Source: a virus
DNA length: 39,123 nt
IMG/VR virus record: IMGVR_UViG_3300045988_068423
Location: 1 to 39,123 of that record
Direction: 5' to 3' (one strand)
Shown here: piece by piece, positions 1 to 39,123 of the stretch
Layout of the letters: each line of letters begins with the position of its first letter
Position numbering within the stretch: the stretch's first letter is position 1
The notes under the pieces: model-generated
Databases searched by the model: none
Seen by the model: only the letters and a program-made list of their open reading frames with translations
What the model was told of the DNA's origin: nothing
Program-made: the position numbers and the translations under genes

Positions 1-141
1 ATCTGGCCCCGAAATGGTTGGAAGAATGGGCAATCGTACCGCTGTCGCAAACAACGACCAAATCGTGGACGGCATTTCTGCGGGCGTGTATCGTGCGGTG
101 CGCGAAGCAATGGGCAATGGCTCAAAGGGACAGCCTATGAC
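1..141. repeat. Terminal direct repeat, copy 1 (identical to 38983-39123); circular-closure overlap
   Basis: Bases 1-141 recur exactly at the window end (offset 38,982). The tape-measure reading frame runs straight through the junction. Confidence 0.95.
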
Positions 142-241
142 CGTTGTCGTGCAGATGAACGGCAAGGAGATGTTCCGACAAGTGGTCAGAGAGAACAACG
201 CCGTTGTCCGGGCGACTGGGGCAAGTCCTCTTGTTACATAA
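2..241 (+). CDS. Tail tape measure protein, C-terminal end (same gene as 38795-39123, wrapped across the junction)
   Basis: Frame is open from the window start. The ...[27 protein letters not shown]... motif is typical of Firmicutes siphovirus TMP C-termini. Stop is TAA at 239-241. Confidence 0.8.
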   Translation, partial: SGPEMVGRMGNRTAVANNDQIVDGISAGVYRAVREAMGNGSKGQPMTVVVQMNGKEMFRQVVRENNAVVRATGASPLVT

Positions 242-250
242 GGAGGTCAA

Positions 251-622
251 ATGGCAATTTTAACCATTACAAAGGCAGACGGGGCAAATGTCCCGCTGCC
301 TGACCCCAGCGAATATTCGTGGGGCATACAGGATGTTGACGCAGATGGAACGGGGAGAAACCAAAACGGAGACTTGTTTCGTGACCGGGTAGGGATTAAG
401 CGTAAGCTAACTCTATCGTGGCCGCCCACGAAATCCGCACCGATGTCCACATTGCTGCAGGCTGTAGACGAGGTTTTTTTCAAGGTAAAATATCCCGATG
501 CTATGACCGGTTCTGAACGGCAAATGACCGCCTATGTCGGCGACAGGACAGCACCCATGTATAGCCTTATTGATGGCGAATATCAATGGGAGGGGCTTTC
601 CATGAACTTCATCGAGAGGTGA
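251..622 (+). CDS. Distal tail protein-like (short form), assigned by synteny
   Basis: AAGGAGG RBS 8 nt upstream. It lies directly after the TMP. 123 aa, beta-rich. Confidence 0.6.
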   Translation: MAILTITKADGANVPLPDPSEYSWGIQDVDADGTGRNQNGDLFRDRVGIKRKLTLSWPPTKSAPMSTLLQAVDEVFFKVKYPDAMTGSERQMTAYVGDRTAPMYSLIDGEYQWEGLSMNFIER

Positions 623-625
623 GCC

Positions 626-2413
626 ATGCATACTGTAACAGACGCATTTAACGCCGCGTGTTCTGCACCGGGGCGTGAAATCACCAGCAAGGTAAATTTC
701 AACGGTACGACAGACCTTCCGGCATCGGAAATACAGGAAATCATCGTAACGGAGCAATTCGGCTCATCGGATGGCGTGACCATTGGTGCGGCGTTTTCCT
801 CCAGCTGCAAGGTTACGATGTACAAGCAGGATAATCTACCGTTGAACGGAGCGTATTTCATCCCCTCTGTCGGAATCATGGTGGACGGCGAAACGCAGTA
901 TGTTTCAAAAGGCAAATACTACATCCCCACAGACGGCGTGGAGGATAGCGGGAAGCTATGGGTAACAATCACCGGCTATGACCGCATGGCCAGTCTTACG
1001 GACAATTATGTGCCTACCATTGACTTCCCGACCACGCCCGCGCAGATGCTTGCAGATGTGTGTACGCAAGGTAATTTCACTGCCCCATCTGTAACGCTAC
1101 CAAACATCCAAATTGCCACGCCTTACACAGGAACATTGCGGCAGCAGCTCGGATGGCTGGCGGGTCTGATTGGCTGCAATGCCAAATTCGATTCTGCGGG
1201 GAATCTGACATTCTGCTGGTACGCCGACAGCAATTTAACTGTCGGATGGGATGTGCAGTATATGGGCGGTCTGTCCTTGACAGCAGACGAAGCGTTTACC
1301 ATTCACAGTCTGCTGACCGGCACGGAGAACAACACTATCAGCGTTGGCGCGGGAGTTGGCATTAAGGCAATTAACCCGTACATTACACCGGAGGTTGCCG
1401 AAACCGTGTTTGCAATGCTAGACGGCAAAACCATGATGCCCTGCAAAGTCAAGTGGCGCGGCAATCCCGCCGTAGAAGCGGGAGACATTGTAAGCGTCAC
1501 AGATTCCGGCAAGAATGCGCTGAATGTCTATGTGATGGAGCAGTCACTCCATGTAAAAGGCGGAATGTACGCAGAAACCACATGCTATGCACCCGCAGAT
1601 ACAGACTATGCCGCATCATCCCCGACAGAGCAGAAATTCCAGCGGATGTACAGCGATGTCATCAAGTCGTTTCAGGAGGCCACGCAGAAAATCATCGGTG
1701 CAAAAGGCGGATATTTTGAGATAACCTATGACGATGATGGCTACCCCACCGGCTGGACGCTGAAAAACACACCCACCGTCGAGGCAAACACGAAGATGTG
1801 GATTATGTCCATTGGTGGACTTGGTTTTTCTGCGGACGGCGGCAAAACCATCAGCAAAGTCGCCCTCACAATGGACGGCGAAATTGACGGTTCTGCTTTG
1901 GCGATTGGGTCTGTGACACAAGATGCAGTTTCTGGCCTATCACAGCAATTCTCCGTAATGGATGGGGAGATAAACTCCAAGATCAGCAAGACCGAAGCGG
2001 CAAGCAGTTTTGCGGGAAAGTCTGAATTTGAAAATCTCACAAAAACAACGGAAGCGGCGATAAAAGCAAATTCAGAATCTATTACGCAAAATTATTCCGA
2101 AATCAAAGAGCTTTCGGACAAAATCGCCGCCACCGAGGGATATATCAAAACCGGCAAAATCGCCGAGGACGAGAACCAAAACCCCATATATGGTGTCGAG
2201 GTCGGCCAAACAACGGATGACTTGGAATTCTCGGTTTTCGCACGGTTTACGGCTGGAAAACTGTCGTTTTACGACGGCAACGGAAATGAGATCAGCTATT
2301 TTTCCGGCCAAAAGCTGCACATTAAAGAAGCTGTTGTGTTGAGCGCCATGAATCTTGGCGGCTACGAGATGAGCACAAAAAAGGGCATTACAATCAGATG
2401 GGCAGGACGGTGA
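626..2413 (+). CDS. Tail-associated protein (Tal / tail endopeptidase-like baseplate hub)
   Basis: 595 aa, following the Dit-like gene. The N-terminal region recalls the phage tail endopeptidase/minor structural family. The C-terminal part looks coiled-coil-like (SEFENLTKTTEAAIKANSESITQNYSEIKELSDKIAATEG). Confidence 0.65.
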   Translation: MHTVTDAFNAACSAPGREITSKVNFNGTTDLPASEIQEIIVTEQFGSSDGVTIGAAFSSSCKVTMYKQDNLPLNGAYFIPSVGIMVDGETQYVSKGKYYIPTDGVEDSGKLWVTITGYDRMASLTDNYVPTIDFPTTPAQMLADVCTQGNFTAPSVTLPNIQIATPYTGTLRQQLGWLAGLIGCNAKFDSAGNLTFCWYADSNLTVGWDVQYMGGLSLTADEAFTIHSLLTGTENNTISVGAGVGIKAINPYITPEVAETVFAMLDGKTMMPCKVKWRGNPAVEAGDIVSVTDSGKNALNVYVMEQSLHVKGGMYAETTCYAPADTDYAASSPTEQKFQRMYSDVIKSFQEATQKIIGAKGGYFEITYDDDGYPTGWTLKNTPTVEANTKMWIMSIGGLGFSADGGKTISKVALTMDGEIDGSALAIGSVTQDAVSGLSQQFSVMDGEINSKISKTEAASSFAGKSEFENLTKTTEAAIKANSESITQNYSEIKELSDKIAATEGYIKTGKIAEDENQNPIYGVEVGQTTDDLEFSVFARFTAGKLSFYDGNGNEISYFSGQKLHIKEAVVLSAMNLGGYEMSTKKGITIRWAGR

Positions 2414-2417
2414 TAAC

Positions 2418-4328
2418 ATGGCATCGAGCGGAATCGTAAAAACAACCACAGTATATGACTCCTATTTCTGGGTGAAATGGGAGCTGGCCGGTCAGGATAT
2501 TGCCGGCAATAAATCCACCATCAGCTGGTCGTGCGGCATTACACCTGGACATCAGTTCTATTCCAACGCTGTAAAAATGTCCGCCGTTGCCATCAATGGC
2601 GCGACGGTGTACGCCGGTGGGACGTACTCCAACATCACCGACTACAAGGAACGCACCCTCGCTTCCGGCACCCTGACCATCGCCCACGATTCGGACGGCA
2701 GCAAGACCTTCACGGTGGCGGCCTTCAGTGGGCAGGTGTGGAAGGACACCGGCTATCTGACGGCCACGGCGGCGGCGCAGAGCTTTGCATTACCCACCAT
2801 CCCCCGCGCTACCGTGCCGGTAATTGGCGCGGTGGTCATGGGGCAAACCGTAACCATCGGCCTGCCCCGCGCAGTGTCGAGCTTTACCCACACGCTGACC
2901 TATACTTTCGGTTCGGCCTCCGGCACCATTGCCGAGGGCGCGGGCACAGAAGCGCAATGGGCGGTACCCTATGACCTTGCCGTGCAGATCCCCAACAACG
3001 CCAGCGGAACAGGCACGCTGACGTGCAAGACATACAGCGGCAGCACCCTCATAGGCACACAGTCAGTCAACTTTACCGCCACGGTGCCCAGCAACAGCAC
3101 CACACAGCCCAGCGACACCATCGCCGTGTCGCCCGTCAGCTCTTTGGCGGCTCCCTTTAGCGGGCTATACATCCAAGGGCGCACCAAGGCCAAGATCACC
3201 CACACCGCCAGCGGCAAATATGGCGCAACCATCAAATCCTATGCCGCAACAGTGGACGGGCAGACCTACACAGGGCAGGCACCCACCACGGAGATTCTGG
3301 CGACGCCTGGAACGCTGCCAATCACCGGCACGGCCACCGACAGCCGCGGCATTACCGGCACGGCTACCACCTCCATTACGGTGCTGGCTTACACACCTCC
3401 CTCTGTGGAGCGCAACACCGCCACAGACGCCCTTATCTGCGCCCGCGCACTTGCTGACGGCACGCTGGATGATGACGGCACAGCGCTCTATGTGGCGTGC
3501 AGCCGCAAGTATGCCGGCTTGGGCGGCAATAACGCCGCCTCGGTGCAAGTCCGTTATAAGGCCGAATCCGGTGAGTGGTCTGATTGGGTCACGTTTTTTG
3601 CCGAGAGCGCAAGCGGAGATAACTATGCCGGCACCATTGTGGGGATAACGCTGGCGGTAGAATCCCCGTATACCATTGAGCTGCGGGCGGTGGACAAGCT
3701 GGGTGAATCCGGCGGCACGCTGTCTTTTGCAGTCCCCACATCCGAGGCGACTGTAGACTTGGGCGAGGGCGGCAACTCTCTGGGCGTAGGCCGCCGCGCC
3801 CATGTGGGCACGGAGAAGCGGCTTGACGTTGCGTGGGACTCGACATTTGAAAAAGATGTCAAGGTAGACGGGAATTTGTCTGTTCGAGCCACAAACTTGG
3901 GCGAAACACCGCTCAAGGTGGCGGTGCTGGATAGTTCGGGTGTTCTGTATTATCGGACACCGGCGGAATTAAAATCTGATTTGCCCTATGGGGATTATGT
4001 GGTGGAGCAAGGCACATTAGGCATATGGACATATCGCAAGTGGGATAGCGGGATCGCTGAATGCTGGCTAAGCACTGAACAATCTTTAACTTGCGCAGCG
4101 CCAAAATCTTTAATGGGCGGATACTACTCTTCCGTTGATTTAGAGACGCCTTTCACCTTTGCAAGTTACCTTGGAGGGGTGGGGGATTCCGCTCTTGGAA
4201 CCGGTGTTGGCTTTACAAACGTAAGACCTCAATCCTCTAACTCGAAAATTTCGGTTTATTCGTGGGGCAACCAAAATGTTGCTACAATAAACATATTCGC
4301 TATTTACCTTTTTGGAAGATGGAAATAG
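2418..4328 (+). CDS. Putative receptor-binding / tail fibre protein
   Basis: 636 aa, Thr/Gly/Ala/Ser-rich beta-type protein after Tal. The N-terminus (SYFWVKWELAGQDIAGNKSTISWS...HDSDGSKTF) recalls siphovirus DUF859-type tail proteins; this was not verified. Confidence 0.55.
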   Translation: MASSGIVKTTTVYDSYFWVKWELAGQDIAGNKSTISWSCGITPGHQFYSNAVKMSAVAINGATVYAGGTYSNITDYKERTLASGTLTIAHDSDGSKTFTVAAFSGQVWKDTGYLTATAAAQSFALPTIPRATVPVIGAVVMGQTVTIGLPRAVSSFTHTLTYTFGSASGTIAEGAGTEAQWAVPYDLAVQIPNNASGTGTLTCKTYSGSTLIGTQSVNFTATVPSNSTTQPSDTIAVSPVSSLAAPFSGLYIQGRTKAKITHTASGKYGATIKSYAATVDGQTYTGQAPTTEILATPGTLPITGTATDSRGITGTATTSITVLAYTPPSVERNTATDALICARALADGTLDDDGTALYVACSRKYAGLGGNNAASVQVRYKAESGEWSDWVTFFAESASGDNYAGTIVGITLAVESPYTIELRAVDKLGESGGTLSFAVPTSEATVDLGEGGNSLGVGRRAHVGTEKRLDVAWDSTFEKDVKVDGNLSVRATNLGETPLKVAVLDSSGVLYYRTPAELKSDLPYGDYVVEQGTLGIWTYRKWDSGIAECWLSTEQSLTCAAPKSLMGGYYSSVDLETPFTFASYLGGVGDSALGTGVGFTNVRPQSSNSKISVYSWGNQNVATINIFAIYLFGRWK

Positions 4329-4345
4329 CGTAAAAGGAGATCAAC

Positions 4346-4600
4346 ATGACCGATACCATTATCGTAGCTCTCATCACCGGCGGCCTGTCGCTGCTGGGGG
4401 TAATTATCACCAGCAACAAGACCACCCGGGATGTACAGGCCAAGCTTGACACGCAGCAGGCTGTCACCGACACGAAGCTGGAGGAGCTGACCCGGGAGGT
4501 GCGGGAACACAACAATTTCGCCCGCCGTGTGCCGGTGATGGAAGAGCAAATCAAAGTCATTAACCACCGGATCGCCGATCTGGAACAAACCCATCAGTAA
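4346..4600 (+). CDS. Membrane-anchored coiled-coil protein of the lysis cassette
   Basis: AAGGAG RBS. N-terminal TM segment (IIVALITGGLSLLGVIIT) followed by a heptad-like helix. It sits directly upstream of the holin. Confidence 0.6.
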   Translation: MTDTIIVALITGGLSLLGVIITSNKTTRDVQAKLDTQQAVTDTKLEELTREVREHNNFARRVPVMEEQIKVINHRIADLEQTHQ

Positions 4601-4643
4601 TTTTGTGTTGTGCCCGATTTGGGCACGGAAAGGAGCAAAAACC

Positions 4644-4859
4644 ATGAAAATCCCCAACAAGCTGTACGACATTCTCAAGTGGGTGGTCATTATCGTGCTG
4701 CCCGCCGTGGCGACCCTGTATGCAGCCCTGTCCGCTGTCTGGGCGTGGCCGTACTCGGAGGAGGTCGTCACCACCATCACCGCCGTGGATACCTTCCTCG
4801 GCGCCGTGCTGTGCATCTCTGCGGCCACCTACAACAAGGGAGGCAAAGACAATGCCTAA
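4644..4859 (+). CDS. Holin (Dp-1/LL-H-like)
   Basis: AAAGGAG RBS, then ATG at 4644. MKIPNKLYDILKWVVIIVLPAVATLYAALSAVW...TAVDTFLGAVLCIS gives two TM segments in the Dp-1 holin pattern. Its stop overlaps the endolysin start. Confidence 0.75.
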   Translation: MKIPNKLYDILKWVVIIVLPAVATLYAALSAVWAWPYSEEVVTTITAVDTFLGAVLCISAATYNKGGKDNA

Positions 4860-5505
4860 AGTTTATCTGTCCCCCAGCAATCAGACCGAAAACCGCTACG
4901 CCTACGGCAACACCAACGAGGCCGAGCAGTGCGGCCGCATCGCCGAGGCCAGCCGCAAGGCGCTGGAGCGCAGCGGCGTGGAGGTGATGGTGGGGCACAT
5001 GCCCTCCATGCAGGAAAAGGTGCGGGCGTCCGACGCTTTCGGCGCCGACCTCCACGTCCCCATCCACACCAATGCCTTTAACCACAGCGTCATGGGCACC
5101 CGTATGTTTTGCTACAACGCCACAGGCAAAGGCATGGCGGCCTGTAAGGCGATTTTTGCCCGCGTGGCGCCCCTGTCTCCTGGCACCAGCGAAAACATTC
5201 AGGTGAACCCGAAGCTCTACGAGGTACGGGTGCCCAAGGCGCCCACGGCCTATCTGGAGTGTGAATTCCACGACACCGTGGAGGGTGCCAGATGGATCGT
5301 GGAGAACGCCGCCGCCATCGGCGAGGCCATCGCCCGCGGCATCTGCGACTACTTCGGCGTGACATTTAAGGAAAAGGAGAAGCCCGCCACCACCGATAAG
5401 CTCTACCGGGTGCAGGTGGGCGCATTCGCCAACAAGGAGAACGCTGAAAAGATGCTCCGGCGACTGAAGGACGCAGGGTTTGAGGGGTACATCCGAGAGT
5501 GGTAA
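4852..5505 (+). CDS. Endolysin: N-acetylmuramoyl-L-alanine amidase with C-terminal SPOR domain
   Basis: MPKVYLSPSNQ...HVPIHTNAF...ECEFHD is amidase_3-like. The C-terminal LYRVQVGAFANKENAEKMLRRLKDAGFEGYI is a SPOR motif. The ATG overlaps the holin stop. Confidence 0.85.
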   Translation: MPKVYLSPSNQTENRYAYGNTNEAEQCGRIAEASRKALERSGVEVMVGHMPSMQEKVRASDAFGADLHVPIHTNAFNHSVMGTRMFCYNATGKGMAACKAIFARVAPLSPGTSENIQVNPKLYEVRVPKAPTAYLECEFHDTVEGARWIVENAAAIGEAIARGICDYFGVTFKEKEKPATTDKLYRVQVGAFANKENAEKMLRRLKDAGFEGYIREW

Positions 5506-5597
5506 AACAAACCCACTGGAGGGCGCAGAGGATACCGATACGCCGACCTCGCGCTCGTGCATAAAGCATCCGCACCTCCACGGCTATTTTTTTGTGT

Positions 5598-5843
5598 ATG
5601 AACAGAAACCACAAGGCCGTAAGGGATTTTCTGTCAAATCTGCCGCCGAAACGAGCCGTTGCTTTTGTTGATTCTTTTTTGCTTCCTGACAATGAAGCGA
5701 TGGTGGTTATAGAATGCGATGTGCGCCGCAAAAGTTGCGTACAGGTATCTATGGAGCGGAATATGTCCGTTGAAACCGTAAAGCGGCACAGATGCAGAGC
5801 GTATCATAAAATTGCACAAGAACTATTTATCCCCCTGCCTTAA
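5598..5843 (+). CDS. Small sigma-70 region-4-like HTH protein
   Basis: The C-terminal MSVETVKRHRCRAYHKIAQEL resembles a region 4/LuxR-type HTH. The RBS is weak and the start is uncertain (TTG 5592 or ATG 5598). Confidence 0.5.
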   Translation: MNRNHKAVRDFLSNLPPKRAVAFVDSFLLPDNEAMVVIECDVRRKSCVQVSMERNMSVETVKRHRCRAYHKIAQELFIPLP

Positions 5844-5870
5844 CCGGCGGGGGGATTTTTGCTTTTTTTG
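5831..5870 (+). terminator. Rho-independent terminator
   Basis: CCCCCTGCC...GGCGGGGGG hairpin followed by ATTTTTGCTTTTTTT. Confidence 0.7.
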
Positions 5871-5878
5871 ACACTTTT

Positions 5879-5905
5879 CAGGCACTTTCGGGTGCCTGTT
5901 TTTTT
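5879..5905 (+). terminator. Rho-independent terminator (second of a tandem pair)
   Basis: CAGGCAC / GTGCCTG 7-bp stem with a 6-nt loop, then T7. Confidence 0.8.
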
Positions 5906-5935
5906 GTACCATAAAAGCAGAAAGAAGGTGGCAAA

Positions 5936-6073
5936 ATGTACGAACGGCTTATAGCCTGCGGTTACACGGAGCAAATGGCAAGGGATATTTTGACCTTGTT
6001 CCAAGACCCGGAAGAATTGCGGATATATGTATATTTTGCCGAACTGTTTTGTAAAGAAAGGACGGTATGTTGA
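5936..6073 (+). CDS. Small hypothetical protein (45 aa)
   Basis: GAAGGTGG RBS. MYERLIACGYTEQMARDILTLFQDPEELRIYVYFAELFCKERTVC. Its stop overlaps the next start. Below the ORF-track length cut-off. Confidence 0.4.
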   Translation: MYERLIACGYTEQMARDILTLFQDPEELRIYVYFAELFCKERTVC

Positions 6074-6465
6074 TGGCATTTAATCCTTATTATCAGAATC
6101 CATATCAGCCGATGGGATATAACGGCCAGTACGGAAATTATGCCCCCCAGAACGCCGCAGGAGCCACGCAAGCGTTTGCGTGCCAAATTACAAGGGTAAA
6201 CGGTAGAAACGGCGCAGAGGCTTTCAGAATGGCCCCAAACAGCTCCATTCTGCTGATGGATGAAAACGACCCCATTGTGTGGATGAAACAGACGGACGGC
6301 GCCGGGTATGCAACGGTAACGCCTTACACGGTTTCTCCGTATCAGGATACCCCGCCTGTGGATGTAAGCAGTCTGGAAGAACGCGTAAAGAGATTGGAGG
6401 ACACAATCAATGGCAAATCCAATGATGCAAATGCTGATGGGAAGCGGAAGCCGAAAGCCGAATAA
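6067..6465 (+). CDS. Hypothetical protein with a Q/N/Y-rich N-terminus
   Basis: MLMAFNPYYQNPYQPMGYNGQYGNY... followed by a folded-looking domain and a coiled C-terminus. ATG 6073 is an alternative start. Confidence 0.6.
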   Translation: MLMAFNPYYQNPYQPMGYNGQYGNYAPQNAAGATQAFACQITRVNGRNGAEAFRMAPNSSILLMDENDPIVWMKQTDGAGYATVTPYTVSPYQDTPPVDVSSLEERVKRLEDTINGKSNDANADGKRKPKAE

Positions 6466-6628
6466 CCCCCTTGCGATGGTGGCAGAGTTCCGAAAATTTG
6501 CTGCCGGCATGACCCCGCAAAAAGCACAGCAGGAAATCGAGCGGTTACTAACTTCTGGGCAAATGAGCAAAGAGCAGTTTGCCGATTTGCAGAAACAAGC
6601 AAAGGACTTTATGCAATTCCTAAAATAG
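6410..6628 (+). CDS. Small helical hypothetical protein
   Basis: GGAGG RBS 9 nt upstream. 72 aa, Met/Gln/Lys-rich. It overlaps the 3' end of the previous gene by 56 nt. Confidence 0.55.
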   Translation: MANPMMQMLMGSGSRKPNNPLAMVAEFRKFAAGMTPQKAQQEIERLLTSGQMSKEQFADLQKQAKDFMQFLK

Positions 6629-6678
6629 GCCGGGTCGACACGGTTTATTTATAAAAATTTATGAAAGGAGTTTTCCAC

Positions 6679-7290
6679 ATGGAGAACGGTATGTCTCTTA
6701 GCGATATCGCCGCTGTGACGCGCGGTACAAACGAAGAAAACGGCTGGGGCTCCGGCTGGTTTCTCATCGTTGTTCTGTTCCTGTTCATGTTCGGTTTCGG
6801 CGGCAACGGCTGGAATCGGCAGGGTGAGTTCGGGCAGTTCGCTACCGCTGCCAGCCAGCAGGAGATTCTCTTCGGCCAGCAGTTTGGGCAGCTCAACGAC
6901 CGCCTGACCAACATCGGTAACGGCATCTGCAATCTCGGGTACGAGATGCAGGGCGGCATCGGGCAGTTGGGCAAGGAGATGGCTTTGGCGCAGAACGGCA
7001 CCAACATGACCATCATGCAGACCAGCAACAGCATCCAGAGCCAGATGGCGCAGTGCTGCTGCGACACCCAGCGGGCCATTGATGGCGTAAACGCCAACAT
7101 CGAGGCCAAGTTTGCGGCGCTGGAGAAGTCTCAGCTTGAGCAGCGCATTGCGGAACAGTCCGCCCGCATTGCAAGCCTTGAGATGGACAATCGGATGTAT
7201 GGCGTGGTTCGCTATCCCAACGGCTACACCTACAACGCCGGTAATTCCCCCTTCTGCGGCTGCAATAGCTGCTGCGGCGCAAACATCTGA
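6679..7290 (+). CDS. Membrane-anchored Q/N-rich coiled-coil protein with Cys clusters
   Basis: AAAGGAG RBS. TM segment WFLIVVLFLFMFGF, internal CCCD motif, and a C-terminal FCGCNSCCGANI. Confidence 0.65.
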   Translation: MENGMSLSDIAAVTRGTNEENGWGSGWFLIVVLFLFMFGFGGNGWNRQGEFGQFATAASQQEILFGQQFGQLNDRLTNIGNGICNLGYEMQGGIGQLGKEMALAQNGTNMTIMQTSNSIQSQMAQCCCDTQRAIDGVNANIEAKFAALEKSQLEQRIAEQSARIASLEMDNRMYGVVRYPNGYTYNAGNSPFCGCNSCCGANI

Positions 7291-7322
7291 CAAAATCGAA
7301 AGGCCCCTTTTGGCCGGGTGAT

Positions 7323-7353
7323 GGGCGGGGCTTGTGTCCCGCCCCTTTAATTT
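7323..7353 (+). terminator. Terminator-like hairpin
   Basis: GGGCGGG / CCCGCCC stem with an 8-nt loop, followed by a weak T tract (CTTTAATTT). Confidence 0.45.
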
Positions 7354-7370
7354 AGAAAGGAGATTTTACA

Positions 7371-7772
7371 ATGTCTTGCAAATCTGCGATTTACACTGCT
7401 ATGCAGACCCCCACGGAGGTTGCCGTAAATGGTGTTATCCCTCTGGGAAGTCTTATCCGCCGCTATGGATGTGATATTTCTTTGAACGGAAACGCTGTCA
7501 ATATCGTTAGCAAAGGATATTATGATGTCGATGTGTCCATCACTGTATCCCCCACGGCGGCAGGGACGGTCACTGCAACGCTTATCAAGGACGGCGTGGT
7601 TGTTCCCGGTGCAACAGCCTCCGCAAATGCTGCGGCTGGCGCGCCTGTTGCGCTGGCATTCCCCGCTCTTGTGCGTCAGGCGTGTTGCGCATCCGGCTCT
7701 GCGCTGTCGCTGGTACTGACTGGCGCGGCATCCACAGTTAGTAATGTTGCCCTCCGGGTACAGCGCATCTGA
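7371..7772 (+). CDS. Beta-sandwich-like hypothetical protein with conserved Cys residues (BclA-C/C1q-like impression)
   Basis: AAAGGAG RBS. 133 aa, alternating beta pattern, Cys at positions 3 and 34 and a CC pair at 104-105. The fold call is an impression only. Confidence 0.6.
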   Translation: MSCKSAIYTAMQTPTEVAVNGVIPLGSLIRRYGCDISLNGNAVNIVSKGYYDVDVSITVSPTAAGTVTATLIKDGVVVPGATASANAAAGAPVALAFPALVRQACCASGSALSLVLTGAASTVSNVALRVQRI

Positions 7773-7784
7773 TGGAGGTGCGGG

Positions 7785-8096
7785 ATGAAAGTTATTGAGA
7801 AATTGGAAAATTTTATCGATAGCGAGATCCACGATGCAGAAGTATATGCAAAGTGCGCCCTAAAATACAAGGAATCCGACCCCACGCTTGCGAAACTGTT
7901 TTACGATTTGTCCACGGAAGAAATGCGGCACATGGATTTGCTACATGGAGAAGTTGTACGCCAGATTGAGCAGTATCGCAAGGCAAATGGTGAACCGCCC
8001 GCCTCCATGCAGGCTATCTATGATTATCTGCACGAGAAGCAAATCGACAAAGCAAATGATGTAAAGAGCTGCCAAAGCATGTATCGCAATGGGTAA
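7785..8096 (+). CDS. Helical hypothetical protein (possible ferritin-like four-helix bundle)
   Basis: GGAGGTG RBS. Contains DAEVY and EEMRHMDLLH (ExxH-like) motifs. It is the last gene before attP. Confidence 0.55.
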   Translation: MKVIEKLENFIDSEIHDAEVYAKCALKYKESDPTLAKLFYDLSTEEMRHMDLLHGEVVRQIEQYRKANGEPPASMQAIYDYLHEKQIDKANDVKSCQSMYRNG

Positions 8097-8112
8097 ATAT
8101 CGCCCGAAAAGT

Positions 8113-8131
8113 GATAGTAATTTGATAGTAA
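8113..8131 (+). repeat. attP arm-type repeats (GATAGTAA x2, 11-nt register)
   Basis: GATAGTAA at 8113-8120 and 8124-8131. The same core TAGTAA(C) recurs twice at 8350-8369 on the other side of the tRNA-derived core. Confidence 0.6.
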
Positions 8132-8245
8132 CCCAAACGATACGGCGCGGTATAGCGTAACATTTTCGCAAGAAAAACACCAATAAATACCGCACTATAC
8201 CGCTTTATTGCAACAATATACTGCGCTTTTCGAACTGGCTTACGC

Positions 8246-8290
8246 CTTTTAAGCAGGGTGTCCGGGGTTCGAATCCCCGACGGGGCACCA
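8246..8290 (+). other. attP core: 3' portion of a tRNA-Lys(UUU)-like gene (anticodon loop to CCA)
   Basis: Reads CTTTTAA (anticodon loop, UUU), GCAGG, GTGTC, CGGGG-TTCGAAT-CCCCG (T arm), ACGGGGC-A-CCA. No matching 5' half lies upstream. It is adjacent to the integrase. Confidence 0.75.
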
Positions 8291-8334
8291 AAAAAAGCCT
8301 TGAAACTCAACGGTTTCAAGGCTTTTTCTCTTTT
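8291..8334. terminator. Bidirectional rho-independent terminator
   Basis: AAGCCTTGAAAC / GTTTCAAGGCTT 12-bp stem, flanked by an A run upstream and a T run downstream. It ends the integrase operon on the minus strand. Confidence 0.8.
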
Positions 8335-8336
8335 GC

Positions 8337-9431
8337 TTATTTTTTATTTGTTAGTAACGTGTTAGTAACAGCATCCACAAGTGTCTGCGCGTCGATGTGC
8401 GTATATATGTTTGCGGTGGTGGAATAATCTGCGTGTCCGAGTATTTTTTGCAGCATTTCCGGTGGCAATCTCTCTTTTACCGCCCGGGACGCGTATGTGT
8501 GGCGTGTTGCGTGCGGGGTCTTGCGCTCTATGCCCAGCCGGTCAAGAAGTGGGTAAAAATCACGCCTGCGGAAGTTCGCCGGTACTTTTTGCCCATCGTA
8601 GCCGGATAACAGCAGCTCCCCCGTTGCTCGCTTCGCAAAGTAGGCAAAGTATTGTTTCCCCTCCGGGCGAATGGGGATAATTCGGTTTCGCCCGGCTTCT
8701 GTTTTTTCGCCGCCGATCACATAATCGCCGTGATAGTCTGCCAGCGGCAAAGAAAACAATTCCCCGATACGCATGCCCGTTGCCAGCAGCATCAAGACAA
8801 TTTTCGCCGCATCGCTGTTGTCGAATTTCAATTTACGGATATCTTCCTCCGTGAAGATGTCCTTTTCTTTTTTTATATTTTCTGGCAGCCGGACAAATTT
8901 TGCAAAATTTGTTGTGCAGATTTCCTCTCGGATTGCCCAGTTCGACATCTGCGTTATCAGCTGCTTGTACTTGTTCACGGTGGAATGGCTCTTGGCCATG
9001 TGTGGGTCAAGTACGGCCTGAAAGTCTGCGGTGCGGAGATCGCGAAACTTTTTCCCGTGCAACGGCGTAAATATGCGGTAGGCGTTGTTATATGATTCTA
9101 TCCCCTGCTTGCCGATTTCCTTGTAATGCTCCTCTTTCCACGCATCAAAGACTTCCGCAAAGGTCATATTATACCGCTCCGTTAAGCTCTTGCCGTTCAA
9201 CCGCTCCAAAGCGTCCAAAGCGTCCGTTTTGCGCTCATAGTGCCCGATAATCACTTTGTTTTTCGCGGCCACCCAAGGCGATTTTCTACGCCCCGCCAGT
9301 TTGTATACAGTTCCGGTGCCGTTTGCCCTCTTCGAAGCCTTGCGCCGCTCTGTTACCTGTTTTTTGCCACAGATATGGCAATATACAGCACCCGGGACAA
9401 GAGTTGTTCCGCATTTAATGCAGTTGCTCAT
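8337..9431 (-). CDS. int: Tyrosine integrase with N-terminal zinc-ribbon
   Basis: MSNCIKCGTTLVPGAVYCHICG zinc ribbon. C-terminal HATRHTYAS...LGHADYSTTANIYTH matches the R-H-R-Y catalytic signature. ATGA overlap with the upstream gene. Confidence 0.9.
   Translation of the reverse strand: MSNCIKCGTTLVPGAVYCHICGKKQVTERRKASKRANGTGTVYKLAGRRKSPWVAAKNKVIIGHYERKTDALDALERLNGKSLTERYNMTFAEVFDAWKEEHYKEIGKQGIESYNNAYRIFTPLHGKKFRDLRTADFQAVLDPHMAKSHSTVNKYKQLITQMSNWAIREEICTTNFAKFVRLPENIKKEKDIFTEEDIRKLKFDNSDAAKIVLMLLATGMRIGELFSLPLADYHGDYVIGGEKTEAGRNRIIPIRPEGKQYFAYFAKRATGELLLSGYDGQKVPANFRRRDFYPLLDRLGIERKTPHATRHTYASRAVKERLPPEMLQKILGHADYSTTANIYTHIDAQTLVDAVTNTLLTNKK
8350..8369 (+). repeat. attP arm-type repeats (GTTAGTAAC x2, 11-nt register), inside the int 3' end
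   Basis: GTTAGTAAC at 8350-8358 and 8361-8369, in the same orientation as 8113-8131. Confidence 0.55.
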
Positions 9432-10009
9432 TTTTCTGCTTCCTCGCCTTGTTTGGTTTTTTTGTCCGCCGCAAGAGTGGACAATAGCACGGATGTAAGT
9501 ACGCCGATACCCACCGCCAAAAGCGCAATGAAAATCCATGCAATCGTTCCGGCTGTCTTGGATCGGATCAGGCCTTCGTCCTGCACACGGTAATCAAGCG
9601 CCACATACCATGTAACTATACCCAGCAGGATAGCGGACAGCAGCGATGTGATATACAGCATCGTGCGCTGCCGCCTTGCTTTTTTCTTCTGCTCCTCTGC
9701 TGATTTAGACAGCTCATCGTATGCGCCCTCTATCCGTGCAATGCGCACATCCTCGTCATGGACTTGCTGAAGCTGCTTGATTTGGTCTTGCGCCAAAACA
9801 ACCTCTACAATGCCAAAGTAACGGTCCATAGACACCCCCAGCACCTTGCAGATGGGGCCAGCCGCATACACGCCTGGTGCTTTCGATGTGGATGCAAAAA
9901 AGTTGTTAACGCTGGACAAAGGCACACCGGATTGGTCTGCTATCTCCTGCGCCGTGATGTGCTGTTCCAGTTTTGCGTCCCGGCAAGTGTCCTGCAACGA
10001 TTTCTCCAT
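9428..10009 (-). CDS. XRE-type HTH protein with C-terminal transmembrane segments
   Basis: ITAQEIADQSGVPLSSVNNF is an HTH. Two C-terminal TM helices follow (LYITSLLSAILLGIVTWYV; IAWIFIALLAVGIGVLTSVLL). Start chosen at the RBS-preceded ATG. Confidence 0.65.
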   Translation of the reverse strand: MEKSLQDTCRDAKLEQHITAQEIADQSGVPLSSVNNFFASTSKAPGVYAAGPICKVLGVSMDRYFGIVEVVLAQDQIKQLQQVHDEDVRIARIEGAYDELSKSAEEQKKKARRQRTMLYITSLLSAILLGIVTWYVALDYRVQDEGLIRSKTAGTIAWIFIALLAVGIGVLTSVLLSTLAADKKTKQGEEAEK

Positions 10010-10300
10010 GTTTAATTGCCTTCTTCCCCTTTTTCGGGCATAGCCCGCATTATTTTGCAAACCCCAAATTTGGGGATATTGCCTTTTTTCGGGATTGCAC
10101 CGCCCGATTTGTTTTTGATATGGTATAGGTGCAAACGATAAACCGTTAGGTGATTCGTGGGCAATACCCTCCCCGTCCGGTGCGGGGATGGGGAGGGTAG
10201 AACAAAATTTCTATTTTCTACGATTTTGTTGCCCTGAACTATGCAACAAATGTCGTTTTTTAGGGTAAAGGTGAAAATACTTTACTTGGAGGGCGTACAA

Positions 10301-10501
10301 ATGATGACTTTTCCCCCAAAATGTGGTATACTTAATGAAACACCTGTACGGGAACGACTAAAAGAGGAAATTACGACTCTGACAGACCGCCAGGCTGAAT
10401 ATGTTTTAGGGAGGTTGCAAAATGAAAGAGATTGTTGGTCTATTGGTAGCAATGCTGGTCAGCTCCAATGTCTGGCTTTGGATCAATCTGTGGAATCTTA
10501 A
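10301..10501 (+). CDS. Small hypothetical protein (AT-rich cassette)
   Basis: GGAGGG RBS 7 nt upstream of ATGATG. Lower GC than its surroundings. Its 3' end overlaps the next ORF. Confidence 0.35.
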   Translation: MMTFPPKCGILNETPVRERLKEEITTLTDRQAEYVLGRLQNERDCWSIGSNAGQLQCLALDQSVES

Positions 10502-10616
10502 AAATGAACATTTCGAGTTTGCAGAGCGCATGATCGGATGGCTAACAGAACTTTGCCAACAGCCATCCGAGGATGGTTCCGGCAAGTGTTCCGAGCAACC
10601 CGCCGACAAAGTATAA
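10422..10616 (+). CDS. Small membrane protein (AT-rich cassette)
   Basis: AGGGAGG RBS 7 nt upstream. N-terminal TM segment IVGLLVAMLVSSNVWLWINLW. Its 3' end overlaps the convergent gene 10542-10751 by 75 nt. Confidence 0.4.
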   Translation: MKEIVGLLVAMLVSSNVWLWINLWNLKNEHFEFAERMIGWLTELCQQPSEDGSGKCSEQPADKV

Positions 10617-10751
10617 ATCCGCCTTGCGCTCTGCCCGCTTTCTCAGAAATTCTTCGCGCTGGAGTTTCTCGACATAATGTGGCGCCGTTTTCCCAAGCGC
10701 AACATCTGGAATTTTGATTTTTTCTCCATTTACTTCAATGTAATCGTTCAT
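10542..10751 (-). CDS. Small C-terminally membrane-anchored protein, translationally coupled to the repressor
   Basis: AAGAGG RBS. ATGA overlap with the repressor stop. C-terminal TM segment YFVGGLLGTLAGTILGWLLA. Confidence 0.65.
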   Translation of the reverse strand: MNDYIEVNGEKIKIPDVALGKTAPHYVEKLQREEFLRKRAERKADLYFVGGLLGTLAGTILGWLLAKFC

Positions 10752-11116
10752 AGCAACCTCTTAGCTTCGAGTACAATGCCCAATAGCTTCTCGCATTGCT
10801 CATCGGTCAAACCATCAACTGCATCAAGCAACGCTTTCCGTGCTGCGCTCAATCCCTCGGCATTTATGCCGGGGGCTTTTTTTATGCCCGGGTCATCCGT
10901 TTCGCCCTTTAGCCACTCCACGGATACATTGTAGATGTCGGCAATCTGATAGACATACGAAGTATACGAAGTGCTACGCCCATTCATCCAATCAGATACT
11001 ACATTTCCGCTTTTCAAGTTCAGTTTGTTTGCGAACTCTTTTAATGCCCCGTGCACAAACTTCCCGTCAGGCTTCTTGGGAATAAGAGAAAGTATGCGTG
11101 TCAGCACAATGTCCAT
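10748..11116 (-). CDS. CI-like repressor (HTH, no peptidase domain)
   Basis: FANKLNLKSGNVVSDWMNGRSTSYTSYVYQIADIYNVSVEWLKGE resembles the phage CI-repressor N-terminal HTH. It is divergent from the cro-like gene. The start could be as far upstream as 11164. Confidence 0.7.
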   Translation of the reverse strand: MDIVLTRILSLIPKKPDGKFVHGALKEFANKLNLKSGNVVSDWMNGRSTSYTSYVYQIADIYNVSVEWLKGETDDPGIKKAPGINAEGLSAARKALLDAVDGLTDEQCEKLLGIVLEAKRLL

Positions 11117-11406
11117 AAAACACCAACCAAATTTGTCACAATTACCAAAATGCATATTTTTCACGATTACCTATTGCAAATCGCGAGAATATGAGGTATC
11201 TTTATATCAGGCCCACCGGAAAAGGGTACAAAAACACCAGCCCCCACGAAAGCGGCTTTTAACAATTTCTTTTGGCGAAGGTATTGTACCGCAGTTTTTG
11301 TGGAGTGTCAAGTGTGAAACCTCATGAATATGAGTTTTTCGGTGGGCGTTGACTGCGGCGGGGATAGAAAAACCGCCCCGTGCGGTAACACGAGGCGGCT
11401 GTCCGG

Positions 11407-11538
11407 TCACTTAGACCGGCGGTTGGACAAGGCAGACGCTGCAATCGTTTTGGTGGTCTTGCTGGTCTTTCCGCTGCTCAAAGCTTTTGACGCCTTGGAC
11501 GCAACGGTCTTGCTTGTCCGCACAGAGTTTTTGGCCAT
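11407..11538 (-). CDS. Small Lys/Ser/Thr-rich basic peptide (43 aa)
   Basis: AAAGGAGGTG RBS. MAKNSVRTSKTVASKASKALSSGKTSKTTKTIAASALSNRRSK. It lies downstream of a near-consensus promoter. Confidence 0.55.
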   Translation of the reverse strand: MAKNSVRTSKTVASKASKALSSGKTSKTTKTIAASALSNRRSK

Positions 11539-11602
11539 TGGTTCACCTCCTTTCGTCAAGCCAACAAACGAGCGGAGGTAAACCGGCAATCCCTGCAGAA
11601 AC

Positions 11603-11631
11603 ATTGTAGCATATGCCCCCGCCGCAGTCAA
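11603..11631 (-). promoter_or_regulatory. Sigma-70/A-type promoter (leftward, lysogeny side)
   Basis: Minus strand reads TTGACT, a 17-nt spacer, then TACAAT. Confidence 0.65.
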
Positions 11632-11662
11632 TGAAATCTCACATATAAGGAGGGAATGAAAT

Positions 11663-11881
11663 TTGACATTGAGAGAAATGCGGGATAGAGCAAATCTTTC
11701 CTGCGCACAGGTAGGCAAGAAACTGTTTGTTGACCAGTCCTGCGTAAGACATTGGGAATACGGAGACTGGGCACCGGCACGGAAGTACTACAAGAAAATG
11801 GCGAAGCTGTACGGCGTGTCGGAGGAGGAGATTAAGGCTGCTGCGGAAGCTATCCGGGCGGCGAATAAGGAGGAACGATGA
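11663..11881 (+). CDS. Cro-like XRE HTH regulator
   Basis: AAGGAGGG RBS 7 nt before a TTG start. MTLREMRDRANLSCAQVGKKLFVDQSCVRHWEYG is HTH-like. It is the first gene of the rightward operon. Confidence 0.7.
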   Translation: MTLREMRDRANLSCAQVGKKLFVDQSCVRHWEYGDWAPARKYYKKMAKLYGVSEEEIKAAAEAIRAANKEER

Positions 11882-12075
11882 TTAAGACGATGACGATGCA
11901 AGAGTGCATGGAGCATCTTCGGGTGCATGGACTGAGCATTTCACAGGACACGCTGGCGAACGGGATCGAACAGGGTGTGTATCCTTTTGGACTGTGCGTT
12001 ATCGGAGGGAAACGGCGTGTTTTTCAGATTTTTTCCAATCTGCTGGACAAGTGGATTGCGGAGCGGGAGGAGTAA
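11878..12075 (+). CDS. Small DNA-binding protein (excisionase/MerR-like HTH)
   Basis: ATGA overlap with the cro-like gene. 65 aa, with ...RRVFQIFSNLLDKWIAE typical of Xis-type winged HTH proteins. Confidence 0.5.
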   Translation: MIKTMTMQECMEHLRVHGLSISQDTLANGIEQGVYPFGLCVIGGKRRVFQIFSNLLDKWIAEREE

Positions 12076-12077
12076 AC

Positions 12078-12227
12078 ATGACCAACCAAGAATACAGGGC
12101 GCTGGAGGATGCTTTTCTGGCACGGCACGATGCGCTGTGCGAAGATAAGAACCCGCTGGAGTGCGATTGTCCGGCCTGCCCCTGCAAGGGTATGTGTGAT
12201 GCGCTTTGCGCTGCGGAGGTGAATTGA
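12078..12227 (+). CDS. Small Cys-rich protein (49 aa)
   Basis: ATG 2 nt after the previous stop. Contains the CDCPACPCKGMCDALC cluster. Confidence 0.5.
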   Translation: MTNQEYRALEDAFLARHDALCEDKNPLECDCPACPCKGMCDALCAAEVN

Positions 12228-12325
12228 TGGACGGATATACATTGACGCTGGTCATCATCGGAGCCGCAACGGTCAGCTATTGGTTTGTGCGGCTGGTGGA
12301 CAAGCTGGATAGACCCAGCAAGTGA
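12227..12325 (+). CDS. Small membrane peptide (32 aa)
   Basis: TGATG overlap with the previous gene. MDGYTLTLVIIGAATVSYWFVRLVDKLDRPSK. Confidence 0.35.
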   Translation: MDGYTLTLVIIGAATVSYWFVRLVDKLDRPSK

Positions 12326-12344
12326 GAATTTGGGAGGAATAAAG

Positions 12345-12635
12345 ATGCAAAAACATTACTACGCCATCGTGGCTGAAAAGTGCGGCGTCCGGGTAATTAT
12401 GCGTTCGGAGCGCAATGTGACCGAGGTGGGCGATCTGGTTTGCGGCAGCAATAAGACAACCGCATATTCCGTGTACAAGGTCATCACAGAGCCACACTTT
12501 GTTCTGTGCGGAACCAGCGATGACGATTTCCTGAACGCCATGTATGCGGGGGATATACCCCAGGTTTCCAAGGTCACCCGGGATGTGTGGAAGCTGGAGC
12601 CGGAAAAGGAGGATGCATCCGATGTGGACAACTGA
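12345..12635 (+). CDS. Hypothetical protein
   Basis: GGGAGGAATAAAG RBS before ATG 12345. 96 aa. Confidence 0.6.
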   Translation: MQKHYYAIVAEKCGVRVIMRSERNVTEVGDLVCGSNKTTAYSVYKVITEPHFVLCGTSDDDFLNAMYAGDIPQVSKVTRDVWKLEPEKEDASDVDN

Positions 12636-12816
12636 TCCGGTATGGGACGCGGAGTGCTACGCCGAAGAGCAGGACAGGCAGACTGACCGGTGCCCCGTGT
12701 GCGACTGCTGCGGGGAGCCGATTCAGGAGGATTGTGCATTGCATTACAAGGGGGTTTGGCTCTGTGGCGAGTGCGTCAGCAATAATGAGGAGTATATCGA
12801 GGAGGCGTGGGAATGA
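12622..12816 (+). CDS. Small zinc-ribbon protein
   Basis: AAGGAGG RBS 10 nt upstream. Contains CPVCDCCG...CGEC. Confidence 0.55.
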   Translation: MWTTDPVWDAECYAEEQDRQTDRCPVCDCCGEPIQEDCALHYKGVWLCGECVSNNEEYIEEAWE

Positions 12817-13481
12817 GCGATAACGGAGGAAAAGGAATGCTTAAATCATTTGATGAACTTGTAAAACTGGATGTGCGTCCTTACTGCGATGTGCGGGATG
12901 CAAAGGACGAAAGCGGGGAATTAATTAAAGTCCCCTATTTGAGCTGGGCAAAGTGCGTGAAACTGCTGCACGAAAACGGCGCGGAATCCGTTTGGTATGC
13001 GCCCGTTGAATGCCCGGAAACAAAGACCTATCTTTGGCCGCAGGCAAAAGTAGTCACGAGTAAGGGGCGGGAAACCGAGTGCTGGTTTGTGCGGGTGCTG
13101 ATCCACATTGACGGCATGGAATACACCTATGACACCCCGCTGCTGAACGGATCTCTTGTTGTATACACCGATACGCTGAACCAGCTCCGCATAAACAATG
13201 CCCTGGCGAGAGCATTTGTGAAGGGCGTTGCTGTCCGCACGGGGCTTGGATTTGACTTGTGGGCAGGGGGAGATACCGACGATGGCGAGGACGATTTGAG
13301 CCGCCATAGCATTTGGGCAATAAAAGAGCGGCTGGAAAGGCTCATCACCATCAAGGAAAAGAACGGCCTTGACCACCGAGATTTGCTGGCCAGTGTTGGC
13401 ATTAGCGACAAGCAGCTAAATAACCTTATGGGATATTTCGCGACGATTGACAAGCTTGAAAAGGCGGTCAGCAAACTGTGA
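12813..13481 (+). CDS. Single-strand annealing protein (DUF1071/Sak3-like recombinase)
   Basis: VPYLSWAKCVKLLHENGAE and ALARAFVKGVAVRTGLGFDLWAGGD match the pattern I recall for this SSAP family. It is paired with a downstream exonuclease. ATGA-coupled. Confidence 0.65.
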   Translation: MSDNGGKGMLKSFDELVKLDVRPYCDVRDAKDESGELIKVPYLSWAKCVKLLHENGAESVWYAPVECPETKTYLWPQAKVVTSKGRETECWFVRVLIHIDGMEYTYDTPLLNGSLVVYTDTLNQLRINNALARAFVKGVAVRTGLGFDLWAGGDTDDGEDDLSRHSIWAIKERLERLITIKEKNGLDHRDLLASVGISDKQLNNLMGYFATIDKLEKAVSKL

Positions 13482-14065
13482 TACGGAACCACGATAGGAG
13501 CGGATGGTTTGGAGCGTCGGACACGGCTGCGATTATGGGATCGTGGGACACAGAAACATTCCGCAGATGGTGGGCTGTAAAGCTTGGTATTCGGCAAGAC
13601 CATTTTGCCAATGCGGCGATGCAGGCCGGAACGGCATACGAACACAAGATACTGGATGCCGCAAATGTCCAAACGAGAGATAGGCAGATAAAAGTGCGCT
13701 GTTTGCGGCTGCGCGTGAATTACGACGGGGAAACCCGCGACATGATACACGAGGTCAAAACGCACAGCAAGCCCGTTTTTAAGGTCACCAAGGGATATTG
13801 GATGCAGTGTCAAGTGGAGATGTACGCCAGCGGATGCGGAATCTTTAGAAAGCGGAAAGCCTGCCAAATCATCGCATATCGGATGTCACCGGCGGAATAT
13901 GAGAATTTTTTCCTTCCGATCGACATGAATAGGCTTTCCGCTCACAAGGTCGAGTATGACAGCGAGTGGATAGAATCGCAGTATCTCCCACGCCTGCGAT
14001 ATTTGGCAAAATGCTTAAAGCGCGGGAAGTGGCCGCAGTCAGAGGAGGTAATATGCAGCAAGTAA
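13478..14065 (+). CDS. YqaJ-like PD-(D/E)XK exonuclease
   Basis: GTGA overlap with the previous gene. GASDTAAIMG...GTAYEHKIL...HEVKT match the viral recombinase exonuclease motif order. Confidence 0.7.
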   Translation: MIRNHDRSGWFGASDTAAIMGSWDTETFRRWWAVKLGIRQDHFANAAMQAGTAYEHKILDAANVQTRDRQIKVRCLRLRVNYDGETRDMIHEVKTHSKPVFKVTKGYWMQCQVEMYASGCGIFRKRKACQIIAYRMSPAEYENFFLPIDMNRLSAHKVEYDSEWIESQYLPRLRYLAKCLKRGKWPQSEEVICSK

Positions 14066-14613
14066 CCGTTGATGCCGCCCGGTGGCAGCAGGACAGCGAT
14101 GGGGCGTGGCTGTGCCTCCGGGTACAGTCCCCCCAGTCGGCAATGGCCGTGTGCGACGAGCTGCAGCCGGACAAGCAGTATGTGGCGCAGATCAAACGCA
14201 AGGGCCGGAGCCTTGACGCAAATGCGTATGCGTGGGTTCTGATGGACAAGCTGGCGGCGCACTATGGGATTCCGAGGAATGATGTGTACCGGGAGGAAAT
14301 CAAGATCATCGGTGGCGTAAGCGATGTTCTGTGCATTGTATCAAAGGCGGCGGACGAGTTCTGCCGAAAATGGGAATCCAAGGGAACAGGCTGGATGGCA
14401 GAGCAAGGGCCGAGCAAAATTCCCGGCTGCGTGAATGTGACCGTCTGGTACGGCTCCAGCACCTACGATGTGGAGCAGATGAGCCGCCTTATCGACCAAA
14501 TTGTTGCCGATTGCAGGGAAGTAAACATCGAGACGCTGACCCCGCAAGAGCTGGATTCCCTGAAATCTCGCTGGGGCGAAGCCCAGCCGCTGGGAGGTGA
14601 TAAAGGTGACTGA
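14053..14613 (+). CDS. ninB: NinB/Orf-family recombination mediator
   Basis: AGAGGAGG RBS. RSLDANAYAWVLMDKLA parallels lambda NinB RSLDQNRKLWACLGDVS. The C-terminal ...LKSRWGE parallels ...WKARWGD. Confidence 0.6.
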   Translation: MQQVTVDAARWQQDSDGAWLCLRVQSPQSAMAVCDELQPDKQYVAQIKRKGRSLDANAYAWVLMDKLAAHYGIPRNDVYREEIKIIGGVSDVLCIVSKAADEFCRKWESKGTGWMAEQGPSKIPGCVNVTVWYGSSTYDVEQMSRLIDQIVADCREVNIETLTPQELDSLKSRWGEAQPLGGDKGD

Positions 14614-14887
14614 CAATAGACGGTGTTTTCTCTGTGGCAGAAATGGCGCAAGTGACCCGCTGGAGCGGCACCACATCTTCGGTGGGGCATACCGAAACAA
14701 AAGCGAGAAATACGGCCTTGTGGTGTATCTCTGCGGCGACCGGTGCCATAGAAATGGGAGCCTATCCGTACACCGCAACGGAAATCAAATGCGTCTGCTG
14801 CGCCGATATGGTCAGTTAAAGGCCATGCGGGAGCATGGGTGGACGGAAGATGACTTCCGGCGAGAATTCGGAAAAAGCTATTTGTAA
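14606..14887 (+). CDS. Small Cys/His zinc-binding protein (HNH-like phage family)
   Basis: GGAGG RBS 8 nt before GTG 14606. Contains CFLCG...ERHHIFGG...LCGDRCH. Confidence 0.55.
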   Translation: MTDNRRCFLCGRNGASDPLERHHIFGGAYRNKSEKYGLVVYLCGDRCHRNGSLSVHRNGNQMRLLRRYGQLKAMREHGWTEDDFRREFGKSYL

Positions 14888-14898
14888 GGAGGAAAAAT

Positions 14899-15276
14899 AT
14901 GGTAAACAGAATGATTTTGCAGGGGCGGCTTTGCTCTGACCCCGAACGCAGAGCCACACAGAACGGGGCAACGGTGTGCAGCTTCCGCGTGGCGTGGAGC
15001 GAAAAGGTAAAGGACAGAGAAACAAAGCTGTTCCTCCCCTGTGTGGCATGGCAGGGTACGGCGGAGATGATTTGCAGCCACTTTACCAAAGGCAAGGAGA
15101 TCATCGTAGAGGGCAAGCTCTCCAGCCGGGACTATGAGGACAAGACCGGCAACAAGCGCACTGTGGTGGAGCTGACTGCCGACAGGGTGCATTTCTGCGG
15201 CAGCAAGGATGCTACGCAGAAGCCTACGCAGACCTTCGCGGAGATTTCCGAGGACGACGGCGATTTTCCGTTTTAA
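14899..15276 (+). CDS. ssb: Single-stranded DNA-binding protein
   Basis: OB-fold pattern (NRMILQGRL..DPE.R.T.NG..V..F.VA) and an acidic C-terminal tip DDGDFPF. Confidence 0.9.
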   Translation: MVNRMILQGRLCSDPERRATQNGATVCSFRVAWSEKVKDRETKLFLPCVAWQGTAEMICSHFTKGKEIIVEGKLSSRDYEDKTGNKRTVVELTADRVHFCGSKDATQKPTQTFAEISEDDGDFPF

Positions 15277-15289
15277 GGCGGTGGCGTAA

Positions 15290-15931
15290 GTGGAGAGGGC
15301 ACAATTTACGTTTTACCGCAGCTACAGGGATGCGCTGCGGGCGCTCCCCCCGAAGGAGTTCAAGGCGGCGGTGCTTGCCATCTGCGATTATGCGCTTGAC
15401 GAGGCAGAGCCGGATTTGACCGGAATCCCAAATTCTGTTTTTATTTTGATTCGCCCAACGCTGGACAGTGGGAGAATCAAAGCTGCAAACAGGGCGAAGA
15501 AAGCGGTAACAAACGCAGAACAAACGCATAACAAAAAGCAAACAAAGCAAAAACAAACCCGCAAGGAGAAAGAGGGGGGGAAAGAGGGAGAGAAGGAGGG
15601 AGAGAAGGAGAACGATAGTTCTCCCCCTATAGTCCCCCCCGACGGTCTCGCTTCTCTTTCACCGGCTTTGCGCGGCGCTGTGGAAGACTGGCTGCGATAC
15701 AAGACCGAGAAGCGGGAGCCTTACAAGCCCCAGGGGCTGAAATCTCTTGTCACAGAGGTGAAAAACAACGCGGACAGGTACGGAGATGCTGCGGTCATTA
15801 AGGTCATTACCCAGAGCATGAGCAATAACTACCGCGGCATTGTTTTCGACTGGCTCAAAAAGGCGCCTGATAGCGGCAAGAGCGGTAATGTCTTTTTGGA
15901 CATGCTGCACGAAAGGGGCGGGGCACAATGA
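15290..15931 (+). CDS. Replisome organiser / DnaD-like replication initiation protein (putative)
   Basis: GTG start. Conserved-looking N-terminus (FTFYRSYRDAL), a low-complexity K/E/G linker, and a C-terminal domain. It lies upstream of a loader-like gene. Confidence 0.45.
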   Translation: MERAQFTFYRSYRDALRALPPKEFKAAVLAICDYALDEAEPDLTGIPNSVFILIRPTLDSGRIKAANRAKKAVTNAEQTHNKKQTKQKQTRKEKEGGKEGEKEGEKENDSSPPIVPPDGLASLSPALRGAVEDWLRYKTEKREPYKPQGLKSLVTEVKNNADRYGDAAVIKVITQSMSNNYRGIVFDWLKKAPDSGKSGNVFLDMLHERGGAQ

Positions 15932-16479
15932 CGGTGGACGATACCTTGAAGATCATGGCTGTGCTGAAAGCGTCCTACCCGTCTTTTTACCGGGACATGA
16001 CCCGAAAGGACGCGGAAGGGATCGTGAATCTCTGGGCAGAGATGTTTGCGGGGGACGATTACCGGCTGGTAGCCGCTGCCGTAAAAGCGCTAATCGCATC
16101 GGATAGCAAGGGATTCCCGCCCGTCATTGGCCAGGTGAAAGACAAACTCCGGCTGTTGACGGACAAGAAGGACATGACCGAGCAGGAGGCGTGGGGGCTT
16201 GTGGCAAAAGCCGTGCGCAATGGAATCTGGGGATCGCAGGAGGAATTTGACAAACTCCCGGAGGAAGTCAGGCGCATTGTGGGCGGACCCGAACAGCTCC
16301 GCAGCTGGGCGATGATGGATAGCGACAGCCTGCATAGCGTGGTGGCCAGCAATTTCCAGCGCGCCTACCGAGTGCGGGCGGCGCAGCGGAAAGAGTATGC
16401 GGCGCTGCCTGCGGACGTCAAGGCCGTGGTGGAGCAGATAGCGGGTGGCGGCATGAAGATGCTGGAGGGCGGAGAATGA
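15928..16479 (+). CDS. G40P-loader-like (helicase loader/inhibitor family) protein
   Basis: ATGA overlap with the previous gene. The N-terminal ...YPSFY...W.EMF...FPPVIGQV pattern recalls the loader-of-G40P family. Confidence 0.45.
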   Translation: MTVDDTLKIMAVLKASYPSFYRDMTRKDAEGIVNLWAEMFAGDDYRLVAAAVKALIASDSKGFPPVIGQVKDKLRLLTDKKDMTEQEAWGLVAKAVRNGIWGSQEEFDKLPEEVRRIVGGPEQLRSWAMMDSDSLHSVVASNFQRAYRVRAAQRKEYAALPADVKAVVEQIAGGGMKMLEGGE

Positions 16480-17165
16480 AGCACTTAGGCGATATTTGCA
16501 AGATAAACGGCGCTGAGATTGAGCCTGTGTGGTGCATCACAGGCGGCAGCCCGTGTCAGGACTTGAGCATTGCCGGAAAGAGAGCGGGGCTGGCAGGCGC
16601 CCGAAGCGGCCTGTTTATGGAGCAGGTGCGCATTGCAAAAGAAATGCGGGAGGAGGACAAGAGAAATGGACGGACAGGTGAGTTTATTCGCCCTCGATAC
16701 CTCGTATGGGAGAACGTGCCAGGCGCGTTCAGCAGCAACAAAGGGCGGGACTTCGCGGCAGTCCTCGAAGAGATCATCCGCATCGTCGAACCGGAAGCCG
16801 CCGGTATTGATGTGCCTGCAAAGGGTTGGCCGACTTGGGGAGGATACCACGACTGCATGGGTGGACGATGGAGCGTGGCTTGGAGAGTGCATGACGCGCA
16901 ATACTGGGGAGTGCCCCAACGTCGCCGTAGAATCTCGCTTGTCGCAGATTTTGGAGGCGACACCGCCGGCGAAATACTCTTTGACCGCAAAAGCGTGCCT
17001 GGGGATCTTGCGGAGAGCGGAGCGGCGGGGGAAAGACTTGCCGAAGCTGCTGAAAGCGGTTTTAATCCGGCAGTCGCAAGGAGCCTCACCGCAAGAGCAG
17101 ACGGAAGCCCCTGCGCCGACAGAGGCCCCAACATCGTATGCAGTCCGCATCAGGGGGGGGTGTGA
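16476..17165 (+). CDS. C5-cytosine DNA methyltransferase, catalytic-core polypeptide (motifs IV-VIII, no motif I)
   Basis: GGSPCQDLS (IV), VWENVPG (VI), QRRRRISLVADF (VIII). ATGA-coupled start. The frame ends right after a G8 run (17153-17160). Confidence 0.8.
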   Translation: MKHLGDICKINGAEIEPVWCITGGSPCQDLSIAGKRAGLAGARSGLFMEQVRIAKEMREEDKRNGRTGEFIRPRYLVWENVPGAFSSNKGRDFAAVLEEIIRIVEPEAAGIDVPAKGWPTWGGYHDCMGGRWSVAWRVHDAQYWGVPQRRRRISLVADFGGDTAGEILFDRKSVPGDLAESGAAGERLAEAAESGFNPAVARSLTARADGSPCADRGPNIVCSPHQGGV

Positions 17166-18141
17166 CGGCGGAGGAAAAGGCGCGTTAGTGCAGACGGAGA
17201 AAAGCGGGACGCTTGGCACCGGCAACGACCAGACGATATTTGCGGCAATCCCTATCAACGACAAAGCCACCAGATGGCAGGGCGGCGGTGAAAGCCGCAA
17301 CCACGATGGAAGCGGGAACGGGCTGGGAATAGGCAGGGACGGAGACCCGTCACCGACGCTTACCGCAGGAGACCGGCACGGAGTGATGGCGGTGGCGCTG
17401 GATATGACACACGCCTGCGACGTTATCCGCGAGTGCGGGGAGCAAGTATCGGCATTACAGGCGCGAATGGGGACAGGCGGCAACCAAGTGCCGCTTACAT
17501 ACGGTATCGGCAACGGACAAGCCCATGAAGCCAGCATTATGACTGAGGAAGTCAGCCAGACACTGAACACCATGCACGATGCCCAGGCGATTTTATCCCA
17601 GCCCAAAAGCGCGATGGAAGAAAACTGGGCGGAAAGCGAAACGAAGAACGCATTACGCGCCGGAGAAAGCAAAGTGAGCCACGCGGTGATGTGTGAGGAC
17701 GTGAGCCACGCGCTGCGTGCAAAGGCTGCCTGCGCGTACCGGGAGGATGCGGAGACATACCCGGTACAGAACATGGTCGTGCGCCGCCTGACGCCGATGG
17801 AGTGCGAACGGCTGCAAGGTTTCCCGAACCACTGGACTGACATCGGCGAGTGGACGGACGAAAAGGGCAAGGAGCACAAGGACGCGGACAGCCCCCGGTA
17901 CAAAGCACTGGGTAACTCCATCGCCCTGCCCTTCTGGGAGTGGATGCTGCGGCGCATGGCGCGGTATCTGCCGGAGCGGGCAACGCTGGGGAGCCTGTTT
18001 GACGGCATAGGCGGATTCCCGCTTTGCTGGGAGCGCATTCACGGCCAAAGAACGGCCAGATGGGCGAGCGAGATCGAGCAGTTTCCCGTTGCTGTGACAA
18101 AAATACGATTTCCGGAGGAAGGAGAAGAAGATGGCATTTGA
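16666..18141 (+). CDS. C5-methyltransferase target-recognition/C-terminal polypeptide, with motif I appended at its C-terminus (frame +1, overlaps 16476-17165 by 500 nt)
   Basis: AGGAGG sits 9 nt before ATG 16666. LSQILE..KYSLTAKAC, RRLTPMECERLQGFP (IX), GNSIALP (X), then LFDGIGGF (I) and ASEIE at the extreme C-terminus. Confidence 0.65.
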   Translation: MDGQVSLFALDTSYGRTCQARSAATKGGTSRQSSKRSSASSNRKPPVLMCLQRVGRLGEDTTTAWVDDGAWLGECMTRNTGECPNVAVESRLSQILEATPPAKYSLTAKACLGILRRAERRGKDLPKLLKAVLIRQSQGASPQEQTEAPAPTEAPTSYAVRIRGGCDGGGKGALVQTEKSGTLGTGNDQTIFAAIPINDKATRWQGGGESRNHDGSGNGLGIGRDGDPSPTLTAGDRHGVMAVALDMTHACDVIRECGEQVSALQARMGTGGNQVPLTYGIGNGQAHEASIMTEEVSQTLNTMHDAQAILSQPKSAMEENWAESETKNALRAGESKVSHAVMCEDVSHALRAKAACAYREDAETYPVQNMVVRRLTPMECERLQGFPNHWTDIGEWTDEKGKEHKDADSPRYKALGNSIALPFWEWMLRRMARYLPERATLGSLFDGIGGFPLCWERIHGQRTARWASEIEQFPVAVTKIRFPEEGEEDGI

Positions 18142-18424
18142 AATGATCCGAGGGGTTACATACACCCGCCAAAACCTTGAAGCGCTTACGGGTATGCCCG
18201 ACAGGGCGAACCGGCAGATGATCCGAGCCCAGCGGCGGCAGGGGGTGCCCATTGTGGCTCTTCCGGATGGCGGCTACAAACTGGCCGAGACAGACGAGGA
18301 GAAGAAGATGCTCCTTGCCATGTACCGCAAGCGGGCTTTGGACGAGCTGGGCACATACCACCGCCTTGCCAAAGCAATGCAGGTGGATGGGCAGATGGAG
18401 GTGGCGGGGTATGAAATGGTATAA
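18131..18424 (+). CDS. Hypothetical protein
   Basis: 97 aa. Overlaps the MTase stop by 11 nt and is coupled to the next gene. Confidence 0.6.
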   Translation: MAFEMIRGVTYTRQNLEALTGMPDRANRQMIRAQRRQGVPIVALPDGGYKLAETDEEKKMLLAMYRKRALDELGTYHRLAKAMQVDGQMEVAGYEMV

Positions 18425-19487
18425 CACTCCGTTGACGAACGAGGCTGCCAAGAAATTGCTATCCCTTGATTTGGATGACAAGGTCATCACAAGCGTTGAG
18501 AAACTGTATGAGTGGTACACCGTGTGGGGCGGACAGTGTTATGTTTCATTTTCCGGTGGAAAGGACAGCACGGTGCTGGCGTATCTGGCGGCTTGGTACT
18601 TTTCGAGCTTCAGGACACCGCCGTGGGAGCTGAACTTGGTGTTTGTGAACACTGGGTTGGAGTACCCGGAGATACAGAAGTTCGTCAACGAGTACGCCGA
18701 CTGGCTGCGGAGGGAGTTTCCCCGCGTGAACGTAAACCTTCACCGTCTACGCCCGAAGATGAACATTCGGCAGGTGGTGACGAAGTACGGGTACAGCATC
18801 GTGAGCAAAGAGGTGGCCGCTTATGTTGAGGAAGCGAGAATAAAGCCGGACGGACGTTCTGCGGCTCGACTTCGTGGAGAATACTTGAGAAGTAATGGAA
18901 CTCCAAGCGATTTTAACTGTCAAAAGTGGGAGTATCTTTTATTCGCACCATTCGCAATATCGTCAAGATGCTGCGCGGTAATGAAAAAGCAGCCCATGAA
19001 CGGCTATGCGAGAAAAACGCAGCGTGTCCCTACTATGGCTACAATGGCGCAGGAAAGTCGGTTAAGAACGAAGGTGTGGTTAAAAACTGGGTGCAATGCC
19101 TTTGAAGGGAAACACCCAGCAGGAAAGCCCATGAGCTTTTGGACGGAGCAGGACGTGCTTCGCTTCATCGTAGACCGCCAACTCCCCTACGCCAGCGTGT
19201 ACGGCGAAATCGTAGCAAACGATGGCGAGAACGACTACGATGCGACGCTGACGGAATGCCCGCTGCACTGTACGGGATGCCAGCGCACGGGCTGCATGTT
19301 CTGCGCGTTCGGCGCTCATCTCGAAAAGGGAGAAAACCGGTTTGAGCGCATGAAGCACACGCACCCGAAGCACTATGACTTTTGCATCGGCGGCGGGGCG
19401 TATGACCCTGTGGACGGTCTGTGGAAGCCAACTGAAAAGGGGCTTGGCTACGCCAGAGTATTGGATTACATCGGAGTGAGGTATTGA
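18411..19487 (+). CDS. PAPS-reductase-family PP-loop protein with C-terminal Cys cluster
   Basis: SFSGGKDS PP-loop, and a C-terminal CTGCQRTGCMFC cluster. Start taken at MKWYNT (the ATG overlaps the previous gene). Confidence 0.8.
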   Translation: MKWYNTPLTNEAAKKLLSLDLDDKVITSVEKLYEWYTVWGGQCYVSFSGGKDSTVLAYLAAWYFSSFRTPPWELNLVFVNTGLEYPEIQKFVNEYADWLRREFPRVNVNLHRLRPKMNIRQVVTKYGYSIVSKEVAAYVEEARIKPDGRSAARLRGEYLRSNGTPSDFNCQKWEYLLFAPFAISSRCCAVMKKQPMNGYARKTQRVPTMATMAQESRLRTKVWLKTGCNAFEGKHPAGKPMSFWTEQDVLRFIVDRQLPYASVYGEIVANDGENDYDATLTECPLHCTGCQRTGCMFCAFGAHLEKGENRFERMKHTHPKHYDFCIGGGAYDPVDGLWKPTEKGLGYARVLDYIGVRY

Positions 19488-19488
19488 G

Positions 19489-19680
19489 ATGACGGTATAC
19501 ATGCGAGTAAGCCGGGACAAGTACGAGCTACCGGATGCCGTTGCGGAATCTATTATCGAGCTGGCCAACATTTGCGGCGTCAGCTGGCGGACGATCTACC
19601 GGGCCGTGTACGGAGGCAAGCGTACCAAAGGGCGGCCCAAGTATGTGGCCGTACCAATAGGGGAGGGAGACGATGATTGA
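19489..19680 (+). CDS. Small HTH protein
   Basis: 63 aa, with ELANICGVSWRTIYRAV as an HTH. Confidence 0.55.
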   Translation: MTVYMRVSRDKYELPDAVAESIIELANICGVSWRTIYRAVYGGKRTKGRPKYVAVPIGEGDDD

Positions 19681-20053
19681 GATCACGGTGCCGCTGGCGC
19701 CCGTCACAAAGAAAAACTCTATGCGGATCATGCATAGCAGCAAAACGGGGAGGCCGTTTATTATGCCGTCCCAGAAGTATATGGACTACGAGGCGGAAGC
19801 TGTATGGCACTGCAAAAAGGCCAGAGTGCAGCGTCCCATTGAGGAGCCTGTGGAGGTCAAATGCCTGTTTTATATGCCTACCCGGCGGCGAGTGGATTTG
19901 ACAAATCTGCTGGAATCCATCGACGATGTGCTCGTAGGGGCCGGTGTGCTCAAGGACGACCACAGCGGCATTATCGTTAGCCACGATGGGAGTCGGGTGC
20001 TGTACGACAAGCAGAATCCACGCACGGAGGTGTACATAGCCGACTATGAATGA
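19673..20053 (+). CDS. rusA: RusA-family Holliday junction resolvase
   Basis: PVTKKNSMRI...RRRVDLTNLLESIDDVLVGAGVLKDD fits the RusA pattern. Confidence 0.8.
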   Translation: MIEITVPLAPVTKKNSMRIMHSSKTGRPFIMPSQKYMDYEAEAVWHCKKARVQRPIEEPVEVKCLFYMPTRRRVDLTNLLESIDDVLVGAGVLKDDHSGIIVSHDGSRVLYDKQNPRTEVYIADYE

Positions 20054-20630
20054 TTTTGATTACGACTGCATGCAGAAAAAACGCATAGCGATGGGTGCAT
20101 TTGCACACATCAACAGAAAACGCGGTGGGTGTTCGCTCCCCAGCGACACCCTCACCGAAAAGCAGAGGAAGGAGAAAAACGGAGAAGTGAAAAGCTATAA
20201 TATCACGCGGCCTATGCCGTGGCATGAATTTAAGGCTATGCCGGAGGATCTGAAGCGCGAGTTTTTCCGCAACATGCAATCTTTCGGTGGTACGGCCAAA
20301 TGGCTTGCGGAGGAAATGGGCGCATCCGATCAAACAATTATAGCCTACGCCGAAAGGGTAGGCGCACCTTTCCGGCGCGGCGGAAGAAACGCGGGGATGT
20401 GGCAGCGTAAAATCATGGAGTGGGCTAATGCGGATGCGGTGGACATACATACGGCGGATGCGCAGGTTGAGGGGGGGCACATCATCTCCGATGCGCCGAA
20501 AGCCGAAAAGCCGAATATCGGCGTAAAGCTGCTACATGCCCGGCTGGAGATGAGCGGCAATAGGGAGTCCCTGCTGGCAAATCTGCGGGTGCTGATGCCG
20601 GATGAAGGGCGGGTGACGGTGGAATGGTGA
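20046..20630 (+). CDS. Hypothetical protein (possible HTH)
   Basis: 194 aa, coupled to its flanking genes. Confidence 0.55.
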   Translation: MNDFDYDCMQKKRIAMGAFAHINRKRGGCSLPSDTLTEKQRKEKNGEVKSYNITRPMPWHEFKAMPEDLKREFFRNMQSFGGTAKWLAEEMGASDQTIIAYAERVGAPFRRGGRNAGMWQRKIMEWANADAVDIHTADAQVEGGHIISDAPKAEKPNIGVKLLHARLEMSGNRESLLANLRVLMPDEGRVTVEW

Positions 20631-21073
20631 AAAGAAGCGTGTTAATCGCGGCGCTGCTTGTAGCAATCTTGGGGGCATTGGGCATTGCGTCTGCCACGGA
20701 GGACAGCGGGCAAACGCAGGAGACTGTAGTTGTGCCGCCGGGGGTGGTTCTGCCCCGCGATGAGCCGCAGGAGACCCAGGAGACGCGGACGTGCGTATTT
20801 ACCGTAACTGCATATTGCCCGTGCTGGAAATGCTGTGGAGCCTATGCAAACGGCTATACAGCCACCGGCGCAAAAGCCACGCAGGGCGTGACGGTCGCCG
20901 CAGACCCGGATGTGCTGCCGATGGGCACGGAGATACAGATAGATGGCCATACATACACCGTGCAGGACACCGGCGGCGCCATTGCCGGGAATCGGCTGGA
21001 TCTGTATTTTGACAGCCACGAGGACGCCTTGCGGTGGGGCGTGCAAGAAAAAGTTGTGAGGTGGGCCGAATGA
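20624..21073 (+). CDS. Secreted 3D-domain protein (cell-wall-active, MltA/YabE-like domain)
   Basis: Signal peptide MVKRSVLIAALLVAILGALGIASA. 3D-domain pattern TAYCP...TATG...VAADPDVLPMGT...DTGGAIAGNRLDLYF. Confidence 0.75.
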   Translation: MVKRSVLIAALLVAILGALGIASATEDSGQTQETVVVPPGVVLPRDEPQETQETRTCVFTVTAYCPCWKCCGAYANGYTATGAKATQGVTVAADPDVLPMGTEIQIDGHTYTVQDTGGAIAGNRLDLYFDSHEDALRWGVQEKVVRWAE

Positions 21074-21675
21074 ATCAAATCGCGCTGAATGTAGACTGCA
21101 TGGAGTATATGCAGGCGCTACCGGATAAAGCATTTGATCTTGCCATTGTTGACCCACCGTATGGAATTAGCATTCATGATAGTGGCCGATTGAAAAAATA
21201 CAATGCCACTGAAACAAGATGGGACGATGCGACTCCGGGTGATGTGTATTTTAGCGAATTAAAAAGATGCAGCAAAAACCAAATAATATGGGGGGGGAAT
21301 TATTACGATCTTCCGCCTTGTAGGGGATTTGTTATTTGGGACAAAAAGCAGCCGGAAGATATTTCTTTTGCATCTTGCGAATTTGCATGGACTTCTTTCG
21401 ATACATCTGCGAGAACTTTTTATTACTCGCCGTTGCAAGAAAAGGGGCAAAGAATTCATCCAACGCAAAAGCCCGTGGCATTGTACGAGTGGCTGCTGAT
21501 GAAGTACGCCAAAGAAGGCTGGCGCATACTGGATACACACTTGGGCAGTGGAAGCAGCAGGATAGCTGCTTACAACCTCGGCTTTGAGTTTGTGGGGTGC
21601 GAGATCGAACCGACATATTTCCAACTGCAAGAACAGCGGTTTGCGGATCATACGGCGCAGGAAAGGATGTGGTAG
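21070..21675 (+). CDS. DPPY-motif DNA methyltransferase (N6-adenine or N4-cytosine, beta-class order)
   Basis: IVDPPYG comes before DTHLGSGSS (AdoMet site). ATGA-coupled. Confidence 0.8.
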   Translation: MNQIALNVDCMEYMQALPDKAFDLAIVDPPYGISIHDSGRLKKYNATETRWDDATPGDVYFSELKRCSKNQIIWGGNYYDLPPCRGFVIWDKKQPEDISFASCEFAWTSFDTSARTFYYSPLQEKGQRIHPTQKPVALYEWLLMKYAKEGWRILDTHLGSGSSRIAAYNLGFEFVGCEIEPTYFQLQEQRFADHTAQERMW

Positions 21676-21677
21676 GA

Positions 21678-21878
21678 GTGAAAAGCCCCTGCGTAAAAGA
21701 TTGCCCGGACAGGCTCCCCTGCGGGGCCTGCCGGAAGAGCTGCGAGGCGTTCCGGGCATATGAGGCCAAGCGGCTGGAGGAAAAGCCCTGGGTGGATCGG
21801 TCCAACACCGCCGCCCGGGAGCGCTATGTGCGGCAGAGCGCAAGGTTTGCAAAGGCTGGGAAACGACACATGAGATAG
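21678..21878 (+). CDS. Small Cys-rich protein
   Basis: GTG start 2 nt after the previous stop. Contains KSPCVKDCPDRLPCGACRKSC. Confidence 0.45.
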   Translation: MKSPCVKDCPDRLPCGACRKSCEAFRAYEAKRLEEKPWVDRSNTAARERYVRQSARFAKAGKRHMR

Positions 21879-21990
21879 GAGGATGACAATATCAACGAGG
21901 CGCACCGCTACTTTACGGCGGAGGCGGATATCAACGTGAATAAGCTCAGAGAGAGCTTCAAATTTTAATAAAAATCAGGAGGAATTTATC

Positions 21991-22278
21991 ATGAACAATC
22001 AGGACTATATCGTTCGCTGTGACCGTGCAGGAGTATTCTTCGGCAAGATCAAGGAACGCAACGGCTCCGAGATCACCATGACTGAGGTTCGTAAGTTGTG
22101 GGGCTGGGACGGCGCGTGTGCCGTTGAGCAGTTGGCGCAGGATGGCACAAAAACACCGGGCAACTGCCGTTTTACCGTGACGATCCCGGAAATGACTGTG
22201 CTGGGCGCGATCCAGATCATCCCGTGCACGGATAAGGCATCGGTATCGCTTCGCGGCGTAAAGGAGTGGAGGAGATGA
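21991..22278 (+). CDS. Hypothetical protein
   Basis: CAGGAGG RBS. 95 aa. Confidence 0.65.
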   Translation: MNNQDYIVRCDRAGVFFGKIKERNGSEITMTEVRKLWGWDGACAVEQLAQDGTKTPGNCRFTVTIPEMTVLGAIQIIPCTDKASVSLRGVKEWRR

Positions 22279-23024
22279 CGCTTGATGATAAGGTCAAGGC
22301 ATTCCTGTCAGTGAACTCCGGCGACGGCTCCGGCTACGGCGACGGCTCCGGCGACGGCTCCGGCTACGGCTACGGCGACGGCTCCGGCGACGGCTCCGGC
22401 TACGGCTACGGCTCCGGCTCCGGCGACGGCTCCGGCTACGGCTACGGCTCCGGCTACGGCGACGGCTCCGGCTACGGCGACGGCTCCGGCTCCGGCTACG
22501 GCTCCGGCTCCGGCGACGGCTCCGGCTACGGCTCCGGCTACGGCGACGGCTACGGAATTAAGAGCTTCAATCGGGAAACGGTCTATCGAATTGACGGCGT
22601 AAACACGCTGATTCGTTCCGTGCGCGGCAACACTGCGCACGGGACAATCGTGAACGTCGGTTTGACGCTCACGCCGTGCTACATCGTCAAGCAGGACAAT
22701 GTTTTTGCACACGGCGAAACGCTGCGCGAAGCAATGGAGGCGCTGCGAGACAAGCTTTTCGAGGATATGCCGGAAGACGAACGTATAGATGCGTTCCTGC
22801 GCGAAACCGACCGCGAGAAAGCATATCCGACACAGTATTTTTACGACTGGCATCACCGATTGACCGGATCGTGTGACATGGGCAGAAAACAGTTTGCTCG
22901 CGATCACGGCGCTGACCTTGAGCACGGCATGATGACGCTGACGGAGTTTTTGGAGTTGACCAAAAACTCTTACGGCGGCGATGTGATCCGAAAAGTGATT
23001 AGTAAGATGCAGGAGGTGGAGTGA
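22275..23024 (+). CDS. Protein with a long (G-D/S/Y)n low-complexity N-terminus and a globular C-terminal domain
   Basis: AAGGAG RBS and ATGA overlap. About 80 residues of GDGSGYGYGSGS repeats are followed by YRIDGVNTLIR...AHGETLREAMEAL. Confidence 0.7.
   Translation: MTLDDKVKAFLSVNSGDGSGYGDGSGDGSGYGYGDGSGDGSGYGYGSGSGDGSGYGYGSGYGDGSGYGDGSGSGYGSGSGDGSGYGSGYGDGYGIKSFNRETVYRIDGVNTLIRSVRGNTAHGTIVNVGLTLTPCYIVKQDNVFAHGETLREAMEALRDKLFEDMPEDERIDAFLRETDREKAYPTQYFYDWHHRLTGSCDMGRKQFARDHGADLEHGMMTLTEFLELTKNSYGGDVIRKVISKMQEVE
22318..22556 (+). repeat. Tandem hexanucleotide-based repeat (GGCTCC/GGCTAC/GGCGAC units)
   Basis: About 240 bp composed almost entirely of three 6-nt units, in frame within the CDS. 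Confidence 0.9.
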
Positions 23025-23146
23025 TGCGGTTAACTATTGTCTTCAAGGACGAGTTTGAGGAGCACATGAAAAAGCAATTCGGGTCTTTCACGAATCCGCA
23101 GGTATATGGCGTGAAGTCCGTACACATGGAAGGTGGGTATCTATGA
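23024..23146 (+). CDS. Small hypothetical protein (40 aa)
   Basis: TGATG overlap with the previous gene. Below the ORF-track cut-off. Confidence 0.3.
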   Translation: MRLTIVFKDEFEEHMKKQFGSFTNPQVYGVKSVHMEGGYL

Positions 23147-23216
23147 TGAAAATTGCACGGTTCCGGTGGCGATTACTAAAGCACCGCAAAGCTGGTGCTA
23201 TGTGGAGGAAATGTGA

Positions 23217-23618
23217 ATGAAAAAAATTACTTTTGACGACTTGCGCCAGCTTTTGCTTTACCGGCGCATTGTGAAGTGGAACGACGACCGCATTGAACTG
23301 GACAACGGCGTAAAAATCCGCATTGAAATGACGGACTACGACTGTTGCGCTTATGCGTCCGGTGTATTTAAGAATGTGGTGCTGGATGCCGCTATCACCA
23401 GCGTTTCGGAAATAGAACGCGAAAAATGGGAGGATAGTGATACCTACGGCTGCCGCGCAAGGGTGACGATCATGCACAACATGAACCCTATTTGCGAGGC
23501 ATACGCAAACGCAGACGCTGGGAACGGCGGTTATTACTACTCCATTGCATCGTTTATCGTGACGATGCCCGGTGTAGACGAAGAGGGCGCGTGCGAGTTC
23601 GCAAATAGCGAATTTTAG
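23217..23618 (+). CDS. Hypothetical protein
   Basis: 133 aa. GGAGGAAATGTGA lies upstream. Confidence 0.6.
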   Translation: MKKITFDDLRQLLLYRRIVKWNDDRIELDNGVKIRIEMTDYDCCAYASGVFKNVVLDAAITSVSEIEREKWEDSDTYGCRARVTIMHNMNPICEAYANADAGNGGYYYSIASFIVTMPGVDEEGACEFANSEF

Positions 23619-23662
23619 TTTTAGGAGTAGTACGGCGCTACTTTTGACAGGAGGATTTTGTG

Positions 23663-23881
23663 ATGACCGAATTGAAACCATGCCCGTTCTGTGGCAATAC
23701 AAAAATTGGCGTTGTCAGGTCAAAGTACAATGGTGTCCCCTCTGGTGATGACGGTTGGCGTGCTGAGATCAAGTGCAAGTGCGGAGCCAACATGAAATTT
23801 TGGGCACTTAAAAAGTCTTGGGCAGAAGAAACCGCAATCTCAGCATGGAACAGGAGGGCTGACAATGACAGCAACCAATGA
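23663..23881 (+). CDS. lar: Lar-family restriction alleviation protein
   Basis: LKPCPFCG...CKCGA...AISAWNRR matches the Lar_restr_allev pattern. Confidence 0.7.
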   Translation: MTELKPCPFCGNTKIGVVRSKYNGVPSGDDGWRAEIKCKCGANMKFWALKKSWAEETAISAWNRRADNDSNQ

Positions 23882-24305
23882 AGAACTCGCCCTGCTGGAA
23901 AAGTGGAAGCGAAAACTCTGCTTGCAGGAGTGGCGGATAAGGCTGTTGACCCACCTACGCCCCGAAGAAATGACGATGAGTGATGCCGCCGGCTGTTCCG
24001 AGTGGTCAGAATCAATTAAGACCGCTCGTGTCGAGATCATTGACCCCGCCTACTACGGCGACCGCATTATGCCGTTCGATTTTGAAAAGACGCTGGTACA
24101 TGAGCTACTACACCTGAAATTCTCCTTCTGGTGTCGGAACGAAGATGATGTTGGTGATAGAGTCATGCACCAGATGATTGATGACCTCGCAAGAGCTTTG
24201 ACGGAATGCGGCGCGCAGGAGAACAAACACACGGCGATAAAGGGGTATTACTGCTGGCGTTGCGGGGCGAAGATGGACGGAGGCGACAACAATGAGGCTG
24301 ATTGA
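23865..24305 (+). CDS. Hypothetical protein with HExxH motif (possible metallopeptidase-like)
   Basis: Contains TLVHELLHLKF and a C-terminal CWRCG. Confidence 0.5.
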   Translation: MTATNEELALLEKWKRKLCLQEWRIRLLTHLRPEEMTMSDAAGCSEWSESIKTARVEIIDPAYYGDRIMPFDFEKTLVHELLHLKFSFWCRNEDDVGDRVMHQMIDDLARALTECGAQENKHTAIKGYYCWRCGAKMDGGDNNEAD

Positions 24306-24558
24306 TGCGGATGCGCTGATTGCCGACAGTTGCAGAGATTGTCCGGAGGAGCTCAGGAAGCGTTGCAAGACCGAACCGGCTTGTGCGGACACGAAATTTC
24401 TTTTTGAAATTCCCACCGTGGACGCTGTGCCGGTGGTACGGTGTAAGGAGTGTAAGTGGGCAGGCGGCGATTTTGTGTGCTACCGGGGTGTGATGGTACA
24501 GCACAAGCCGGAGGACTTCTGCTCCTACGGCAAACGGAAGGAAGGCGCGGAATGTTAA
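24292..24558 (+). CDS. Cys-rich hypothetical protein
   Basis: MRLIDADALI... N-terminus, which is common in phage small proteins. Several CxxC pairs. Confidence 0.55.
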   Translation: MRLIDADALIADSCRDCPEELRKRCKTEPACADTKFLFEIPTVDAVPVVRCKECKWAGGDFVCYRGVMVQHKPEDFCSYGKRKEGAEC

Positions 24559-24659
24559 TTTGCACTTGCCCTAACGAACTGGAATGCCCCGCATTATTAT
24601 CAGATGTGGTGTGTTTTCCGTGGTGCGAATATCTGAAGGACGGTGACGGCGATGAATGA
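24552..24659 (+). CDS. Small Cys-rich peptide (35 aa)
   Basis: The ATG overlaps the previous stop. MLICTCPNELECP... Confidence 0.35.
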   Translation: MLICTCPNELECPALLSDVVCFPWCEYLKDGDGDE

Positions 24660-24816
24660 TGAATGCAAGTGGATGCAAGACGAGGTTTGCGTAAACGCAG
24701 ATTGCCCAGCGTGTGCGGATTATTGCCCAGTGGCAAATACACCGGGCGTATGCAAATACGAGGAAAGGGGTAATATCGATGCTCAAAAGGGCAAACGGCA
24801 GGCCGGTTCCAAATAA
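24652..24816 (+). CDS. Small Cys-rich protein (54 aa)
   Basis: Contains NADCPACADYCPVANTPGVC, a ferredoxin-like CxxCxxxCP spacing. Confidence 0.4.
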   Translation: MNDECKWMQDEVCVNADCPACADYCPVANTPGVCKYEERGNIDAQKGKRQAGSK

Positions 24817-25072
24817 TCCGGCTAAGGCATACGAGCTGGGCCGCCTGGATGGCACCAAACAATGCATGGACAATGTTTCCTGCGTACTGCTGGACAAGTG
24901 CGGATTCCATGTGCGGGAGGAAACGGCGGACGAGCACGACACCCGTAGCCTGGAATACTTACAGCAGTGCCTTGTGGAGCTGGTGGAGGCCAAAAACAAC
25001 GGCTATGTAAAGATGGCGGACATAGAAAAGGCCCTGCGTGGCGAATATAAGATGGTGAACAGTGCGGAGTAA
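24779..25072 (+). CDS. Hypothetical protein
   Basis: 97 aa. Start taken at the RBS-preceded ATG 24779. Confidence 0.55.
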   Translation: MLKRANGRPVPNNPAKAYELGRLDGTKQCMDNVSCVLLDKCGFHVREETADEHDTRSLEYLQQCLVELVEAKNNGYVKMADIEKALRGEYKMVNSAE

Positions 25073-25082
25073 AGGAGGGAAA

Positions 25083-25547
25083 ATGAGCAAAAAGGCGACG
25101 CTGCCTTATGATGTGCGGTTGGAGTGCATTGCTTATGTGCGCGGATATCCGCGCCGAGTGCGGGCGTATCGCGAGGCCCGGGCGGAGATCCTGGGAGGGA
25201 CGCATAGCGCTACGGAGGGAATGCCAAGAGGACAAGGCGCCGGCAGACCCGCCGAGAGCAAGGCGGAGCAGCTTGCAGCCATAGAGAACTGGCCGGAAAC
25301 CAAGAAAATGCGGGCTGTGGAATATGCCATAGACCGCTGCGGGCTGGATTTGGAGAGCGAGAGCGTCCGCAAGCAGCTTACACAGGGGATCATGCGCAAC
25401 TGTCAGGGCAAGCACAAGTATTCCCGAAGCAGGATTATCGTGCCGGGGATCAGCGAAGCGACATTCCGACGGAGGAAAGAGATATTCCTGTTCGATATCG
25501 CTACATATTGTGGTTTCGATAGGAAAGATGAGCCAAATTCCACTTAA
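25083..25547 (+). CDS. Putative late-gene transcriptional regulator (RinA/ArpU-like by position)
   Basis: AAAGGAGGG RBS. It is the last protein gene before the packaging module. The assignment is by position only. Confidence 0.4.
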   Translation: MSKKATLPYDVRLECIAYVRGYPRRVRAYREARAEILGGTHSATEGMPRGQGAGRPAESKAEQLAAIENWPETKKMRAVEYAIDRCGLDLESESVRKQLTQGIMRNCQGKHKYSRSRIIVPGISEATFRRRKEIFLFDIATYCGFDRKDEPNST

Positions 25548-25559
25548 TGATGTGCTACA

Positions 25560-26270
25560 ATAGGTACAGTGGATGATAGGACATGGTCATTCACGCGATT
25601 TCCCAATCATCACTTTTCCTCCCTTCTATGCGCCGCCGGTATTGGGCGCACCGCGCAAGCGGACTCGGAAACGGGCGTACCGGCACAAACAGCCTGTAGG
25701 GAAACCTATGGGCTGTTGTTATATGCAGGCGTAGCTCAGTCGGTAGAGCATTTGGTCGCTGGTTCGAGTCCAGCCGCTTGCACAAGAGGCCGGGTAGCGC
25801 CCGGACACTGTGAGACCGTTCGTCGTGGCTCACATGGAAATGACAATGGTCGCTGAAAACTGCACGGTGGGCGCTTGGAAGTCTCTTTTGGAGAGAATGG
25901 GGCGCAGCGTAATGGTGGCGATGGAGCCAACCCGTTGTGTGACAATCTAAGCGGCAAGACGGCCAATATGCGGCATAGGTGCCCCGTAAGGGGAGACCAC
26001 AGCGAGTGACGGGGACTTTCCTCGAAGCGCTAAAGCAGGGCAGGACTGCAATGCCGCACCAAAAGCGGAGAGCCGCTGCCGTGGGCAAATGGCATAGCGC
26101 CTGCCCGGAAGTGCGGCTATACCGCTCAGAAGTGAGCTGTGGAAAAGACATTGCCACCTGCTGGCAAACTGTGTAACCCATGTTTGAGAGCTTCCAGAAG
26201 GCCGCATGGGAGGGGAAAGACTGTTACTGTAGCCAAGGGGTGGGGGCTGGTGACAAACAAGGGAGGAAAA
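25560..26270 (+). ncRNA. Candidate large structured ncRNA (ROOL/GOLLD-like class suspected, unverified)
   Basis: About 720 nt with no RBS-preceded ORF. Dense nested helices with GNRA loops on the plus strand, plus long-range pairings. Helix coordinates are listed in the findings. Confidence 0.55.
25725..25782 (+). ncRNA. tRNA-like element lacking the anticodon arm
   Basis: GCAGGCG-TA-GCTCAGTCGGTAGAGC-A-TT-TGGTC-GCTGGTTCGAGTCCAGC-CGCTTGC-A. Acceptor stem, D arm and T arm are intact, but 2 nt replace the 17-nt anticodon arm. No encoded CCA. Confidence 0.7.
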
Positions 26271-26275
26271 CGGCT

Positions 26276-26776
26276 ATGGAAATCATAAAACCCGGCAAAG
26301 TCAGGAGAGTAAAGCTGGAATGCCCGGAATGCGGGTGTGAATTCGCCTGTTCTCCGGTAGAAATGGTACGCAGATACGGAACTGTGTTTGCTAAGTGTCC
26401 ACAGGAGGGATGTGGCAGAAGCGTGGAAGTGCCAAACGGAATCCCCGAGTACATCGAGCCTGCAAACCATACTGCCATTGGAACGATCACTGTGGTGCTG
26501 TCAGGGGCAACCGTTACAGAAGATCCTGTAGGCGATGAGCGGTATATCACAAGGGTGACGAATGTATCGAAGGGAGTTGCAGAGCATATCATAGCACTGG
26601 GCGCAGATACCAGCATCTCCCTGATGATTGATGGCAAATACCCGGAGCGATTCTACATGGCAAATACCGGGATGCTTATCGCCTACAAGGCCCACGATGG
26701 GAAACTCTACACGAATAGGAGTGACACATGTAATGGCTACAAAGAAACCTACCGCCATCGCAAAAGCAAAGGATAA
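26276..26776 (+). CDS. Hypothetical protein with N-terminal zinc ribbon
   Basis: GGGAGG RBS. Contains CPECGC...CPQEGCG. Confidence 0.6.
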   Translation: MEIIKPGKVRRVKLECPECGCEFACSPVEMVRRYGTVFAKCPQEGCGRSVEVPNGIPEYIEPANHTAIGTITVVLSGATVTEDPVGDERYITRVTNVSKGVAEHIIALGADTSISLMIDGKYPERFYMANTGMLIAYKAHDGKLYTNRSDTCNGYKETYRHRKSKG

Positions 26777-27302
26777 CCGACCGGCGACTGGCAGAGGCGG
26801 CAAAGGAAACTTCCCTTCCTGTCTTCCTGACCTTAGCAGCGATAAAGATAGAGCCCTTGTATCTCGCCTCCTTACAGAAGCCCTTGTAGAATACAGACAG
26901 CCAAAGGTAAAGAGTGACGAAGAACTGACGGAGAGAATAAACGACTATTTTGCCCGGTGCGCTGAGACAGGACAGACCCCAACAGTAGAGGAACTATACA
27001 TGTCAACAGGCTACGCAATTAGCACGGTTAAGGACTGGCTATCCGGAAGACGCAAGGGATTTAGCCCCGAAACAGCGTCCATTATAAAAAAAGCCAAGGG
27101 GTTTATGCAGACTTTTGACGCAAAACTTGTGGTTTCTGGGAAGCTGGAATTCCTTGCCTATTGCTTCCGTGCCAAGAACTATTACGGCATGGTGGACAAG
27201 CAGGAGATGGTTTTGACGCCGAACCAGCCGCAGATTGAGGGCTTGACTCCCGAACAGCTCCAGCAGAAGTACATAGAAGCCAGCGACTTTGATGCAAAAT
27301 GA
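26733..27302 (+). CDS. terS: Terminase small subunit
   Basis: ERINDYFARCAETGQTPTVEELYMSTGY...FRAKNYYGMVDKQE fits the gp3-type small terminase pattern. AGGAGTGA RBS. Confidence 0.7.
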   Translation: MATKKPTAIAKAKDNRPATGRGGKGNFPSCLPDLSSDKDRALVSRLLTEALVEYRQPKVKSDEELTERINDYFARCAETGQTPTVEELYMSTGYAISTVKDWLSGRRKGFSPETASIIKKAKGFMQTFDAKLVVSGKLEFLAYCFRAKNYYGMVDKQEMVLTPNQPQIEGLTPEQLQQKYIEASDFDAK

Positions 27303-27314
27303 GCCGAAAGCGAG

Positions 27315-27523
27315 CGACTTTTGCACGACTTTCCGTTAATTCCGGGAAAGTAGGCAAGAAAAATCCCGCCTTTATACACGGAATTTTGTAAACGACTATG
27401 ATTTTGGGGTAAATGAGCGATTTTGGCGCAGGCACTTGCGACTTTCACAGCGACTTTGCCAGCGACTTTCGCACGGAGGGGAACGACTTTGCCAGCGACT
27501 TTCGCGACTTTCCCGGAGACTTT
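27315..27523 (+). repeat. Iteron array: at least 9 direct copies of CGACTTT (AGCGACTTTSSC), mostly in 12-nt register
   Basis: Exact copies start at 27315, 27326, 27439, 27451, 27463, 27484, 27496 and 27505. Variants start at 27393, 27418 and 27517. Confidence 0.85.
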
Positions 27524-27820
27524 GGCGGAGCGCCACGCGCGGCGAAGCAGCCACCGGAGACCCCCGAGACTGCACCGCCGGAGCAGGGGGCAGCCGCCGA
27601 CAAAGCCACAGGTGAACGAGAACGGCGGCAAGCTGGCAGCGCAAGCGGCGAGCCACGGAGCAGGGGACAACGACACGCCACAAGGCCATAAACAACGGCC
27701 ACAGGGCAAGCAGGGCGGCGGAGGTATAGGGATAGCCCCAAACATTAAAACGCCTCACATATGCATTAAAATGGCAAATAGGGCATACAGCAGAAAAGCC
27801 CCCGGAATACACCAGGAGCA

Positions 27821-27854
27821 AAGGAAAACCCCGCACAGCGTGAGCCATGCGGGG
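27821..27854 (-). terminator. Rho-independent terminator of the leftward island operon
   Basis: CCCCGCA / TGCGGGG stem. On the minus strand it is followed by TTTTCCTTT. Confidence 0.7.
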
Positions 27855-27888
27855 CGGTGTCAATATTCAATGCACTTAAAACCAGTTA

Positions 27889-28101
27889 TCACAATAAGTA
27901 CGGGATCCCGTTGATGATACGGGCGTATTCGTACCCGTTGATACATCCCGATATTTTCCGGTCTTTGGAGATCCACAAGATCAAATCAGGGTCATGGACG
28001 GCATTTATCCAGTATTCCGCGCCACGGTGCATGATGTGTGTTCCGCTGTATCTCATGGGATCGATGTTATCAACAATATACTTGGCTGTAATGCGCTTCA
28101 T
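27889..28101 (-). CDS. Hypothetical protein (island operon)
   Basis: AAGGAGGAAAACGAT RBS. 70 aa. Confidence 0.6.
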   Translation of the reverse strand: MKRITAKYIVDNIDPMRYSGTHIMHRGAEYWINAVHDPDLILWISKDRKISGCINGYEYARIINGIPYLL

Positions 28102-28250
28102 ATCGTTTTCCTCCTTATGCGCTAATATTAAGGTTATTTTTGGAGCTTTGCAAGGTCAAGCAGCAGTAGAATGGGCTGCAGCAGGATATACAGCAAGATC
28201 AAGGGCGGCACCTCCTTACATGGCAATTGTAGCACATACGCCGGAGCAGG

Positions 28251-28517
28251 TCAAGCGAAAGTAAACCGCCGGGCGGTTGTCGTCTTGGTGTAGCGGGCTG
28301 CAATCTCCGGGAGATCCTTTTTTAGTCTGGTTGTGTCTACCCTGGAGGATGTAACCGCCTTATATGTGGCCTTGTGTTCTGACCCCGCCAGGGATTCCAC
28401 CCCGGCGGCGGTCATGCGCTCTTTTAGCTGGTCCTTGAGGCTTTCCACCATTGCGGAGGCTTCCTCCTGCATCCGGATATACTCCGCAAGCTCTTTCATA
28501 ATGCTGTCAATGTTCAT
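28251..28517 (-). CDS. Hypothetical protein (island operon)
   Basis: 88 aa, helical N-terminus. The start lies 5 nt after the upstream stop. Confidence 0.6.
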   Translation of the reverse strand: MNIDSIMKELAEYIRMQEEASAMVESLKDQLKERMTAAGVESLAGSEHKATYKAVTSSRVDTTRLKKDLPEIAARYTKTTTARRFTFA

Positions 28518-28522
28518 TGTGT

Positions 28523-28765
28523 TTACACCCCCATTTCAAAACGGGCACCGAAAAACCAATAGGTTTTATTTTTCGATACTTCCACGGCGTCCACGCAATC
28601 CGCCGGGCTGCACCCGAAAACATGACTCTTTACAACCTTTTCCCATTCCTTGACGGTATATAATTCTCTTGCTATGAGAATATCCCCACAATTAACATAT
28701 TTCCCCCGCTTGATAACGCATAACCGCTTATTATCATATTGCGGTTTTACCCGGTAATATTTCAT
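28523..28765 (-). CDS. Hypothetical protein (island operon)
   Basis: 80 aa, MKYYRVKPQYDN...TYWFFGARF. The pattern recalls widespread phage/ICE small proteins; this was not verified. Confidence 0.6.
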   Translation of the reverse strand: MKYYRVKPQYDNKRLCVIKRGKYVNCGDILIARELYTVKEWEKVVKSHVFGCSPADCVDAVEVSKNKTYWFFGARFEMGV

Positions 28766-28777
28766 AATTAAACCCCC

Positions 28778-29002
28778 TTAAAACAAGATAAACAGATTTG
28801 AACAACGCCCGATAATGGCATATAATGCGCCGGTTTCCGTGTCCTGCACAAGTCCGCCGTTAATACCATAAACCCCGGAAGAATAGCCCACCTTTTCAAG
28901 CCTGCGCAGCGTGTAAATATATTCGCTCGGCTTATTGGTATAATCCTCAGCCACCCCGAGCCGCACAAGCTCCCGCAGCTCTTTCAATTTATACTTCCTC
29001 AT
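28778..29002 (-). CDS. Hypothetical protein (island operon)
   Basis: ATGA overlap with the upstream gene. 74 aa, MRKYKLKELRELV...GVYGINGGL. Confidence 0.6.
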   Translation of the reverse strand: MRKYKLKELRELVRLGVAEDYTNKPSEYIYTLRRLEKVGYSSGVYGINGGLVQDTETGALYAIIGRCSNLFILF

Positions 29003-29418
29003 TGCTGCACCTCCTGCCGGGCGGCCCGGATAGCTCCATACATCCGGCGGAAAGCCTGATGCAGTGCCCTGGCTTGCACGTCGAGCCATTCTTCCCGGCT
29101 GTTCGGCCTGCGGTCGCCGTTGCGGGTCTTTTTGAGCTCGGACGGGGTGCAGAGCGCGGCGGCTATGTCTCCATCATACACAAGGGCCGAGCCGCCCCAG
29201 CTGTATTTACTCCAGTCCCGTGCGCCGTTCAGCGCTGCGGCCTCGGCGGTAGTCCATGTTGCGAGATCGTCGGCGGAGATATAACCGTCTTTGTAGTAGT
29301 CCGCGATCTGCTGCAGCATATCCACGGCATAGGCTGTAACGCCACGGCTCCACGCGCTGCGGTCATTGCGCTGCTCCAGTGTCTTCTTTACCTCTGCAAG
29401 TACTGTTGTATAATCCAT
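28999..29418 (-). CDS. Hypothetical protein (first gene of the island operon)
   Basis: GGGAGG RBS. 139 aa. ...NGARDWSKYSWGGSALVYDGDIAAALCTPSE...WLDVQARAL recalls proteins from the leading regions of Firmicutes conjugative elements; this was not verified. Confidence 0.65.
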   Translation of the reverse strand: MDYTTVLAEVKKTLEQRNDRSAWSRGVTAYAVDMLQQIADYYKDGYISADDLATWTTAEAAALNGARDWSKYSWGGSALVYDGDIAAALCTPSELKKTRNGDRRPNSREEWLDVQARALHQAFRRMYGAIRAARQEVQQ

Positions 29419-29449
29419 TGTATTACCTCCCGGCCTGTGGCCTAATCTC

Positions 29450-29478
29450 TTGCCAACGGCTGCCGGATGTGGTATACT
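29450..29478 (+). promoter_or_regulatory. Sigma-70/A-type promoter (rightward) with extended -10
   Basis: TTGCCA, a 17-nt spacer, then TGG-TATACT. Confidence 0.55.
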
Positions 29479-29564
29479 CTCCGTGCTGGCCTGTTGGCTG
29501 GTGTGGGGGCGTTCCCGGGTTGCTTCGGTAGGCTGCCGGGCGCGCCCTCGTCTTGTATGTGTCT

Positions 29565-29593
29565 ATTGTAATGCCCATTAGGGTATTTGTCAA
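29565..29593 (-). promoter_or_regulatory. Near-consensus promoter of the leftward island operon
   Basis: Minus strand reads TTGACA, a 17-nt spacer, then TACAAT. The spacer contains the ATGCCC-ATTA-GGGTAT dyad. Confidence 0.7.
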
Positions 29594-29676
29594 TAGTTAT
29601 GGGCAATATAATGCCCGTATAATATATGCAATAATTTGTGCGGGTATTTGTATAATATGCCCACTGTGGTATACCC
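29571..29676. promoter_or_regulatory. Cluster of seven GGGYAT/ATRCCC half-sites (operator or res-like site)
   Basis: ATGCCC at 29571, GGGTAT at 29581, GGGCAA at 29601, ATGCCC at 29611, GGGTAT at 29642, ATGCCC at 29657, ATACCC at 29671. They form three dyads plus one lone half-site. Confidence 0.6.
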
Positions 29677-29861
29677 TAACGGCACACACGGCGGGCGGCA
29701 GTCCAGGGCGTTCCCTGGCGGTGCTGGCCGGGGGCGGGGGATATGCGGCGGCAGCCGGGGGCGGGGTAACCCCCAAAAATTCCGCAAAAAATAAAAAGCC
29801 GTTTTACCCCATGTTGTAAAATCCGGCAAAAACAAAAAGGCTATTTTGGGCATAAAACATA

Positions 29862-29890
29862 TTGACACAAATTATGCCGTGTGCTACACT
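29862..29890 (+). promoter_or_regulatory. Promoter of the serine recombinase gene
   Basis: TTGACA, a 17-nt spacer, then TACACT, about 30 nt upstream of the RBS. Confidence 0.7.
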
Positions 29891-29919
29891 ACCCTTACAA
29901 GATGAAGGGAGCAATGCAC

Positions 29920-30507
29920 ATGAAAGTCGGATATATTCGGGTGTCCACAGAGGAGCAGAACACGATCCGCCAAGAGGTACTGATGAAAGACCTTGGTGTG
30001 GAGCGTGTCTACATGGACAAAGCGAGTGGCAAGAGCCGCACAGGCAGGCCGCAGCTGGAAGCGATGATGGATTTCGTCCGAGAGGGCGATGTGGTCATTG
30101 TTGAAAGCATCAGCCGTTTTGCGAGAAGCACAAGGGACTTGTTGACGCTGGTAGAGCAGCTCACAGAAAAAGGTGTGGGCTTTGTATCGCAGAAGGAATC
30201 CATTGACACGAATACGCCGCAGGGCAAGTTCATGCTCACGGTGTTTGGTGCAATGGCAGAGCTGGAACGTGAGCAGACCTTACAGCGGCAGAGAGAGGGC
30301 ATAGCGGCTGCAAAAGCGGCTGGAAAGTACAAGGGTCGGCAACCAATAGCACTTAATGAAGAGCTGGTTAAATCGGTGCATGAGCAATGGTACAAAAACG
30401 AGATAACCACATCATATGCAATTAAGCAGCTTGGAGTGAGCCGCAATACCTTTTACCGCCGGATGTGGGACTACGAGGATTCTGCAGGAATCCCGAGACG
30501 GCGCTGA
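29920..30507 (+). CDS. Small serine recombinase (resolvase/invertase family)
   Basis: MKVGYIRVSTEEQ (catalytic Ser), ...VVIVESISRFARS..., and a C-terminal HTH (YAIKQLGVSRNTFYRR). Confidence 0.9.
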   Translation: MKVGYIRVSTEEQNTIRQEVLMKDLGVERVYMDKASGKSRTGRPQLEAMMDFVREGDVVIVESISRFARSTRDLLTLVEQLTEKGVGFVSQKESIDTNTPQGKFMLTVFGAMAELEREQTLQRQREGIAAAKAAGKYKGRQPIALNEELVKSVHEQWYKNEITTSYAIKQLGVSRNTFYRRMWDYEDSAGIPRRR

Positions 30508-30529
30508 TGAATAGAGGGAGGAAAGAGAA

Positions 30530-30913
30530 ATGAAAAGATTGGCTTGTTTTGTATTGTGCCTTGCGCTGGTTCTTTCTGTGACGGCGTGTGGGAAGCAGTA
30601 TAGTGAGTTTTACCGAAATAGCCCGGATGCCGCCTCTTTGATGGAGGACGCAATCGAACTTTTGGATATGTGCATAAACAAGGAGATAACCGCCGAGGAG
30701 TGTGCAGAGCAGTTGCAAACAATGGGAGAGCTTAACCGAGGCGGAGATGATATAAACATAAGCTCCACGGCACTCAGAATATCTATTGCGGGGCATCAAA
30801 TTGACGGCGTTTTGCTTGGCGTGAGAATTGGGTATAAAACAATGATCGATGTCAAAAACGCCGTGAAGGAGCAGCGAGAATCTTTATACAACAGTCTGCA
30901 TGGGAAAGAATAA
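30530..30913 (+). CDS. Lipoprotein
   Basis: GGAGGAAAGAG RBS. Signal peptide with lipobox LSVTAC. Lower GC than the genome. Confidence 0.75.
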   Translation: MKRLACFVLCLALVLSVTACGKQYSEFYRNSPDAASLMEDAIELLDMCINKEITAEECAEQLQTMGELNRGGDDINISSTALRISIAGHQIDGVLLGVRIGYKTMIDVKNAVKEQRESLYNSLHGKE

Positions 30914-30972
30914 CAAGCCAACAGGGATGTTTGCGAATGTTGGGGCGGAGTGAATAAAAAGGAGGCGCGATT

Positions 30973-31077
30973 ATGGATAAAAAGGTTTTGGCAATTTTAG
31001 TTGGTGCTATTTTGATTATTGTTGGCGTAGTTTTTGCGTTTCAAGGCGGCGGGGCGTTGGGATACTACGCCGGATAA
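30973..31077 (+). CDS. Small membrane peptide (34 aa)
   Basis: AAAGGAGG RBS. MDKKVLAILVGAILIIVGVVFAFQGGGALGYYAG. AT-rich codons. Confidence 0.5.
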   Translation: MDKKVLAILVGAILIIVGVVFAFQGGGALGYYAG

Positions 31078-31147
31078 CAAGGACGGAAAACCAAATAGAA
31101 TGGACTACCGATTTTCCGGCAGTCCATTTTTTATTGCAGGAGGACAA

Positions 31148-32800
31148 ATGGATTATCGGAAGATTGCGGAAAGCATCAAAAACCGCATAAAGAAAACGCA
31201 TGACCGGGAAGCCTACAAGGATTTGCTGGCGTTGTGCATTGGGTACGAAGCGGAAGATTTTGCTGCGGCGCACCAGTTAAATTCCGAAGTCCGAAAGATG
31301 ACCTCCGAGGCACTTCGTAACGGAAACCCAAAAGATGCGGAGTATTTCTACACCCTACATAAGCAGGCCATGCTGTTTGACGCGCCGCATGATTTCGATA
31401 CCTTCCTGCTGTATGTGGAGATGGACAGAAAGCCGGAGAAGCGGTTTTATGCTCCACGCAGGCGGTATCTAAGACCTATTGTGCAGGGGTATCAAGATGT
31501 CCTTGACGGCAAATTGAGGCTGCTGACCATTTCGCTTCCGAAAAGAGCCGGGAAAAGCCAGCTGGGAATCAATTTTATCAACATGGTTTCCGGGAGAAAC
31601 CCGGATAAATCGTCCCTTATGGAAGGCACGGGCGATGATCTTGTGCGAAGCTTCTATAACGGCTGTCTGGAATATCTGCAAACGCCAAACGAGTATTTGT
31701 TCTACGATGTGTTCCCGGATGCTCCATTGGTGCAGACCAACGCAGACACGAAAATTATCAATCTGCGGTCTAAATCCAGATTCCCCACGGTCATGTGCCG
31801 GTCGATTGACGCACGGCAGGTTGGCTTGTCGGAGGCAACCAATGTCCTTTATTTAGATGACTGTGTGGAGGGCAGAGAGGAAGCGAAAAACCGTCAACGG
31901 CTGGATGATAAGTGGGAAGTAATTTCCGGCGATATTTTAGGCCGTGCCATCGAGGGTACGCCTATTGTGGCCACCGGGACGAGATACTCCCTATATGACC
32001 CAATAGGGCATTTACAGGAAGAAGCGCAAAAAGGCGGCTGGACATGGAAAGCCATTGAAATCCCCGCCCTTGACCCAATTACAGACGAAAGCAATTATGA
32101 GTATGAGCGGGAGGGTAAAAAGGTTTTTACCACCGCTTATTTCCGCGAGCAGAGAGAGCTTCTGAGCACGGAACAGTTTGAAAGCGAATTCCAGCAGCAG
32201 CCATTTGAAGCAAAAGGGCTGCTTTTCAATAAGTCGGAGCTGAACTATTTCTTTGAACTGCCGGTAGATCGTGACCCGGATGCAATCATTGCCGTGGCAG
32301 ACACCGCAGAAAGCGGGAAAGACAGCACGGCGATGCCCGTTGCGGCCTTATATGGAGAGGAAGTCTACATCGTGGATGTGGTGTACGATGATTCTCCCGC
32401 AGAGGTCACAAAGCCGGAATGCGCAAAGTGCCTGATTGACAACAAAGTGGGCGATGCACTGTTTGAATCCAACAACGCCGGTATGTATTTTGCGAGAGAT
32501 GTTGCAGAAATCGTCAAAAACGCCGGATTTAACACCAGCATACGGACAAAAAGGACGATTTCCAACAAGCAGACAAGAATTGAGTTTGCATCGGATGGAA
32601 TCAAGAAGAATTTTTACTTCAAGCATCCGTCCACATACAAGAGAGGGTGTCAATACTGGGGATTCATGCAGGAAGTGACCACCTATGTAAGAAGCGGCAA
32701 GGTGGCGCACGATGACGCGCCTGATTCCTTGTCGTTGCTGGAGAACGAAATCCGAAACCGCATCAGCGGCAAGATTGAGATATTCAAAAGACCGTTTTAA
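31148..32800 (+). CDS. terL: Terminase large subunit (headful/pac type likely)
   Basis: GCAGGAGG RBS. Walker A LPKRAGKS, Walker B-like LYLDD, and a C-terminal nuclease region. Confidence 0.9.
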   Translation: MDYRKIAESIKNRIKKTHDREAYKDLLALCIGYEAEDFAAAHQLNSEVRKMTSEALRNGNPKDAEYFYTLHKQAMLFDAPHDFDTFLLYVEMDRKPEKRFYAPRRRYLRPIVQGYQDVLDGKLRLLTISLPKRAGKSQLGINFINMVSGRNPDKSSLMEGTGDDLVRSFYNGCLEYLQTPNEYLFYDVFPDAPLVQTNADTKIINLRSKSRFPTVMCRSIDARQVGLSEATNVLYLDDCVEGREEAKNRQRLDDKWEVISGDILGRAIEGTPIVATGTRYSLYDPIGHLQEEAQKGGWTWKAIEIPALDPITDESNYEYEREGKKVFTTAYFREQRELLSTEQFESEFQQQPFEAKGLLFNKSELNYFFELPVDRDPDAIIAVADTAESGKDSTAMPVAALYGEEVYIVDVVYDDSPAEVTKPECAKCLIDNKVGDALFESNNAGMYFARDVAEIVKNAGFNTSIRTKRTISNKQTRIEFASDGIKKNFYFKHPSTYKRGCQYWGFMQEVTTYVRSGKVAHDDAPDSLSLLENEIRNRISGKIEIFKRPF

Positions 32801-32803
32801 GGG

Positions 32804-34261
32804 GTGACGCTATTGAGACAAATGTTTGGCAGAAAGGTCATTTATTCGGATGCTGCCGAGGTAAACGAGGGTAATATTGCAAATATCCTGCAAAAAGCAA
32901 TGGTTGTCCACGCCGCAAACCGGGCGGACATGGAATATTTATACAGGTACTATAAAGGCGACCAGCCTATCCTTGCGAGAGTAAAGGATGTGCGCCCGGA
33001 GATTAACAACAAGATTGTCGAAAACCGGGCAAACGAAATTGTGTCCTTTAAGGTTGGCTATTTGATGGGCGAACCTGTTCAGTATGTCAGCAGATCGGCC
33101 GATGAAAAAACCGCCGAGATGGTGACAAAACTGAACGATTATGTTTTGTCCGAGGACAAACCGGCAAAGGATAAGGAATTGGCGGATTGGTTCCACATCT
33201 GCGGAACGGCTTATCGCATGGTCATGCCGGACACACCGGAAGATGAAGATGAAGCCCCGTTTGAGATTTATACCCTTGACCCCCGGTTTTGCTTTGTGGT
33301 GTATTCCGTGCAGCTGGGAAATCCTCCCCTTATGGCGGTCAAGTATGTCAAGATGGAAGACGGGACAGTCGTTTTCAGCTGTTACACAAAAGACCACTTC
33401 TATGAAGTGACCGACACATGGAAGATTATTCGCAGTGAGCCGCAGATTTTGGGGATTCCCATTATTGAGTACCCGGCAAACCGTGCGAGACTTGGCGCGT
33501 TTGAAATTGTTCTGAATCTTCTGGATGCAATCAACAATGTGGAGTCCAACCGCATGGATGGCGTGGAGCAGTTCGTGCAGTCCTTGCTTTTGTTCCATAA
33601 TGTGCGCATATCCAAAGAAGAATATGCCAATCTGCGGCAGGACGGTGCGATTCAGTTTGAGGACATTGACCCGCAGAAGAAAGCGGAAATCAAAAACCTT
33701 GTCACGGAGCTGAACCAGACGCAGACACAGACCCTTGCGGACAATCTGTATAACACAGTGCTGACCATCTGCGGGATGCCCAACAGAAACGGAGGGTCTT
33801 CCACCTCTGACACCGGATCTGCAGTCATCATGCGTGACGGCTGGTCTGCGGCAGAAGCAAGAGCAAAGGATTCCGAGCTGGTGTTCAAGCGTTCCGAAAA
33901 AGAGTTTTTGAAAGTGCTTTTGCGGATTTGCAATGACTTGAGCGATTTGTCTTTGAAACTGTCTGCAATCGAGATCAGATTCACCCGGCGGAACTATGAG
34001 AACATTTCCGAAAAGGCAAATGTGCTGGTAACCATGCTGGGCAATGGAAAAATTGCGCCACAGCTTGCGTTTACGCATTGTGGCCTATTCAGCGATCCGC
34101 AGCTGGCATACAAGATGAGCATGGAATATGTCGAGGAAAACGGAGGGAACAATGGAATTAACGCTGGAGATGGTACGGGCGATCAACGAAATTCTCAGGA
34201 GCCGCAATCAAGCGGAGGTGAAAGTGGAGAACGGGAAGATCGTAGTAATCGAAGTGCGTAG
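32804..34261 (+). CDS. Portal protein (SPP1 gp6-like)
   Basis: 485 aa, directly after terL. Sequence pattern and acidic C-terminal tail fit a portal. The start is uncertain (GTG 32804 or ATG 32822). Confidence 0.85.
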   Translation: MTLLRQMFGRKVIYSDAAEVNEGNIANILQKAMVVHAANRADMEYLYRYYKGDQPILARVKDVRPEINNKIVENRANEIVSFKVGYLMGEPVQYVSRSADEKTAEMVTKLNDYVLSEDKPAKDKELADWFHICGTAYRMVMPDTPEDEDEAPFEIYTLDPRFCFVVYSVQLGNPPLMAVKYVKMEDGTVVFSCYTKDHFYEVTDTWKIIRSEPQILGIPIIEYPANRARLGAFEIVLNLLDAINNVESNRMDGVEQFVQSLLLFHNVRISKEEYANLRQDGAIQFEDIDPQKKAEIKNLVTELNQTQTQTLADNLYNTVLTICGMPNRNGGSSTSDTGSAVIMRDGWSAAEARAKDSELVFKRSEKEFLKVLLRICNDLSDLSLKLSAIEIRFTRRNYENISEKANVLVTMLGNGKIAPQLAFTHCGLFSDPQLAYKMSMEYVEENGGNNGINAGDGTGDQRNSQEPQSSGGESGEREDRSNRSA

Positions 34262-34309
34262 GAAAAAGAAATACTGAGTGGGTCTGGCAAGGGCTTGACC
34301 GACAGCCGA

Positions 34310-34343
34310 GGGGCTATCCGAAAGGATAGCCCCTTTATTTTTT
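34310..34343 (+). terminator. Rho-independent terminator after the portal gene
   Basis: GGGGCTATCC-GAAA-GGATAGCCCC hairpin followed by TTTATTTTTT. Confidence 0.8.
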
Positions 34344-34467
34344 CGATTTACCCGCCGTAAGGTGATAAATGGTCAGGGACGACCTAAAAACGCAAACGGG
34401 AGACAACCCGCAAAAACAGAGAATAGTGCTGAGTGAACAGCCTTGTTAAACGCAGGAGGTAATCAAA

Positions 34468-35040
34468 ATGGCAAAAATCGACACCAGCAGAATCGCCGGG
34501 TATGCGGACATGTCTTTGGAGGACAAGCTGAAAGCGCTGGAGGCGTTTGAGTATAACGATAACGCATCCGAGCTTGAAAAGCAGAAAGCGGCAGTTTCCA
34601 AGGCAAATTCCGAGGCCGCAGAGTGGAAAAGGAAACACAATGCTCTGTTGAGCGAGGACGAACAGAAGAAACAACAGCAGGCGGAGGACATTGCCGCTAT
34701 GCAGAAGGAGCTAAATGAGCTTCGCCGCGACAAGACTGTGTCGCAGTACACGGCCAAGTTCATTGCACAGGGCTATGACGAAAAGCTTGCTGCCGATACC
34801 GCCAAGGCAATGGCTGACGGCAACACTGATAAGGTGTTTGCCAACCAGCAGGTTTTTTTGGAGACATACGCAAAGCAGGTGAAAGCCAGCGCAATGCAAG
34901 GCACGCCCAAGCCCGCTTCCGGATCCGGATCGAATGGTGCAGACTTTTCCAAAAAAGCTGCCGATGCGCAAAGCACCGGCAATTTTGCGGAGGCGGCGTA
35001 CTATACTCGCCTAATGAATCAGGACAACAACACACAGTAA
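34468..35040 (+). CDS. Scaffolding protein
   Basis: GGAGGTAATCAAA RBS. 190 aa, helical, charged and Ala/Lys/Glu-rich. It lies between the portal and capsid genes. Confidence 0.75.
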   Translation: MAKIDTSRIAGYADMSLEDKLKALEAFEYNDNASELEKQKAAVSKANSEAAEWKRKHNALLSEDEQKKQQQAEDIAAMQKELNELRRDKTVSQYTAKFIAQGYDEKLAADTAKAMADGNTDKVFANQQVFLETYAKQVKASAMQGTPKPASGSGSNGADFSKKAADAQSTGNFAEAAYYTRLMNQDNNTQ

Positions 35041-35056
35041 AGGAGAATGAATTAAA

Positions 35057-36082
35057 ATGGCAGATACTTTTGCTACCAGCTTCGGAGTGCTGAATTACTC
35101 CGGTATGCTCTTCAACAAGGGCAACACCCGCACCCCTCTGTCTTCCATCATCGGAAGCCGGGCAAAAACCACCAACCATGTCGAGTTCGTCACAGGTCAG
35201 GAATACAGCTCTGCCGGCGGCGCCCAGCCCGCTATCAGCGAGACCGCGTCCCTGACTGCACCTGATGCAACCGTGGTGACCCGCACTCAGAAAACCAATG
35301 TCACGCAGATTTTTCAGGAGACCGTAGGTGTTTCCTACGCCAAGATGTCCAACATGGGCACTCTGTCCGGCGTGAATATCGAGAATCAGCAGGCAAACCC
35401 CATCAATGAACTGGATTTCCAGGTGGCCGCAAAGATTCAGAAGATCGCCCGGGATATGGAGTTCACCTTCATCCAGGGCGCATACAACAAGGCCGCGGAC
35501 GATTCCAAGATCAACAAGACCCGTGGCCTGACCACCGCCATTACAACCAATGTTACCGCTATGGCATCCAAGCCCCTGGGCCTGTGGGATGTAGCCGACA
35601 TGGTGAAGAAGATTTACGGAGCAAACGCCCCCACAAATGGCCTGGCGCTGTGGTGCGATGCCGTGACCATGTTCCAGATCAATGCGGATGCCGTGCAGAA
35701 CGGTCTTACCGTGGTTCCCGCCGCCCGTGAGATTAACGGTATCGCGCTGTCCAGCGTAATCACTCCCCTTGGCGTGGTTTATCTGTACCTGGGCGAGTGC
35801 CTGCCCGCCGGCACAGCACTGCTGCTGAATCTGGATGTTATCGCCCCTGTGTACCAGCCTGTTCCCGGCAAGGGCAACTTCTTCCTGGAGCAGCTGTCCA
35901 AGACCGGTGCTGGTGAAAAGTATCAGCTGTTCGGTCAGGTAGGTCTTGACCACGGCCCCGAATGGTATCATGGCAAGTTCACCGGTATTTCCACCGATTT
36001 CACTGCGCCCACCTACAGCCGCAGCGTGTTTATTGCCAATGACGCAAGCAATCCTGTAAACACCAAAGCTGTGACCGGCTGA
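35057..36082 (+). CDS. Major capsid protein (HK97-fold, SPP1 gp13-like)
   Basis: AAAGGAGAATGAATTAAA RBS. 341 aa with highly biased codon usage. It lies after the scaffold gene. Confidence 0.85.
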   Translation: MADTFATSFGVLNYSGMLFNKGNTRTPLSSIIGSRAKTTNHVEFVTGQEYSSAGGAQPAISETASLTAPDATVVTRTQKTNVTQIFQETVGVSYAKMSNMGTLSGVNIENQQANPINELDFQVAAKIQKIARDMEFTFIQGAYNKAADDSKINKTRGLTTAITTNVTAMASKPLGLWDVADMVKKIYGANAPTNGLALWCDAVTMFQINADAVQNGLTVVPAAREINGIALSSVITPLGVVYLYLGECLPAGTALLLNLDVIAPVYQPVPGKGNFFLEQLSKTGAGEKYQLFGQVGLDHGPEWYHGKFTGISTDFTAPTYSRSVFIANDASNPVNTKAVTG

Positions 36083-36100
36083 TAAAGGAGGGCGGGAAGT

Positions 36101-36412
36101 ATGACCGAAGCTGAAAAGACCGAGCTTTTAGCTACTATGACAGACCAGCAAGGTAGCGTGCTTTCCGCCTACCTTGCTATTGCTGGGGATAAAGTGCTGC
36201 GCAAACTATACCCGTTTGACGACACGATTAAAGAAGTCCCCGAACGGTATCACATGACCCAAGTGGAGATTGCCGCATATTTGCTGAACAAGCGCGGAGC
36301 AGAGGGCGAAACAGCGCACAGCGAGAATGGTATTTCCCGATCCTATGAGGACGGCGATGTTCCGTCCTCCCTTTTGCGCGACATTGTCCCTTATGCGGGG
36401 GTGGTGAAATGA
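36101..36412 (+). CDS. Head-tail connector (gp6/gp15-like)
   Basis: 103 aa. The N-terminal ...LLATMTD...LSAYLAIAGDKVLRKLYPF pattern is typical of phage connector proteins. Confidence 0.7.
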   Translation: MTEAEKTELLATMTDQQGSVLSAYLAIAGDKVLRKLYPFDDTIKEVPERYHMTQVEIAAYLLNKRGAEGETAHSENGISRSYEDGDVPSSLLRDIVPYAGVVK

Positions 36413-36780
36413 GATGTATGGATCGGAACAAGTCGGCGTTTTGGTATCTTCTGTATGACGGGAAAACTATGAATATGTCCGATGACGGCTACGAAACCGG
36501 GCAAATGTCCGTGAAATACAAGGACGCAGTGAAAATGCTGGCGAATATTTCCCCTGCATCCGGGGCGGCGCAAGTGGAGCAATTTGGGCAATTTGTTTCC
36601 TATGACAAGGTCATCGTCACGGATGACATGGATTGCCCCATTGCAGAAGATACCGTTTTGTTTGTGGACAAAAATCCGGAATATAAGGCCGGGAAACCGC
36701 TTTATGACTACATCGTAAAGCGCGTGGCCAAATCTCTGAATTCTATCTCTATTGCCATAAGCAAGGTGAATGTGTCGTGA
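36409..36780 (+). CDS. Head closure / head-tail adaptor protein (by synteny)
   Basis: ATGA-coupled. 123 aa. Confidence 0.6.
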   Translation: MRCMDRNKSAFWYLLYDGKTMNMSDDGYETGQMSVKYKDAVKMLANISPASGAAQVEQFGQFVSYDKVIVTDDMDCPIAEDTVLFVDKNPEYKAGKPLYDYIVKRVAKSLNSISIAISKVNVS

Positions 36781-37298
36781 AGCACAAGGTTGTTACCACC
36801 CTCTCTCCATCCGGCGTACAGCAGATGATCGATTCCGTTTGGGAGTACCGGGAATGGATAAAAAGCGGCTGCGCAAGGCTTTTGGAGCGCCTTACACAAG
36901 AGGGATACGAAGTGGCAAGCGCAGGCTTTGCGAGCGCTGAATATGACGGCACAAACGATGTAACCGTGTCTGTCGAAGATCGAGGAAAAATAAAGGCCGT
37001 TGTCGCCGTTGGCGGCACGGTCTTATTTATTGAATTTGGCACAGGCGTAACATACCCGGATAATCACCCGGAAGCAAGGGGCTTGGGAATGGCGCGCGGA
37101 GAATATGGCCAAGGACGCGGAAAACAATCCACATGGGGGTATTACGGAGAACCAGGTACAAACGGAACCGTTGTAGGAGAAAGAGCAAAGGGGACGCTTG
37201 TTCTTACACATGGTAATCCGGCCAATATGCCCATGTATAACGCCGTAAAAGAATTGGAGTTGCGGCTTGGAGAAATCGTAAAGGAGGTGTTCGGATGA
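36777..37298 (+). CDS. HK97 gp10-family tail-head joining protein
   Basis: GTGA-coupled. The IEFGTG...HP motif is typical of the gp10 family. Confidence 0.7.
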   Translation: MKHKVVTTLSPSGVQQMIDSVWEYREWIKSGCARLLERLTQEGYEVASAGFASAEYDGTNDVTVSVEDRGKIKAVVAVGGTVLFIEFGTGVTYPDNHPEARGLGMARGEYGQGRGKQSTWGYYGEPGTNGTVVGERAKGTLVLTHGNPANMPMYNAVKELELRLGEIVKEVFG

Positions 37299-37696
37299 TT
37301 GATGTGGAACGGATGATTTTTACCCCGATTGCAGAGGCCTTGCGAAAGAAGTTCAAGGGGATAGATGTTTCCGGGGCGTATATAAAATCTCCCCCCAAGT
37401 TCCCCCACGCAAGCATTGTGGAACAGGACAATTACACGACCACATCTAATCAGGACAGTTCCGGCGCCGAACGGTATGCAACCGTCATGTATGAGGTCAA
37501 TGTCTACTCCAACAAAACCGGCGAAAGCAAATCAGAGTGCCGCAGCATCCTGTCAGAAATCGACAAAATGCTGTATGCAATGAATTTCACACGCATTTCC
37601 ATGACACCCGTCCCGAACATGGACAGTGCGTCAATCTATCGCTTAGTGGCACGATACCGTGCCGAAACGGACGGAAACACACTTTTTAGGAGGTAA
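37295..37696 (+). CDS. Tail terminator / tail completion protein (by synteny)
   Basis: ATGA-coupled. 133 aa, immediately upstream of the major tail protein. Confidence 0.6.
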   Translation: MIDVERMIFTPIAEALRKKFKGIDVSGAYIKSPPKFPHASIVEQDNYTTTSNQDSSGAERYATVMYEVNVYSNKTGESKSECRSILSEIDKMLYAMNFTRISMTPVPNMDSASIYRLVARYRAETDGNTLFRR

Positions 37697-37699
37697 ATT

Positions 37700-38134
37700 A
37701 TGGCAATCAGTACCTATAAAATTTTCCTGATGCAGAAAAGCTCTCCCGGGACCACCTGGACAAAACTGGTGGACATCAAGGAGTTCCCTGACCTTGGCGG
37801 TGACCCCGAAATGCTGGAAACCACCACCCTGTCTGACAAGATGCAGACCTACATCGCCGGTATTCAGTCTATGGACGGCCTGAGTTTTACGGCAAACTAC
37901 ACACTGGCCGATTACAAGACTCTGAAAGCAAAAGAGGGTACGGAGGCGGATTATGCCGTGTGGTTTGGCGGAACAGAAGCCGGTGGCTCTGTTACCCCCA
38001 CCGGCTCTGACGGAAAGTTTTCCTTCAAGGGCCAGCTTTCCGTGTATCCCACAGGCGGCGGCGTAAACGAAGTGGTCGGAATGAATATCACCATCGCGCC
38101 CACCTCGGTCATCACTTTGGATGACGGCGAGTAA
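37700..38134 (+). CDS. Major tail protein
   Basis: AGGAGGTAAATT RBS. 144 aa. The ...KEFPDLGGDPEMLETTTLSD... pattern matches TP901-1/phi13-type tube proteins. Confidence 0.8.
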   Translation: MAISTYKIFLMQKSSPGTTWTKLVDIKEFPDLGGDPEMLETTTLSDKMQTYIAGIQSMDGLSFTANYTLADYKTLKAKEGTEADYAVWFGGTEAGGSVTPTGSDGKFSFKGQLSVYPTGGGVNEVVGMNITIAPTSVITLDDGE

Positions 38135-38143
38135 GGAGGAATT

Positions 38144-38470
38144 ATGGCAAAGACAATGACCATCGAGCACAACGATGCGAAATATGAGCTGGAATACACC
38201 AGAAAATCTGTGGAAATGATGGAGCGGCAGGGCTTCGAGATCGAGGAATTGCAGCGAAAGCCCATGACCTATCTGCCCGCCCTGTTTGCTGGCGCTTTTT
38301 TGGCGCATCACCGCTATGTAAAGCGTGCCGTTATCGACGAGATTTACGCCCAGCTGCCCAACAAAGGAGATATGCTGGGCAAGCTTGTGGAAATGTATAG
38401 CGAACCCATCGTAGCGCTCATGGATGATCCCGAATCCGAGGGAAACGCCAGCTGGACGGTGGACTGGTAA
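38144..38470 (+). CDS. Tail assembly chaperone (G)
   Basis: AAGGAGG RBS. 108 aa. A slippery heptamer lies near the 3' end. Confidence 0.8.
   Translation: MAKTMTIEHNDAKYELEYTRKSVEMMERQGFEIEELQRKPMTYLPALFAGAFLAHHRYVKRAVIDEIYAQLPNKGDMLGKLVEMYSEPIVALMDDPESEGNASWTVDW
38440..38446 (+). promoter_or_regulatory. -1 programmed frameshift slippery site G GGA AAC
   Basis: The X XXY YYZ heptamer sits in the zero frame of the chaperone gene. The -1 frame is open from here to 38793. Confidence 0.75.
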
Positions 38471-38793
38471 GCGAACCGCCGCCCGATAAAGAGGGGGGCA
38501 ATACCCCCCTCTACGCTTACACGGGAAAGTTCTATGAGGTTTTTCCTTATTACCTTGCAATAGGCATGACCTACGAGCAGTTCTGGGAAATGGATTGCGA
38601 GTTGGTAAAGTACTACCGCAAGGCAGCGAAAATCAAGCAGGACTTGGACAACCAGAACGCATGGCTACAGGGTGCGTATTTCTATGAAGCCTTGGCGGAT
38701 ATATCGCCTATTCTTCATGCGTTACGGAATTTCCAAAAACCAAGGCGTTGTGACGAATGCGATGGAATCCATGCTCAATGCGCTTTTGGATAG
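38446..38793 (+). CDS. Tail assembly chaperone T extension (GT fusion via -1 frameshift; Gp15-like)
   Basis: The -1 frame reads ...[12 protein letters not shown]...[52 protein letters not shown]. This is the expected position and pattern of the T/Gp15 segment. Confidence 0.7.
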
Positions 38794-38794
38794 A

Positions 38795-39123
38795 ATGGAA
38801 ACATTTTCCAATCGGTGCAGGGATGTGCTGAATTCTATGCTGTCCGATTATCGGAGTGCCATGTCCAGCGTTTCCGTATCTTCCTCCGGCAATGTGTCCT
38901 ATCGCCCTGTTTCGCGAATTAGAATCCCGCGTTTTGCATCCGGCGGCGTGGTTGACGAGGGACAGCTATTTATCGCGCGTGAATCTGGCCCCGAAATGGT
39001 TGGAAGAATGGGCAATCGTACCGCTGTCGCAAACAACGACCAAATCGTGGACGGCATTTCTGCGGGCGTGTATCGTGCGGTGCGCGAAGCAATGGGCAAT
39101 GGCTCAAAGGGACAGCCTATGAC
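38795..39123 (+). CDS. Tape measure protein, N-terminal part (continues at 2-241 after the circular junction); abnormally short
   Basis: ATG lies 2 nt after the T-segment stop. The frame is open to the window end. Total length across the junction is only about 142 codons. Confidence 0.6.
38983..39123. repeat. Terminal direct repeat, copy 2 (identical to 1-141)
   Basis: Exact match to the first 141 bases of the window. Confidence 0.95.

Follow-up and report, generated by a model that had tools for sequence, protein, structure and literature searches.

A putative regulator-linked accessory module of membrane-anchored, Cys-rich proteins in temperate phages of gut Clostridia

The moron, or lysogenic-conversion, concept concerns genes at the junction between the lysis genes and the attachment site, as in lambda and HK97 and in the toxin genes of streptococcal prophages. 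Phage promoters without a -35 element are served by activators that work on repeat arrays in front of them, such as Alt of lactococcal phage TP901-1 and the RinA and ArpU families. Rz/Rz1 are the two-component spanins of phages infecting Gram-negative bacteria, and the ferritin-like superfamily includes half-size members, e.g., encapsulated ferritins. Phage fibre tips can carry BclA_C/C1q-like domains. Filaments of the exosporium and of endospore appendages are also capped by the BclA_C domain; in ENA and L-BclA proteins, CC motifs act as covalent connectors (PMC12357932).

Here, we describe a locus that invites comparison with each of these systems within a stretch of viral DNA of 39,123 nucleotides, which was analysed as a whole and is referred to as the window. 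A sequence-only reading had proposed that six genes beside attP form a lysogenic-conversion cassette for an envelope, surface-fibre, or spore-surface type of assembly. All six + strand ORFs, g1 to g6, are present at the coordinates it had given, and direct reading bears out the RBSs (AAGGTGG for g1, GGAGGA for g3, AAAGGAG for g4 and g5, and GGAGGTG for g6). The six-gene extent was too small, as an upstream HTH gene, sig, and regulatory DNA of the cassette's own travel with it. The best explanation is that g1-g6 are the effector part of an accessory module and that sig is its regulator gene; somewhat short of even confidence, we suggest from sequence that sig and g1-g6 make up a self-contained module that phages of gut Clostridia may swap as a single block. 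The encoded set is membrane-anchored, Cys-rich, and nonenzymatic. Searches of Pfam, PHROG, NCBIfam, and PADLOC returned no enzyme domain, which bears out the proposal of a nonenzyme system, and no PHROG structural category or Pfam virion family was matched. PADLOC defence models gave only ZorA coiled-coil noise (12-14 bits), the ENA and spore coat profiles of Pfam and NCBIfam (DUF3992, DUF4183, Cot, Exs) had no match to g1-g6 at E<=1, and the cassette encodes no lipobox protein. Its only membrane or export signal is in g4; with no signal peptide on g1, g2, g3, g5, or g6, growing cells are unlikely to display a Sec-exported fibre on their surface. Both "lysogenic conversion" and "surface fibre" are unproven as labels.

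Co-occurrence of the six genes beyond the source phage is wide. Over 200 independent contigs repeat the gene order, too many for a chance arrangement; sig-(g1)-g2-g3-g4-g5-g6 is found with fixed strand in ~140 viral loci, and sig-g2-g3-g4-g5-g6 was recovered at the HMM level in 24 species-level genome loci. The order is held despite identities of ~27% in the tail, ~26-29% in the integrase, ~35% in the repressor, and also less than 30% in the lysin. Order and strand of g2-g3-g4-g5 persist down to ~26-33% identity and across genomic positions, and conservation of the module exceeds that of the tail, lysis, and integration genes next to it. This conservation, together with the possession of its own regulator, means that the module must matter to phages or their hosts. 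When phage loci were sampled through the lysis gene hol1, 44 of the 47 carried the module. Seeming exceptions to the gene order encode divergent analogues, such as a protein with a TM segment, DCCCG, and CGCNGN. Natural variants in which g2-g5 are missing or replaced also exist. Thousands of uncultured temperate phages that infect Clostridia of the human gut carry the module, which is restricted to phages of Clostridia and some Bacilli; it is absent from the cultured phage and plasmid records searched, including those of cultured Bacillus and Clostridioides phages.

The genomic setting of the module is less fixed than its gene order. In the window, the attP that had been noted downstream of the cassette was confirmed as a tRNA fragment beside the integrase gene. 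Direct reading of the + strand places the attP core at 8244-8297 as the 3' part of a tRNA gene (T-arm, acceptor strand, and CCA), with a tRNA-like stretch at 8250-8290 and the T-arm GGTTCGAATCC; ARAGORN finds no complete tRNA there. Other phage contigs end in sequence that shares 98% identity with the attP segment. The tyrosine integrase gene (8337-9539, - strand; Pfam Phage_integrase 7.8e-18; phrog_1) lies outside the module. In integrated relatives the cassette adjoins tRNA genes and host DNA, its usual place being the prophage end by attR, reading outward, and holin and endolysin genes are directly upstream in most loci. Across loci, however, the module may lie at the lysis end, in the head region, or in an early region. 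Two phages (L021 and L178) have the module inserted between minor-capsid and scaffold genes, and head-region modules are accompanied by a TM and coiled-coil protein built like hol1. The description of the cassette as a discrete, terminator-bounded unit beside attP is sound, but a tie to attP is not. An identical g4 is found in phages that differ in lysin (three types), in integrase (tyrosine or large serine), and in attachment site.

The regulator gene sig (5598-5843, + strand; ORF listed from TTG 5592) immediately precedes the cassette in almost every locus and encodes an 81-aa sigma-70-region-4/LuxR-type HTH protein. Sig matches Pfam Sigma70_r4_2 (E=1e-3) and NCBIfam sigma-70 subfamilies, and its profile matches RNA polymerase sigma factor 7qh5 in the PDB at 4e-4, as well as LuxR-type DNA-binding domains. 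A sigma factor was considered and rejected, since region 2 is absent and the matches are of region-4 type only, covering residues 31-78 of 81-83 aa. Sig is a predicted HTH regulator, not a sigma factor, and a candidate activator of the cassette. From the endolysin stop to the sig start runs a GC-rich leader (5506-5597, + strand) recognized by nucleotide conservation in diverged loci; its outer helix UGGAG/CUCCA covaries to UGAGC/GCUCA and UGGAC/GUCCA (RNAalifold), and it is unmatched in Rfam. There is no Shine-Dalgarno sequence ahead of the sig ATG at 5598, and with the structured leader this means that late transcription need not give Sig protein. No + strand terminator was found between endolysin and sig (5505 to 5598), and induction may therefore switch the cassette on. 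In the window, sig has no evident promoter ahead of it; the relative L064 carries, upstream of its sig, an extended -10 close to the consensus.

An intrinsic terminator of the lysis/sig transcript (5829-5856, + strand) has an 11-bp stem with 8 GC pairs, a T-rich tail, and the sig stop codon within its loop, and sequence-divergent equivalent hairpins come after sig in relatives. Tandem terminators had been read at 5831-5905. Terminator-like hairpins were found at 5829-5856 and 5879-5898, but the second overlaps the conserved region of the repeats and -10 and probably belongs to a promoter or operator, rather than being a second terminator. This cassette regulatory region (5868-5912, + strand), predicted from conservation, contains phased CA(C/G)TTT repeats (GACACTTTT / GGCACTTTC, 5870-5888), the palindrome/hairpin at 5879-5898, a T-run, and a -10-like TACCAT at 5907-5912 (consensus TAyCAT); the putative cassette promoter has no -35. 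CACTTT-N-CACTTT occurs once in the window versus 0.02 times expected. A T-run with a -10-like element is present in 38 of 49 unique upstream regions (shuffles, 0.6%), and strictly phased GRCNNTTT x2 in 26 of the 49 (shuffles, 0%). L178 has a perfect TATAAT at the position equivalent to the -10-like element, and another locus (L039) has a ~45-nt insertion between that element and the RBS. Direct handles for experiments are offered by the structured leader, the small Sig protein, and the phased repeats.

The first three cassette genes encode small proteins. The 45-aa g1 (5936-6073, + strand), with a conserved YVYFAELF, is limited to the closest clade, where five sequence variants keep the frame down to 63% identity to the window g1; no family was found for it in Pfam, PHROG, or NCBIfam. 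The 130-aa g2 (6073-6465, + strand; start most likely 6073) has 467 homologues and matches phrog_21718 (8e-9), a family of unknown function. The prion-like N-terminus claimed for g2 is present as a Y/Q/N/P-rich disordered stretch, followed by a small alpha+beta domain, a coiled-coil helix, and a basic tail. AF2 gives a pLDDT of ~80 at residues 38-113 and <50 outside, and the predicted model has no significant match among PDB folds. Its 22 BFVD matches are all to uncharacterised uncultured phages, on contigs labelled sipho-, myo-, and podovirus. The 72-aa helical g3 (6410-6628, + strand) overlaps g2 by 56 nt, as had been observed, and relatives keep the overlap; g3 is invariably positioned between g2 and g4. 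It matches phrog_22984 (unknown function; 4.5e-13) and shows weak similarity to SHOCT in 2 of 14 members.

The best-conserved cassette member is the single-pass membrane protein g4 (203 aa; 6679-7290, + strand). Its start is most likely 6679 rather than 6661, because almost all homologues use the former and AAAGGAG falls within the 6661 ORF. A TM segment at about residues 27-44 is followed by two long helices, an internal CCC motif, and a Cys-rich C-terminus; the TM segment, the CCCD, and the C-terminal FCGCNSCCGANI all occur as had been noted. K+R flanking the TM segment is 0.77 vs 0.96, so that either topology may apply. With 5009 homologues, the family comprises more than 5000 clusters at 90% identity and 816 at 50%, and no fused domains were seen among the 150 best-scoring of these 816. 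The CCC motif is kept in 124 of 145 diverse members, with a median Cys count of 8. g4 matches phrog_16490 (3e-18), whose function is not annotated in PHROG, and gives coiled-coil noise alone against the PDB, Pfam, NCBIfam, and PADLOC. The AF2 model (pLDDT 43) is unusable as a fold, although its helix layout is readable. This layout and the Cys content are reminiscent of i-spanins. A true spanin was rejected, since it requires a diderm host and a lipoprotein partner, and here the hosts are Clostridia and the cassette is lipobox-free. Resemblances of g4 to the heptad regions of class I fusion proteins and to ZorA were likewise set aside as nonsignificant and typical of coiled-coil noise.

Two hairpins lie between g4 and g5 (7302-7344, + strand). 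The second, at 7323-7344, has a GC-rich stem and T-rich tail and is a predicted internal terminator or attenuator; it is the hairpin that had been noted before the gene for the 133-aa protein. A hairpin persists here in diverged loci with different stems, including compensatory changes in 3 pairs. The 133-aa g5 (7371-7772, + strand), which had been read as a beta-sandwich, is BclA_C/C1q-like by profile and appears to be a stand-alone BclA-C-terminal-like protein of the C1q/TNF superfamily. It scores 23.7 bits (E=4.8e-5) against Pfam BclA_C (PF18573), below the 38-bit cut-off, with residues 12-132 aligned to model positions 6-126, almost the full domain. Many relatives at 80-90% identity have a precomputed PF18573 assignment, a profile of 11 diverse members hits BclA chains only in the PDB (E 0.004-0.05), and the protein in the g5 position of L021 also matches BclA_C (2.6e-4). 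Cys3, Cys34, and the CC pair are present as claimed, Cys34 being invariant and Cys105 nearly so. g5 is not a whole BclA-type exosporium glycoprotein, as it has neither GXY repeats nor a leader (the NCBIfam exosporium-leader is unmatched).

The last gene, g6 (7785-8096, + strand), encodes a 103-aa ferritin-like "half" protein in which the reported ExxH is present. It scores 22.0 bits (E=2.3e-4) against Pfam Rubrerythrin, where the cut-off is 22.8, and its profile aligns with ferritin BfrB over helices A-B (1e-4) and with bacterioferritins (0.5-2). Residues E14, Y21, E46, H49, and H83 are invariant among 11 diverse members, down to 31% identity. A complete four-helix bundle was rejected on the single ExxH, the length of 103 aa, and the restriction of the match to helices A-B. 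No encapsulin shell or targeting peptide was recognised with g6. At the HMM level g6 is beside g4 in only 9 of 24 distant loci and may be a looser partner of the module. The resemblances of g5 and g6, both below Pfam cut-offs, overtake the earlier statement that no named family could be assigned.

With about the same reserve as for the module itself, we propose that a Sig-activated operon builds a membrane-anchored, nonenzymatic assembly whose production is coupled to induction. Transcription of the lysis genes would continue into sig and end at the 5829-5856 terminator. Judging from conservation, Sig is predicted to bind the phased CA(C/G)TTT repeats and would activate a sigma-A-type promoter with a -10 (TAyCAT) and no -35. 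Because of the attenuator at 7323-7344, g1-g4 would be made in excess over g5-g6. g4 would then enter the cytoplasmic membrane and form a helical, probably oligomeric stalk, whose CCC motif and Cys-rich tail might bind metal or become cross-linked once oxidised. g2 and g3, presumably coupled in translation, could serve as adaptors or scaffolds, and a C1q-like g5 oligomer and the ferritin-like, probably di-iron g6 are predicted to dock onto the g4 scaffold. As there is no terminator between endolysin and sig, the assembly would be switched on with or just after late transcription and would not be constitutive in the prophage, and its site of action would be the membrane or envelope of the cell that makes it. 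Candidate pay-offs are an envelope or egress aid, exclusion, and stress protection.

Other explanations account for parts of the evidence. The cassette could be a classical lysogenic-conversion operon, transcribed in the prophage state from its own promoter with Sig supplied from a promoter in or before the leader, and conferring, for example, membrane superinfection exclusion or oxygen/metal tolerance via the ferritin-like and Cys-rich proteins; we consider this possible but doubtful. Insulation by terminators (5829-5856 upstream, 7323-7344 internally, and 8292-8327 after the att core), regulatory DNA of its own, the usual outward-reading place next to attR, exchange of the unit among otherwise different phages, and the ferritin-type metal ligands kept in g6 are all expected of such an operon. 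The variants lacking or replacing g2-g5 indicate that the cassette is dispensable for the phage, and the extended -10 of L064 would permit prophage-state expression. Presence in 44 of 47 relatives is, however, at odds with the picture of a sporadic moron, and the GC content (0.51-0.54) is the same as in the rest of the window rather than deviating. Moreover, sig continues the lysis transcript with no evident promoter before it, and known defence and exclusion proteins went unmatched in PADLOC. That these are unrelated small morons adjacent by chance, with no system at all, is the least credible account. It would suit the confinement of g1 to the closest clade and the patchy occurrence of g6, but is largely refuted by co-occurrence: the g2-g5 order and strand survive deep divergence at varied positions, g2 and g3 overlap, and a common regulator and regulatory region move with the block. 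Virion accessory proteins, such as a C1q-like protein for decoration or receptor binding together with the factors that assemble it, are very improbable. C1q-like domains do occur at phage fibre tips, L021 and L178 have the module flanked by minor-capsid and scaffold genes, and virion proteins also lack signal peptides; yet structural PHROG and virion Pfam families are unmatched, the position varies, g2 relatives in BFVD span sipho-, myo-, and podovirus-labelled contigs, the best-conserved member is a membrane protein, and the module is terminator-bounded and regulator-equipped.

Two further accounts concern where the assembly would act. A lysis or egress accessory akin to spanins or fusion proteins, in which g4 and partners that get to the wall by way of holin lesions clear a last envelope barrier such as an S-layer, or else remodel the membrane at lysis, would agree with the holin and endolysin genes upstream in most loci, the hol1-like companion of head-region modules, the i-spanin-like helices and Cys of g4, and its faint profile matches to class I fusion-protein heptad regions. 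It is improbable given monoderm hosts with no second membrane, the noise-level nature of the fusion-protein and ZorA matches, the terminators that split the cassette from the lysis genes, and the variants without g2-g5. Unlikely, though rather less so, is a spore-surface module expressed in the mother cell, with g4 in the outer forespore membrane, its Cys-rich domain toward the mother-cell cytoplasm, and g2, g3, g5, and g6 assembled on it as a coat- or exosporium-like layer cross-linked by oxygen. Here, g5 resembles the domain that caps exosporium filaments (PMC12357932), the soluble partners all lack signal peptides as coat proteins do, and the composition is rich in Cys and in Tyr, Gly, Gln, and Asn. 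The module is confined to phages of Clostridia and some Bacilli, and a CotJA-CotJB gene flanks the prophage at one locus (L249), so at least one host of the lineage is an endospore former. Conversely, the -10-like element and its upstream spacing misfit the sigma-E, K, F, and G consensus sequences, L178 has a plain TATAAT, and there is no collagen-like stalk, exosporium leader, or ENA or coat family match. Cultured Bacillus and Clostridioides phages have no homologues, and some bins bear the names of genera described as non-sporulating (Subdoligranulum, Oribacterium), although phage contigs are not binned reliably. A broader conjecture, which we regard as only slightly less unlikely, is that the prophage module makes spore-forming gut Clostridia lay down a novel coat-like layer over the forespore or cell membrane, with g4 as anchor, Cys-cross-linkable stalks, g5 heads, the half-ferritin g6, and prion-like scaffolds g2/g3. 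If true, prophages would remodel the surface of spores or cells and hence change how abundant anaerobes of the human gut are transmitted and survive oxygen.

A large share of the temperate phages that infect Oscillospiraceae and Lachnospiraceae, both dominant in the human gut, carry a member of the g4 family, which no cultured phage record searched contains. Knowing the role of the module would annotate thousands of "hypothetical" genes, and could reveal a new prophage route to altered envelopes, spores, stress tolerance, or phage resistance in commensals.

Returning to the described systems, g4 shares with the spanins Rz/Rz1 an N-terminal TM segment, two long hinged helices, conserved Cys, and a gene placed after those of holin and endolysin. 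It differs from them in having no sequence similarity, no outer-membrane lipoprotein partner, monoderm hosts, and a separate transcription unit. The conserved Cys and CC motifs of g5 resemble the covalent connectors of ENA and L-BclA proteins (PMC12357932). Unlike BclA, a protein of the Bacillus cereus group, g5 is stand-alone, without the collagen-like GXY stalk and exosporium leader, and is phage-borne in Oscillospiraceae and Lachnospiraceae. g6 has the E-x6-Y ... E-x2-H pattern of ferritins, bacterioferritins, and rubrerythrins, i.e., ligands for half a di-iron centre, but at 103 aa and with one ExxH its di-iron site would need a dimer, and it lacks the rubredoxin domain of rubrerythrin. 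As a unit, the cassette is like morons in being terminator-bounded, preceded by a promoter-like region, dispensable in some relatives, and usually at a prophage end; it is unlike them in its six genes and dedicated regulator, near-universality in the lineage, phage-like base composition, and occurrence within the head-gene cluster. Like Alt, RinA, and ArpU, sig encodes a small HTH protein beside a promoter-like region with phased repeats and a -10 only, whereas it is of sigma-region-4/LuxR type, 81 aa long, and encoded after the endolysin gene. Activators of the Alt/RinA/ArpU type govern structural genes, while Sig would govern an accessory operon.

In this complete, circularly permuted genome of a temperate siphovirus type, tail genes extend up to 4328 and are followed by a gene for a protein with a transmembrane (TM) segment and a coiled coil (4346-4600), a Dp-1-type holin gene (4605-4859), and the gene of an endolysin with Amidase_3 and SPOR domains (4852-5505). 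After the endolysin come a small helix-turn-helix (HTH) gene that we call sig (5598-5843, + strand), a cassette of six co-oriented genes, g1 to g6 (5936-8096), a tRNA 3′ fragment, and, on the opposite strand, a tyrosine integrase gene. The six open reading frames (ORFs) proposed by the sequence-only reading are all present, each with a ribosome-binding site (RBS): g1 (5936-6073), g2 (6073-6465), g3 (6410-6628), g4 (6679-7290), g5 (7371-7772), and g6 (7785-8096). Homologues set the most likely starts of g2 (130 aa) and g4 (203 aa) at 6073 and 6679. The assignment of attP beside the cassette is sound as well, with a tRNA T-arm, acceptor strand, and CCA at 8250-8290 and no whole tRNA detected; integrated relatives whose g4 is identical have tRNA and host genes beyond g6. 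Elsewhere, a small serine recombinase gene (resolvase/invertase-type, MKVGYIRVSTEEQ...; 29881-30507, +) and a predicted lipoprotein gene (30530-30913, +; signal peptide end LSVTAC) lie just 5′ of the large terminase gene (31034-32800).

The six genes had been read as one cassette, and their association does extend beyond this phage. A tblastn survey of 165 loci recovered sig-(g1)-g2-g3-g4-g5-g6 with order and strand unchanged, also where identity drops to ~27% for the tail protein, 26-29% for the integrase, and ~35% for the repressor. Among 24 species-level genome loci with g4 proteins 25-90% identical, searched with HMMs, the gene order never varied; g2 and g3 were detected in 17, g5 in 14, and g6 in 9, and several of the loci without the full gene set end at a contig edge. 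Phages that share an identical g4 differ in lysin (three kinds), in integrase (tyrosine or large serine), and in attachment site. When loci were instead drawn by the lysis gene hol1 rather than by cassette genes, 44 of the 47 with enough downstream sequence contained g2, g3, and g4; the prophage locus L249 carries a replacement variant. Taken together, the order, pairing, and hol1-sample data indicate that sig and g1-g6 form a functional unit, hereafter the module, which is more conserved than its neighbours and nearly universal in the lineage, and is dispensable. The idea of g5-g6 as a separate sub-module was dropped, as the loci seemingly without g2-g4 hold divergent analogues, for example a 187-aa protein with a TM segment, DCCCG, and a CGCNGN tail. 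The same architecture recurs in the remote modules of six related loci (L019-L022, L024, and L178).

The module is not bound to attP. Two phages, L021 (Coprococcus comes) and L178, carry the module in full with the minor-capsid (gp7-like) gene on one side and the scaffold gene on the other; three ORFs come ahead of it there, one papain-like, one for a TM segment with a coiled coil, and one sig-like. The L024 module is located in an early region. A TAG interrupts the sig-like ORF of L178 (6703-6903) in frame after 32 codons; the ORF may be a pseudogene, the TAG may be read through, or it may come from a sequencing error. An extra ORF of 125-150 aa occurs just 5′ of the remote modules (L019, 7030-7407; L020, 6689-7147; L178, 5987-6376) and also 5′ of g2 in L016. 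Its product lacks a Pfam match; a conserved Cys (G-D-C-V-V/I-R-A), a conserved His (G-H-V-V), and a ...DTWDSG... motif give it the look of a small peptidase of papain-like type.

Sig, the 81-aa product of the gene ahead of the cassette, has a sigma-70-region-4/LuxR-type HTH and is not a sigma factor, since region 2 is absent. A terminator lies directly 3′ of sig. The claim of two tandem terminators upstream of the cassette holds in part: terminator-like hairpins are present at 5829-5856 and 5879-5898, but the second overlaps a conserved repeat/-10 region. In diverged loci, two to four CA(C/G)TTT-type motifs with a period of ~11 bp precede the first cassette gene, some loci having the reverse complement GACCAAAC in their place. 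After the repeats the order is GC hairpin, T-run, conserved GTAyCAT(A), a spacer of 8-12 nt, AAGGAGGTG, and ATG. Of 49 unique upstream regions, 38 combine the T-run with the -10-like element (0.6% of shuffles), and 26 have the strict phased repeat (0% of shuffles). The repeat pair is unique in the window (0.02 expected); a second TTTTGTACCAT at 30387-30397, inside the resolvase gene and on the opposite strand, was judged a chance match. A perfect TATAAT at the -10-like position in L178 and a 45-nt insertion separating this element from the RBS in locus L039 argue that the hexamer is the -10 box of a putative -35-less, activator-dependent promoter. The consensus sequences of the sporulation sigma factors E, K, F, and G do not fit the element and its upstream spacing. 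In three loci (L137, L154, and L162), 1.1-2.1 kb of inserted DNA with opposite-strand genes separates sig from the cassette, and the repeat/-10 region remains directly ahead of the cassette.

Two further elements may bear on regulation. A terminator-like hairpin between g4 and g5 (7323-7344) is kept in structure with differing stem sequences, and its conservation suggests an attenuation step that separates g1-g4 from g5-g6. The interval from the endolysin stop to the sig ATG is a conserved, GC-rich leader of ~90 nt (5506-5597), whose outer helix covaries among relatives and in which an SD-like GGAGG pairs with an anti-SD-like CACCUCC. No Shine-Dalgarno sequence was found ahead of sig, and an Rfam scan of 5400-8500 gave no credible match; the leader may be a cis-regulatory RNA. 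No terminator was found between the endolysin gene and sig, so late transcripts would have to include sig.

Scans of Pfam, PHROGs, NCBIfam, and PADLOC gave no enzyme, defence, or virion family match for g1-g6. In these scans g1, which is restricted to the closest clade, had no match, and g2, g3, and g4 matched only PHROGs of unknown function. By direct reading, g1, g2, g3, g5, and g6 lack a signal peptide. In the g2 protein, a disordered N-terminus rich in Y, Q, N, and P is joined to a small alpha+beta domain, with a coiled-coil helix and a basic tail besides. Its AlphaFold2 model, of moderate quality, gave nothing significant in Foldseek against the PDB (best predicted likeness SH2-like, E 0.23) and only uncharacterised phage proteins without a stated function in BFVD, where the names "zipper", "Gal4-like", and "membrane fusogenic" stem from the coiled coil. 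The g3 protein is small and helical with a faint SHOCT-like motif. Its frame is +1 relative to g2, and the 56-nt out-of-frame overlap (6410-6465) is kept in close relatives and shorter (8-31 nt) in remote ones; the conserved overlaps suggest translational coupling. The g4 protein spans the membrane once and has two long helices; the motif A-x-CCC-[DET] occurs in 124 of 145 diverse members, and the final 30 residues contain about four Cys. Flanking charges give no decision on its orientation, and its AlphaFold2 model (pLDDT 43) was unusable for fold search. Its homologues form 5009 clusters at 90% and 816 at 50% identity, with no fused domain among the 150 best-scoring clusters. Its weak matches, to Collagen_mid, coronavirus spike HR1, influenza HA2, and the ZorA tail, were dismissed as coiled-coil or compositional noise.

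The sequence-only reading could place no cassette protein in a named family; two can now be placed as probable members of known superfamilies, g5 with the C1q/TNF-like and g6 with the ferritin-like proteins. The g5 protein matches Pfam BclA_C nearly full-length under the curated cut-off (E 4.8e-5), the same annotation is attached to many relatives that are 80-90% identical, and a profile of diverse members retrieved only BclA chains from all PDB sequences, so g5 is assigned as a probable stand-alone C1q/TNF-like domain. BclA has a collagen stalk and a leader, whereas g5 is without either. The g5-position protein of L021 also matches BclA_C; hhalign of the g5 profile against that of L019 gave a probability of 5%. 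The g6 score falls marginally under the Rubrerythrin cut-off, its profile aligns with ferritin and bacterioferritin over helices A-B, and five residues (E14, Y21, E46, H49, and H83) are invariant. By these features g6 is a predicted half-size ferritin-like protein, for which a dimer would be required to form a di-iron site. In the remote modules of L019 (9173-9481), L020 (9086-9508), L022 (8962-9681), and L178 (9050-9610), the g6 position is occupied not by a ferritin-like protein but by helical proteins with a G/Y/R/S/N-rich low-complexity middle (e.g., SYRGNMGGSWGSYNSNGNSGYSGRRGRGRDGRY).

The findings fit a self-contained accessory module whose own regulator would fire the effector genes. 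The cassette proteins resemble components of a membrane-anchored, non-enzymatic assembly. Among their features are coiled coils, a C1q-like domain for oligomerisation or recognition, a ferritin-like protein, and Cys clusters, which might bind metal or form cross-links. Because the lysis genes appear transcriptionally linked to sig, we lean to expression coupled to induction. A conversion function in the prophage state is possible, as is a role in lysis or egress. A spore-surface role is likewise possible: the end of the L249 prophage adjoins a host CotJA-CotJB fusion gene and an Amidase_3 gene (12486-13037, -; 13083-13655, +), which makes one host of the lineage an endospore former, but the promoter-like region looks non-sporulation-specific. 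At the same junction, cotJC was not seen at its expected place.

The module is prevalent in human-gut phages. Searches of cultured phages and plasmids yielded no annotated homologue, cluster look-up no informative names, and literature searches no description of the module. The regulatory elements, the three core families (g2, g3, g4), and the gene combination itself are undescribed, and none of the cultured phages and plasmids searched carries them. In its genomic logic, the module is similar to a moron with a dedicated activator.

Follow-up and report, generated by a model that had tools for sequence, protein, structure and literature searches.

The window analysed here is the whole stretch of 39,123 nucleotides spanning positions 1 to 39,123 of the IMG/VR virus record IMGVR_UViG_3300045988_068423, and the features described below lie on its plus strand unless otherwise stated. 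An ORF located at 16476-17165 (frame A, 229 aa) corresponds to the catalytic half of a C5-cytosine methyltransferase and matches positions 46-130 of PF00145 (E=4e-21). Catalytic motifs IV (PCQ), VI (ENV), and VIII (QxRxR) are all present in this frame, as GGSPCQDLS (16542-16568), WENVPGAF (16707-16730), and QRRRRISLVADFGG (16917-16958), respectively. Motif VIII is followed by a linker, and frame A terminates at a TGA codon (17163-17165) directly 3' of a run of eight G residues (17153-17160). The linker includes a TRD-like unit read in frame A, FNPAVARSLTARADGSPCADRGPNIV (17061-17138), within a 70-nt (3n+1) insert that is typical of a "long-linker" subgroup. In this subgroup, 250 nt separate motif VIII from GGGKG, versus 180 nt in short-linker loci, and the insert alters frame relations at the G tract. 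Variation within it is too low to decide which frame is under selection there.

The frame shifted by +1 (frame B) contains no stop codon from 16570 to 18141. A Shine-Dalgarno sequence, AGGAGG (16651-16656), is located 9 nt 5' of an in-frame ATG at 16666. The B-specific part of this ORF (16666-17130, ~155 codons) overlaps frame A over its whole length. Its product would begin with Met-Asp-Gly-Gln. It comprises a QVSLF peptide (residues 4-8; 16675-16689) resembling the beta-sliding-clamp-binding motif and a C-terminal helical domain (SRLSQILE...KYSLTAKACLGILRRAERRGKDLPKLLKAVLIRQ; 16933-17073), opposite which frame A encodes linker only. Beyond the overlap, the shared C-terminal half (17166-18141), which is read in frame B in the window, carries TRD repeats followed by motifs IX (RRLTPMECERLQGFP, 17782-17826), X (RYKALGNSIALP, 17896-17931), I (GSLFDGIGGFPL, 17989-18024), and II (WASEIEQFPVAVTKIRF, 18061-18111). 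It matches PF00145 positions 200-320, and the last 60 aa of the 16666-18141 ORF align to positions 4-47. This ORF, of 491 aa, matches at 100% identity an nr protein listed as "Cytosine specific methyltransferase [Caudoviricetes sp.]". In public databases, the genes called at these loci conflict with one another, being of 491 aa, of 229 + 317 aa, or stand-alone "hypothetical proteins" of 143-154 aa. The two open frames, the Shine-Dalgarno sequence with its ATG, and the peptides listed in the initial annotation of this stretch were all recovered in the sequence.

Methyltransferase motifs of the window allele are divided between two frames and follow the order III/IV...X, I, II, instead of I to X. 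The break lies between motifs II and III: the enzyme begins at the equivalent of PF00145 position 46 and ends at that of position 47. A close relative, P0363, is single-chain, yet permuted too. By its motif order, the enzyme is thereby classified as a natural "type B" circular permutant, in the terms of PMC5944983. The engineered type-B protein cp62M.MpeI (PMC5944983) similarly has its new N-terminus between motifs II and III and motifs I-II at its C-terminal end, whereas the natural permutants M.BssHII and M.Alw26I (type H) start within the variable region, so that IX-X precede I-VIII. Unlike in cp62M.MpeI, the type-B permutation found here is natural, and it is common in gut phages, alongside non-permuted relatives (L089 and L157, the latter a prophage locus of Anaerotruncus colihominis DSM 17241) in which the embedded gene is present as well. 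Neither full-length form was modelled well by AF2 (mean pLDDT 47 and 37), and the second value, obtained for the single-chain P0363, is too low to confirm a permuted fold or a disordered linker.

Is frame B a gene? When synonymous codons of frame A were shuffled, frame B was stop-free in 1-4% of trials for the window and in ~10% on average for its homologues, and another gene of the window (2373-4325) also has a 197-codon open +1 stretch. Openness of both frames in a single sequence is weakly beyond chance; the significance of the overlap comes from comparison across homologues. Frame B is open over at least 137 codons in 86 of the 88 viral loci and over at least 130 codons in all 61 loci from bacterial genomes, while frame +2 contains 4-14 stops over the same stretch. 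The start of frame B is also conserved: AAGGAG or GGAGG is followed by ATG in 61 of 83 loci, or by GTG or TTG at the same site. Changes synonymous in frame A would create a frame-B stop in ~4.5% of cases, and none was seen over at least 201 synonymous codon changes. Leucine codon usage, proposed at first as a sign of dual coding, fits such stop avoidance: all seven frame-A leucine codons within 16666-17165 are CTC or CTT, whereas CTG accounts for 12 of 20 downstream.

Substitution patterns provide further support. Upstream of B, diversity at third positions of frame A (A3, 0.45-0.63) is far higher than at A1 and A2. Between RRISVVADFGG and AESG, the ranking is instead A1 (equivalent to B3; 0.25-0.42) > A2 > A3 (equivalent to B2; 0.04-0.14), which makes A3 the position of lowest diversity over 40-50 codons. 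This flip begins after motif VIII, reverses at the B stop, with an A-like order immediately 3' of it, and recurs in the bacterial-genome set. A six-frame comparison restricted to the second half of the overlap gave pN/pS values of 0.37 for B, 0.88 for A, and 0.51 for the antisense shadow of B. Diversity at four-fold sites of frame A is also lower inside the overlap (0.39 and 0.25) than outside (0.64 and 0.56; p=5e-6 and 1e-4, respectively), which is the synonymous-site signal that had been suggested as a check. Purifying selection on B is nevertheless uneven: strong over the C-terminal ~50 codons, it is weak over the N-terminal ~95 codons, where pN/pS is 1.2 without amino-acid-level constraint of B's own, and where stop avoidance and lowered synonymous diversity in A are the only signals. 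We also considered an antisense gene, in the form of a 517-aa minus-strand ORF (16485-18038) whose third positions fall on A1. Frame B fits better (0.37 versus 0.51), antisense frames contain stops in most homologues, and this ORF is a shadow of frame B. Altogether, the comparison of homologues indicates that frame B is a real, ancient overlapping gene. It supports the original proposal that the same nucleotides are coding in two frames with separate starts: both frames are kept open, both have database matches, and both are constrained, in a manner partitioned along the overlap.

The overlap had been regarded as unusual; it proves not to be an oddity of this locus. The B domain occurs in frame +1 of the annotated C5-methyltransferase CDS in all of eight distant phages, including P1 dmt. 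Over this domain, amino-acid identity across nine phages reaches 65% in B, versus 31% in A and 29% in +2, and nucleotide diversity across the same phages ranks B3 > B1 > B2. Phages carrying B include phages and prophages of gut Clostridia, coliphage P1, mycobacteriophages, and phages of Vibrio, Pseudomonas, Burkholderia, and Akkermansia, so that hosts belong to at least four phyla (Firmicutes, Proteobacteria, Actinobacteria, and Verrucomicrobia). Judging from these alignments, the overlap is ancient and extends throughout the clade, with Clostridia phages and prophages at one end and P1 dmt at the other. In P1, the C5 domain of the bifunctional Dam/C5 enzyme Dmt belongs to the same clade as the window enzyme, and dmt contains a 165-codon +1 ORF that shares the C-terminal domain of B (LLSQVLEQTSIPQRYFLSSKACAGILRRAEARGRKLP), placed over the linker that follows motif VIII; its frame-B stretches read ...SQVLEQTSIPQR and YFLSSK.... 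The two loci differ in several respects. The motif order of P1 Dmt is canonical whereas that of the window enzyme is permuted, the P1 +1 ORF closes at its own stop and is not seen fused to the C-terminal half as it is in the window, and it has no recognisable QLxLF motif whereas the window B has QVSLF. The P1 region was found in 493 complete E. coli genomes, and the RefSeq entries shown for P1-like plasmids annotate the methyltransferase only. Our literature search, which covered overlapping methyltransferase genes, permuted or phase-variable phage methyltransferases, P1 dmt, and peptide strings, yielded no earlier description of the embedded gene.

What kind of protein B may be was addressed with database searches. 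In total, 518 database proteins match B, and a profile search retrieved 4417 clusters (50% identity) from a representative library of 1.84 billion proteins. In contrast, neither the window B nor eight distant versions matched Pfam (E<=10), NCBIfam, PADLOC, or PDB sequences, and the sole profile match of the window B is a weak one, to phrog_16143. AF2 predicts the helical domain with a pLDDT of 82-96 and the remainder poorly, and Foldseek comparison of this model with PDB returned nothing with E<1. Both frames had been described as methyltransferase-like. This holds for frame A, which matches PF00145, but no methyltransferase profile was matched by the +1 frame within the overlap and, given the absence of Pfam, NCBIfam, and PDB matches, B is not detectably methyltransferase sequence. 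These searches indicate that B is a separate, uncharacterised protein family of ~145 aa. It is embedded in a C5-methyltransferase gene at every examined locus with frame A, and no non-overlapping copy was found among the loci examined.

The N-terminus of B offers one functional clue. A strict clamp-like motif is found within the first 32 B codons in 24 of 76 diverse loci, as compared with 0.47% of control windows; overall, such motifs are ~68-fold enriched at B N-termini and occur in 32-41% of diverse loci. The consensus for binding to the beta sliding clamp is QLxLF (PMC4549789). Perfect QLSLF or QLDLF sequences exist in several lineages, at differing positions relative to frame A. However, ~60% of diverse loci, P1 included, have no recognisable motif, and the closest relatives of the window mostly have QVTWS in place of QVSLF. 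B may work with the methyltransferase, most plausibly as an adaptor tethering the enzyme to the host beta sliding clamp at replicating DNA, a suggestion that these motifs allow us to make only tentatively. DNMT1 is tethered to PCNA through a PIP box. The analogy is functional, as B, if it binds the beta clamp, would also couple a cytosine methyltransferase to a replication clamp. Unlike in DNMT1, the candidate motif lies on a separate overprinted protein (or a fusion), is of the bacterial QLxLF type, and is missing from many members.

The second peculiarity of the locus is the G tract, the length of which was compared with fusion state in 45 loci. In the long-linker subgroup, a run of seven G (followed by a further G in the window and by C elsewhere) places the downstream half in frame with B and ends A, while with one G fewer that half is in frame with A. 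Tract length predicts fusion state in all 33 loci with a G run of at least 5, locus L010 complying through a compensating deletion of the T following the tract. Frame A is the fused one in each of the seven short-linker loci whose tract is interrupted. The closest comparison is provided by L093/L094, with 99.3% identity to the window over the first 700 nt, in which G7 instead of G8 results in a single 562-aa ORF. The long +1 ORF extending to 18141 that was initially reported is therefore present, but specific to the G8 allele. The gene-call product of this allele occurs on eight contigs, and the one that was read (L092, from a separate Logan assembly) shows the identical sequence with G8. Samples carrying the window contig include SRR2938466. 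Of the 79 IMG/VR viral loci with an assignable frame, 62 have frame A running on into the C-terminal half and the other 17 have B fused to it; B-fused ORFs represent 9 of the 14 long-linker loci and 102 of the 120 best database matches. Tracts of seven G or more are not enriched in the window as a whole (7 matches versus 7.7 expected); another G8 tract is located at 21290-21297.

As read from the alleles compared, the slippery poly-G tract is shown to set which N-terminal ORF joins the half carrying TRD, IX, X, I, and II. A homopolymer within an ORF that differs in length between near-identical genomes and alters the frame is also a feature of phase-variable methyltransferases with poly-G tracts, as in Campylobacter and similar systems (PMC6321876). 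Slipped-strand phase variation is a somewhat likely origin of the change in tract length. The window gene differs from Campylobacter-type genes in being phage-borne and in having a second conserved ORF as its "off" frame, so that slippage would swap fusion partners rather than merely truncate the product. We lean towards the G8 allele being a low-activity or OFF state; that it yields a fully active two-chain enzyme is conceivable, though on balance doubtful. The abundance of B-fusions is no proof of a functional fusion, since many B-to-C-terminus fusions are due to unrelated frameshifting deletions without homopolymer. These deletions also weaken a "Rosetta-stone" argument based on how frequent B-fused proteins are. 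A poly-G tract acting as the sole frameshift site next to a junk frame B was considered as well, and is contradicted by the substitution patterns and by the conserved motif ...VRIRGGCDGGGKG, which frame B reads through the G tract.

Several other readings of these data have to be weighed. That frame B might be no gene at all, its openness arising from chance or composition, its conservation being borrowed from A, and the long ORF reflecting a homopolymer sequencing error, could draw on the unremarkable openness of one sequence, on the pN/pS of ~1.2 over the N-terminal two thirds of B, on the lack of matches to known families, and on the fact that sequencing errors are common at homopolymers. 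This reading is already contradicted by the substitution analysis. With A3 as the least variable position over 40-50 codons, frame B fits better than the other five frames, its cross-phyla conservation is twice that of A over the same nucleotides, its start site is kept, no stop exists in ~150 loci despite saturated synonymous change, and the gene-call product of the G8 allele recurs on eight contigs, the one that was read having G8; we regard this reading as extremely improbable. Programmed ribosomal frameshifting, in which a +1 shift after motif VIII would enter the B domain as a post-motif-VIII element and B would have no start of its own, fares hardly better and is very unlikely. In the G8 allele, one +1 shift anywhere in the overlap would indeed generate a full-length enzyme, other C5-methyltransferases have an L-x-x-ILE...KYYLS-like element in frame after motif VIII, and G runs or rare Arg codons can promote slippage. 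However, ~95 open codons upstream of the domain and a conserved Shine-Dalgarno sequence and start would be needless for frameshifting, single-chain members such as P1 would need a second shift back, no conserved slippery site was identified, and PF00145 fails to align to the B domain.

The remaining two readings accept that B is a gene and differ on what it does. The initial annotation had proposed a two-subunit enzyme similar to M.AquI, a C5-methyltransferase naturally composed of two subunits (Karreman & de Waard 1990, as cited in PMC5944983). Frame A (III-VIII) would be the alpha subunit and the +1 ORF (B domain, TRD, IX, X, I, and II) an obligate beta subunit. The division in the window is of this type, as frame A ends at 17165 after motif VIII and its linker and the +1 ORF, with its own start, carries the TRD onward; in L091, frame A even stops directly after motif VIII. 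Natural (M.AquI) and engineered splits complement at the corresponding site, fragments [62-279]+[280-61] of cp62M.MpeI being active, although only partially (PMC5944983), and B-fused ORFs are frequent in the three sets counted above. On the other hand, most homologues are single-chain, including relatives whose N-terminal halves are near-identical, A-fusion is invariable among short-linker loci in which the tract is interrupted and non-slippery, and many B-fusions come from assorted deletions resembling decay. Moreover, B is kept free-standing in single-chain genes from P1 to Clostridia phages, which implies a role beyond that of the N-terminus of a beta subunit. As the long +1 ORF is allele-specific and most loci are A-fused, a two-subunit enzyme is possible for the G8 allele but is not the basic design of the family, and we consider an obligate one unlikely. 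Alternatively, B could be real and unrelated to methylation, as an anti-defence or host-takeover factor (e.g. a sliding-clamp inhibitor) overprinted on a tolerant linker. Overprinted viral genes are often accessory antagonists, a clamp-binding-like motif would suit a clamp inhibitor as well, and no methyltransferase profile matches B. Against this, B lies inside a C5-methyltransferase gene at all loci examined, across at least four host phyla, which argues for a functional tie, although the overlap itself mechanically locks the linkage; this possibility seems to us quite unlikely.

We favor an interpretation in which one DNA stretch of ~450 bases encodes two proteins and the overlap ends, on its 3' side, in a frame switch, and consider it likely on the basis of the sequence comparisons. 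Frame A provides motifs III/IV-VIII, the catalytic half of a phage C5-cytosine methyltransferase that is circularly permuted. Frame B is a gene in its own right, equipped with a Shine-Dalgarno sequence and an ATG (16651-16668), for a protein of ~145 residues predicted to consist of three parts: a QVSLF motif at the N-terminus, a Ser/Lys-rich segment under loose constraint that overlies the conserved catalytic motifs of A, and a conserved helical domain of ~50 residues over the inter-domain linker of A. With this layout, the constrained part of each frame sits over the tolerant part of the other. A shorter G tract yields a single-chain enzyme plus free B, while one extra G (G8 in the window) terminates A and fuses B to the half carrying TRD, IX, X, I, and II. 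More broadly, a whole clade of phages and prophages might carry an ancient +1 gene whose product is a partner of the enzyme (e.g. a clamp adaptor acting through QLxLF), the poly-G tract reassigning the recognition/AdoMet half between the two ORFs in many lineages; this wider scenario is plausible, and we advance it with some reserve.

Comparison with known systems helps to define what is particular here. Relative to M.AquI, the overlap is long (~500 nt), it specifies an additional conserved domain that bears no relation to methyltransferase motifs, the division is a property of the allele, depending on one G, and the motif order is permuted, with motifs I-II on the "beta" chain. Overprinted genes of the phiX174 type and long bacterial overlapping genes (PMC8227390, PMC8850804) likewise have two frames per stretch and partitioned constraint. 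The overlap described here differs from them in lying inside a DNA-modification enzyme of dsDNA phages, in belonging to a family whose conservation spans phages of Firmicutes, Proteobacteria, Actinobacteria, and Verrucomicrobia, and in being coupled to a homopolymer that reassigns a shared C-terminal half between N-terminal ORFs.

Few long same-strand overlaps in dsDNA phages and bacteria have solid evolutionary backing, and annotation pipelines do not allow such genes. B is unannotated although it spans ~145 codons and is conserved across phages of at least four host phyla, and the embedded gene and the switch together account for the conflicting public annotation of these loci. A 2018 REBASE survey did not find natural type-B permutants of C5-methyltransferases, a gap which the enzymes documented here fill. 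The G tract would represent a new use of slippage, in which a homopolymer exchanges protein modules rather than only turning a gene off. The location of B in P1 dmt provides a tractable system, as B can be knocked out there by mutations that are synonymous in the methyltransferase frame. If B is a partner of the enzyme, it would be an unrecognised component of phage DNA methylation, and possibly a link between methylation and the replication clamp.

The methyltransferase of the window is encoded in two overlapping reading frames: frame A, which carries the catalytic motifs, forms a 229-aa ORF (16476-17165), and the +1 frame over the same nucleotides (frame B) has no stop between 16570 and 18141. 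An AGGAGG (16651-16656) lies 9 nt ahead of an in-frame ATG at 16666. All these positions, reported in the initial annotation, were confirmed in the sequence, as was the claim that, within the overlap, frame A uses only CTC or CTT for its seven Leu codons. Both frames had also been described as methyltransferase-like over the overlap; this holds for frame A, whose Pfam match to PF00145 covers profile positions 46-130 (motifs IV, VI, and VIII), but not for frame B, as the match of the B ORF (positions 200-320, motifs IX and X) is confined to its non-overlapping part. The last 60 residues of the B ORF (17959-18138) match PF00145 positions 4-47 (motifs I and II). The match positions of the two ORFs show the enzyme to be circularly permuted, with ends between motifs II and III, and the window methyltransferase (16476-18141) is thus a natural "type B" circular permutant. 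This permutation is common in the gut-phage family to which the enzyme belongs; in the window, the permuted enzyme is additionally split across two reading frames. An nr entry ("Cytosine specific methyltransferase [Caudoviricetes sp.]") is 100% identical to ORF 16666-18141, and other pipelines call genes of 229 aa and 317 aa on the same contig. Two homologous proteins carry other elements, namely an HNH/NUMOD-like insertion in P0206 and intein/LAGLIDADG-type Pfam domains in P0495.

A G tract (17153-17160) marks the end of the overlap. We call loci A-fused or B-fused depending on which frame is continuous with the C-terminal TRD-IX-X-I-II half. In the short-linker subgroup, G7 tracts are A-fused (14 loci), G8 tracts are B-fused (3 loci), and loci with an interrupted tract are A-fused without exception. 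The long-linker subgroup, which includes the window, has an extra 70-nt TRD-like unit between motif VIII and the G tract that shifts the tract-to-frame relations: G6 is A-fused (4 loci) and G7 or G8 B-fused (9 loci), with one G7 locus back to the A-fused state via a compensating deletion. Across the first 700 nt, the window shares 99.3% identity with two homologous loci, L093 and L094; the sole indel in this stretch is one G in the tract, and these loci encode a single 562-aa enzyme. The window architecture is thus a +1-G variant of a single-chain gene, in which the extra G ends frame A and the already open frame B inherits the TRD-IX-X-I-II half. A random assembly error is improbable, as the product of the G8 allele occurs on 8 contigs and the one contig compared has the same sequence as the window. 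Family members differ widely in tract length (G11 in L111, a B-fused locus from an Oscillospiraceae MAG, where the homologous tract lies ~165 nt past the LSQILE codons). A second G8 tract (21290-21297) is located in frame (IWGGNYYDLPP) inside ORF 21034-21675, the second DNA methyltransferase gene of the phage (PF01555 N6_N4_Mtase); both G8 tracts of the window lie inside methyltransferase genes.

The two-subunit reading of the initial annotation applies to the window's allele, but not to the family design, L093 and L094 being single-chain. Engineered split enzymes provide a precedent that makes a two-chain enzyme possible, and the split allele might accordingly be a fully functional two-subunit enzyme. 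We consider this the less likely reading, as every short-linker locus with a non-slippery tract encodes a single chain and B-fusions are also produced by assorted deletions resembling decay. The split allele is more probably an OFF or weak phase variant.

When frame A is shuffled synonymously, frame B stays open in 1-4% of trials for the window and in ~10% on average for homologues, and ORF 2373-4325 of the window, which served as an internal control only, has stop-free stretches of 197 codons (+1) and 153 codons (+2). The window sequence alone does not lift frame B above chance, and the case depends on comparison. Homologous loci were taken from IMG/VR (80), from phage records and metagenome contigs (8), and later from bacterial genomes (80). 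In 86 of the 88 viral loci, frame B runs without a stop for 137 codons or more from a common starting place; frame +2 has 4-14 stops over the same stretch. In 61 of 83 loci, an ATG stands at position -53, -50 or -41 (counted from the WENV Trp codon), usually behind AAGGAG or GGAGG, and the remaining loci mostly have GTG or TTG at this position behind the same AAGGAG. All 61 usable bacterial-genome loci likewise keep frame B open for 130 codons or more.

An open frame B turns any frameshift into a long ORF, as illustrated by six database proteins (P0019, P0021, P0029, P0052, P0099, and P0120) which begin in frame A (MKHLGDI...PCQ...) and switch to frame B at six different positions; they may reflect frameshift mutation, assembly from mixed strains or error. 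Separately, a 4-nt insertion (TAGA or TAGC) lies directly 3' of the catalytic Cys codon (TCACCTTGT-TAGA-CAGGAT), equivalent to window ~16560, in L001, L003, L006-L008 (identical at the site), L014, L015, L024, L047, L050, L056, L057, L059, L062, L066, L067, and L083, representing 15 distinct sequences. The surrounding nucleotide context is conserved, and both a 27-codon upstream ORF and the downstream frame are intact. The insertion may mark a programmed +1 recoding site, or the enzyme may have been disabled deliberately. A sixteenth locus flagged by script, L052, carries a different, 26-nt insertion.

The decisive result for frame B as a gene is codon-position diversity. Upstream of the B start, A3 (position 3 of frame A) dominates (0.45-0.63), and over motifs VI-VIII it is still highest but lowered (0.26-0.46). 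Between RRISVVADFGG and AESG, diversity instead ranks A1 (=B3, 0.25-0.42) > A2 (=B1) > A3 (=B2, 0.04-0.14), and an A-like order resumes directly after the B stop. The same flip is seen in the 61 usable bacterial-genome loci, a more divergent set in which canonical-order enzymes and cultured isolates (Anaerotruncus colihominis DSM 17241, for example) are represented. At four-fold degenerate sites of conserved frame-A residues, diversity is 0.64 upstream and 0.56 in the C-terminal control, versus 0.39 and 0.25 in the two halves of the overlap (p=5e-6 and 1e-4). In the second half, pN/pS (Nei-Gojobori) is 0.37 for B and 0.88 for A. In the first part, no B stop was seen among at least 201 synonymous codon changes when at least 9 were expected, ~4.5% of frame-A-synonymous single-base changes creating one. 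The dual coding initially proposed was therefore right, with comparative evidence stronger than a single sequence could show. A 517-aa antisense ORF (16485-18038, minus strand) covers nearly the full locus and has its third codon positions at the same sites as frame B. It was rejected as a shadow ORF, since it carries stops in most homologues and its pN/pS (0.51, a value expected of a shadow) is above that of B.

The initial annotation treated the overlap as a local curiosity, but the feature is family-wide. A profile of B, the product of the embedded gene, matches 4,417 clusters at 50% identity in a library of 1.84 billion representatives, and its 68-aa conserved C-terminal helical domain (B domain) matches 129 annotated phage records (tblastn). 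Among the annotated records listed, matches lie under a gene named DNA methyltransferase or, in some, "hypothetical protein"; they include Escherichia phages P1, P7, and RCS47, Salmonella phage SJ46, Vibrio phages, mycobacteriophages Omega and Porcelain, Streptococcus Javan prophages, Akkermansia phage Chantilly, Roseobacter phage CRP-822, Burkholderia phage Bcep22, and Pseudomonas phage zjk6. In all eight annotated records checked, the B domain reads in frame +1 relative to the annotated CDS, within +1 ORFs of 135-194 codons. A 93-nt stretch (KYxLSxKACxGILRRAExRGKxLPxxLxxAL) compared across nine phages has amino-acid identities of 65% (frame B), 31% (frame A), and 29% (frame +2), and its nucleotide diversity follows B3 (0.59) > B1 (0.34) > B2 (0.25). 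In phage P1 (MH445380.1), the +1 ORF with the conserved domain spans 165 codons of dmt (2222-2719); the region is present in 493 complete E. coli genomes, and the methyltransferase is its sole annotation in P1-like plasmids among the RefSeq rows listed. In Mycobacterium phage Porcelain (1562-2762 of its locus), the methyltransferase annotation consists of two genes that overlap, gp116 and gp117, and the B-like ORF shares the frame of gp117, with a stop between the two; this is another natural split within the same methyltransferase clade. No version of B matched Pfam, NCBIfam, PADLOC or PDB, and literature searches found no description of the embedded gene.

In B, a Ser/Lys-rich segment separates a short N-terminal motif from the conserved helical domain. 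AlphaFold pLDDT is 82-96 for the C-terminal domain, the rest of the model being poor, and the middle segment has a pN/pS of ~1.2 and is thus shaped mainly by frame A. The N-terminus often reads QVSLF (residues 4-8 in the window), QMSLF, QLSLF or QLDLF, which resemble the beta-clamp-binding consensus Q-L-x-L-F (PMC4549789). The strict motif occurs within the first 32 codons in 24 of 76 diverse loci, versus 0.47% of control windows; its offset relative to frame-A motifs differs between loci, and it is absent from many members, including P1. As B is always co-encoded with the enzyme (it lies inside the methyltransferase gene at every locus with an overlapping frame examined), our working model is that B may be an adaptor between the methyltransferase and the replication clamp. 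B could instead serve an unrelated accessory role, for instance in clamp inhibition or anti-defence.

Precedents exist for overlapping genes, for phase-variable methyltransferases, and for split or permuted ones. What is new is a deeply conserved overprinted gene within a major C5-methyltransferase clade, its link to a homopolymer that swaps one N-terminal module for another, and the natural occurrence of type-B circular permutation. The overprinted-gene finding is open to direct testing in phage P1.

What the first reader, a model, noticed from the sequence alone, without database searches (positions are those of the whole stretch)
25548..26275. About 720-nt ORF-free, hairpin-dense block before the packaging genes: candidate large ornate ncRNA
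No RBS-preceded ORF exists between the late-regulator stop (25547) and ATG 26276. The plus strand folds by eye into many nested helices capped by GNRA-type loops.
- Stem 25635-25640/25679-25684 encloses two hairpins: CCGC-GCAA-GCGG (25651-25662) and CUCG-GAAA-CGGG (25664-25675).
- A 10-bp GAAA-capped hairpin lies at 25691-25714.
- Further hairpins: CCGGG/CCCGG at 25790-25804, UGUGAG/CUCACA at 25809-25834, and CCCC-GUAA-GGGG at 25982-25993.
- A long-range 7-bp helix pairs GGGCAGG (26038-26044) with CCUGCCC (26100-26106). It stacks on AUGCC/GGCAU (26051-26055/26091-26095) and encloses GCGG-AGAG-CCGC (26065-26076).
- Two more hairpins lie at 26113-26125 and 26125-26136.
GOLLD and ROOL are large ncRNAs of unknown function found in Firmicutes prophages, often next to tRNAs. 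This block has the right size, genomic context and a tRNA-like neighbour, but I cannot match their consensus from memory.
Basis: partly seen in the sequence, partly recalled or inferred. Interest (0 to 1): 0.8.

Follow-up and report, generated by a model that had tools for sequence, protein, structure and literature searches.

The report
Phage array of tRNA-like RNA cassettes
The gene-free stretch before this gut phage's packaging genes is not one giant RNA but a shuffled string of small, separately folded RNA units, some tRNA-like and at least two seemingly undescribed and common in gut phages.

Summary
The block 25548-26275 is structured RNA on the + strand. It is not a GOLLD/ROOL-type single large RNA. 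No Rfam family except tRNA matches, even at E<=10.

Across 81 related phage loci the block has 49 different architectures. A constant 5' module (A: promoter-like TGTGCTACAAT plus folded leader) and a constant 3' module (G) frame a variable set and order of self-contained cassettes. In the window these are:
- T, a tRNA-model hit with no anticodon arm (25725-25782).
- CD, a ~185-nt RNA with a covarying long-range helix and a hypervariable core (25785-25965).
- E, a 92-nt cloverleaf ending in ACCA (25970-26061). It has 16-19 of 28 pairs compensated and an invariant GGCAGGA loop, occurs in at least 119 IMG/VR contigs, and also occurs in phages whose flanking genes show no similarity to the window's.
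- F (26062-26166).

It borrows E's invariant loop, and the adjacent helix borrows E's acceptor strand.

Best reading: a co-transcribed, hypervariable array of tRNA-like and novel small RNAs at the regulator/packaging boundary. Function is unknown. Processing by tRNA enzymes and a host-interaction or counter-defence role are inferred, not shown.

The parts
25551..25561 (+). Promoter-like extended -10 (TGTGCTACAAT; -10 hexamer TACAAT 25556-61), directly after the stop of the upstream ORF
   Evidence: Kept in nearly all of the 51 distinct module-A variants seen (one has TGCTAAAAT). The 11-mer occurs 4 times in the window with <=1 mismatch, against 0.71 expected. An unrelated phage array, L082, starts with TGGTACAAT. 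The simple promoter scan did not call it because there is no -35. Function is inferred.
25569..25724 (+). Module A leader. It has hairpin 25569-76/25587-94, a CU-rich UUUCCUCC tract (~25614-25625), helix 25635-42/25677-84 enclosing two GNRA hairpins (25651-62, 25664-75), an alternative or pseudoknot stem 25629-34/25645-50, and a 12-bp GAAA hairpin 25689-25716 followed by UGUUAUAU.
   Evidence: Present at the 5' end of the array in 79 of the 81 family loci scored. The 8-bp helix is 98.8% paired. Stem 25629-34/25645-50 is 93.7% paired with 2 covarying pairs. Slid controls give 33-42%. Covariation depth is limited to two lineages.
25725..25782 (+). Cassette T: 58-nt tRNA-like RNA with acceptor stem, D arm and T arm but no anticodon arm
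   Evidence: Rfam tRNA scores 49.4 bits, with 17 model positions replaced by 2 nt. ARAGORN finds nothing. In 127 copies of this T-arm family, the region at the anticodon position is the part that differs most in length and sequence. The window's form is a singleton that looks like a ~32-nt deletion of the 90-nt form.
25785..25965 (+). Cassette CD: ~185-nt RNA. It has hairpins 25790-94/25800-04 and 25809-14/25829-34, long-range helices 25849-54/25950-55 and 25863-65/25939-41, and a hypervariable core (~25866-25936).
   Evidence: RNAalifold on 32 sequences. The long-range pair 25849/25955 switches G-C to C-G in step (24 CG, 5 GC). The core has at least 4 unrelated types, and the window's type is a singleton. 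CD always follows a tRNA-like 3' end.
25970..26061 (+). Cassette E: 92-nt cloverleaf-shaped RNA.
- Acceptor-like stem 25970-76/26051-57.
- Arm 1: 25978-80/25996-98 plus 25982-85/25990-93.
- Arm 2: 26001-04/26028-31 plus 26010-15/26019-24, with internal loop AGUGA/AAG.
- Arm 3: 26035-38/26046-49 with loop GGCAGGA 26039-45.
- 3' tail A-CCA 26058-61.
   Evidence: A hand-drawn structure and an independent RNAalifold prediction are identical. 98.9% of cells are paired, 16 of 28 pairs are compensated, 0 of 500 shuffles reach the score, and slid controls give 34-47%. On a covariance-model-collected set, 19 of 28 pairs are compensated. Frequent G-U pairs fix the + strand. NCCA follows the stem in 81 of 104 distinct copies. 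The window has one copy, at 131.5 bits.
26062..26166 (+). Cassette F: hairpin-rich spacer (GCGG-AGAG-CCGC 26065-76; 26113-25; 26125-36; overlapping hairpins 26140-43/26155-58 and 26153-56/26162-65)
Evidence: Only 7 distinct variants exist. A few compensatory changes are seen by eye in L077 and L053. F follows either E or a different CCA-ended cassette, 'g'. Weakly supported.
26167..26262 (+). Module G: near-invariant 3' end of the array. It has hairpin 26177-83/26204-10 with inner hairpin 26190-93/26199-02, hairpin 26222-28/26249-55 with 26231-34/26245-48, then the RBS GGGAGG and ATG 26276.
   Evidence: Present at the 3' end of the array in the large majority of the 81 loci. It precedes at least 6 different first genes. 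RNAalifold gives 23 pairs. The inner hairpin switches GCUU/AAGG to GGCC/GGCC in 9 of 29 sequences. An RNA-level role versus a DNA-level role (packaging site) cannot be told apart.

Best explanation
The block is a hypervariable array of small, independently folded RNA cassettes on the + strand, at the boundary between the regulatory genes and the packaging genes of a temperate phage of gut Clostridia (Oscillospiraceae-type hosts).

A constant promoter-plus-leader module (A) and a constant 3' module (G) frame interchangeable cassettes. In relatives these include a tRNA-Trp-like gene, pseudo-tRNAs that keep acceptor, D and T arms but carry arbitrary sequence where the anticodon arm should be, and non-tRNA folds with tRNA-like ends. 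E has a 7-bp terminal stem, is usually preceded by AUAU and is usually followed by N-CCA.

In the window the whole array (A-T-CD-E-F-G) has no + strand terminator. It is therefore most likely transcribed from the TGTGCTACAAT promoter as one precursor that runs into the packaging genes. I infer that the cassettes are cut out by the host tRNA-processing enzymes (RNase P at the 5' side, 3' trimming to CCA). This would leave stable small RNAs and an mRNA that begins near module G.

Shown: folds, strand, modularity, spread. Inferred: promoter use, processing, stability. The cassettes are accessory, since none is universal. Their job is unknown. My best guess is that they act in trans on host factors that recognise tRNA shape.
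For: Structure and strand:
- E covaries strongly, CD has a covarying long-range helix, and modules A and G have weaker support.
- + strand MFE z is -4.2 against -2.0 for the - strand. G-U pairs are abundant.

Not coding: no Pfam match and no codon periodicity.

Modularity:
- 49 architectures in 81 loci, bounded by A and G in nearly all.
- Cassette boundaries coincide with tRNA-like ends.
- Order is permuted in L001 and L082.

Independence of E:
- One copy per locus.
- Present in at least 119 IMG/VR contigs.
- Present in MAG prophages with no detectable similarity to the window's flanking genes, again just upstream of a terminase-small-like gene.

tRNA-likeness: Rfam tRNA 49.4 bits for T. NCCA follows 78% of E copies, against 1.6% by chance.

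Promoter: the motif is conserved and recurs. No + strand terminator is called in 24900-26900.

Known neighbours: in L082 and L086 the same arrays hold a drum RNA (78 bits) and tRNAs. GOLLD and ROOL are likewise reported near tRNAs and in prophages, possibly co-transcribed (PMC5737381).

Hot spot: relatives such as L023 carry a 1.4-kb insert with a reverse-strand HTH gene in the same place.
Against: - There is no transcript evidence of any kind. Promoter, co-transcription and processing are all inferred.
- The simple promoter scan did not call the site.
- In some relatives E is followed by a clear hairpin plus U-run (L059). The array can therefore be its own unit rather than an operon leader.
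- CCA is absent from 22% of E copies.
- The window's T cassette and CD core are singletons, so they may be decaying copies.
- Module G's near invariance fits a DNA site as well as an RNA.
- Most sequences come from one large gut virome data set, so lineages are not independent.
Confidence: 0.6

Rival explanations
1. It is one large multidomain RNA working as a unit, like GOLLD. GOLLD has a variable half that can hold a tRNA. On this reading the cassettes are swappable peripheral domains on a conserved A...G core.
For: All parts lie on the same strand with no terminator between them in the window. The whole block folds better than shuffles. A and G are constant while the middle varies. The MFE fold pairs 25614-25625 with 26255-26266. 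GOLLD and ROOL share the prophage and tRNA context (PMC5737381).
Against: No GOLLD or ROOL match even at E<=10. No covarying helix links different cassettes. The only proposed inter-cassette helix (26038-44/26100-06) is not conserved. The A-to-G pairing is an anti-SD-like tract against a ribosome-binding site, which is expected by composition. Minimal relatives are just A-E-G or A-g-F-G. E and CD occur in phages without A or G.
Confidence: 0.08
2. The constant parts are a cis-acting leader that controls the packaging/late operon. This could work by promoter-proximal RNA structures giving attenuation or processive antitermination, or by a 5' UTR element in G. The cassettes would then be passengers.
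For: A and G are the conserved ends and G abuts the first gene's RBS whatever that gene is. A has two mutually exclusive or knotted stems, both kept, and a long hairpin followed by a U-rich run. In the L001 lineage that run is UUUUUAU. The upstream ORF sits where Firmicute phages keep late activators (own knowledge).
Against: The hairpin/U-run in the window is a poor terminator and was not called. No Rfam leader or antitermination family matches. The upstream protein's role is unverified. This does not explain the conservation of E and CD in other phages. It is compatible with, not exclusive of, the main explanation.
Confidence: 0.15
3. The block is a decaying tRNA gene cluster: pseudogenes and debris with no present function.
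For: The window's only tRNA hit has lost its anticodon arm and is a singleton. The CD core contains a D-arm-like remnant (CAGCGUAAUGGUG), and relatives carry a tRNA-Trp-like gene that the window lacks. Many cassettes are missing in some relatives.
Against: E keeps 28 pairs through compensatory change and has invariant loops across phages that share no detectable flanking-gene similarity. In the pseudo-tRNAs the changes are concentrated in one arm while the other three stay intact. That is not what neutral decay gives.
Confidence: 0.07
4. The conservation reflects DNA-level function: a packaging (pac/cos) site or a recombination hot spot next to the small terminase gene.
For: The block lies directly upstream of the packaging genes. 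Module G is almost invariant at the sequence level. Cassette junctions behave as recombination points.
Against: Compensatory changes that pass through G-U intermediates, and the strand asymmetry of folding, point to selection on a + strand RNA for E, CD and A. This reading cannot be excluded for G.
Confidence: 0.05

Closest known systems
GOLLD (Rfam) and ROOL (Rfam) large ornate RNAs
   Same: They share the prophage setting, proximity to tRNA genes, suggested co-transcription with tRNAs and unknown function (PMC5737381).
   Different: There is no covariance-model match. GOLLD and ROOL are single RNAs with a conserved global fold. This locus is a set of independent cassettes of 58-185 nt that are lost, gained and reordered.
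drum RNA (Rfam RF02958)
   Same: It is a small, highly conserved, unknown-function RNA. It occurs in the same kind of array, immediately 5' of cassette E in L082, and in L086.
   Different: There is no drum match in the window. E, CD and T have different folds.
Phage tRNA gene clusters with embedded stable RNAs of unknown function (T4 RNAC/RNAD, 'species 1 and 2')
   Same: Non-tRNA small RNAs are encoded alongside phage tRNAs. T4's RNAC and RNAD are still of unknown function and classed as late RNAs (PMC9697503). That they lie in the tRNA cluster and are matured with the tRNAs is my own recollection.
   Different: No sequence relation was sought or is expected. This array sits at the regulator/packaging boundary of a temperate Firmicute phage and is hypervariable between close relatives.
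Canonical tRNA (Rfam RF00005)
   Same: T has acceptor, D and T arms that score 49.4 bits. E has a 7-bp terminal stem, four-way junction and N-CCA.
   Different: T has no anticodon arm. E has no T-loop or D-loop consensus and a 3-4-nt loop where the anticodon would be, and neither the tRNA model nor ARAGORN detects it. Neither can decode.
tRNA mimics: YrlA (bacterial Y RNA-like), tmRNA tRNA-like domain, viral TLS
   Same: These RNAs copy part of the tRNA shape to engage tRNA-binding proteins. The tmRNA domain also lacks an anticodon arm (own knowledge).
   Different: The window has no Rfam match to any of them. The only YrlA hit is a weak sub-threshold one over two adjacent tRNAs in L001. In YrlA the RNA ends emerge from the anticodon side, not the acceptor side.

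Membership tests
GOLLD / ROOL (also OLE, HEARO, raiA, group I/II introns) | Match to the family's Rfam covariance model | tested here: not met
   The only match over the window at gathering score is tRNA. None of these families appears at E<=10 on 25400-26400 or at gathering score in 15 relatives.
GOLLD / ROOL | One RNA of ~580-800 nt with a conserved set of multistem junctions and pseudoknots shared by all members | tested here: not met
   There are 49 architectures in 81 loci, no middle cassette is universal, and order is permuted in L001 and L082.
GOLLD / ROOL | Prophage context and tRNA proximity | tested here: met
   Terminase genes, an integrase and tRNA or tRNA-like genes are in or next to the block. 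This context is shared but does not define the families.
tRNA (cassette T, 25725-25782) | Score above the Rfam tRNA gathering threshold (29 bits) | tested here: met
   49.4 bits.
tRNA (cassette T) | Anticodon stem-loop with a 7-nt loop | tested here: not met
   17 model positions are replaced by 2 nt. ARAGORN finds no tRNA in the window.
tRNA (cassette E, 25970-26061) | 7-bp acceptor stem, discriminator and CCA | tested here: met
   All 7 pairs covary. NCCA is present in 81 of 104 distinct copies.
tRNA (cassette E) | D-loop and T-loop consensus, and an anticodon loop | tested here: not met
   There is no tRNA-model or ARAGORN hit. The arm-3 loop is GGCAGGA and the arm-2 loop is 3-4 nt and variable.
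drum RNA (RF02958) | Match to the Rfam model | tested here: not met
   No match in the window. It matches in relatives L082 and L086 next to E.
Substrates of RNase P / tRNA 3' maturation | Cleavage at the 5' end of the acceptor-like stem, with the mature 3' end at CCA | not testable with these tools
   Only the sequence prerequisites are seen: a stacked terminal stem plus arm 3, a usually A/U-rich 5' flank, and encoded CCA.
Processive antitermination or attenuation leaders (e.g. put, EAR) | Match to a known leader family, or promoter-proximal RNA that alters terminator read-through | tested here: inconclusive
   No Rfam match was found. Module A has conserved stems and a hairpin/U-run, but the scan called no terminator. 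Function is untestable here.

The most novel reading that the evidence does not exclude
The locus is an 'RNA accessory island': a recombination hot spot where gut phages collect and exchange tRNA-shaped decoy RNAs. On this reading E (a CCA-ended cloverleaf with an invariant GGCAGGA loop) and the pseudo-tRNAs with scrambled anticodon domains bind, and so blunt or redirect, host factors that recognise tRNA. Examples are anticodon nucleases and other tRNA-targeting defences, in the way real phage tRNAs are known to rescue infection (PMC11555353). The variability of the region at the anticodon position would then be the trace of an arms race.
Probability: 0.15. Interest if true: 0.85.

Novelty: new variant of a known kind. 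Interest (0 to 1): 0.6.

Why it matters
Phage tRNA clusters and tRNA-adjacent mystery RNAs (GOLLD, ROOL, drum, T4 RNAC/RNAD) are known, but what they do is an old open question.

This locus offers a tractable version of that question. It holds short, well-defined folds with strong covariation. At least two have no match in Rfam release 15: E (92 nt) and CD (~185 nt, with a swappable core). Relatives add cassettes H and g. They are common in human-gut Clostridia phages. Natural presence/absence variants already exist, with 49 architectures among close relatives, and these amount to a ready-made deletion series.

The pseudo-tRNAs that keep three arms and vary mainly in the fourth suggest selection on tRNA shape without decoding. 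If so, this is directly relevant to how phages deal with tRNA-targeting immunity.

For annotation, the result warns against calling such blocks either 'tRNA' or 'large ncRNA'.

Tried and rejected
- Rfam at a permissive threshold: only tRNA, plus chance-level hits (HPnc0260, Plastid-ycf2, sn2343, CRISPR-DR36, SMAD5-AS1).
- An RNase P reading of the - strand motif GAGGAAAGUCCCC inside E. Rejected because there is no RNase P model hit on either strand and the covariation and G-U pairs fit the + strand.
- E as a selenocysteine-type or other long tRNA. Rejected because the arm-2 loop is 3-4 nt and variable.
- A kink-turn in E's arm 2. The register needed is contradicted by the compensatory change in L019, so the loop AGUGA/AAG is left undescribed. 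It resembles a sarcin-ricin/loop-E motif only from memory.
- Antisense 196-aa ORF and small + strand ORFs: no Pfam match, no periodicity.
- Upstream ORF as a late regulator or sigma-like factor. Pfam, PHROGs, NCBIfam, PDB sequence search, 171 homologues (none of those listed named) and an AlphaFold model (pLDDT 64) with Foldseek gave nothing significant. Sigma factors top the list at E about 0.6.
- Literature: a catalogue of more than 10,000 candidate phage RNAs mentions tRNA-like candidates, but its supplement is not held, so I could not check whether E or CD are listed there.
- Cultured or annotated phages: only one unannotated faecal scaffold matches.
- The metagenome-wide scan was not used.

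Full report
**Setting.** The window is a temperate tailed phage or prophage. It has a tyrosine integrase (8337-9539, -), a small terminase (26628-27302), a large terminase (31034-32800) and a serine invertase (29881-30507). The finding lies between a 154/161-aa ORF that ends at 25547 and a small zinc-ribbon-type ORF that starts at ATG 26276. Copies of the most conserved cassette occur in Oscillospiraceae, Lachnospiraceae and other Clostridia MAGs, so the hosts are gut Clostridia.

**The observation.**
- The + strand of 25548-26275 folds to -303 kcal/mol, z = -4.2 against dinucleotide shuffles. The - strand gives z = -2.0.
- The block is not literally ORF-free. There is a 196-aa antisense ORF (25591-26181) and short + strand ORFs.
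- None of these ORFs has a Pfam match. Long antisense ORFs occur all over this purine-skewed genome.
- In the best-sampled cassette, substitutions fall equally on the three codon phases (17/17/16 variable columns). A quarter of the variants carry indels.

**Known RNA families.** Rfam 15 gives a single match at gathering score: tRNA at 25725-25782, 49.4 bits. In that match the 17 model positions of the anticodon arm are replaced by 2 nt, and ARAGORN finds no tRNA. At E<=10 on 25400-26400 there is no GOLLD, ROOL, OLE, HEARO, raiA or intron match. None appears in 15 relatives at gathering score either.

**Relatives show a mosaic.**
- A faecal phage scaffold (L001) has the same gene order but a ~1045-nt spacer. 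It holds two real tRNAs, a tRNA-like gene and two blocks 92% identical to the window in swapped order.
- Eighty IMG/VR loci that encode the upstream protein (80-98% identical) share the first ~178 nt and the last ~100 nt of the block. They differ in between by whole segments.
- I scored eleven reference cassettes and found 49 different architectures in 81 loci. Almost all begin with module A and end with module G. The shortest are A-E-G and A-g-F-G.
- Some loci carry a 1.4-kb insert with a reverse-strand HTH gene. The window's A-T-C-D-E-F-G is a singleton.
- Segment boundaries fall at the ends of tRNA-like units.

**Cassette E (25970-26061).**
- I drew a cloverleaf from the variants: a 7-bp terminal stem, three arms, then A-CCA. 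RNAalifold independently predicted the identical 28 pairs.
- On 39 distinct sequences 98.9% of cells pair and 16 pairs show changes on both sides. No shuffle in 500 reaches the score, and sliding the partners drops pairing to 34-47%.
- A covariance model built from this alignment finds exactly one copy in the window (131.5 bits; next best 9 bits). It finds one copy in each of 38 of 42 relatives.
- On that model-aligned set 19 of 28 pairs are compensated, including all seven of the terminal stem. Because the alignment is fitted to the model, this second count leans towards the structure.
- The arm-3 loop GGCAGGA, the junction AAA and the internal loop AGUGA/AAG are nearly invariant. The tip of arm 2 is free to vary.
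- N-CCA follows the stem in 81 of 104 distinct copies.
- It also occurs in prophages with no detectable similarity to the window's neighbouring genes. In L082 it lies a short way upstream of a terminase-small-like gene.

The helix 26038-44/26100-06 uses E's arm-3 loop, and the stacked AUGCC uses E's acceptor strand.
- Of 66 E copies, 36 have no CCTGCC within 700 nt downstream. 21 of the 37 CCTGCC occurrences are in cassette F.
- Cassette F contains a stretch resembling E's 5' end. This explains the apparent complementarity.

**Cassette CD (25785-25965).**
- It also gives two long-range helices, 25849-54/25950-55 and 25863-65/25939-41. The first switches C-G to G-C in step.
- Between these helices lies a core with at least four unrelated sequence types. 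The window's type is unique in the sample.
- CD always follows a tRNA-like 3' end (T, the tRNA-Trp-like gene, or E).
- This ~185-nt unit is the nearest thing in the block to an 'ornate' RNA.

**Cassette T and its family.** In 205 loci I found 127 copies that share T's T arm and acceptor stem. They differ mainly in the region where the anticodon arm should be, which varies widely in length and sequence. One 43-nt insert has its own covarying stem (AAGGG/CCCUU to AAUGG/CCAUU). ARAGORN assigns them inconsistent anticodons. The window's 58-nt form looks like a ~32-nt deletion of the 90-nt form and is a singleton. Change concentrated in one arm, with three arms intact, is not the pattern of neutral decay. 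The window's own copy may nevertheless be a recent casualty.

**Modules A and G.**
- A begins with TGTGCTACAAT (25551-61). This motif is nearly invariant among relatives and recurs four times in the window against 0.71 expected. Two other copies (11603-13 and 29880-90) lie where promoters would be plausible: near a block of leftward ORFs and at the invertase ORF start.
- A's leader has an 8-bp helix (98.8% paired), an alternative or knotted 6-bp stem with two covarying pairs, and a 12-bp hairpin before a U-rich run. Depth is only two lineages.
- G is almost invariant. It folds into two compound hairpins, one with a compensated inner stem, and precedes at least six different first genes.
- No + strand terminator is called between 24900 and 26900. 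In some relatives E is followed by an obvious hairpin plus U-run.

**Interpretation.** The data fit a co-transcribed array of independent small RNAs better than a single large RNA.
- Every well-supported helix closes within a cassette.
- Cassettes are gained, lost and reordered.
- E and CD travel to other phages without A or G.
- In L082 and L086 the same kind of array carries a drum RNA, a known family of unknown function.
- The tRNA-like ends of T and E make processing by RNase P and the tRNA 3' pathway the natural inference. This is not shown.
- The known parallels are T4's RNAC/RNAD (PMC9697503) and the tRNA-adjacent GOLLD/ROOL RNAs (PMC5737381).
- A role against tRNA-targeting host defences is attractive, given that real phage tRNAs do this (PMC11555353). 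It is speculation here.

**The upstream ORF.** I could not confirm that it is a late regulator. There is no family, PDB or annotation match. A mediocre model has sigma factors as its best but insignificant fold matches.

**Verdict.** The GOLLD/ROOL-type interpretation is not supported. What is there is a hypervariable array of tRNA-like and apparently undescribed small structured RNAs. This is a new variant of a known kind of phage locus, of moderate to good interest.

Noticed in passing
window 11603-11613 (-), 28226-28236 (-), 29880-29890 (+): Further copies of the promoter-like 11-mer TGTGCTACAAT (<=1 mismatch). With 25551-61 that makes 4 in the window, against 0.71 expected. 11603-13 lies near a block of leftward ORFs and 29880-90 sits at the start of the invertase ORF.
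   Followed up: partly
window 27303-31033: About 3.7 kb separates the small and large terminase genes. It holds a serine recombinase/DNA invertase (29881-30507) and several unannotatable ORFs on both strands. Only weak inverted repeats were found. It could be an inserted or invertible element.
   Followed up: partly
L082 1775-1880 (-) and L086 4110-4215 (-), 3942-4016 (-): Oscillospiraceae MAG prophages carry a drum RNA (77-78 bits). In L082 it is immediately 5' of the E cassette. L086 also has an int-alpA RNA and a tRNA in the same array.
   Followed up: partly
L023 4831-6156 (and L026-L032, L069, L080): A ~1.4-kb insert sits inside the RNA array, between the CD hairpin and E. It carries reverse-strand ORFs, one with an HTH_3 domain. 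The spot therefore also accepts protein-coding accessory genes.
   Followed up: partly
window 25614-25625 and 26255-26266: Module A holds a conserved anti-Shine-Dalgarno-like tract (UUUCCUCC). The MFE fold pairs it with the ribosome-binding site of the first downstream gene, 640 nt away. This could be composition only. No covariation was seen.
   Followed up: no
window 26140-26165: Two overlapping hairpins (26140-43/26155-58 and 26153-56/26162-65) are both kept by linked changes in L077 and L053, which hints at alternative structures. The same sequence read on the - strand is called terminator-like.
   Followed up: no
L049 4766-4842, L017 4913-4989 and many relatives: A 77-nt tRNA-Trp(CCA)-like gene has an odd D arm and a 6-bp anticodon stem. 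ARAGORN calls it, but it does not reach the Rfam tRNA gathering score. The window has no copy of it.
   Followed up: partly
relatives, e.g. L010 4661-4720, L077 4655-4740, L082 ~2075-2015 (-): There are further self-contained cassettes with terminal stems and ACCA/UCCA tails. H is GCCGUG...CACGGC (~59 nt) and becomes GCCGGA...UCCGGC in L082. Cassette g is GCGGCG...CGCCGC-UCCA. Neither matches Rfam.
   Followed up: no
L059 ~4790-4830 (and other loci with E tail ACAAUAAA): In these relatives E is followed directly by a strong hairpin plus U-run (GAGCGGAAGCUCCGCUC-UUUUUCU). There the array probably ends as its own transcription unit.
   Followed up: no
window, whole length (e.g. 16485-18038 -, 25591-26181 -): Very long ORFs lie antisense to the + strand genes throughout the window. 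This goes with strong G>C and A>T skew on the coding strand. It is a trap for gene callers.
   Followed up: yes

What the first reader, a model, noticed from the sequence alone, without database searches (positions are those of the whole stretch)
25725..25782. tRNA-like element with the anticodon arm precisely missing
The 58-nt sequence has three intact tRNA parts. The 7-bp acceptor stem is GCAGGCG/CGCUUGC with one G-U pair. The D arm is canonical (GCUC-AGUCGGUA-GAGC). A variable-loop remnant (UGGUC) and a canonical T arm (GCUGG-UUCGAGU-CCAGC) follow, ending in discriminator A. Only UU replaces the 17-nt anticodon stem-loop, so it cannot decode. Such a molecule could still be recognised by RNase P/Z, the CCA-adding enzyme, T-loop modifiers, or tRNA-targeting defence nucleases acting as a decoy. 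It could also be a structural module of the surrounding large RNA, as in the tRNA-like domains of bacterial Y RNAs. These functions are inference.
Basis: partly seen in the sequence, partly recalled or inferred. Interest (0 to 1): 0.7.

Follow-up and report, generated by a model that had tools for sequence, protein, structure and literature searches.

The report
Phage tRNA body without anticodon arm
This 58-base phage sequence is a real, selected "tRNA without its decoding arm". It belongs to a widespread group of such RNAs in phages that I could not find described, and they probably imitate tRNA towards enzymes rather than read codons.

Summary
Window 25725-25782 (+) matches the Rfam tRNA model end to end at 49.4 bits, with the 17-nt anticodon arm replaced by 2 nt. 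ARAGORN calls no tRNA.

It is not a one-off pseudogene. Two relatives carry the same element, and one of them differs only by a compensatory A26:U44 to U26:A44 swap. The same architecture recurs in more than 100 unrelated viral contigs and 45 bacterial genomes, and in cultured phages of Lactococcus (P335 group), L. brevis and Polaribacter. That architecture is a 7-bp acceptor stem, a D arm, a 26:44 pair closing a 2-nt turn (CUUG, UUUA or GNRA-like), four bases at positions 45-48, and a T arm.

A model built without the window element scores it at 77 bits.

Here the element is one cassette in a 730-nt non-coding leader upstream of the small terminase gene. Two of the cassettes, this element and module C, are closed by an acceptor-like stem and preceded by AUAU|G.

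Most likely (inferred, not shown) it is excised by RNase P and RNase Z and given a CCA tail. It would then act as a non-decoding tRNA mimic, and its excision would also cut the leader. Function is untested.

No paper describing the class was found; records call it "tRNA-OTHER" or "unspecified tRNA".

The parts
25725..25782 (+). Anticodon-arm-less tRNA-like RNA, 58 nt (whole element)
   Evidence: Rfam tRNA 49.4 bits with 17 nt replaced by 2 nt. Class model R1, built without it, 77.3 bits. Stable fold.
25725..25731 (+). Acceptor stem, 5' strand GCAGGCG. Pairs with 25775-25781 (CGCUUGC). G4-U69 wobble.
   Evidence: All seven acceptor pairs covary across the class.
25734..25749 (+). D arm GCUC-AGUCGGUA-GAGC, with G15, G18, G19 and A21
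   Evidence: G15, G18 and A21 are conserved at 90% or more across the class, at positions the search pattern did not fix.
25750..25753 (+). Cap that replaces the anticodon arm: A26-UU-U44, a Watson-Crick 26:44 pair closing a 2-nt turn
   Evidence: The relative L006 has U-UU-A, a compensatory change and the only difference in 58 nt. In the class the pair is CG 20, UA 9, AU 2, GC 1 and U-G 0; the remaining 7 are mostly G..A, as in GNRA loops.
25754..25757 (+). Positions 45-48 (GGUC), what remains of the variable loop. C48 is the partner of G15.
   Evidence: C48 at 90% or more.
25758..25774 (+). T arm GCUGG-UUCGAGU-CCAGC
   Evidence: The three inner T-stem pairs covary.
25775..25782 (+). Acceptor stem, 3' strand CGCUUGC, plus discriminator A25782. 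Followed by CAA, so no CCA is encoded.
   Evidence: Discriminator is A in 72 of 117 class members and C74 is present in 64 of 117.
25718..25724 (+). Leader GUUAUAU ending in U(-1). Inferred RNase P cleavage site between 25724 and 25725.
   Evidence: Sequence. The same AUAU|G junction precedes the other cassettes. Cleavage itself is inferred.
25688..25717 (+). 13-bp hairpin with a GAAA loop, followed by a U-rich tract. Terminator-like, or a 3' protective hairpin for the upstream RNA.
   Evidence: Fold. Conserved in 80 of 82 relatives. Covarying counterpart in L002.
25635..25684 (+). 5' domain: three-way junction with two GNRA-capped hairpins (GCAA, GAAA)
   Evidence: Fold z = -3.3. Present in all relatives. 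Hairpins are swapped or covary in L002, L006 and L155.
25553..25561 (+). Extended -10-like TGcTACAAT, just after the stop codon of the upstream gene. Possible start of the leader transcript.
   Evidence: Read by eye (conserved in L155). Not found by the consensus scan. Weak.
25783..25969 (+). Cassette B: conserved ends (CAAGAGGCCGGGUAGCGCCCGGACA ... GUGACAAUCUAAGCGG) around a variable middle
25970..26061 (+). Cassette C: 92-nt cloverleaf-like RNA with a 7-bp acceptor-like stem and an encoded ACCA
   Evidence: Fold -41.3 kcal/mol, z = -3.96. Homology borders coincide with the stem and the ACCA, and flanks differ between relatives. No Rfam hit.
26062..26275 (+). Cassette D, plus the Shine-Dalgarno region of the next gene
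   Evidence: Conserved in 46-77 of 82 relatives.

Best explanation
The element is a functional member of a widespread class of phage and prophage RNAs that I could not find described. These are tRNA 'bodies' of 55-61 nt that keep the acceptor stem, D arm, T arm and tertiary-core nucleotides. The anticodon arm is replaced by a minimal cap, in which positions 26 and 44 pair and close a 2-4-nt turn.

In this temperate siphovirus it is one cassette of a roughly 730-nt non-coding leader. The leader lies between a lineage-specific gene and the packaging genes.

Proposed mechanism:
1. The leader is transcribed on the + strand.
2. RNase P cuts between U25724 and G25725.
3. RNase Z cuts after A25782, and the CCA-adding enzyme adds CCA.
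4. The product is a stable L-shaped RNA of about 61 nt that shows the tRNA elbow and acceptor end but cannot reach the decoding centre.
5. It acts in trans as a tRNA mimic for proteins that read tRNA shape. The leading candidate is a decoy or competitor for host tRNA-targeting toxins or defence enzymes that act on the acceptor end.
6. Its excision also severs the 5' regulatory part of the leader from the downstream RNAs.

Shown: the structure, its selection, its recurrence and its genomic contexts. Inferred: transcription, processing, CCA addition and the trans-acting role.
For: **Structure and selection**
- Full-length tRNA-model match with the arm missing.
- 97.6% of cells paired, and a covariation score of 0.70 against 0.145 in shuffles, in 39 class members. 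All 7 acceptor pairs covary.
- The 26:44 pair covaries (CG/UA/AU/GC, never U-G). The linkers are the stable turns CUUG, UUUA, CAUG and GNRA.
- The window and L006 differ only by a compensatory 26:44 swap.
- An identical copy lies in L481, in a diverged background.
- G15, G18, A21 and C48 are conserved although the search pattern left them free.
- Frequent G-U pairs argue for an RNA read from this strand.

**A discrete class rather than a continuum of decay**
- In one database-ordered sample, the length between the D and T stems peaks at 11-12 nt (25 hits, all with intact acceptor stems). There are none at 14 nt.

**A trans-acting gene product**
- 30 of 103 copies lie among same-strand tRNA genes, some spaced 3-11 nt apart like members of an array.
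- Lactococcus P335-group phages carry a 61-nt version with its own TATAAT promoter, between the lysin gene and the lysogeny genes.
- L004 has a TTGACA/TACAAG promoter directly upstream.

**Shape-only recognition**
- Acceptor sequences are unconstrained. G3:U70 is present in only 10 of 82.
- The -1 base distribution resembles that of real tRNAs in the same loci, with U the most frequent.

**Established knowledge**
- RNase P accepts tRNA-like substrates that lack the anticodon arm (PMC5499578, on plant t-elements).
Against: - There are no expression, processing or binding data of any kind.
- In this lineage the armless form is rare (window, L006, L481). The closest relative, L128, lacks the cassette altogether, so it is dispensable.
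- In relatives the same slot holds a true tRNA-Gln, tRNA frames with odd inserts, or a tRNA-like with a degenerate D region. That fits a purely cis-acting 'any RNase P substrate will do' role equally well.
- The class was collected with a pattern that fixes most of the D stem and the T loop, so conservation there is circular. The acceptor filter (6 of 7 pairs or better) also biases the pairing statistics.
- No tRNA-related enzyme or defence gene is consistently linked to the element.
- No specific target of a decoy is known.
Confidence: 0.4

Rival explanations
1. Purely cis-acting processing signal, like a plant mitochondrial t-element or tRNA punctuation. The tRNA shape only recruits RNase P and RNase Z to cut the leader at this point, and the excised 58-mer is a by-product. 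The cut would separate the 5' domain, with its anti-Shine-Dalgarno tract, from the downstream cassettes and the late mRNA.
For: - Among relatives, what is kept at this slot is an acceptor/T-arm helix preceded by AUAU|G and followed by CAAGAGGCCGGG. The D and anticodon regions vary freely, and a real tRNA-Gln can take the place.
- In at least 30 unrelated Firmicutes phage loci the element lies between a late transcriptional activator gene and the HNH or small-terminase genes. That would put it in the late-operon leader.
- In 5 actinophage loci it follows the major head gene.
- t-elements that lack the anticodon arm are known RNase P/Z signals (PMC5499578).
Against: - A processing signal needs only the acceptor/T-arm minihelix. 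Yet the class keeps a perfect D arm, the tertiary nucleotides and a covarying 26:44 cap.
- Copies inside tRNA arrays, and copies with their own promoter in accessory positions, have nothing to punctuate.
Confidence: 0.3
2. Unexcised structural domain of one large ornate RNA spanning about 25563-26275. The tRNA-like module would serve as an architectural or protein-recruiting element.
For: The whole 729-nt region folds well below shuffled controls (z = -4.3). A long-range pairing of 25614-25625 with 26259-26270 closes it in the minimum-energy fold. Most of the region is conserved in relatives. In L003 the armless module sits on a 16-bp extended stem with no free ends.
Against: - There is no GOLLD, ROOL, HEARO or other Rfam match, even at E up to 10.
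- Cassettes are gained, lost and reordered between close relatives, with borders exactly at the acceptor-like stems.
- The same element stands alone in other phages.
Confidence: 0.1
3. An aminoacylatable carrier. The armless RNA would be charged by a synthetase that ignores the anticodon (LeuRS via A73 and the D/T tertiary fold, or AlaRS via G3:U70). It would then deliver or sequester an amino acid, EF-Tu or the synthetase outside normal decoding.
For: - E. coli tRNA-Leu variants lacking both the anticodon and variable arms are still leucylated, and need A73 and the D/T-loop interaction (PMC9976931, its reference 53).
- The window element has A73 and an intact elbow. A73 is present in 72 of 117 class members.
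- Danklef, and the common relatives' tRNA-like, carry G3:U70 with A73.
Against: Identity elements are not conserved across the class. G3:U70 occurs in only 10 of 82, the discriminator varies (A, G, U, C), and every acceptor pair covaries freely. The window element has A3-U70 and G4-U69, which is not the alanine signal.
Confidence: 0.08
4. A decaying tRNA pseudogene or recombination scar with no function.
For: The slot is a hot spot of rearrangement, and the armless form is rare in this lineage. The L006 linker equals a clean 32-nt deletion of the pseudoknot-bearing variant. Databases label such elements tRNA-OTHER or 'unspecified tRNA'.
Against: - Compensatory 26:44 change between L006 and the window.
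- 100% identity in L481 despite flanks only about 82% identical.
- The same capped architecture in hosts from four phyla, with full covariation.
- A discrete length mode.
- The true attP-type tRNA fragment of this phage lies elsewhere, at 8244-8290 next to the integrase.
Confidence: 0.05

Closest known systems
Plant mitochondrial t-elements (e.g. A. thaliana nad6; PMC5499578)
   Same: Degenerate tRNA-like structures with an acceptor/T-arm mimic and no anticodon arm. They are embedded in longer transcripts and cut by RNase P and/or RNase Z.
   Different: t-elements are organellar and typically have decayed D arms. They are known only as cis signals for mRNA ends. The phage class keeps a canonical D arm, the core tertiary nucleotides and a covarying 26:44 cap. 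It also occurs as a stand-alone gene and inside tRNA arrays.
Engineered minimalist tRNAs and minihelices (tRNA-Leu lacking the anticodon and variable arms; Ala/His minihelices; reviewed in PMC9976931)
   Same: Almost the same design as the laboratory construct: acceptor, D and T arms without the anticodon domain. These constructs are still recognised by RNase P and by some synthetases.
   Different: Those are artificial. This is a natural, conserved gene, and its charging is untested.
mascRNA/MALAT1-type tRNA-like processing modules (Rfam RF01684; comparison from my own knowledge)
   Same: A tRNA-like fold inside a long non-coding transcript. It is excised by RNase P and RNase Z, tailed with CCA, and defines the ends of the flanking RNA.
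   Different: It is eukaryotic and retains a short anticodon-like arm. There is no sequence relationship and no Rfam hit here.
Bacterial Y RNA YrlA tRNA-like domain
   Same: Mimics the tRNA elbow with T-arm and D-arm equivalents and does not decode.
   Different: The topology is opposite. In YrlA the 5' and 3' ends lie in the Ro-binding stem that takes the place of the anticodon stem, and the acceptor mimic is closed. Here the ends form the acceptor stem and the anticodon side is capped. No Rfam hit.
tmRNA tRNA-like domain
   Same: Acceptor plus T arm without an anticodon arm. Processed by RNase P.
   Different: tmRNA has G3:U70, a reduced D region and an mRNA-like domain. None of these is present, and ARAGORN finds no tmRNA.
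Irregular tRNA polycistrons and tRNA-Other (PMC5389517); T4 stable RNAs 'species 1 and 2' in the tRNA cluster (from my own knowledge)
   Same: Non-canonical tRNA-like RNAs co-transcribed in arrays, probably matured like tRNAs, of unknown non-translational function.
   Different: Those retain anticodon arms or have unrelated folds. None has the capped, arm-less 58-nt architecture.

Membership tests
Canonical decoding tRNA (Rfam RF00005) | 7-bp acceptor stem plus discriminator, D arm, and T arm with a T-loop | tested here: met
   model positions 1-71 aligned at 49.4 bits, above the gathering score of 29.
Canonical decoding tRNA (Rfam RF00005) | Anticodon arm (5-bp stem with a 7-nt loop) carrying an anticodon | tested here: not met
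   17 model positions replaced by 2 nt. ARAGORN calls no tRNA in the window.
Armless tRNA-like class (defined here) | 55-61 nt: acceptor 7 bp, D arm, 26:44 pair closing a 2-4-nt turn, four nt at positions 45-48, T arm, no anticodon arm | tested here: met
   Model R1, built from 36 members without the window or L006, scores 25725-25782 at 77.3 bits, E about 1e-27, over positions 1-58 of 58. Real tRNAs score 30-59 bits.
Armless tRNA-like class (defined here) | Base pairs maintained by compensatory change, including 26:44 | tested here: met
   for the class. Window A26:U44 against L006 U26:A44.
Plant-type t-element / tRNA punctuation signal | tRNA-like structure lacking the anticodon arm, inside a longer transcript next to other RNAs or mRNA | tested here: met
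   The position in the 730-nt non-coding leader upstream of the small terminase gene was tested and fits. Transcription itself was not shown.
Plant-type t-element / tRNA punctuation signal | Endonucleolytic cleavage by RNase P and/or RNase Z that defines the RNA ends | not testable with these tools
   Needs end mapping or in vitro cleavage. Only the features a substrate needs are seen (U at -1, 7-bp stem, elbow, no CCA).
tmRNA tRNA-like domain | G3:U70 alanine identity and a linked tag-encoding mRNA-like domain | tested here: not met
   A3-U70 and G4-U69. No tmRNA by ARAGORN or Rfam.
Bacterial Y RNA (YrlA) | Ro-binding stem carrying the 5' and 3' ends, with a closed acceptor mimic; match to the Rfam model | tested here: not met
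   The ends form an open acceptor stem. No Rfam hit at E up to 10. Whether a Ro (TROVE) gene is present in the window was not examined exhaustively.
GOLLD / ROOL / other large ornate RNAs | Match to the family covariance model | tested here: not met
   No hit in window 25000-26800 at E up to 10, nor in 16 other armless loci or in phage Lb.
Viral 3' tRNA-like structures (TYMV type) | Pseudoknotted acceptor arm at a genome or mRNA 3' end | tested here: not met
   Plain 7-bp acceptor helix, internal position, DNA phage. No Rfam hit.
Neutral tRNA pseudogene | Unique to one genome; substitutions do not respect pairing; deletion lengths are unstructured | tested here: not met
attP tRNA fragment | Only the 3' part of a tRNA, adjacent to the integrase gene | tested here: not met
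   The element has both halves and lies 16 kb from the integrase. A true 3' tRNA fragment ending in CCA lies at 8244-8290, next to the integrase at 8337-9539.

The most novel reading that the evidence does not exclude
Phages infecting at least four bacterial phyla encode a dedicated family of minimal 'elbow-plus-acceptor' RNAs, that is, tRNAs stripped of the anticodon arm and sealed with a tetraloop-like cap. These would be matured like tRNAs and act in trans as non-decoding tRNA mimics. One candidate role is a decoy that soaks up host toxins or defence enzymes attacking the tRNA acceptor end (MenT/AbiEii-type nucleotidyltransferases, CapRel-type pyrophosphokinases, GNAT acetyltransferases). 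In some gut phages, including this one, the late leader would be a whole array of such RNase-P-bounded cassettes, including a new 92-nt CCA-ended cloverleaf.
Probability: 0.3. Interest if true: 0.85.

Novelty: new variant of a known kind. Interest (0 to 1): 0.68.

Why it matters
Phage tRNAs are currently explained either by codon usage or by replacement of host tRNAs cut by anticodon nucleases. A conserved tRNA that cannot decode fits neither explanation. It points to a third use of the tRNA fold by viruses: pure molecular mimicry of the acceptor and elbow surface.

The class is easy to test because it is present in cultured systems. These include Lactococcus lactis P335-group prophages such as bIL309, bIL286 and TP712, L. 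brevis phages Lb, LBR48 and 3-SAC12, and Polaribacter phage Danklef.

It is nature's version of the 'minimalist tRNA' used in synthetase and RNase P biochemistry. Annotation pipelines now either drop it or label it tRNA-OTHER.

If it is a decoy, it would be a new RNA-based anti-defence principle. If it is only a processing signal, it would extend tRNA punctuation and t-element logic to phage late operons.

Tried and rejected
- **Known RNA families.** Rfam gathering and permissive scans of the window region found only tRNA. Scans of 16 other armless loci, phage Lb and the Lactococcus loci also found only tRNA. There was no GOLLD, ROOL, Y RNA or tmRNA at the element.
- **A protein gene on the other strand.** The 196-aa minus-strand ORF at 25591-26181 has junk-like composition and is not kept open in relatives.
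- **Primer-binding-site idea.** No complement to the 3' 10-14 nt of the element exists elsewhere in the window.
- **attP idea.** The real attP-like tRNA fragment lies at 8244-8290, next to the integrase.
- **Armless forms with another D stem (GCGC).** All 9 hits were ordinary tRNAs matched through their anticodon arm.
- **Identity of the upstream gene.** There were no Pfam, PHROG or NCBIfam matches, and 177 homologues are all unnamed. I therefore cannot say that it is a late activator, although the equivalent gene is one in 30 other loci.
- **Host.** No named genome among the fetched loci is related to the window, so the host was not determined.
- **Actinophage-type element against cultured phages.** No match.
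- **Literature.** Eight full-text searches found no description of the class. The only trace is 'a predicted unspecified tRNA' in a Lactococcus prophage map (PMC3757294).

**Caveats**
- The search pattern fixes much of the D stem and the T loop.
Full report
**1. The observation**

Window 25725-25782 (+) reads GCAGGCG-UA-GCUC-AGUCGGUA-GAGC-A-UU-U-GGUC-GCUGG-UUCGAGU-CCAGC-CGCUUGC-A. Rfam's tRNA model aligns end to end (positions 1-71) at 49.4 bits against a gathering score of 29. The only defect is that the 17 anticodon-arm positions are replaced by 2 nt. ARAGORN reports no tRNA or tmRNA anywhere in the window. The isolated 58-mer folds into acceptor, D and T helices (-23.1 kcal/mol, 72% of the ensemble, z = -2.25).

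**2. Genomic setting**

- The window is a temperate siphovirus. It has a tyrosine integrase (8337-9539, minus strand) and a small terminase (26628-27302). It also has a large terminase (31034-32800), an SPP1-type portal (32804-34261) and an SU10-type capsid protein (35057-36082).
- The element lies in a 729-nt gap (25548-26276) between a + strand gene of unknown family (25062-25547) and the genes preceding the small terminase.
- The gap is non-coding. Its only long ORF (196 aa, minus strand) has junk-like composition and is not kept open in relatives.
- The gap folds far better than shuffled controls (z = -4.3).
- No Rfam family other than tRNA matches it, even at E up to 10.
- The phage's attP-like tRNA fragment is elsewhere, at 8244-8290 next to the integrase.

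**3. Relatives of this phage**

I fetched 80 viral contigs through the upstream protein (83-99% identical), plus L002, L006 and L481. The 5' 170 nt of the gap is present in all of them, and most downstream parts in 46-77 of 82. The slot occupied by the element is a mosaic:

- Most relatives carry a 57-nt mini-cloverleaf. It is followed by a different tRNA-like that has a canonical acceptor stem (G3:U70, A73) and T arm but a non-canonical D and anticodon region.
- Others carry exactly the window's tRNA frame with a 36-nt pseudoknot in place of the anticodon arm. The pseudoknot's AAGGG/CCCUU pairing covaries to AAUGG/CCAUU.
- Others carry the frame with a 24-nt insert or with a pseudo-anticodon arm.
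- L002 has a genuine tRNA-Gln(UUG) in the slot.
- The closest relative, L128, has no cassette there at all.

Only three genomes have the armless form. The window and L481 are identical over 58 nt, although their upstream flank is only about 82% identical. L006 differs at exactly two positions, A26 to U and U44 to A, which keeps a Watson-Crick pair. This copy is therefore rare in its lineage and dispensable, but it is neither unique nor decaying.

**4. The same architecture elsewhere**

Across those loci and the ones fetched earlier the pattern gave 127 hits. Of these, 103 have at least 6 of 7 acceptor pairs and an intact T stem, giving 82 unique sequences with a modal length of 58 nt. A few of the remaining hits are ordinary tRNAs matched through their anticodon arm.
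The genera include Levilactobacillus, Lacticaseibacillus, Weissella, Streptococcus, Corynebacterium, Microbacterium, Glutamicibacter, Prevotella, Faecousia and Oleispira.
- *Cultured phages.* Polaribacter phage Danklef has a 58-nt element annotated 'tRNA-OTHER, Undet(NNN)'. L. brevis phages Lb, LBR48 and 3-SAC12 also carry one. At least 22 Lactococcus phage records, including the P335-group members bIL309, bIL286, P335 and TP712, carry an unannotated 61-nt version.
- *Covariation.* In an alignment of 39 members, 97.6% of cells are paired (70.4% in shuffles). The covariation score is 0.70 against 0.145, and about 0.1-0.16 with slid partners. All seven acceptor pairs and three T-stem pairs change on both sides.
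- *The 26:44 pair.* The pair flanking the 2-nt linker is C-G in 20, U-A in 9, A-U in 2, G-C in 1 and never U-G. Most exceptions are G..A. The linkers (CUUG, UUUA, CAUG, CACG, GUAA, GCAA) are tetraloop-like turns. My reading, from general knowledge of the CUUG and GNRA loop families, is that they seal the end of the D stem.
- *Tertiary nucleotides.* G15, G18, A21 and C48 were not fixed by the search pattern, yet they are conserved at 90% or more.
- *Strand.* G-U pairs are frequent, so the fold is selected on this strand as RNA.
- *Independent membership test.* A covariance model built from 36 members without the window lineage scores the window element at 77.3 bits. That is 28 bits more than the general tRNA model gives, while real tRNAs reach 30-59 bits.

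**5. Discrete class or tail of decay?**

In one database-ordered sample that allowed 4-21 nt between the D stem and the T-stem GG, the counts by length were as follows:

| Length (nt) | 10 or less | 11 | 12 | 13 | 14 | 15 | 16 | 17 | 18 | 19 | 20 | 21 |
|---|---|---|---|---|---|---|---|---|---|---|---|---|
| Hits | 4 | 14 | 11 | 8 | 0 | 6 | 5 | 1 | 1 | 6 | 8 | 17 |

All 25 hits at 11-12 nt have intact acceptor stems. The armless form is thus a separate mode. There are also minor modes in which the anticodon arm is trimmed to a 3-bp stem with a tetraloop, for example CUC-GCAA-GAG.

**6. Contexts of the class**

- *tRNA clusters.* 30 of 103 copies lie within 1.5 kb of same-strand tRNA genes, some 3-11 nt from a neighbour like members of an array.
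- *Late-operon leader.* In 30 loci the upstream gene is a phage late transcriptional activator (phrog_2198 Alt-like, phrog_248, phrog_36). In many of these the downstream genes are an HNH endonuclease or the small terminase. Phage Lb shows DUF722 protein, then a 666-nt non-coding gap holding the element and further tRNA-like pieces, then DUF2829, small terminase and large terminase. The window has the same position relative to its small terminase, although its upstream protein has no recognisable family.
- *After the capsid gene.* In 5 actinobacterial loci the element follows the major head gene.
- *Own promoter.* In the Lactococcus phages examined (bIL309, D2950) it has its own TATAAT promoter. 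In D2950 it lies between the lysin gene and the repressor, an accessory position. In prophage bIL309 it lies after the lysin, about 165 nt from the prophage end. L004 has a TTGACA/TACAAG promoter directly upstream.

These are the places where phage tRNA genes are usually found. The first and last contexts argue that the RNA itself is a product, not only a cleavage signal.

**7. The neighbours in the window**

The gap looks like an array of cassettes.

- A possible extended -10 (TGcTACAAT, 25553-61) is followed by a CU-rich tract, then a three-way junction with GCAA and GAAA hairpins (25635-84). A 13-bp GAAA hairpin plus U-rich tail follows (25688-25717).
- Next comes the leader GUUAUAU and the armless element.
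- Cassette B follows (25783-25969).
- Cassette C (25970-26061) is a 92-nt cloverleaf-like RNA closed by a 7-bp stem and followed by an encoded ACCA (z = -3.96). Its homology borders in 33 sequence variants coincide with that stem and the ACCA, while the flanks differ.
- Cassette D follows (26062-26275).

The armless element, cassette C and the relatives' cassettes in this slot are preceded by AUAU|G (or CAC|G in some relatives), with U or C at -1. Such a junction is what an RNase P substrate array would look like. This reading is an inference.

**8. Mechanism**

*Shown:* the fold, its selection, its recurrence and its contexts.

*Inferred:*
- Transcription with the leader.
- RNase P cleavage at 25724/25725. 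The supporting features are U at -1, a 7-bp stem and an intact elbow. The -1 base distribution in the class (U 38%, C 26%) resembles that of real tRNAs in the same loci (U 42%, C 28%).
- RNase Z cleavage after A25782, because CAA rather than CCA follows, and then CCA addition.

The product would display exactly the part of a tRNA that shape-reading proteins see, namely the acceptor end and the elbow. It would have nothing that can reach the decoding centre.

Acceptor sequences vary freely and no synthetase identity set is conserved. G3:U70 occurs in 10 of 82, and the discriminator is A in about 61%. I therefore favour shape-only recognition over charging.

My best explanation (0.4) is a processed, stable, trans-acting tRNA mimic. 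The leading sub-hypothesis is a decoy for tRNA acceptor-end-targeting toxins or defence enzymes. Cutting of the leader would be an automatic side effect.

The main rival (0.3) is that cutting is the whole function, as in plant t-elements (PMC5499578). It explains why almost any acceptor/T-arm module can occupy this slot in relatives. It does not explain the conserved D arm, tertiary core and cap, nor the copies in arrays or with their own promoters.

Minor rivals are a domain of one large RNA (0.1), an aminoacylated carrier in the manner of minimalist tRNA-Leu (PMC9976931; 0.08), and a pseudogene (0.05).

**9. Novelty and limits**

Eight full-text searches found no description of such a class. 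The only trace is 'a predicted unspecified tRNA' drawn on a Lactococcus prophage map (PMC3757294), together with 'tRNA-OTHER' labels in GenBank records. I rate it a new variant of a known kind (tRNA-like RNAs and tRNA mimics).

Limits:
- There are no expression or biochemical data.
- The host is unknown.
- The search pattern fixes much of the D stem and the T loop, and the acceptor filter inflates the pairing percentage. The 26:44 pair, G15, G18, A21 and C48, and the length distribution are free of that bias.

Noticed in passing
window 25970-26061 (+): A 92-nt cloverleaf-like RNA (cassette C). It has a 7-bp acceptor-like stem GCGGCAU/AUGCCGC, three arms (one capped by GUAA), and an encoded ACCA. 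The fold has z = -3.96. It is present in about 72 of 82 relatives, its homology borders lie exactly at the stem and the ACCA, and L144 shows compensatory changes. No Rfam match. It may be a second, unknown tRNA-like RNA.
   Followed up: partly
window 25614-25625 and 26259-26270 (+): The CU-rich tract UUUUCCUCCCUU near the 5' end of the leader is perfectly complementary to AAGGGAGGAAAA. That sequence is the Shine-Dalgarno region of the next gene (ATG at 26276). The two pair in the minimum-energy fold of the whole gap. L006 keeps an 8-nt version. This may be long-range masking of the ribosome-binding site, which excision of the tRNA-like would uncouple.
   Followed up: partly
window 25553-25724 (+): A conserved 5' domain. 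It consists of an extended -10-like TGcTACAAT, a three-way junction with GCAA and GAAA hairpins (and a possible pseudoknot UGCGCC/GGCGCA), and then a 13-bp hairpin with a U-rich tail. It looks like a riboswitch or attenuator, or a short terminated RNA. No Rfam match. Present in all 81 relatives.
   Followed up: partly
window 8244-8290 (+): The 3' part of a tRNA (T arm CCGGGGUUCGAAUCCCCGA followed by CGGGGCACCA) and then a terminator hairpin. It lies directly beside the tyrosine integrase gene (8337-9539, minus strand). This is probably the attP core for integration into a host tRNA gene.
   Followed up: partly
L134 3704-3794, also L133, L141, L177, L197, L199, L200, L204 and L002 5388-5477: The same tRNA frame as the window element, but with a 36-nt insert (UUUAUCGCACGAAGGGAUAUGCGAUUGAAUGCCCUU) in place of the anticodon arm. 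The insert can form an H-type pseudoknot, and its AAGGG/CCCUU pairing covaries to AAUGG/CCAUU. ARAGORN miscalls these as 91-93-nt tRNA-Val, Ala or Thr.
   Followed up: partly
L155 3637-3693 and 3704-3777: The commonest fill of the slot in relatives. First comes a 57-nt mini-cloverleaf (GCCGUG...CACGGC-A-CAA). Then comes a tRNA-like with a canonical T arm and acceptor stem carrying G3:U70 and A73 (the alanine identity signal), but with a non-canonical D and anticodon region.
   Followed up: no
L330 (Lactobacillus phage Lb) 3427-4092: A 666-nt non-coding gap between the DUF722 late-activator-like gene and the DUF2829 and small terminase genes. It holds an armless tRNA-like (3500-3557), a partial tRNA lacking the acceptor stem (3697-3754, model positions 9-63) and further T-arm-like pieces. 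This parallels the window's leader. No GOLLD hit.
   Followed up: partly
L328 1494-1554 (prophage bIL309); L329 1994-2054 (phage D2950): Lactococcus P335-group phages carry an unannotated 61-nt armless tRNA-like with its own TATAAT promoter. In D2950 it lies between the lysin gene and the repressor; in prophage bIL309 it lies after the lysin near the prophage end. This is a tractable system for experiments.
   Followed up: partly
L003 11561-11618, with tmRNA_permuted at 11194-11484: An armless tRNA-like whose acceptor stem continues into a 16-bp helix, so it has no free ends. It lies about 80 nt downstream of a permuted (two-piece) tmRNA gene in a viral contig.
   Followed up: no
L453, L430, L454, L400 and others: A second group of phage tRNA-likes in which the anticodon arm is trimmed to a 3-5-bp stem capped by a tetraloop (e.g. 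CUC-GCAA-GAG, AAUUC-GACG-GAAUU). They too have no 7-nt anticodon loop.
   Followed up: no
L264, L266, L295, L262, L305, L257 (Cytophagales / Flammeovirgaceae genomes): Tandem runs of tRNA-like units in which a D arm and a T arm recur head to tail (...GGTTCGAATCCTTCTC-TTTAAGA-TAGCTCAATGGTAGAGCAACAG...). They lack ordinary acceptor closure. This is an unexplained repeat family.
   Followed up: no
window 25591-26181 (-): A 196-aa ORF antisense to the structured RNAs. It is rich in Arg, Cys, His and Pro and is not conserved as an ORF in relatives. A gene caller would probably report it as a false gene.
   Followed up: yes

Follow-up and report, generated by a model that had tools for sequence, protein, structure and literature searches.

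The window, the whole 39,123-nucleotide stretch of viral DNA that was analyzed, contains small and large terminase genes that are separated by 3.8 kb (27303-31138). The small terminase gene (terS; 26733-27302, + strand) matches phrog_606 (1e-7) and GP3_package (PF16677, 1e-6, slightly below the Pfam cut-off); its reading frame is open from 26628, the alignment of its relatives starts at approximately residue 34, and the start codon is likely the ATG at 26733. The large terminase gene (terL; 31139-32800, + strand) matches phrog_38 (1e-45). All of the elements that a preliminary description had placed between these genes were confirmed by their coordinates: an iteron array, a T-depleted tract, a five-gene leftward operon, a control region, a serine recombinase gene, and genes for a lipoprotein and a 34-residue hydrophobic peptide.

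Relatives were collected through terL similarity (427 in IMG/VR), and the gap was present in all 73 of the viral relatives having both terminase genes (terL 78-99% identical), with lengths of 3141-4832 bp and a median of 3749 bp. Prophages with terL 62-77% identical have gaps of 2.9-5.2 kb that contain homologs of g139 and g75, two genes of the leftward operon. No empty terS-terL junction was found among these viral loci or prophages, a result that is valid only within the clade because the relatives were picked by terL similarity. Of 91 loci, 85 have a serine recombinase gene, belonging to one of at least three divergent types, no more than 3.5 kb upstream of terL. The gap is also present in six Lachnospiraceae-type prophages that lack a recombinase. 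Since every relative examined has such a block, built around a serine recombinase gene and including slots where small genes are swapped, the block does not appear to be a recent insertion.

Next to terS lies an iteron array, (A)GCGACTTT, with 11 copies of at most one mismatch each (27283-27523, + strand), and seven of the eight exact GCGACTTT copies in the whole 39 kb fall within it. The copies form a left cluster (27283-27332) and a right cluster (27417-27523) with a conserved core (..TTTATACACGG..) between them. The motif CGACTWT follows terS in all of the Oscillospiraceae-type lineages, at the same place even when terS identity is 31-46%, and reaches 4-9 copies per 460 nt versus 0.03-0.17 expected; in Lachnospiraceae-type prophages this position is occupied by another repeated motif. 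The conservation after terS in every Oscillospiraceae-type lineage makes it most likely that terS recognizes the array as its pac site, which would place the array in the packaging module. As in the SPP1 pac (pacL, pacC, and pacR) and other repeated-box sites, two motif clusters flank a conserved core at terS and the motif changes with the terS lineage; unlike the SPP1 site, the putative pac here lies at and after the 3' end of terS, not upstream of or inside the gene. The adjoining T-depleted tract (27524-27745, + strand) has 8 T in 222 nt (3.6%) and roughly equal A, C, and G, and its lowest 200-nt window has 4 T versus a genome mean of 42.6 (SD 9.8). Relatives have T-poor tracts of 205-365 nt with the same composition and other sequence, and some lineages have none. 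The open reading frames across the tract are not in the same frame from one relative to the next; the tract is therefore probably non-coding. The preliminary description had counted the iterons and the T-depleted tract as parts of an island. Both are present, but they lie in a conserved block that is continuous with terS and common to 39 relatives (∼86% identity), and on this alignment they belong with terS and not to a separate island.

The leftward operon comprises five open reading frames, g139, g75, g80, g88, and g70, each with a Shine-Dalgarno sequence. The first gene, g139 (28999-29418, − strand), encodes 139 residues forming an all-helical domain of a large uncharacterized family (1051 clusters at 50% identity), and in most of the best 150 hits this domain is C-terminal, behind variable N-terminal extensions. 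Its AlphaFold model is confident (mean pLDDT 96), and Foldseek returned no match for the fold in PDB or BFVD. In the unrelated gut phages of Eggerthella and Parabacteroides, g139 homologs occur within strings of small unannotated genes that are probable early regions. The g75 gene (28778-29002, − strand; 74 residues) overlaps the g139 stop codon with its own ATG (ATGA), which suggests that its translation is coupled to that of g139; it is kept in most relatives, is 83% identical in the distant prophage L139, and has a nonsynonymous-to-synonymous codon ratio of 0.17. The 80-residue cassette g80 (28523-28765, − strand) was found in none of 83 loci, is unique to this genome, and had no family hit in profile searches. 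The fourth gene, g88 (28251-28517, − strand; 88 residues), is conserved in 36-56 loci, matches phrog_6244 (9e-14), and aligns to positions 275-361 of phrog_434 (4e-10); it corresponds to the C-terminal domain of YqaJ/RecE-type phage exonucleases, present here as a stand-alone protein. One source names it "predicted phage-related endonuclease", and an Exiguobacterium phage protein named "putative endonuclease" contains a further match. The variable 70-residue cassette g70 (27889-28101, − strand; seven of 83 loci, ∼70% DNA identity) has its own promoter-like site at 28254-28226, and no family scored above the curated cut-off, with a weak sub-threshold hit to the NCBIfam model Rhs_assc_core (E 0.006, 17 bits versus a cut-off of 32.5 bits). 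Two tandem intrinsic terminators on the − strand end the operon, with hairpins at 27855-27828 and 27819-27798 (GC-rich stems of 12 and 8 bp, respectively) followed by T runs. An earlier comparison of two operon proteins with small proteins from the leading regions of conjugative elements gained little: tblastn of 72,556 PLSDB plasmids gave no match to g139 or g88, and the sole trace of such a link is an N-terminal DUF3849 on some g139-family proteins.

On the rightward side, the recombinase gene rec (29920-30507, + strand) is followed immediately past its stop codon by a variable cargo slot, here filled by a gene for a 127-residue lipoprotein (30530-30913, + strand; two loci) with a signal sequence and lipobox (...LSVTAC). 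Other relatives have different signal-peptide, lipoprotein, or membrane-anchored proteins in the same slot, and every cargo family examined starts with a signal, lipobox, or transmembrane N-terminus; one family is tRNA_anti-like OB. The gene for the 34-residue peptide (30973-31077, + strand) has an AAGGAGG ribosome-binding site, is shared with no other locus, and contains an antisense promoter-like site at 31044-31015. An intrinsic terminator of the rec-cargo unit (31099-31135, + strand; hairpin AATGGACTACCG..CGGCAGTCCATT, then TTTTTTATT) ends immediately before the Shine-Dalgarno sequence of terL, and three lineages have terminators of differing sequence at the same place. The cargo resembles superinfection-exclusion lipoproteins of the Ltp type (Streptococcus phage TP-J34) in being a small lipoprotein or membrane-anchored protein with a host-type promoter in a variable prophage slot, and differs in that no sequence similarity was found; by this analogy an exclusion role would be putative. 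Exported cargo that could exclude superinfecting phages, together with a position and variability like those of prophage defense hot spots, could point to an anti-phage defense island, as had been proposed. We consider this very unlikely: PADLOC at E values up to 0.1 matched none of the eight proteins, profile searches found no nuclease, ATPase, TIR, Sir2, or similar domain, and all of the proteins are small.

Comparison of 83 loci revealed that the stretch from terS to 27900, g88, g75, g139, the leader upstream of g139, and rec are each shared by about 30-60 loci, with low sharing in the segments of g70, g80, the lipoprotein, and the 34-residue peptide. This sharing map, along with the scan for promoters and terminators, bears out the view that the region is a mosaic of accessory non-structural genes with their own signals. 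The description of several segments as AT-rich holds, although the difference is modest: GC is 0.458 in the lipoprotein gene, 0.454 in the segment 30914-31098 that holds the peptide gene, and 0.424 in g80, versus 0.528 in the genome. On the basis of these distributions, we regard g139, g75, g88, the leader, and the recombinase as a backbone ancestral to the clade and g70, g80, the lipoprotein, and the peptide as swappable lower-GC cassettes. The presence of a recombinase gene and of variable cassettes with lower GC had led to the proposal that the block is a mobile element, a hitchhiker, or a cargo module mobilized by its own recombinase. The ancestral backbone, the missing empty site among the 73 viral loci and the distant prophages, and the continuity of the iteron end with terS all argue against it; in addition, no direct or inverted repeats were found at the block ends, and the cassettes are bounded individually at gene junctions, with no end pair shared among them. 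Such an origin is exceedingly improbable.

The control region between the two units begins with a structured leader (29426-29556, − strand) of three conserved hairpins, located downstream of the leftward promoter and ahead of the ribosome-binding site of g139, and retained even where the first downstream gene differs. A covariance model of the leader (R1) detects a single copy in each genome, restricted to lineages that have a leftward operon; 88.7% of cells are paired versus 31-37% when the partners are slid, nine pairs have changed on both sides, the z-score is −3.9 on the − strand versus −1.9 on the + strand, and Rfam yielded no match. The leftward promoter, P_L (29565-29593, − strand; TTGACA-17-TACAAT), agrees with the consensus at 11 of 12 positions, and its -35 element does not vary across an alignment of 54 sequences. 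Palindromic sites built from GGGYAW half-sites occur three times within 29571-29662: ATGCCC-N4-GGGTAT (29571-29586) within the P_L spacer, GGGCAA-N4-ATGCCC (29601-29616), and GGGTAT-N9-ATGCCC (29642-29662). Such palindromes with AT-rich spacers occur nowhere else in the genome, immunity region included. The rec promoter, P_rec (29848-29890, + strand), has TTGACA at 29862-29867, a 17-nt spacer, and TGn-TACACT ending at 29885-29890, and its -35 element is bracketed by the half-sites GGGCAT (29848-29853) and ATGCCG (29874-29879). The half-sites co-vary with the helix-turn-helix (HTH) of the recombinase (Rec). At P_L, allele C is associated with CGCAT-type half-sites (14 of 14) and alleles A and B with the GGGCAT type (13 of 13); the same division is seen at P_rec in every locus that keeps its own P_rec, the half-sites becoming ARCAT and TTGCG with allele C. 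The group with 80% terL identity has a third HTH, and TTGCAW half-sites occupy the same positions (TTGCAT and TTGCAG at P_rec). The DNA between the co-varying parts is conserved; linkage could be a partial cause of the association, as the two lie less than 1 kb apart. We infer from these patterns that the palindromes at both promoters are candidate Rec-binding (res-like or operator) sites.

Between the palindromes and P_rec lies a nearly invariant G-run box, GGCCGGGGGCGGGGGATATGCGGCGGCAGCCGGGGGCGGGGTAACCCCC (29720-29775, + strand), which is kept in the groups with 98% and 80% terL identity. Five contigs from three metagenome ids have left ends that fall within 5 nt of one another at 29735-29740, and one of them opens with a sequencing adapter that is fused to genome sequence at this G-rich box. 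These ends could mark a physical terminus of the genome, either cos or a short terminal repeat, with the leftward operon and rec as end-proximal early genes and the iterons only as a terS docking site; the near invariance of the box across groups would fit. We consider a genome end here unlikely, since circular assemblies of the window and of one relative's contig run through the box. The overlap in the relative's contig is 20 nt, or k−1 for k=21, as is typical of a low-coverage break; the four G-runs (G4-like) can produce sequencing drop-out, and the contig starts vary by up to 5 nt.

The 195-residue Rec is a small serine recombinase of the resolvase/invertase type (PF00239, 1e-44; phrog_125, 5e-66), with Gin as its best solved relative (6e-31) and γδ resolvase scoring 3e-25. 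It has equivalents of Tn3 resolvase residues Y6, R8, S10, Q14, Q19, D36, R45, R68, and R71, and a Ser in place of D67 (ISRFARS). Its catalytic domain is nearly invariant, with a nonsynonymous-to-synonymous codon ratio of 0.18 that indicates strong purifying selection, and the variation is almost all in residues 141-180, as discrete alleles. The relationship to Gin and the phrog_125 name "DNA invertase" raised the possibility of an inverton-type phase-variable switch in which Rec flips the promoter region or the operon, and in the distant group L074-L083 the operon is indeed oriented oppositely, being co-directional with rec. Such a switch is very improbable. The best inverted pair around the control region or operon is an unconvincing 14 nt (86%), and in about 65 relatives neither segment was inverted at the DNA level; the only minus-strand matches within 25-34.5 kb were an inverted terS-end/iteron segment in L041 and a g75 match in the distant L081. 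The change in orientation separates lineages with 40-57% protein divergence and is thus attributed to an old rearrangement.

The results as a whole are best explained by an ancestral fixed-position accessory locus rather than an inserted mobile element, a reading to which we assign a probability of about 0.6 with the following steps included. The carriers would form a clade of gut phages, temperate and siphophage-like, from Oscillospiraceae and Lachnospiraceae. The iterons, conserved with terS, would serve as a pac-type site of the packaging module, and the remainder would form two divergent sigma-70 units read by host RNA polymerase, with a terminator at each outer end so that both are insulated from late transcription in a moron-like manner. 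Rec would be the organizing component, its HTH binding the palindromes that overlap both promoters. If so, both units would be autoregulated: P_L and P_rec would be active when the phage enters a naive cell and would be switched off as Rec builds up. The leftward unit would supply small cytoplasmic proteins (the g139-family protein, g75, the YqaJ/RecE C-terminal domain, and swappable cassettes) that act early, most likely in host takeover, in counter-defense, or in aid of the phage recombination system. The rightward unit would consist of rec and a hypervariable slot with an exported, lipid-anchored, or membrane product in the cargo families examined, most likely for lysogenic conversion or superinfection exclusion. 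Cassettes would most likely be exchanged by homologous recombination at conserved flanks, namely the rec 3' end, the pre-terL terminator, and the operon gene boundaries. In the distant group, a gene for an XRE-type HTH protein precedes rec and the operon is co-directional, so that the regulator there may not be the recombinase.

In Tn3 and γδ, res lies between tnpA and tnpR, and the resolvase also represses both promoters. The phage locus is similar in that a small serine recombinase gene diverges from another unit, several intergenic dyads with differing spacings overlap both promoters, and the site sequence co-varies with the DNA-binding domain. It differs in the absence of a transposase or transposon ends, in the Ser at the D67 equivalent, and in two of the putative sites, palindromes of 16 and 21 bp overall that are shorter than known serine-recombinase subsites. 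As Rec has all of the essential catalytic residues, it may also recombine at the palindromes. One could therefore shift the emphasis, in a manner compatible with the accessory-locus explanation, to a working site-specific recombination system in which regulation is secondary and which might circularize terminally redundant genomes in the manner of Cre and lox in P1, resolve multimers, or provide a hot spot for reassorting two genome arms. Purifying selection on the catalytic domain and the res-like spacing of the palindromes are consistent with this role, and the replacement of rec by non-orthologous serine recombinases argues that selection keeps recombination and not just repression. Further, mosaic breakpoints are concentrated at 29525-29570 and at 29920, and the sites are located ∼2.1-2.3 kb downstream of the putative pac, where the terminal redundancy of first headfuls would include them if it exceeds ∼6%. 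In P1, too, a site-specific recombinase (Cre) and its site (loxP) lie near pac, and both phages are temperate with a separate means of maintaining lysogeny, the presumed site being a few kb downstream of the packaging start; however, Cre belongs to the tyrosine recombinases and acts on linear DNA, whereas Rec is of the serine resolvase/invertase type. Classical small resolvases require a supercoiled substrate, which injected linear DNA is not, and a second site is neither needed nor visible in the monomer. Residue D67 of Tn3 resolvase has been described as not essential, and the D67A and D67N mutants gave no in vivo resolution (PMC2794168). We view recombination as the main task of Rec as possible but rather doubtful.

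Morons and fixed accessory hot spots are known from other phages, as in the morons of lambdoid phages and HK97 and the defense hot spots of P2 and P4. The accessory locus described here shares with them a fixed site between conserved genes, its own promoters and terminators, content that varies among close relatives, and lower-GC cassettes. It departs from them in its clade-wide backbone (recombinase, g139, g75, g88, and structured leader), in a control region that appears tied to a serine recombinase, and in its location between pac-type iterons and terL, not just between two genes. Cargo at this position has already been reported for gut prophages, as a subfamily of Ca. Heliusvirales carries genus-specific auxiliary genes between TerS and TerL (bioRxiv 10.64898/2026.05.11.724261).

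The two terminase genes of the window are indeed separated, with terS (small terminase; phrog_606, GP3_package) stopping at 27302 and terL (large terminase; phrog_38) beginning at 31139, and the preliminary description had taken the block between them (27.3-31.1 kb) for a single mosaic island that might be mobilised cargo, a hitchhiking element, or a defence or anti-defence island. Relatives were collected by a terL scan of IMG/VR, which found 427, and 80 loci were retained. The gap was present in 73/73 viral loci carrying both terminase genes (3141-4832 bp, median 3749), and a spacing of 2.9-5.2 kb was observed in prophages at 62-77% terL identity, several of them with leftward homologs of g139 or g75 (two genes of the leftward operon). 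A search for direct or inverted repeats or att sites bracketing 27.3-31.1 kb found no repeat pair, and the left part of the block runs on from terS in 39 loci. With no empty site among these relatives, no bracketing repeats, and a left end continuous with terS, an inserted or mobile island is largely contradicted. Mapping of DNA similarity per 100 bp across the relatives gave a backbone composed of terS, the iterons, the T-poor tract, and the terminators to ~27900 (39 loci, ~86% identity), followed by g88, g75 with g139, the operon leader (60 loci), the recombinase gene rec (41 loci), and the final 40 nt before terL. This backbone is broken by three slots, occupied here by g70 (7 loci), g80 (0 loci), and the lipoprotein and peptide genes (2 and 0 loci, respectively). 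The lower GC noted earlier was reproduced at 30530-31098 (0.45-0.46) and in g80 (0.42) versus 0.528 for the genome, but the difference is modest. Of the two outcomes that the preliminary description had set as counting against an island, one was seen, in that every relative has a block here, as expected of an ancestral core region. The other was not: the genes in it belong neither to packaging nor to structure. A defence island was not supported, PADLOC returning 0 matches to known defence protein families for the eight module proteins at E values up to 0.1. Searches of the PLSDB plasmids with the DNA of the whole block, and by tblastn with g139 and g88, gave no match.

We conclude that the block is two things, a putative iteron packaging signal with an adjoining T-poor tract, both continuous with terS and separate from the remainder, and an ancestral accessory locus that is organised around the recombinase and has swappable cassettes. 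The locus is best filed with phage morons and accessory hot spots, of which it is a variant with an unusual, Tn3-res-like control layout and several conserved elements that are uncharacterised. A preprint has already described cargo between TerS and TerL in a different lineage of gut phages (bioRxiv 10.64898/2026.05.11.724261), and our literature search found no paper on DUF3849 and none on the present arrangement. As a conserved, regulated accessory locus, the inter-terminase gap shows annotators where lysogenic-conversion and early-function genes may sit, and its conservation is a caution against labelling the terS-terL region as an inserted island.

The ends of the window overlap exactly over 141 nt (1-141 equals 38983-39123), giving a complete circular assembly of ~38.98 kb that breaks inside a structural gene; circularity is compatible with a permuted genome but is not proof of one. 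Alongside terS, terL, and a portal, the window has genes for DNA methyltransferases, a RecE/YqaJ-like exonuclease (13478-14065), a Sak-like annealing protein, and an integrase of the tyrosine type (8337-9539; phrog_1, 5e-47). The closest matches in annotated collections were human faecal phage contigs without annotation, and the prophage relatives were from Oscillospiraceae (Dysosmobacter, Faecousia, and Ructibacterium) and, more distantly, Lachnospiraceae. A sequence search of the PDB with terL, terS, g139, and g88 gave no match. The clade is abundant in the human gut, as shown by the 427 IMG/VR relatives and by metagenomic homologs of g139 and g88 that number in the thousands.

The iteron array was confirmed as 11 GCGACTTT-like copies at 27283-27523, far above chance, that hold seven of the eight exact copies in the window. 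The copies form a left cluster of three and a right cluster of eight around a conserved core (..TTTATACACGG..), a layout of two clusters and a core that recalls the established one of the SPP1 pac site. A CGACTWT motif was found at and right after the terS stop in every Oscillospiraceae-type lineage, even at 31-46% terS identity, with 4-9 copies per 460 nt versus the 0.03-0.17 expected from the remainder of each locus; in one relative, AGCGACTAT is repeated six times in perfect tandem, and the Lachnospiraceae-type prophages have another repeated motif (CAGAAG, CAGAAAG) at the corresponding place. From the conservation of a repeated motif together with terS across the relatives, we infer a putative small-terminase recognition (pac-type) site. 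In composition, no part of the genome is more extreme than the adjoining T-poor tract, whose lowest 200-nt window contains 4 T versus a mean of 42.6 (SD 9.8). In the relatives the tract exists in ~32 sequence variants of 205-365 nt with T at or below 6% and A, C, and G about equal, and some lineages do not have it; these variants suggest that selection acts on composition rather than on sequence. In one relative (L041:4638-4877) the segment corresponding to 27266-27570, which holds the terS 3' end and the iterons, is inverted and flanked by deletions of 27157-27265 and 27571-27677, such that terS would be truncated; a chimeric assembly or a prophage that is defective may explain this locus.

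The accessory locus consists of two divergent, apparently insulated transcription units, and the reading of the leftward operon in the preliminary description was upheld: a good ribosome-binding site precedes each of the five ORFs (g139, g75, g80, g88, and g70, 29418 to 27889), the stop codon of g139 is overlapped by g75, the promoter P_L (29593-29565) agrees with the consensus at 11/12 positions, and two terminators close the unit. On the minus strand the unit runs from P_L through a 130-nt leader and the five genes to the tandem terminators at 27855-27798. The rightward unit runs on the plus strand from P_rec (29862-29890) through rec and the cargo slot to a strong hairpin and T-run at 31099-31135, the T-run ending just before the terL Shine-Dalgarno sequence. 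A terminator occupies the pre-terL position in three lineages with three different sequences. Late transcripts from upstream would therefore have to read through it, which leaves room for an antitermination element. As in morons, each unit has a predicted promoter and terminator of its own, in the form of consensus matches only. Within the operon, a promoter-like site (TTGACC-17-TACAAT with TG) at 28226-28254 on the minus strand overlaps the g88 stop and precedes the variable g70, which from this arrangement may be a moron with separate transcription.

The 195-aa product of rec (29920-30507, plus strand), here termed Rec, is a resolvase/invertase-type serine recombinase as first described, matching PF00239 at 1e-44 and Gin at 6e-31, and the promoter of the gene is TG-extended. 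Its alignment with Gin spans residues 1-145, and its presumed C-terminal HTH matches HTH_8 weakly (E 0.02), with the gamma-delta and Tn3 resolvases aligning through residues 177-185. Rec has equivalents of Tn3 resolvase Y6, R8, S10, Q14, Q19, D36, R45, R68, and R71, the nine residues shown to be essential by Olorunniji and Stark (PMC2794168), and the equivalent of D67 is Ser. Mutants of Tn3 resolvase at D67 gave substantial cleavage and recombination in vitro and no resolution in vivo (PMC2794168). Because the essential residues are kept but D67 is replaced, catalytic activity of Rec is possible but uncertain. With a profile made from the recombinases of these loci, a serine recombinase was found on the plus strand within 3.5 kb upstream of terL in 85/91 loci, the other six being Lachnospiraceae-type prophages. 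At least three divergent types occupy this position: a 195-207-aa type with the motif ISRFAR; a 250-265-aa type with SDRVAR or NDRIAR, sometimes in tandem with the first; and, in the distant group of relatives, a type with canonical LDRLGR or LDRLAR. Eight loci (L006, L010, L012, L020, L027, L031, L044, and L046) have ~1.1 kb inserted between 29550 and 29920 that encodes an extra 259-265-aa recombinase (SDRVAR/NDRIAR) in tandem upstream of the 195-aa rec, which in these cases is without its own promoter, and members of the group at 80% terL identity that lack the small rec have a 261-aa recombinase instead. No convincing pair of inverted repeats flanking an invertible segment was found near rec or elsewhere in the genome, and none of ~65 relatives had an inverted control region, all matches being on the plus strand; a Gin/Hin-type inversion switch (inverton) is thus not supported among these relatives.

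Comparison of 41 close relatives revealed that the catalytic domain of Rec is almost invariant as a protein (128 nonsynonymous versus 728 synonymous codon differences) and that residues 141-180 occur as discrete alleles. The control region contains the palindromes ATGCCC-N4-GGGTAT (within the P_L spacer), GGGCAA-N4-ATGCCC, and GGGTAT-N9-ATGCCC, together with GGGCAT and ATGCCG half-sites on either side of the P_rec -35; no palindromes of this kind with AT-rich spacers were found elsewhere in the genome, immunity region included. The dyad sites upstream of rec co-vary with the HTH allele, and their geometry is atypical for res or gix/hix. At P_L, CGCAT-type sites accompany HTH allele C (14/14) and GGGCAT-type sites accompany allele A or B (13/13), and the same split holds at P_rec in every locus retaining its own P_rec, where the -35 and -10 between the half-sites are identical despite the half-site change. 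In the group at 80% terL identity, the HTH sequence is of a third kind and the equivalent positions are taken by TTGCAW half-sites (5 in 330 nt versus ~0.6 expected). The simplest reading of these pairings is that Rec would bind the palindromic sites and control both promoters, although linkage confounds the co-variation of HTH and sites. In Tn3 and gamma-delta, the resolvase controls both promoters from res, between tnpA and tnpR, and the putative Rec sites at the two promoters are arranged similarly. In the distant group (L074-L083 and L127), the operon, with homologs of g75 and g88, lies on the plus strand and points the same way as rec, whose start is overlapped by a gene for an XRE-type HTH protein of ~101 aa. 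A single promoter-operator sequence (TTGACAAC..ATTYAGTGTA..AAT) stands ahead of the operon and again ahead of the HTH-rec pair, so that two units would still share one regulator there, although not the same one. The idea that the position of the operon relative to pac bears on early entry was dropped because of the opposite operon orientation in this group.

The structured 130-nt leader between P_L and the g139 ribosome-binding site is conserved above the flanking genes and is retained even where the first downstream gene differs. It contains the compensatory haplotypes GCCAAC/GTTGGC versus GACCAG/CTGGTC, CGGA/TCCG versus GCGT/ACGC, and GGGCG/CGCCC versus GGAGCG/CGCTCC. Plain MAFFT alignments placed the haplotypes out of register, so that RNAalifold did not detect the hairpins, which a covariance model resolved; in its alignment 88.7% of the cells are paired versus 31-37% with the partners slid by 1-3 columns, and nine pairs have changes on both sides, representing few independent events in two or three haplotypes. 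The model found exactly one copy per genome, in lineages with the leftward operon only. The double-sided changes all replace Watson-Crick with Watson-Crick pairs and so do not decide the strand. The minus strand (mRNA sense) was more stable than its shuffles (z -3.9, 0/200), with z -1.9 for the plus strand; an antisense RNA, considered because the plus strand has the lower folding energy, lost support with these shuffle controls. Rfam 15 at E up to 1 over 25400-31200 contained no family for the leader, its only matches being a tRNA-like element at 25725 and, in antisense to that element, Plastid-ycf2 at a chance-level E of 0.42. That the leader is a riboregulator or a put-like element is conjecture.

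A more far-reaching proposal, in which a resolvase/invertase-type protein serves as the specificity-determining organiser of a phage accessory module, we regard as unlikely, at roughly one chance in five. Exchangeable HTH alleles with matching operator sets would then define "module immunity types", and these would give a self-limiting burst of the immediate-early operon on entry, modelled on the Tn3 transposase burst. The same sites, just downstream of pac, could help to circularise or reassort genomes, with Rec and its sites as a serine-recombinase counterpart of Cre/lox, and the three-hairpin leader would be a new cis-acting RNA acting, for example, in put-like antitermination or in translational control of the operon.

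The g139 family is large (1051 clusters at 50% identity), and in most of the hits listed its domain lies C-terminal behind variable N-terminal extensions, sometimes DUF3849. The g139 model is all-helical with a pLDDT of 96, and Foldseek found no fold relative for it (best E 0.9 versus PDB and 0.4 versus BFVD). Homologs of g139 occur amid strings of small unannotated genes, probably early regions, in one Eggerthella phage and two Parabacteroides phages. The window exonuclease aligns with phrog_434 over the nuclease part alone (positions 62-223), and the part at 275-361 that it does not have is encoded separately, 14 kb away, as g88 (28251-28517); judged by these alignments, g88 is the stand-alone C-terminal domain of YqaJ/RecE-type exonucleases. 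Since the exonuclease matches the nuclease part only, g88 might possibly act alongside the phage recombination system; its AlphaFold model (pLDDT 66) was too poor for a fold search. Of three large homolog searches, two yielded nothing but near-identical proteins without names, bar one source name for g88, and g75, g80, and g70 had no above-threshold match. PADLOC, Pfam, NCBIfam, and PHROGs gave no informative match for g139, g75, g80, g70, or the lipoprotein, and ten operon, cargo, or regulator proteins from relatives matched only a tRNA_anti-like family (one cargo), DUF7659 (weakly), and a PHROG HTH (regulator c17). The lipoprotein and 34-aa peptide ORFs are credible as genes, as had been proposed. 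The cargo slot begins directly after the rec stop and in other relatives holds proteins with other signal-peptide, lipobox, or membrane-anchor N-termini, including one tRNA_anti-like OB-fold protein. The hydrophobic 34-aa peptide gene is accompanied by an antisense promoter-like site (31044-31015) and a minus-strand terminator-like hairpin (30876-30859); this layout at 30859-31077 resembles a type I toxin-antitoxin pair, and the cassette is unique to this genome.

The locus thus offers compact testable elements: a recombinase with DNA-binding alleles that change in step with sites embedded in the promoters, a covariation-supported leader absent from Rfam, a large g139 family with a confident, unmatched fold, and a tract apparently kept T-free by selection on composition, not sequence. 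None of them overturns current ideas; each is a defined question.

A G-run box at 29720-29775 is nearly invariant among the relatives, and neither this motif nor the leader has a second copy elsewhere in the genome. Five contigs belonging to three metagenome ids have left ends within 5 nt of 29735-29740, and a full-circle contig overlaps itself by 20 nt at the box. One of the five, an IMG/VR contig (L025:1-40), opens with a Nextera transposase adapter (TCGTCGGCAGCGTCAGATGTGTATAAGAGACAG) joined to the box without a gap. A physical DNA end and a sequencing drop-out at a G4-like motif would each fit these ends. A second contig-start hot spot lies at 25670-25791, where five contigs begin either just past the tRNA-like element or 20-55 nt upstream of it. 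The hot spots may be technical (a host-shared repeat or G4-like drop-out) or physical (DNA ends). The tRNA-like element (25725-25782, plus strand) scores 49 bits with the Rfam tRNA model and has acceptor, D, and T arms, with 2 nt in place of the anticodon arm. It lies in an ORF-free stretch of ~600 nt (25566-26180) that is just upstream of the terS region and follows an extended -10-like sequence, TGCTACAAT; within this stretch ARAGORN gave no match and Rfam no other family. Folding of the stretch gave z -2.6 for the plus strand versus z -1.1 for the minus strand, and it may be a large phage non-coding RNA.
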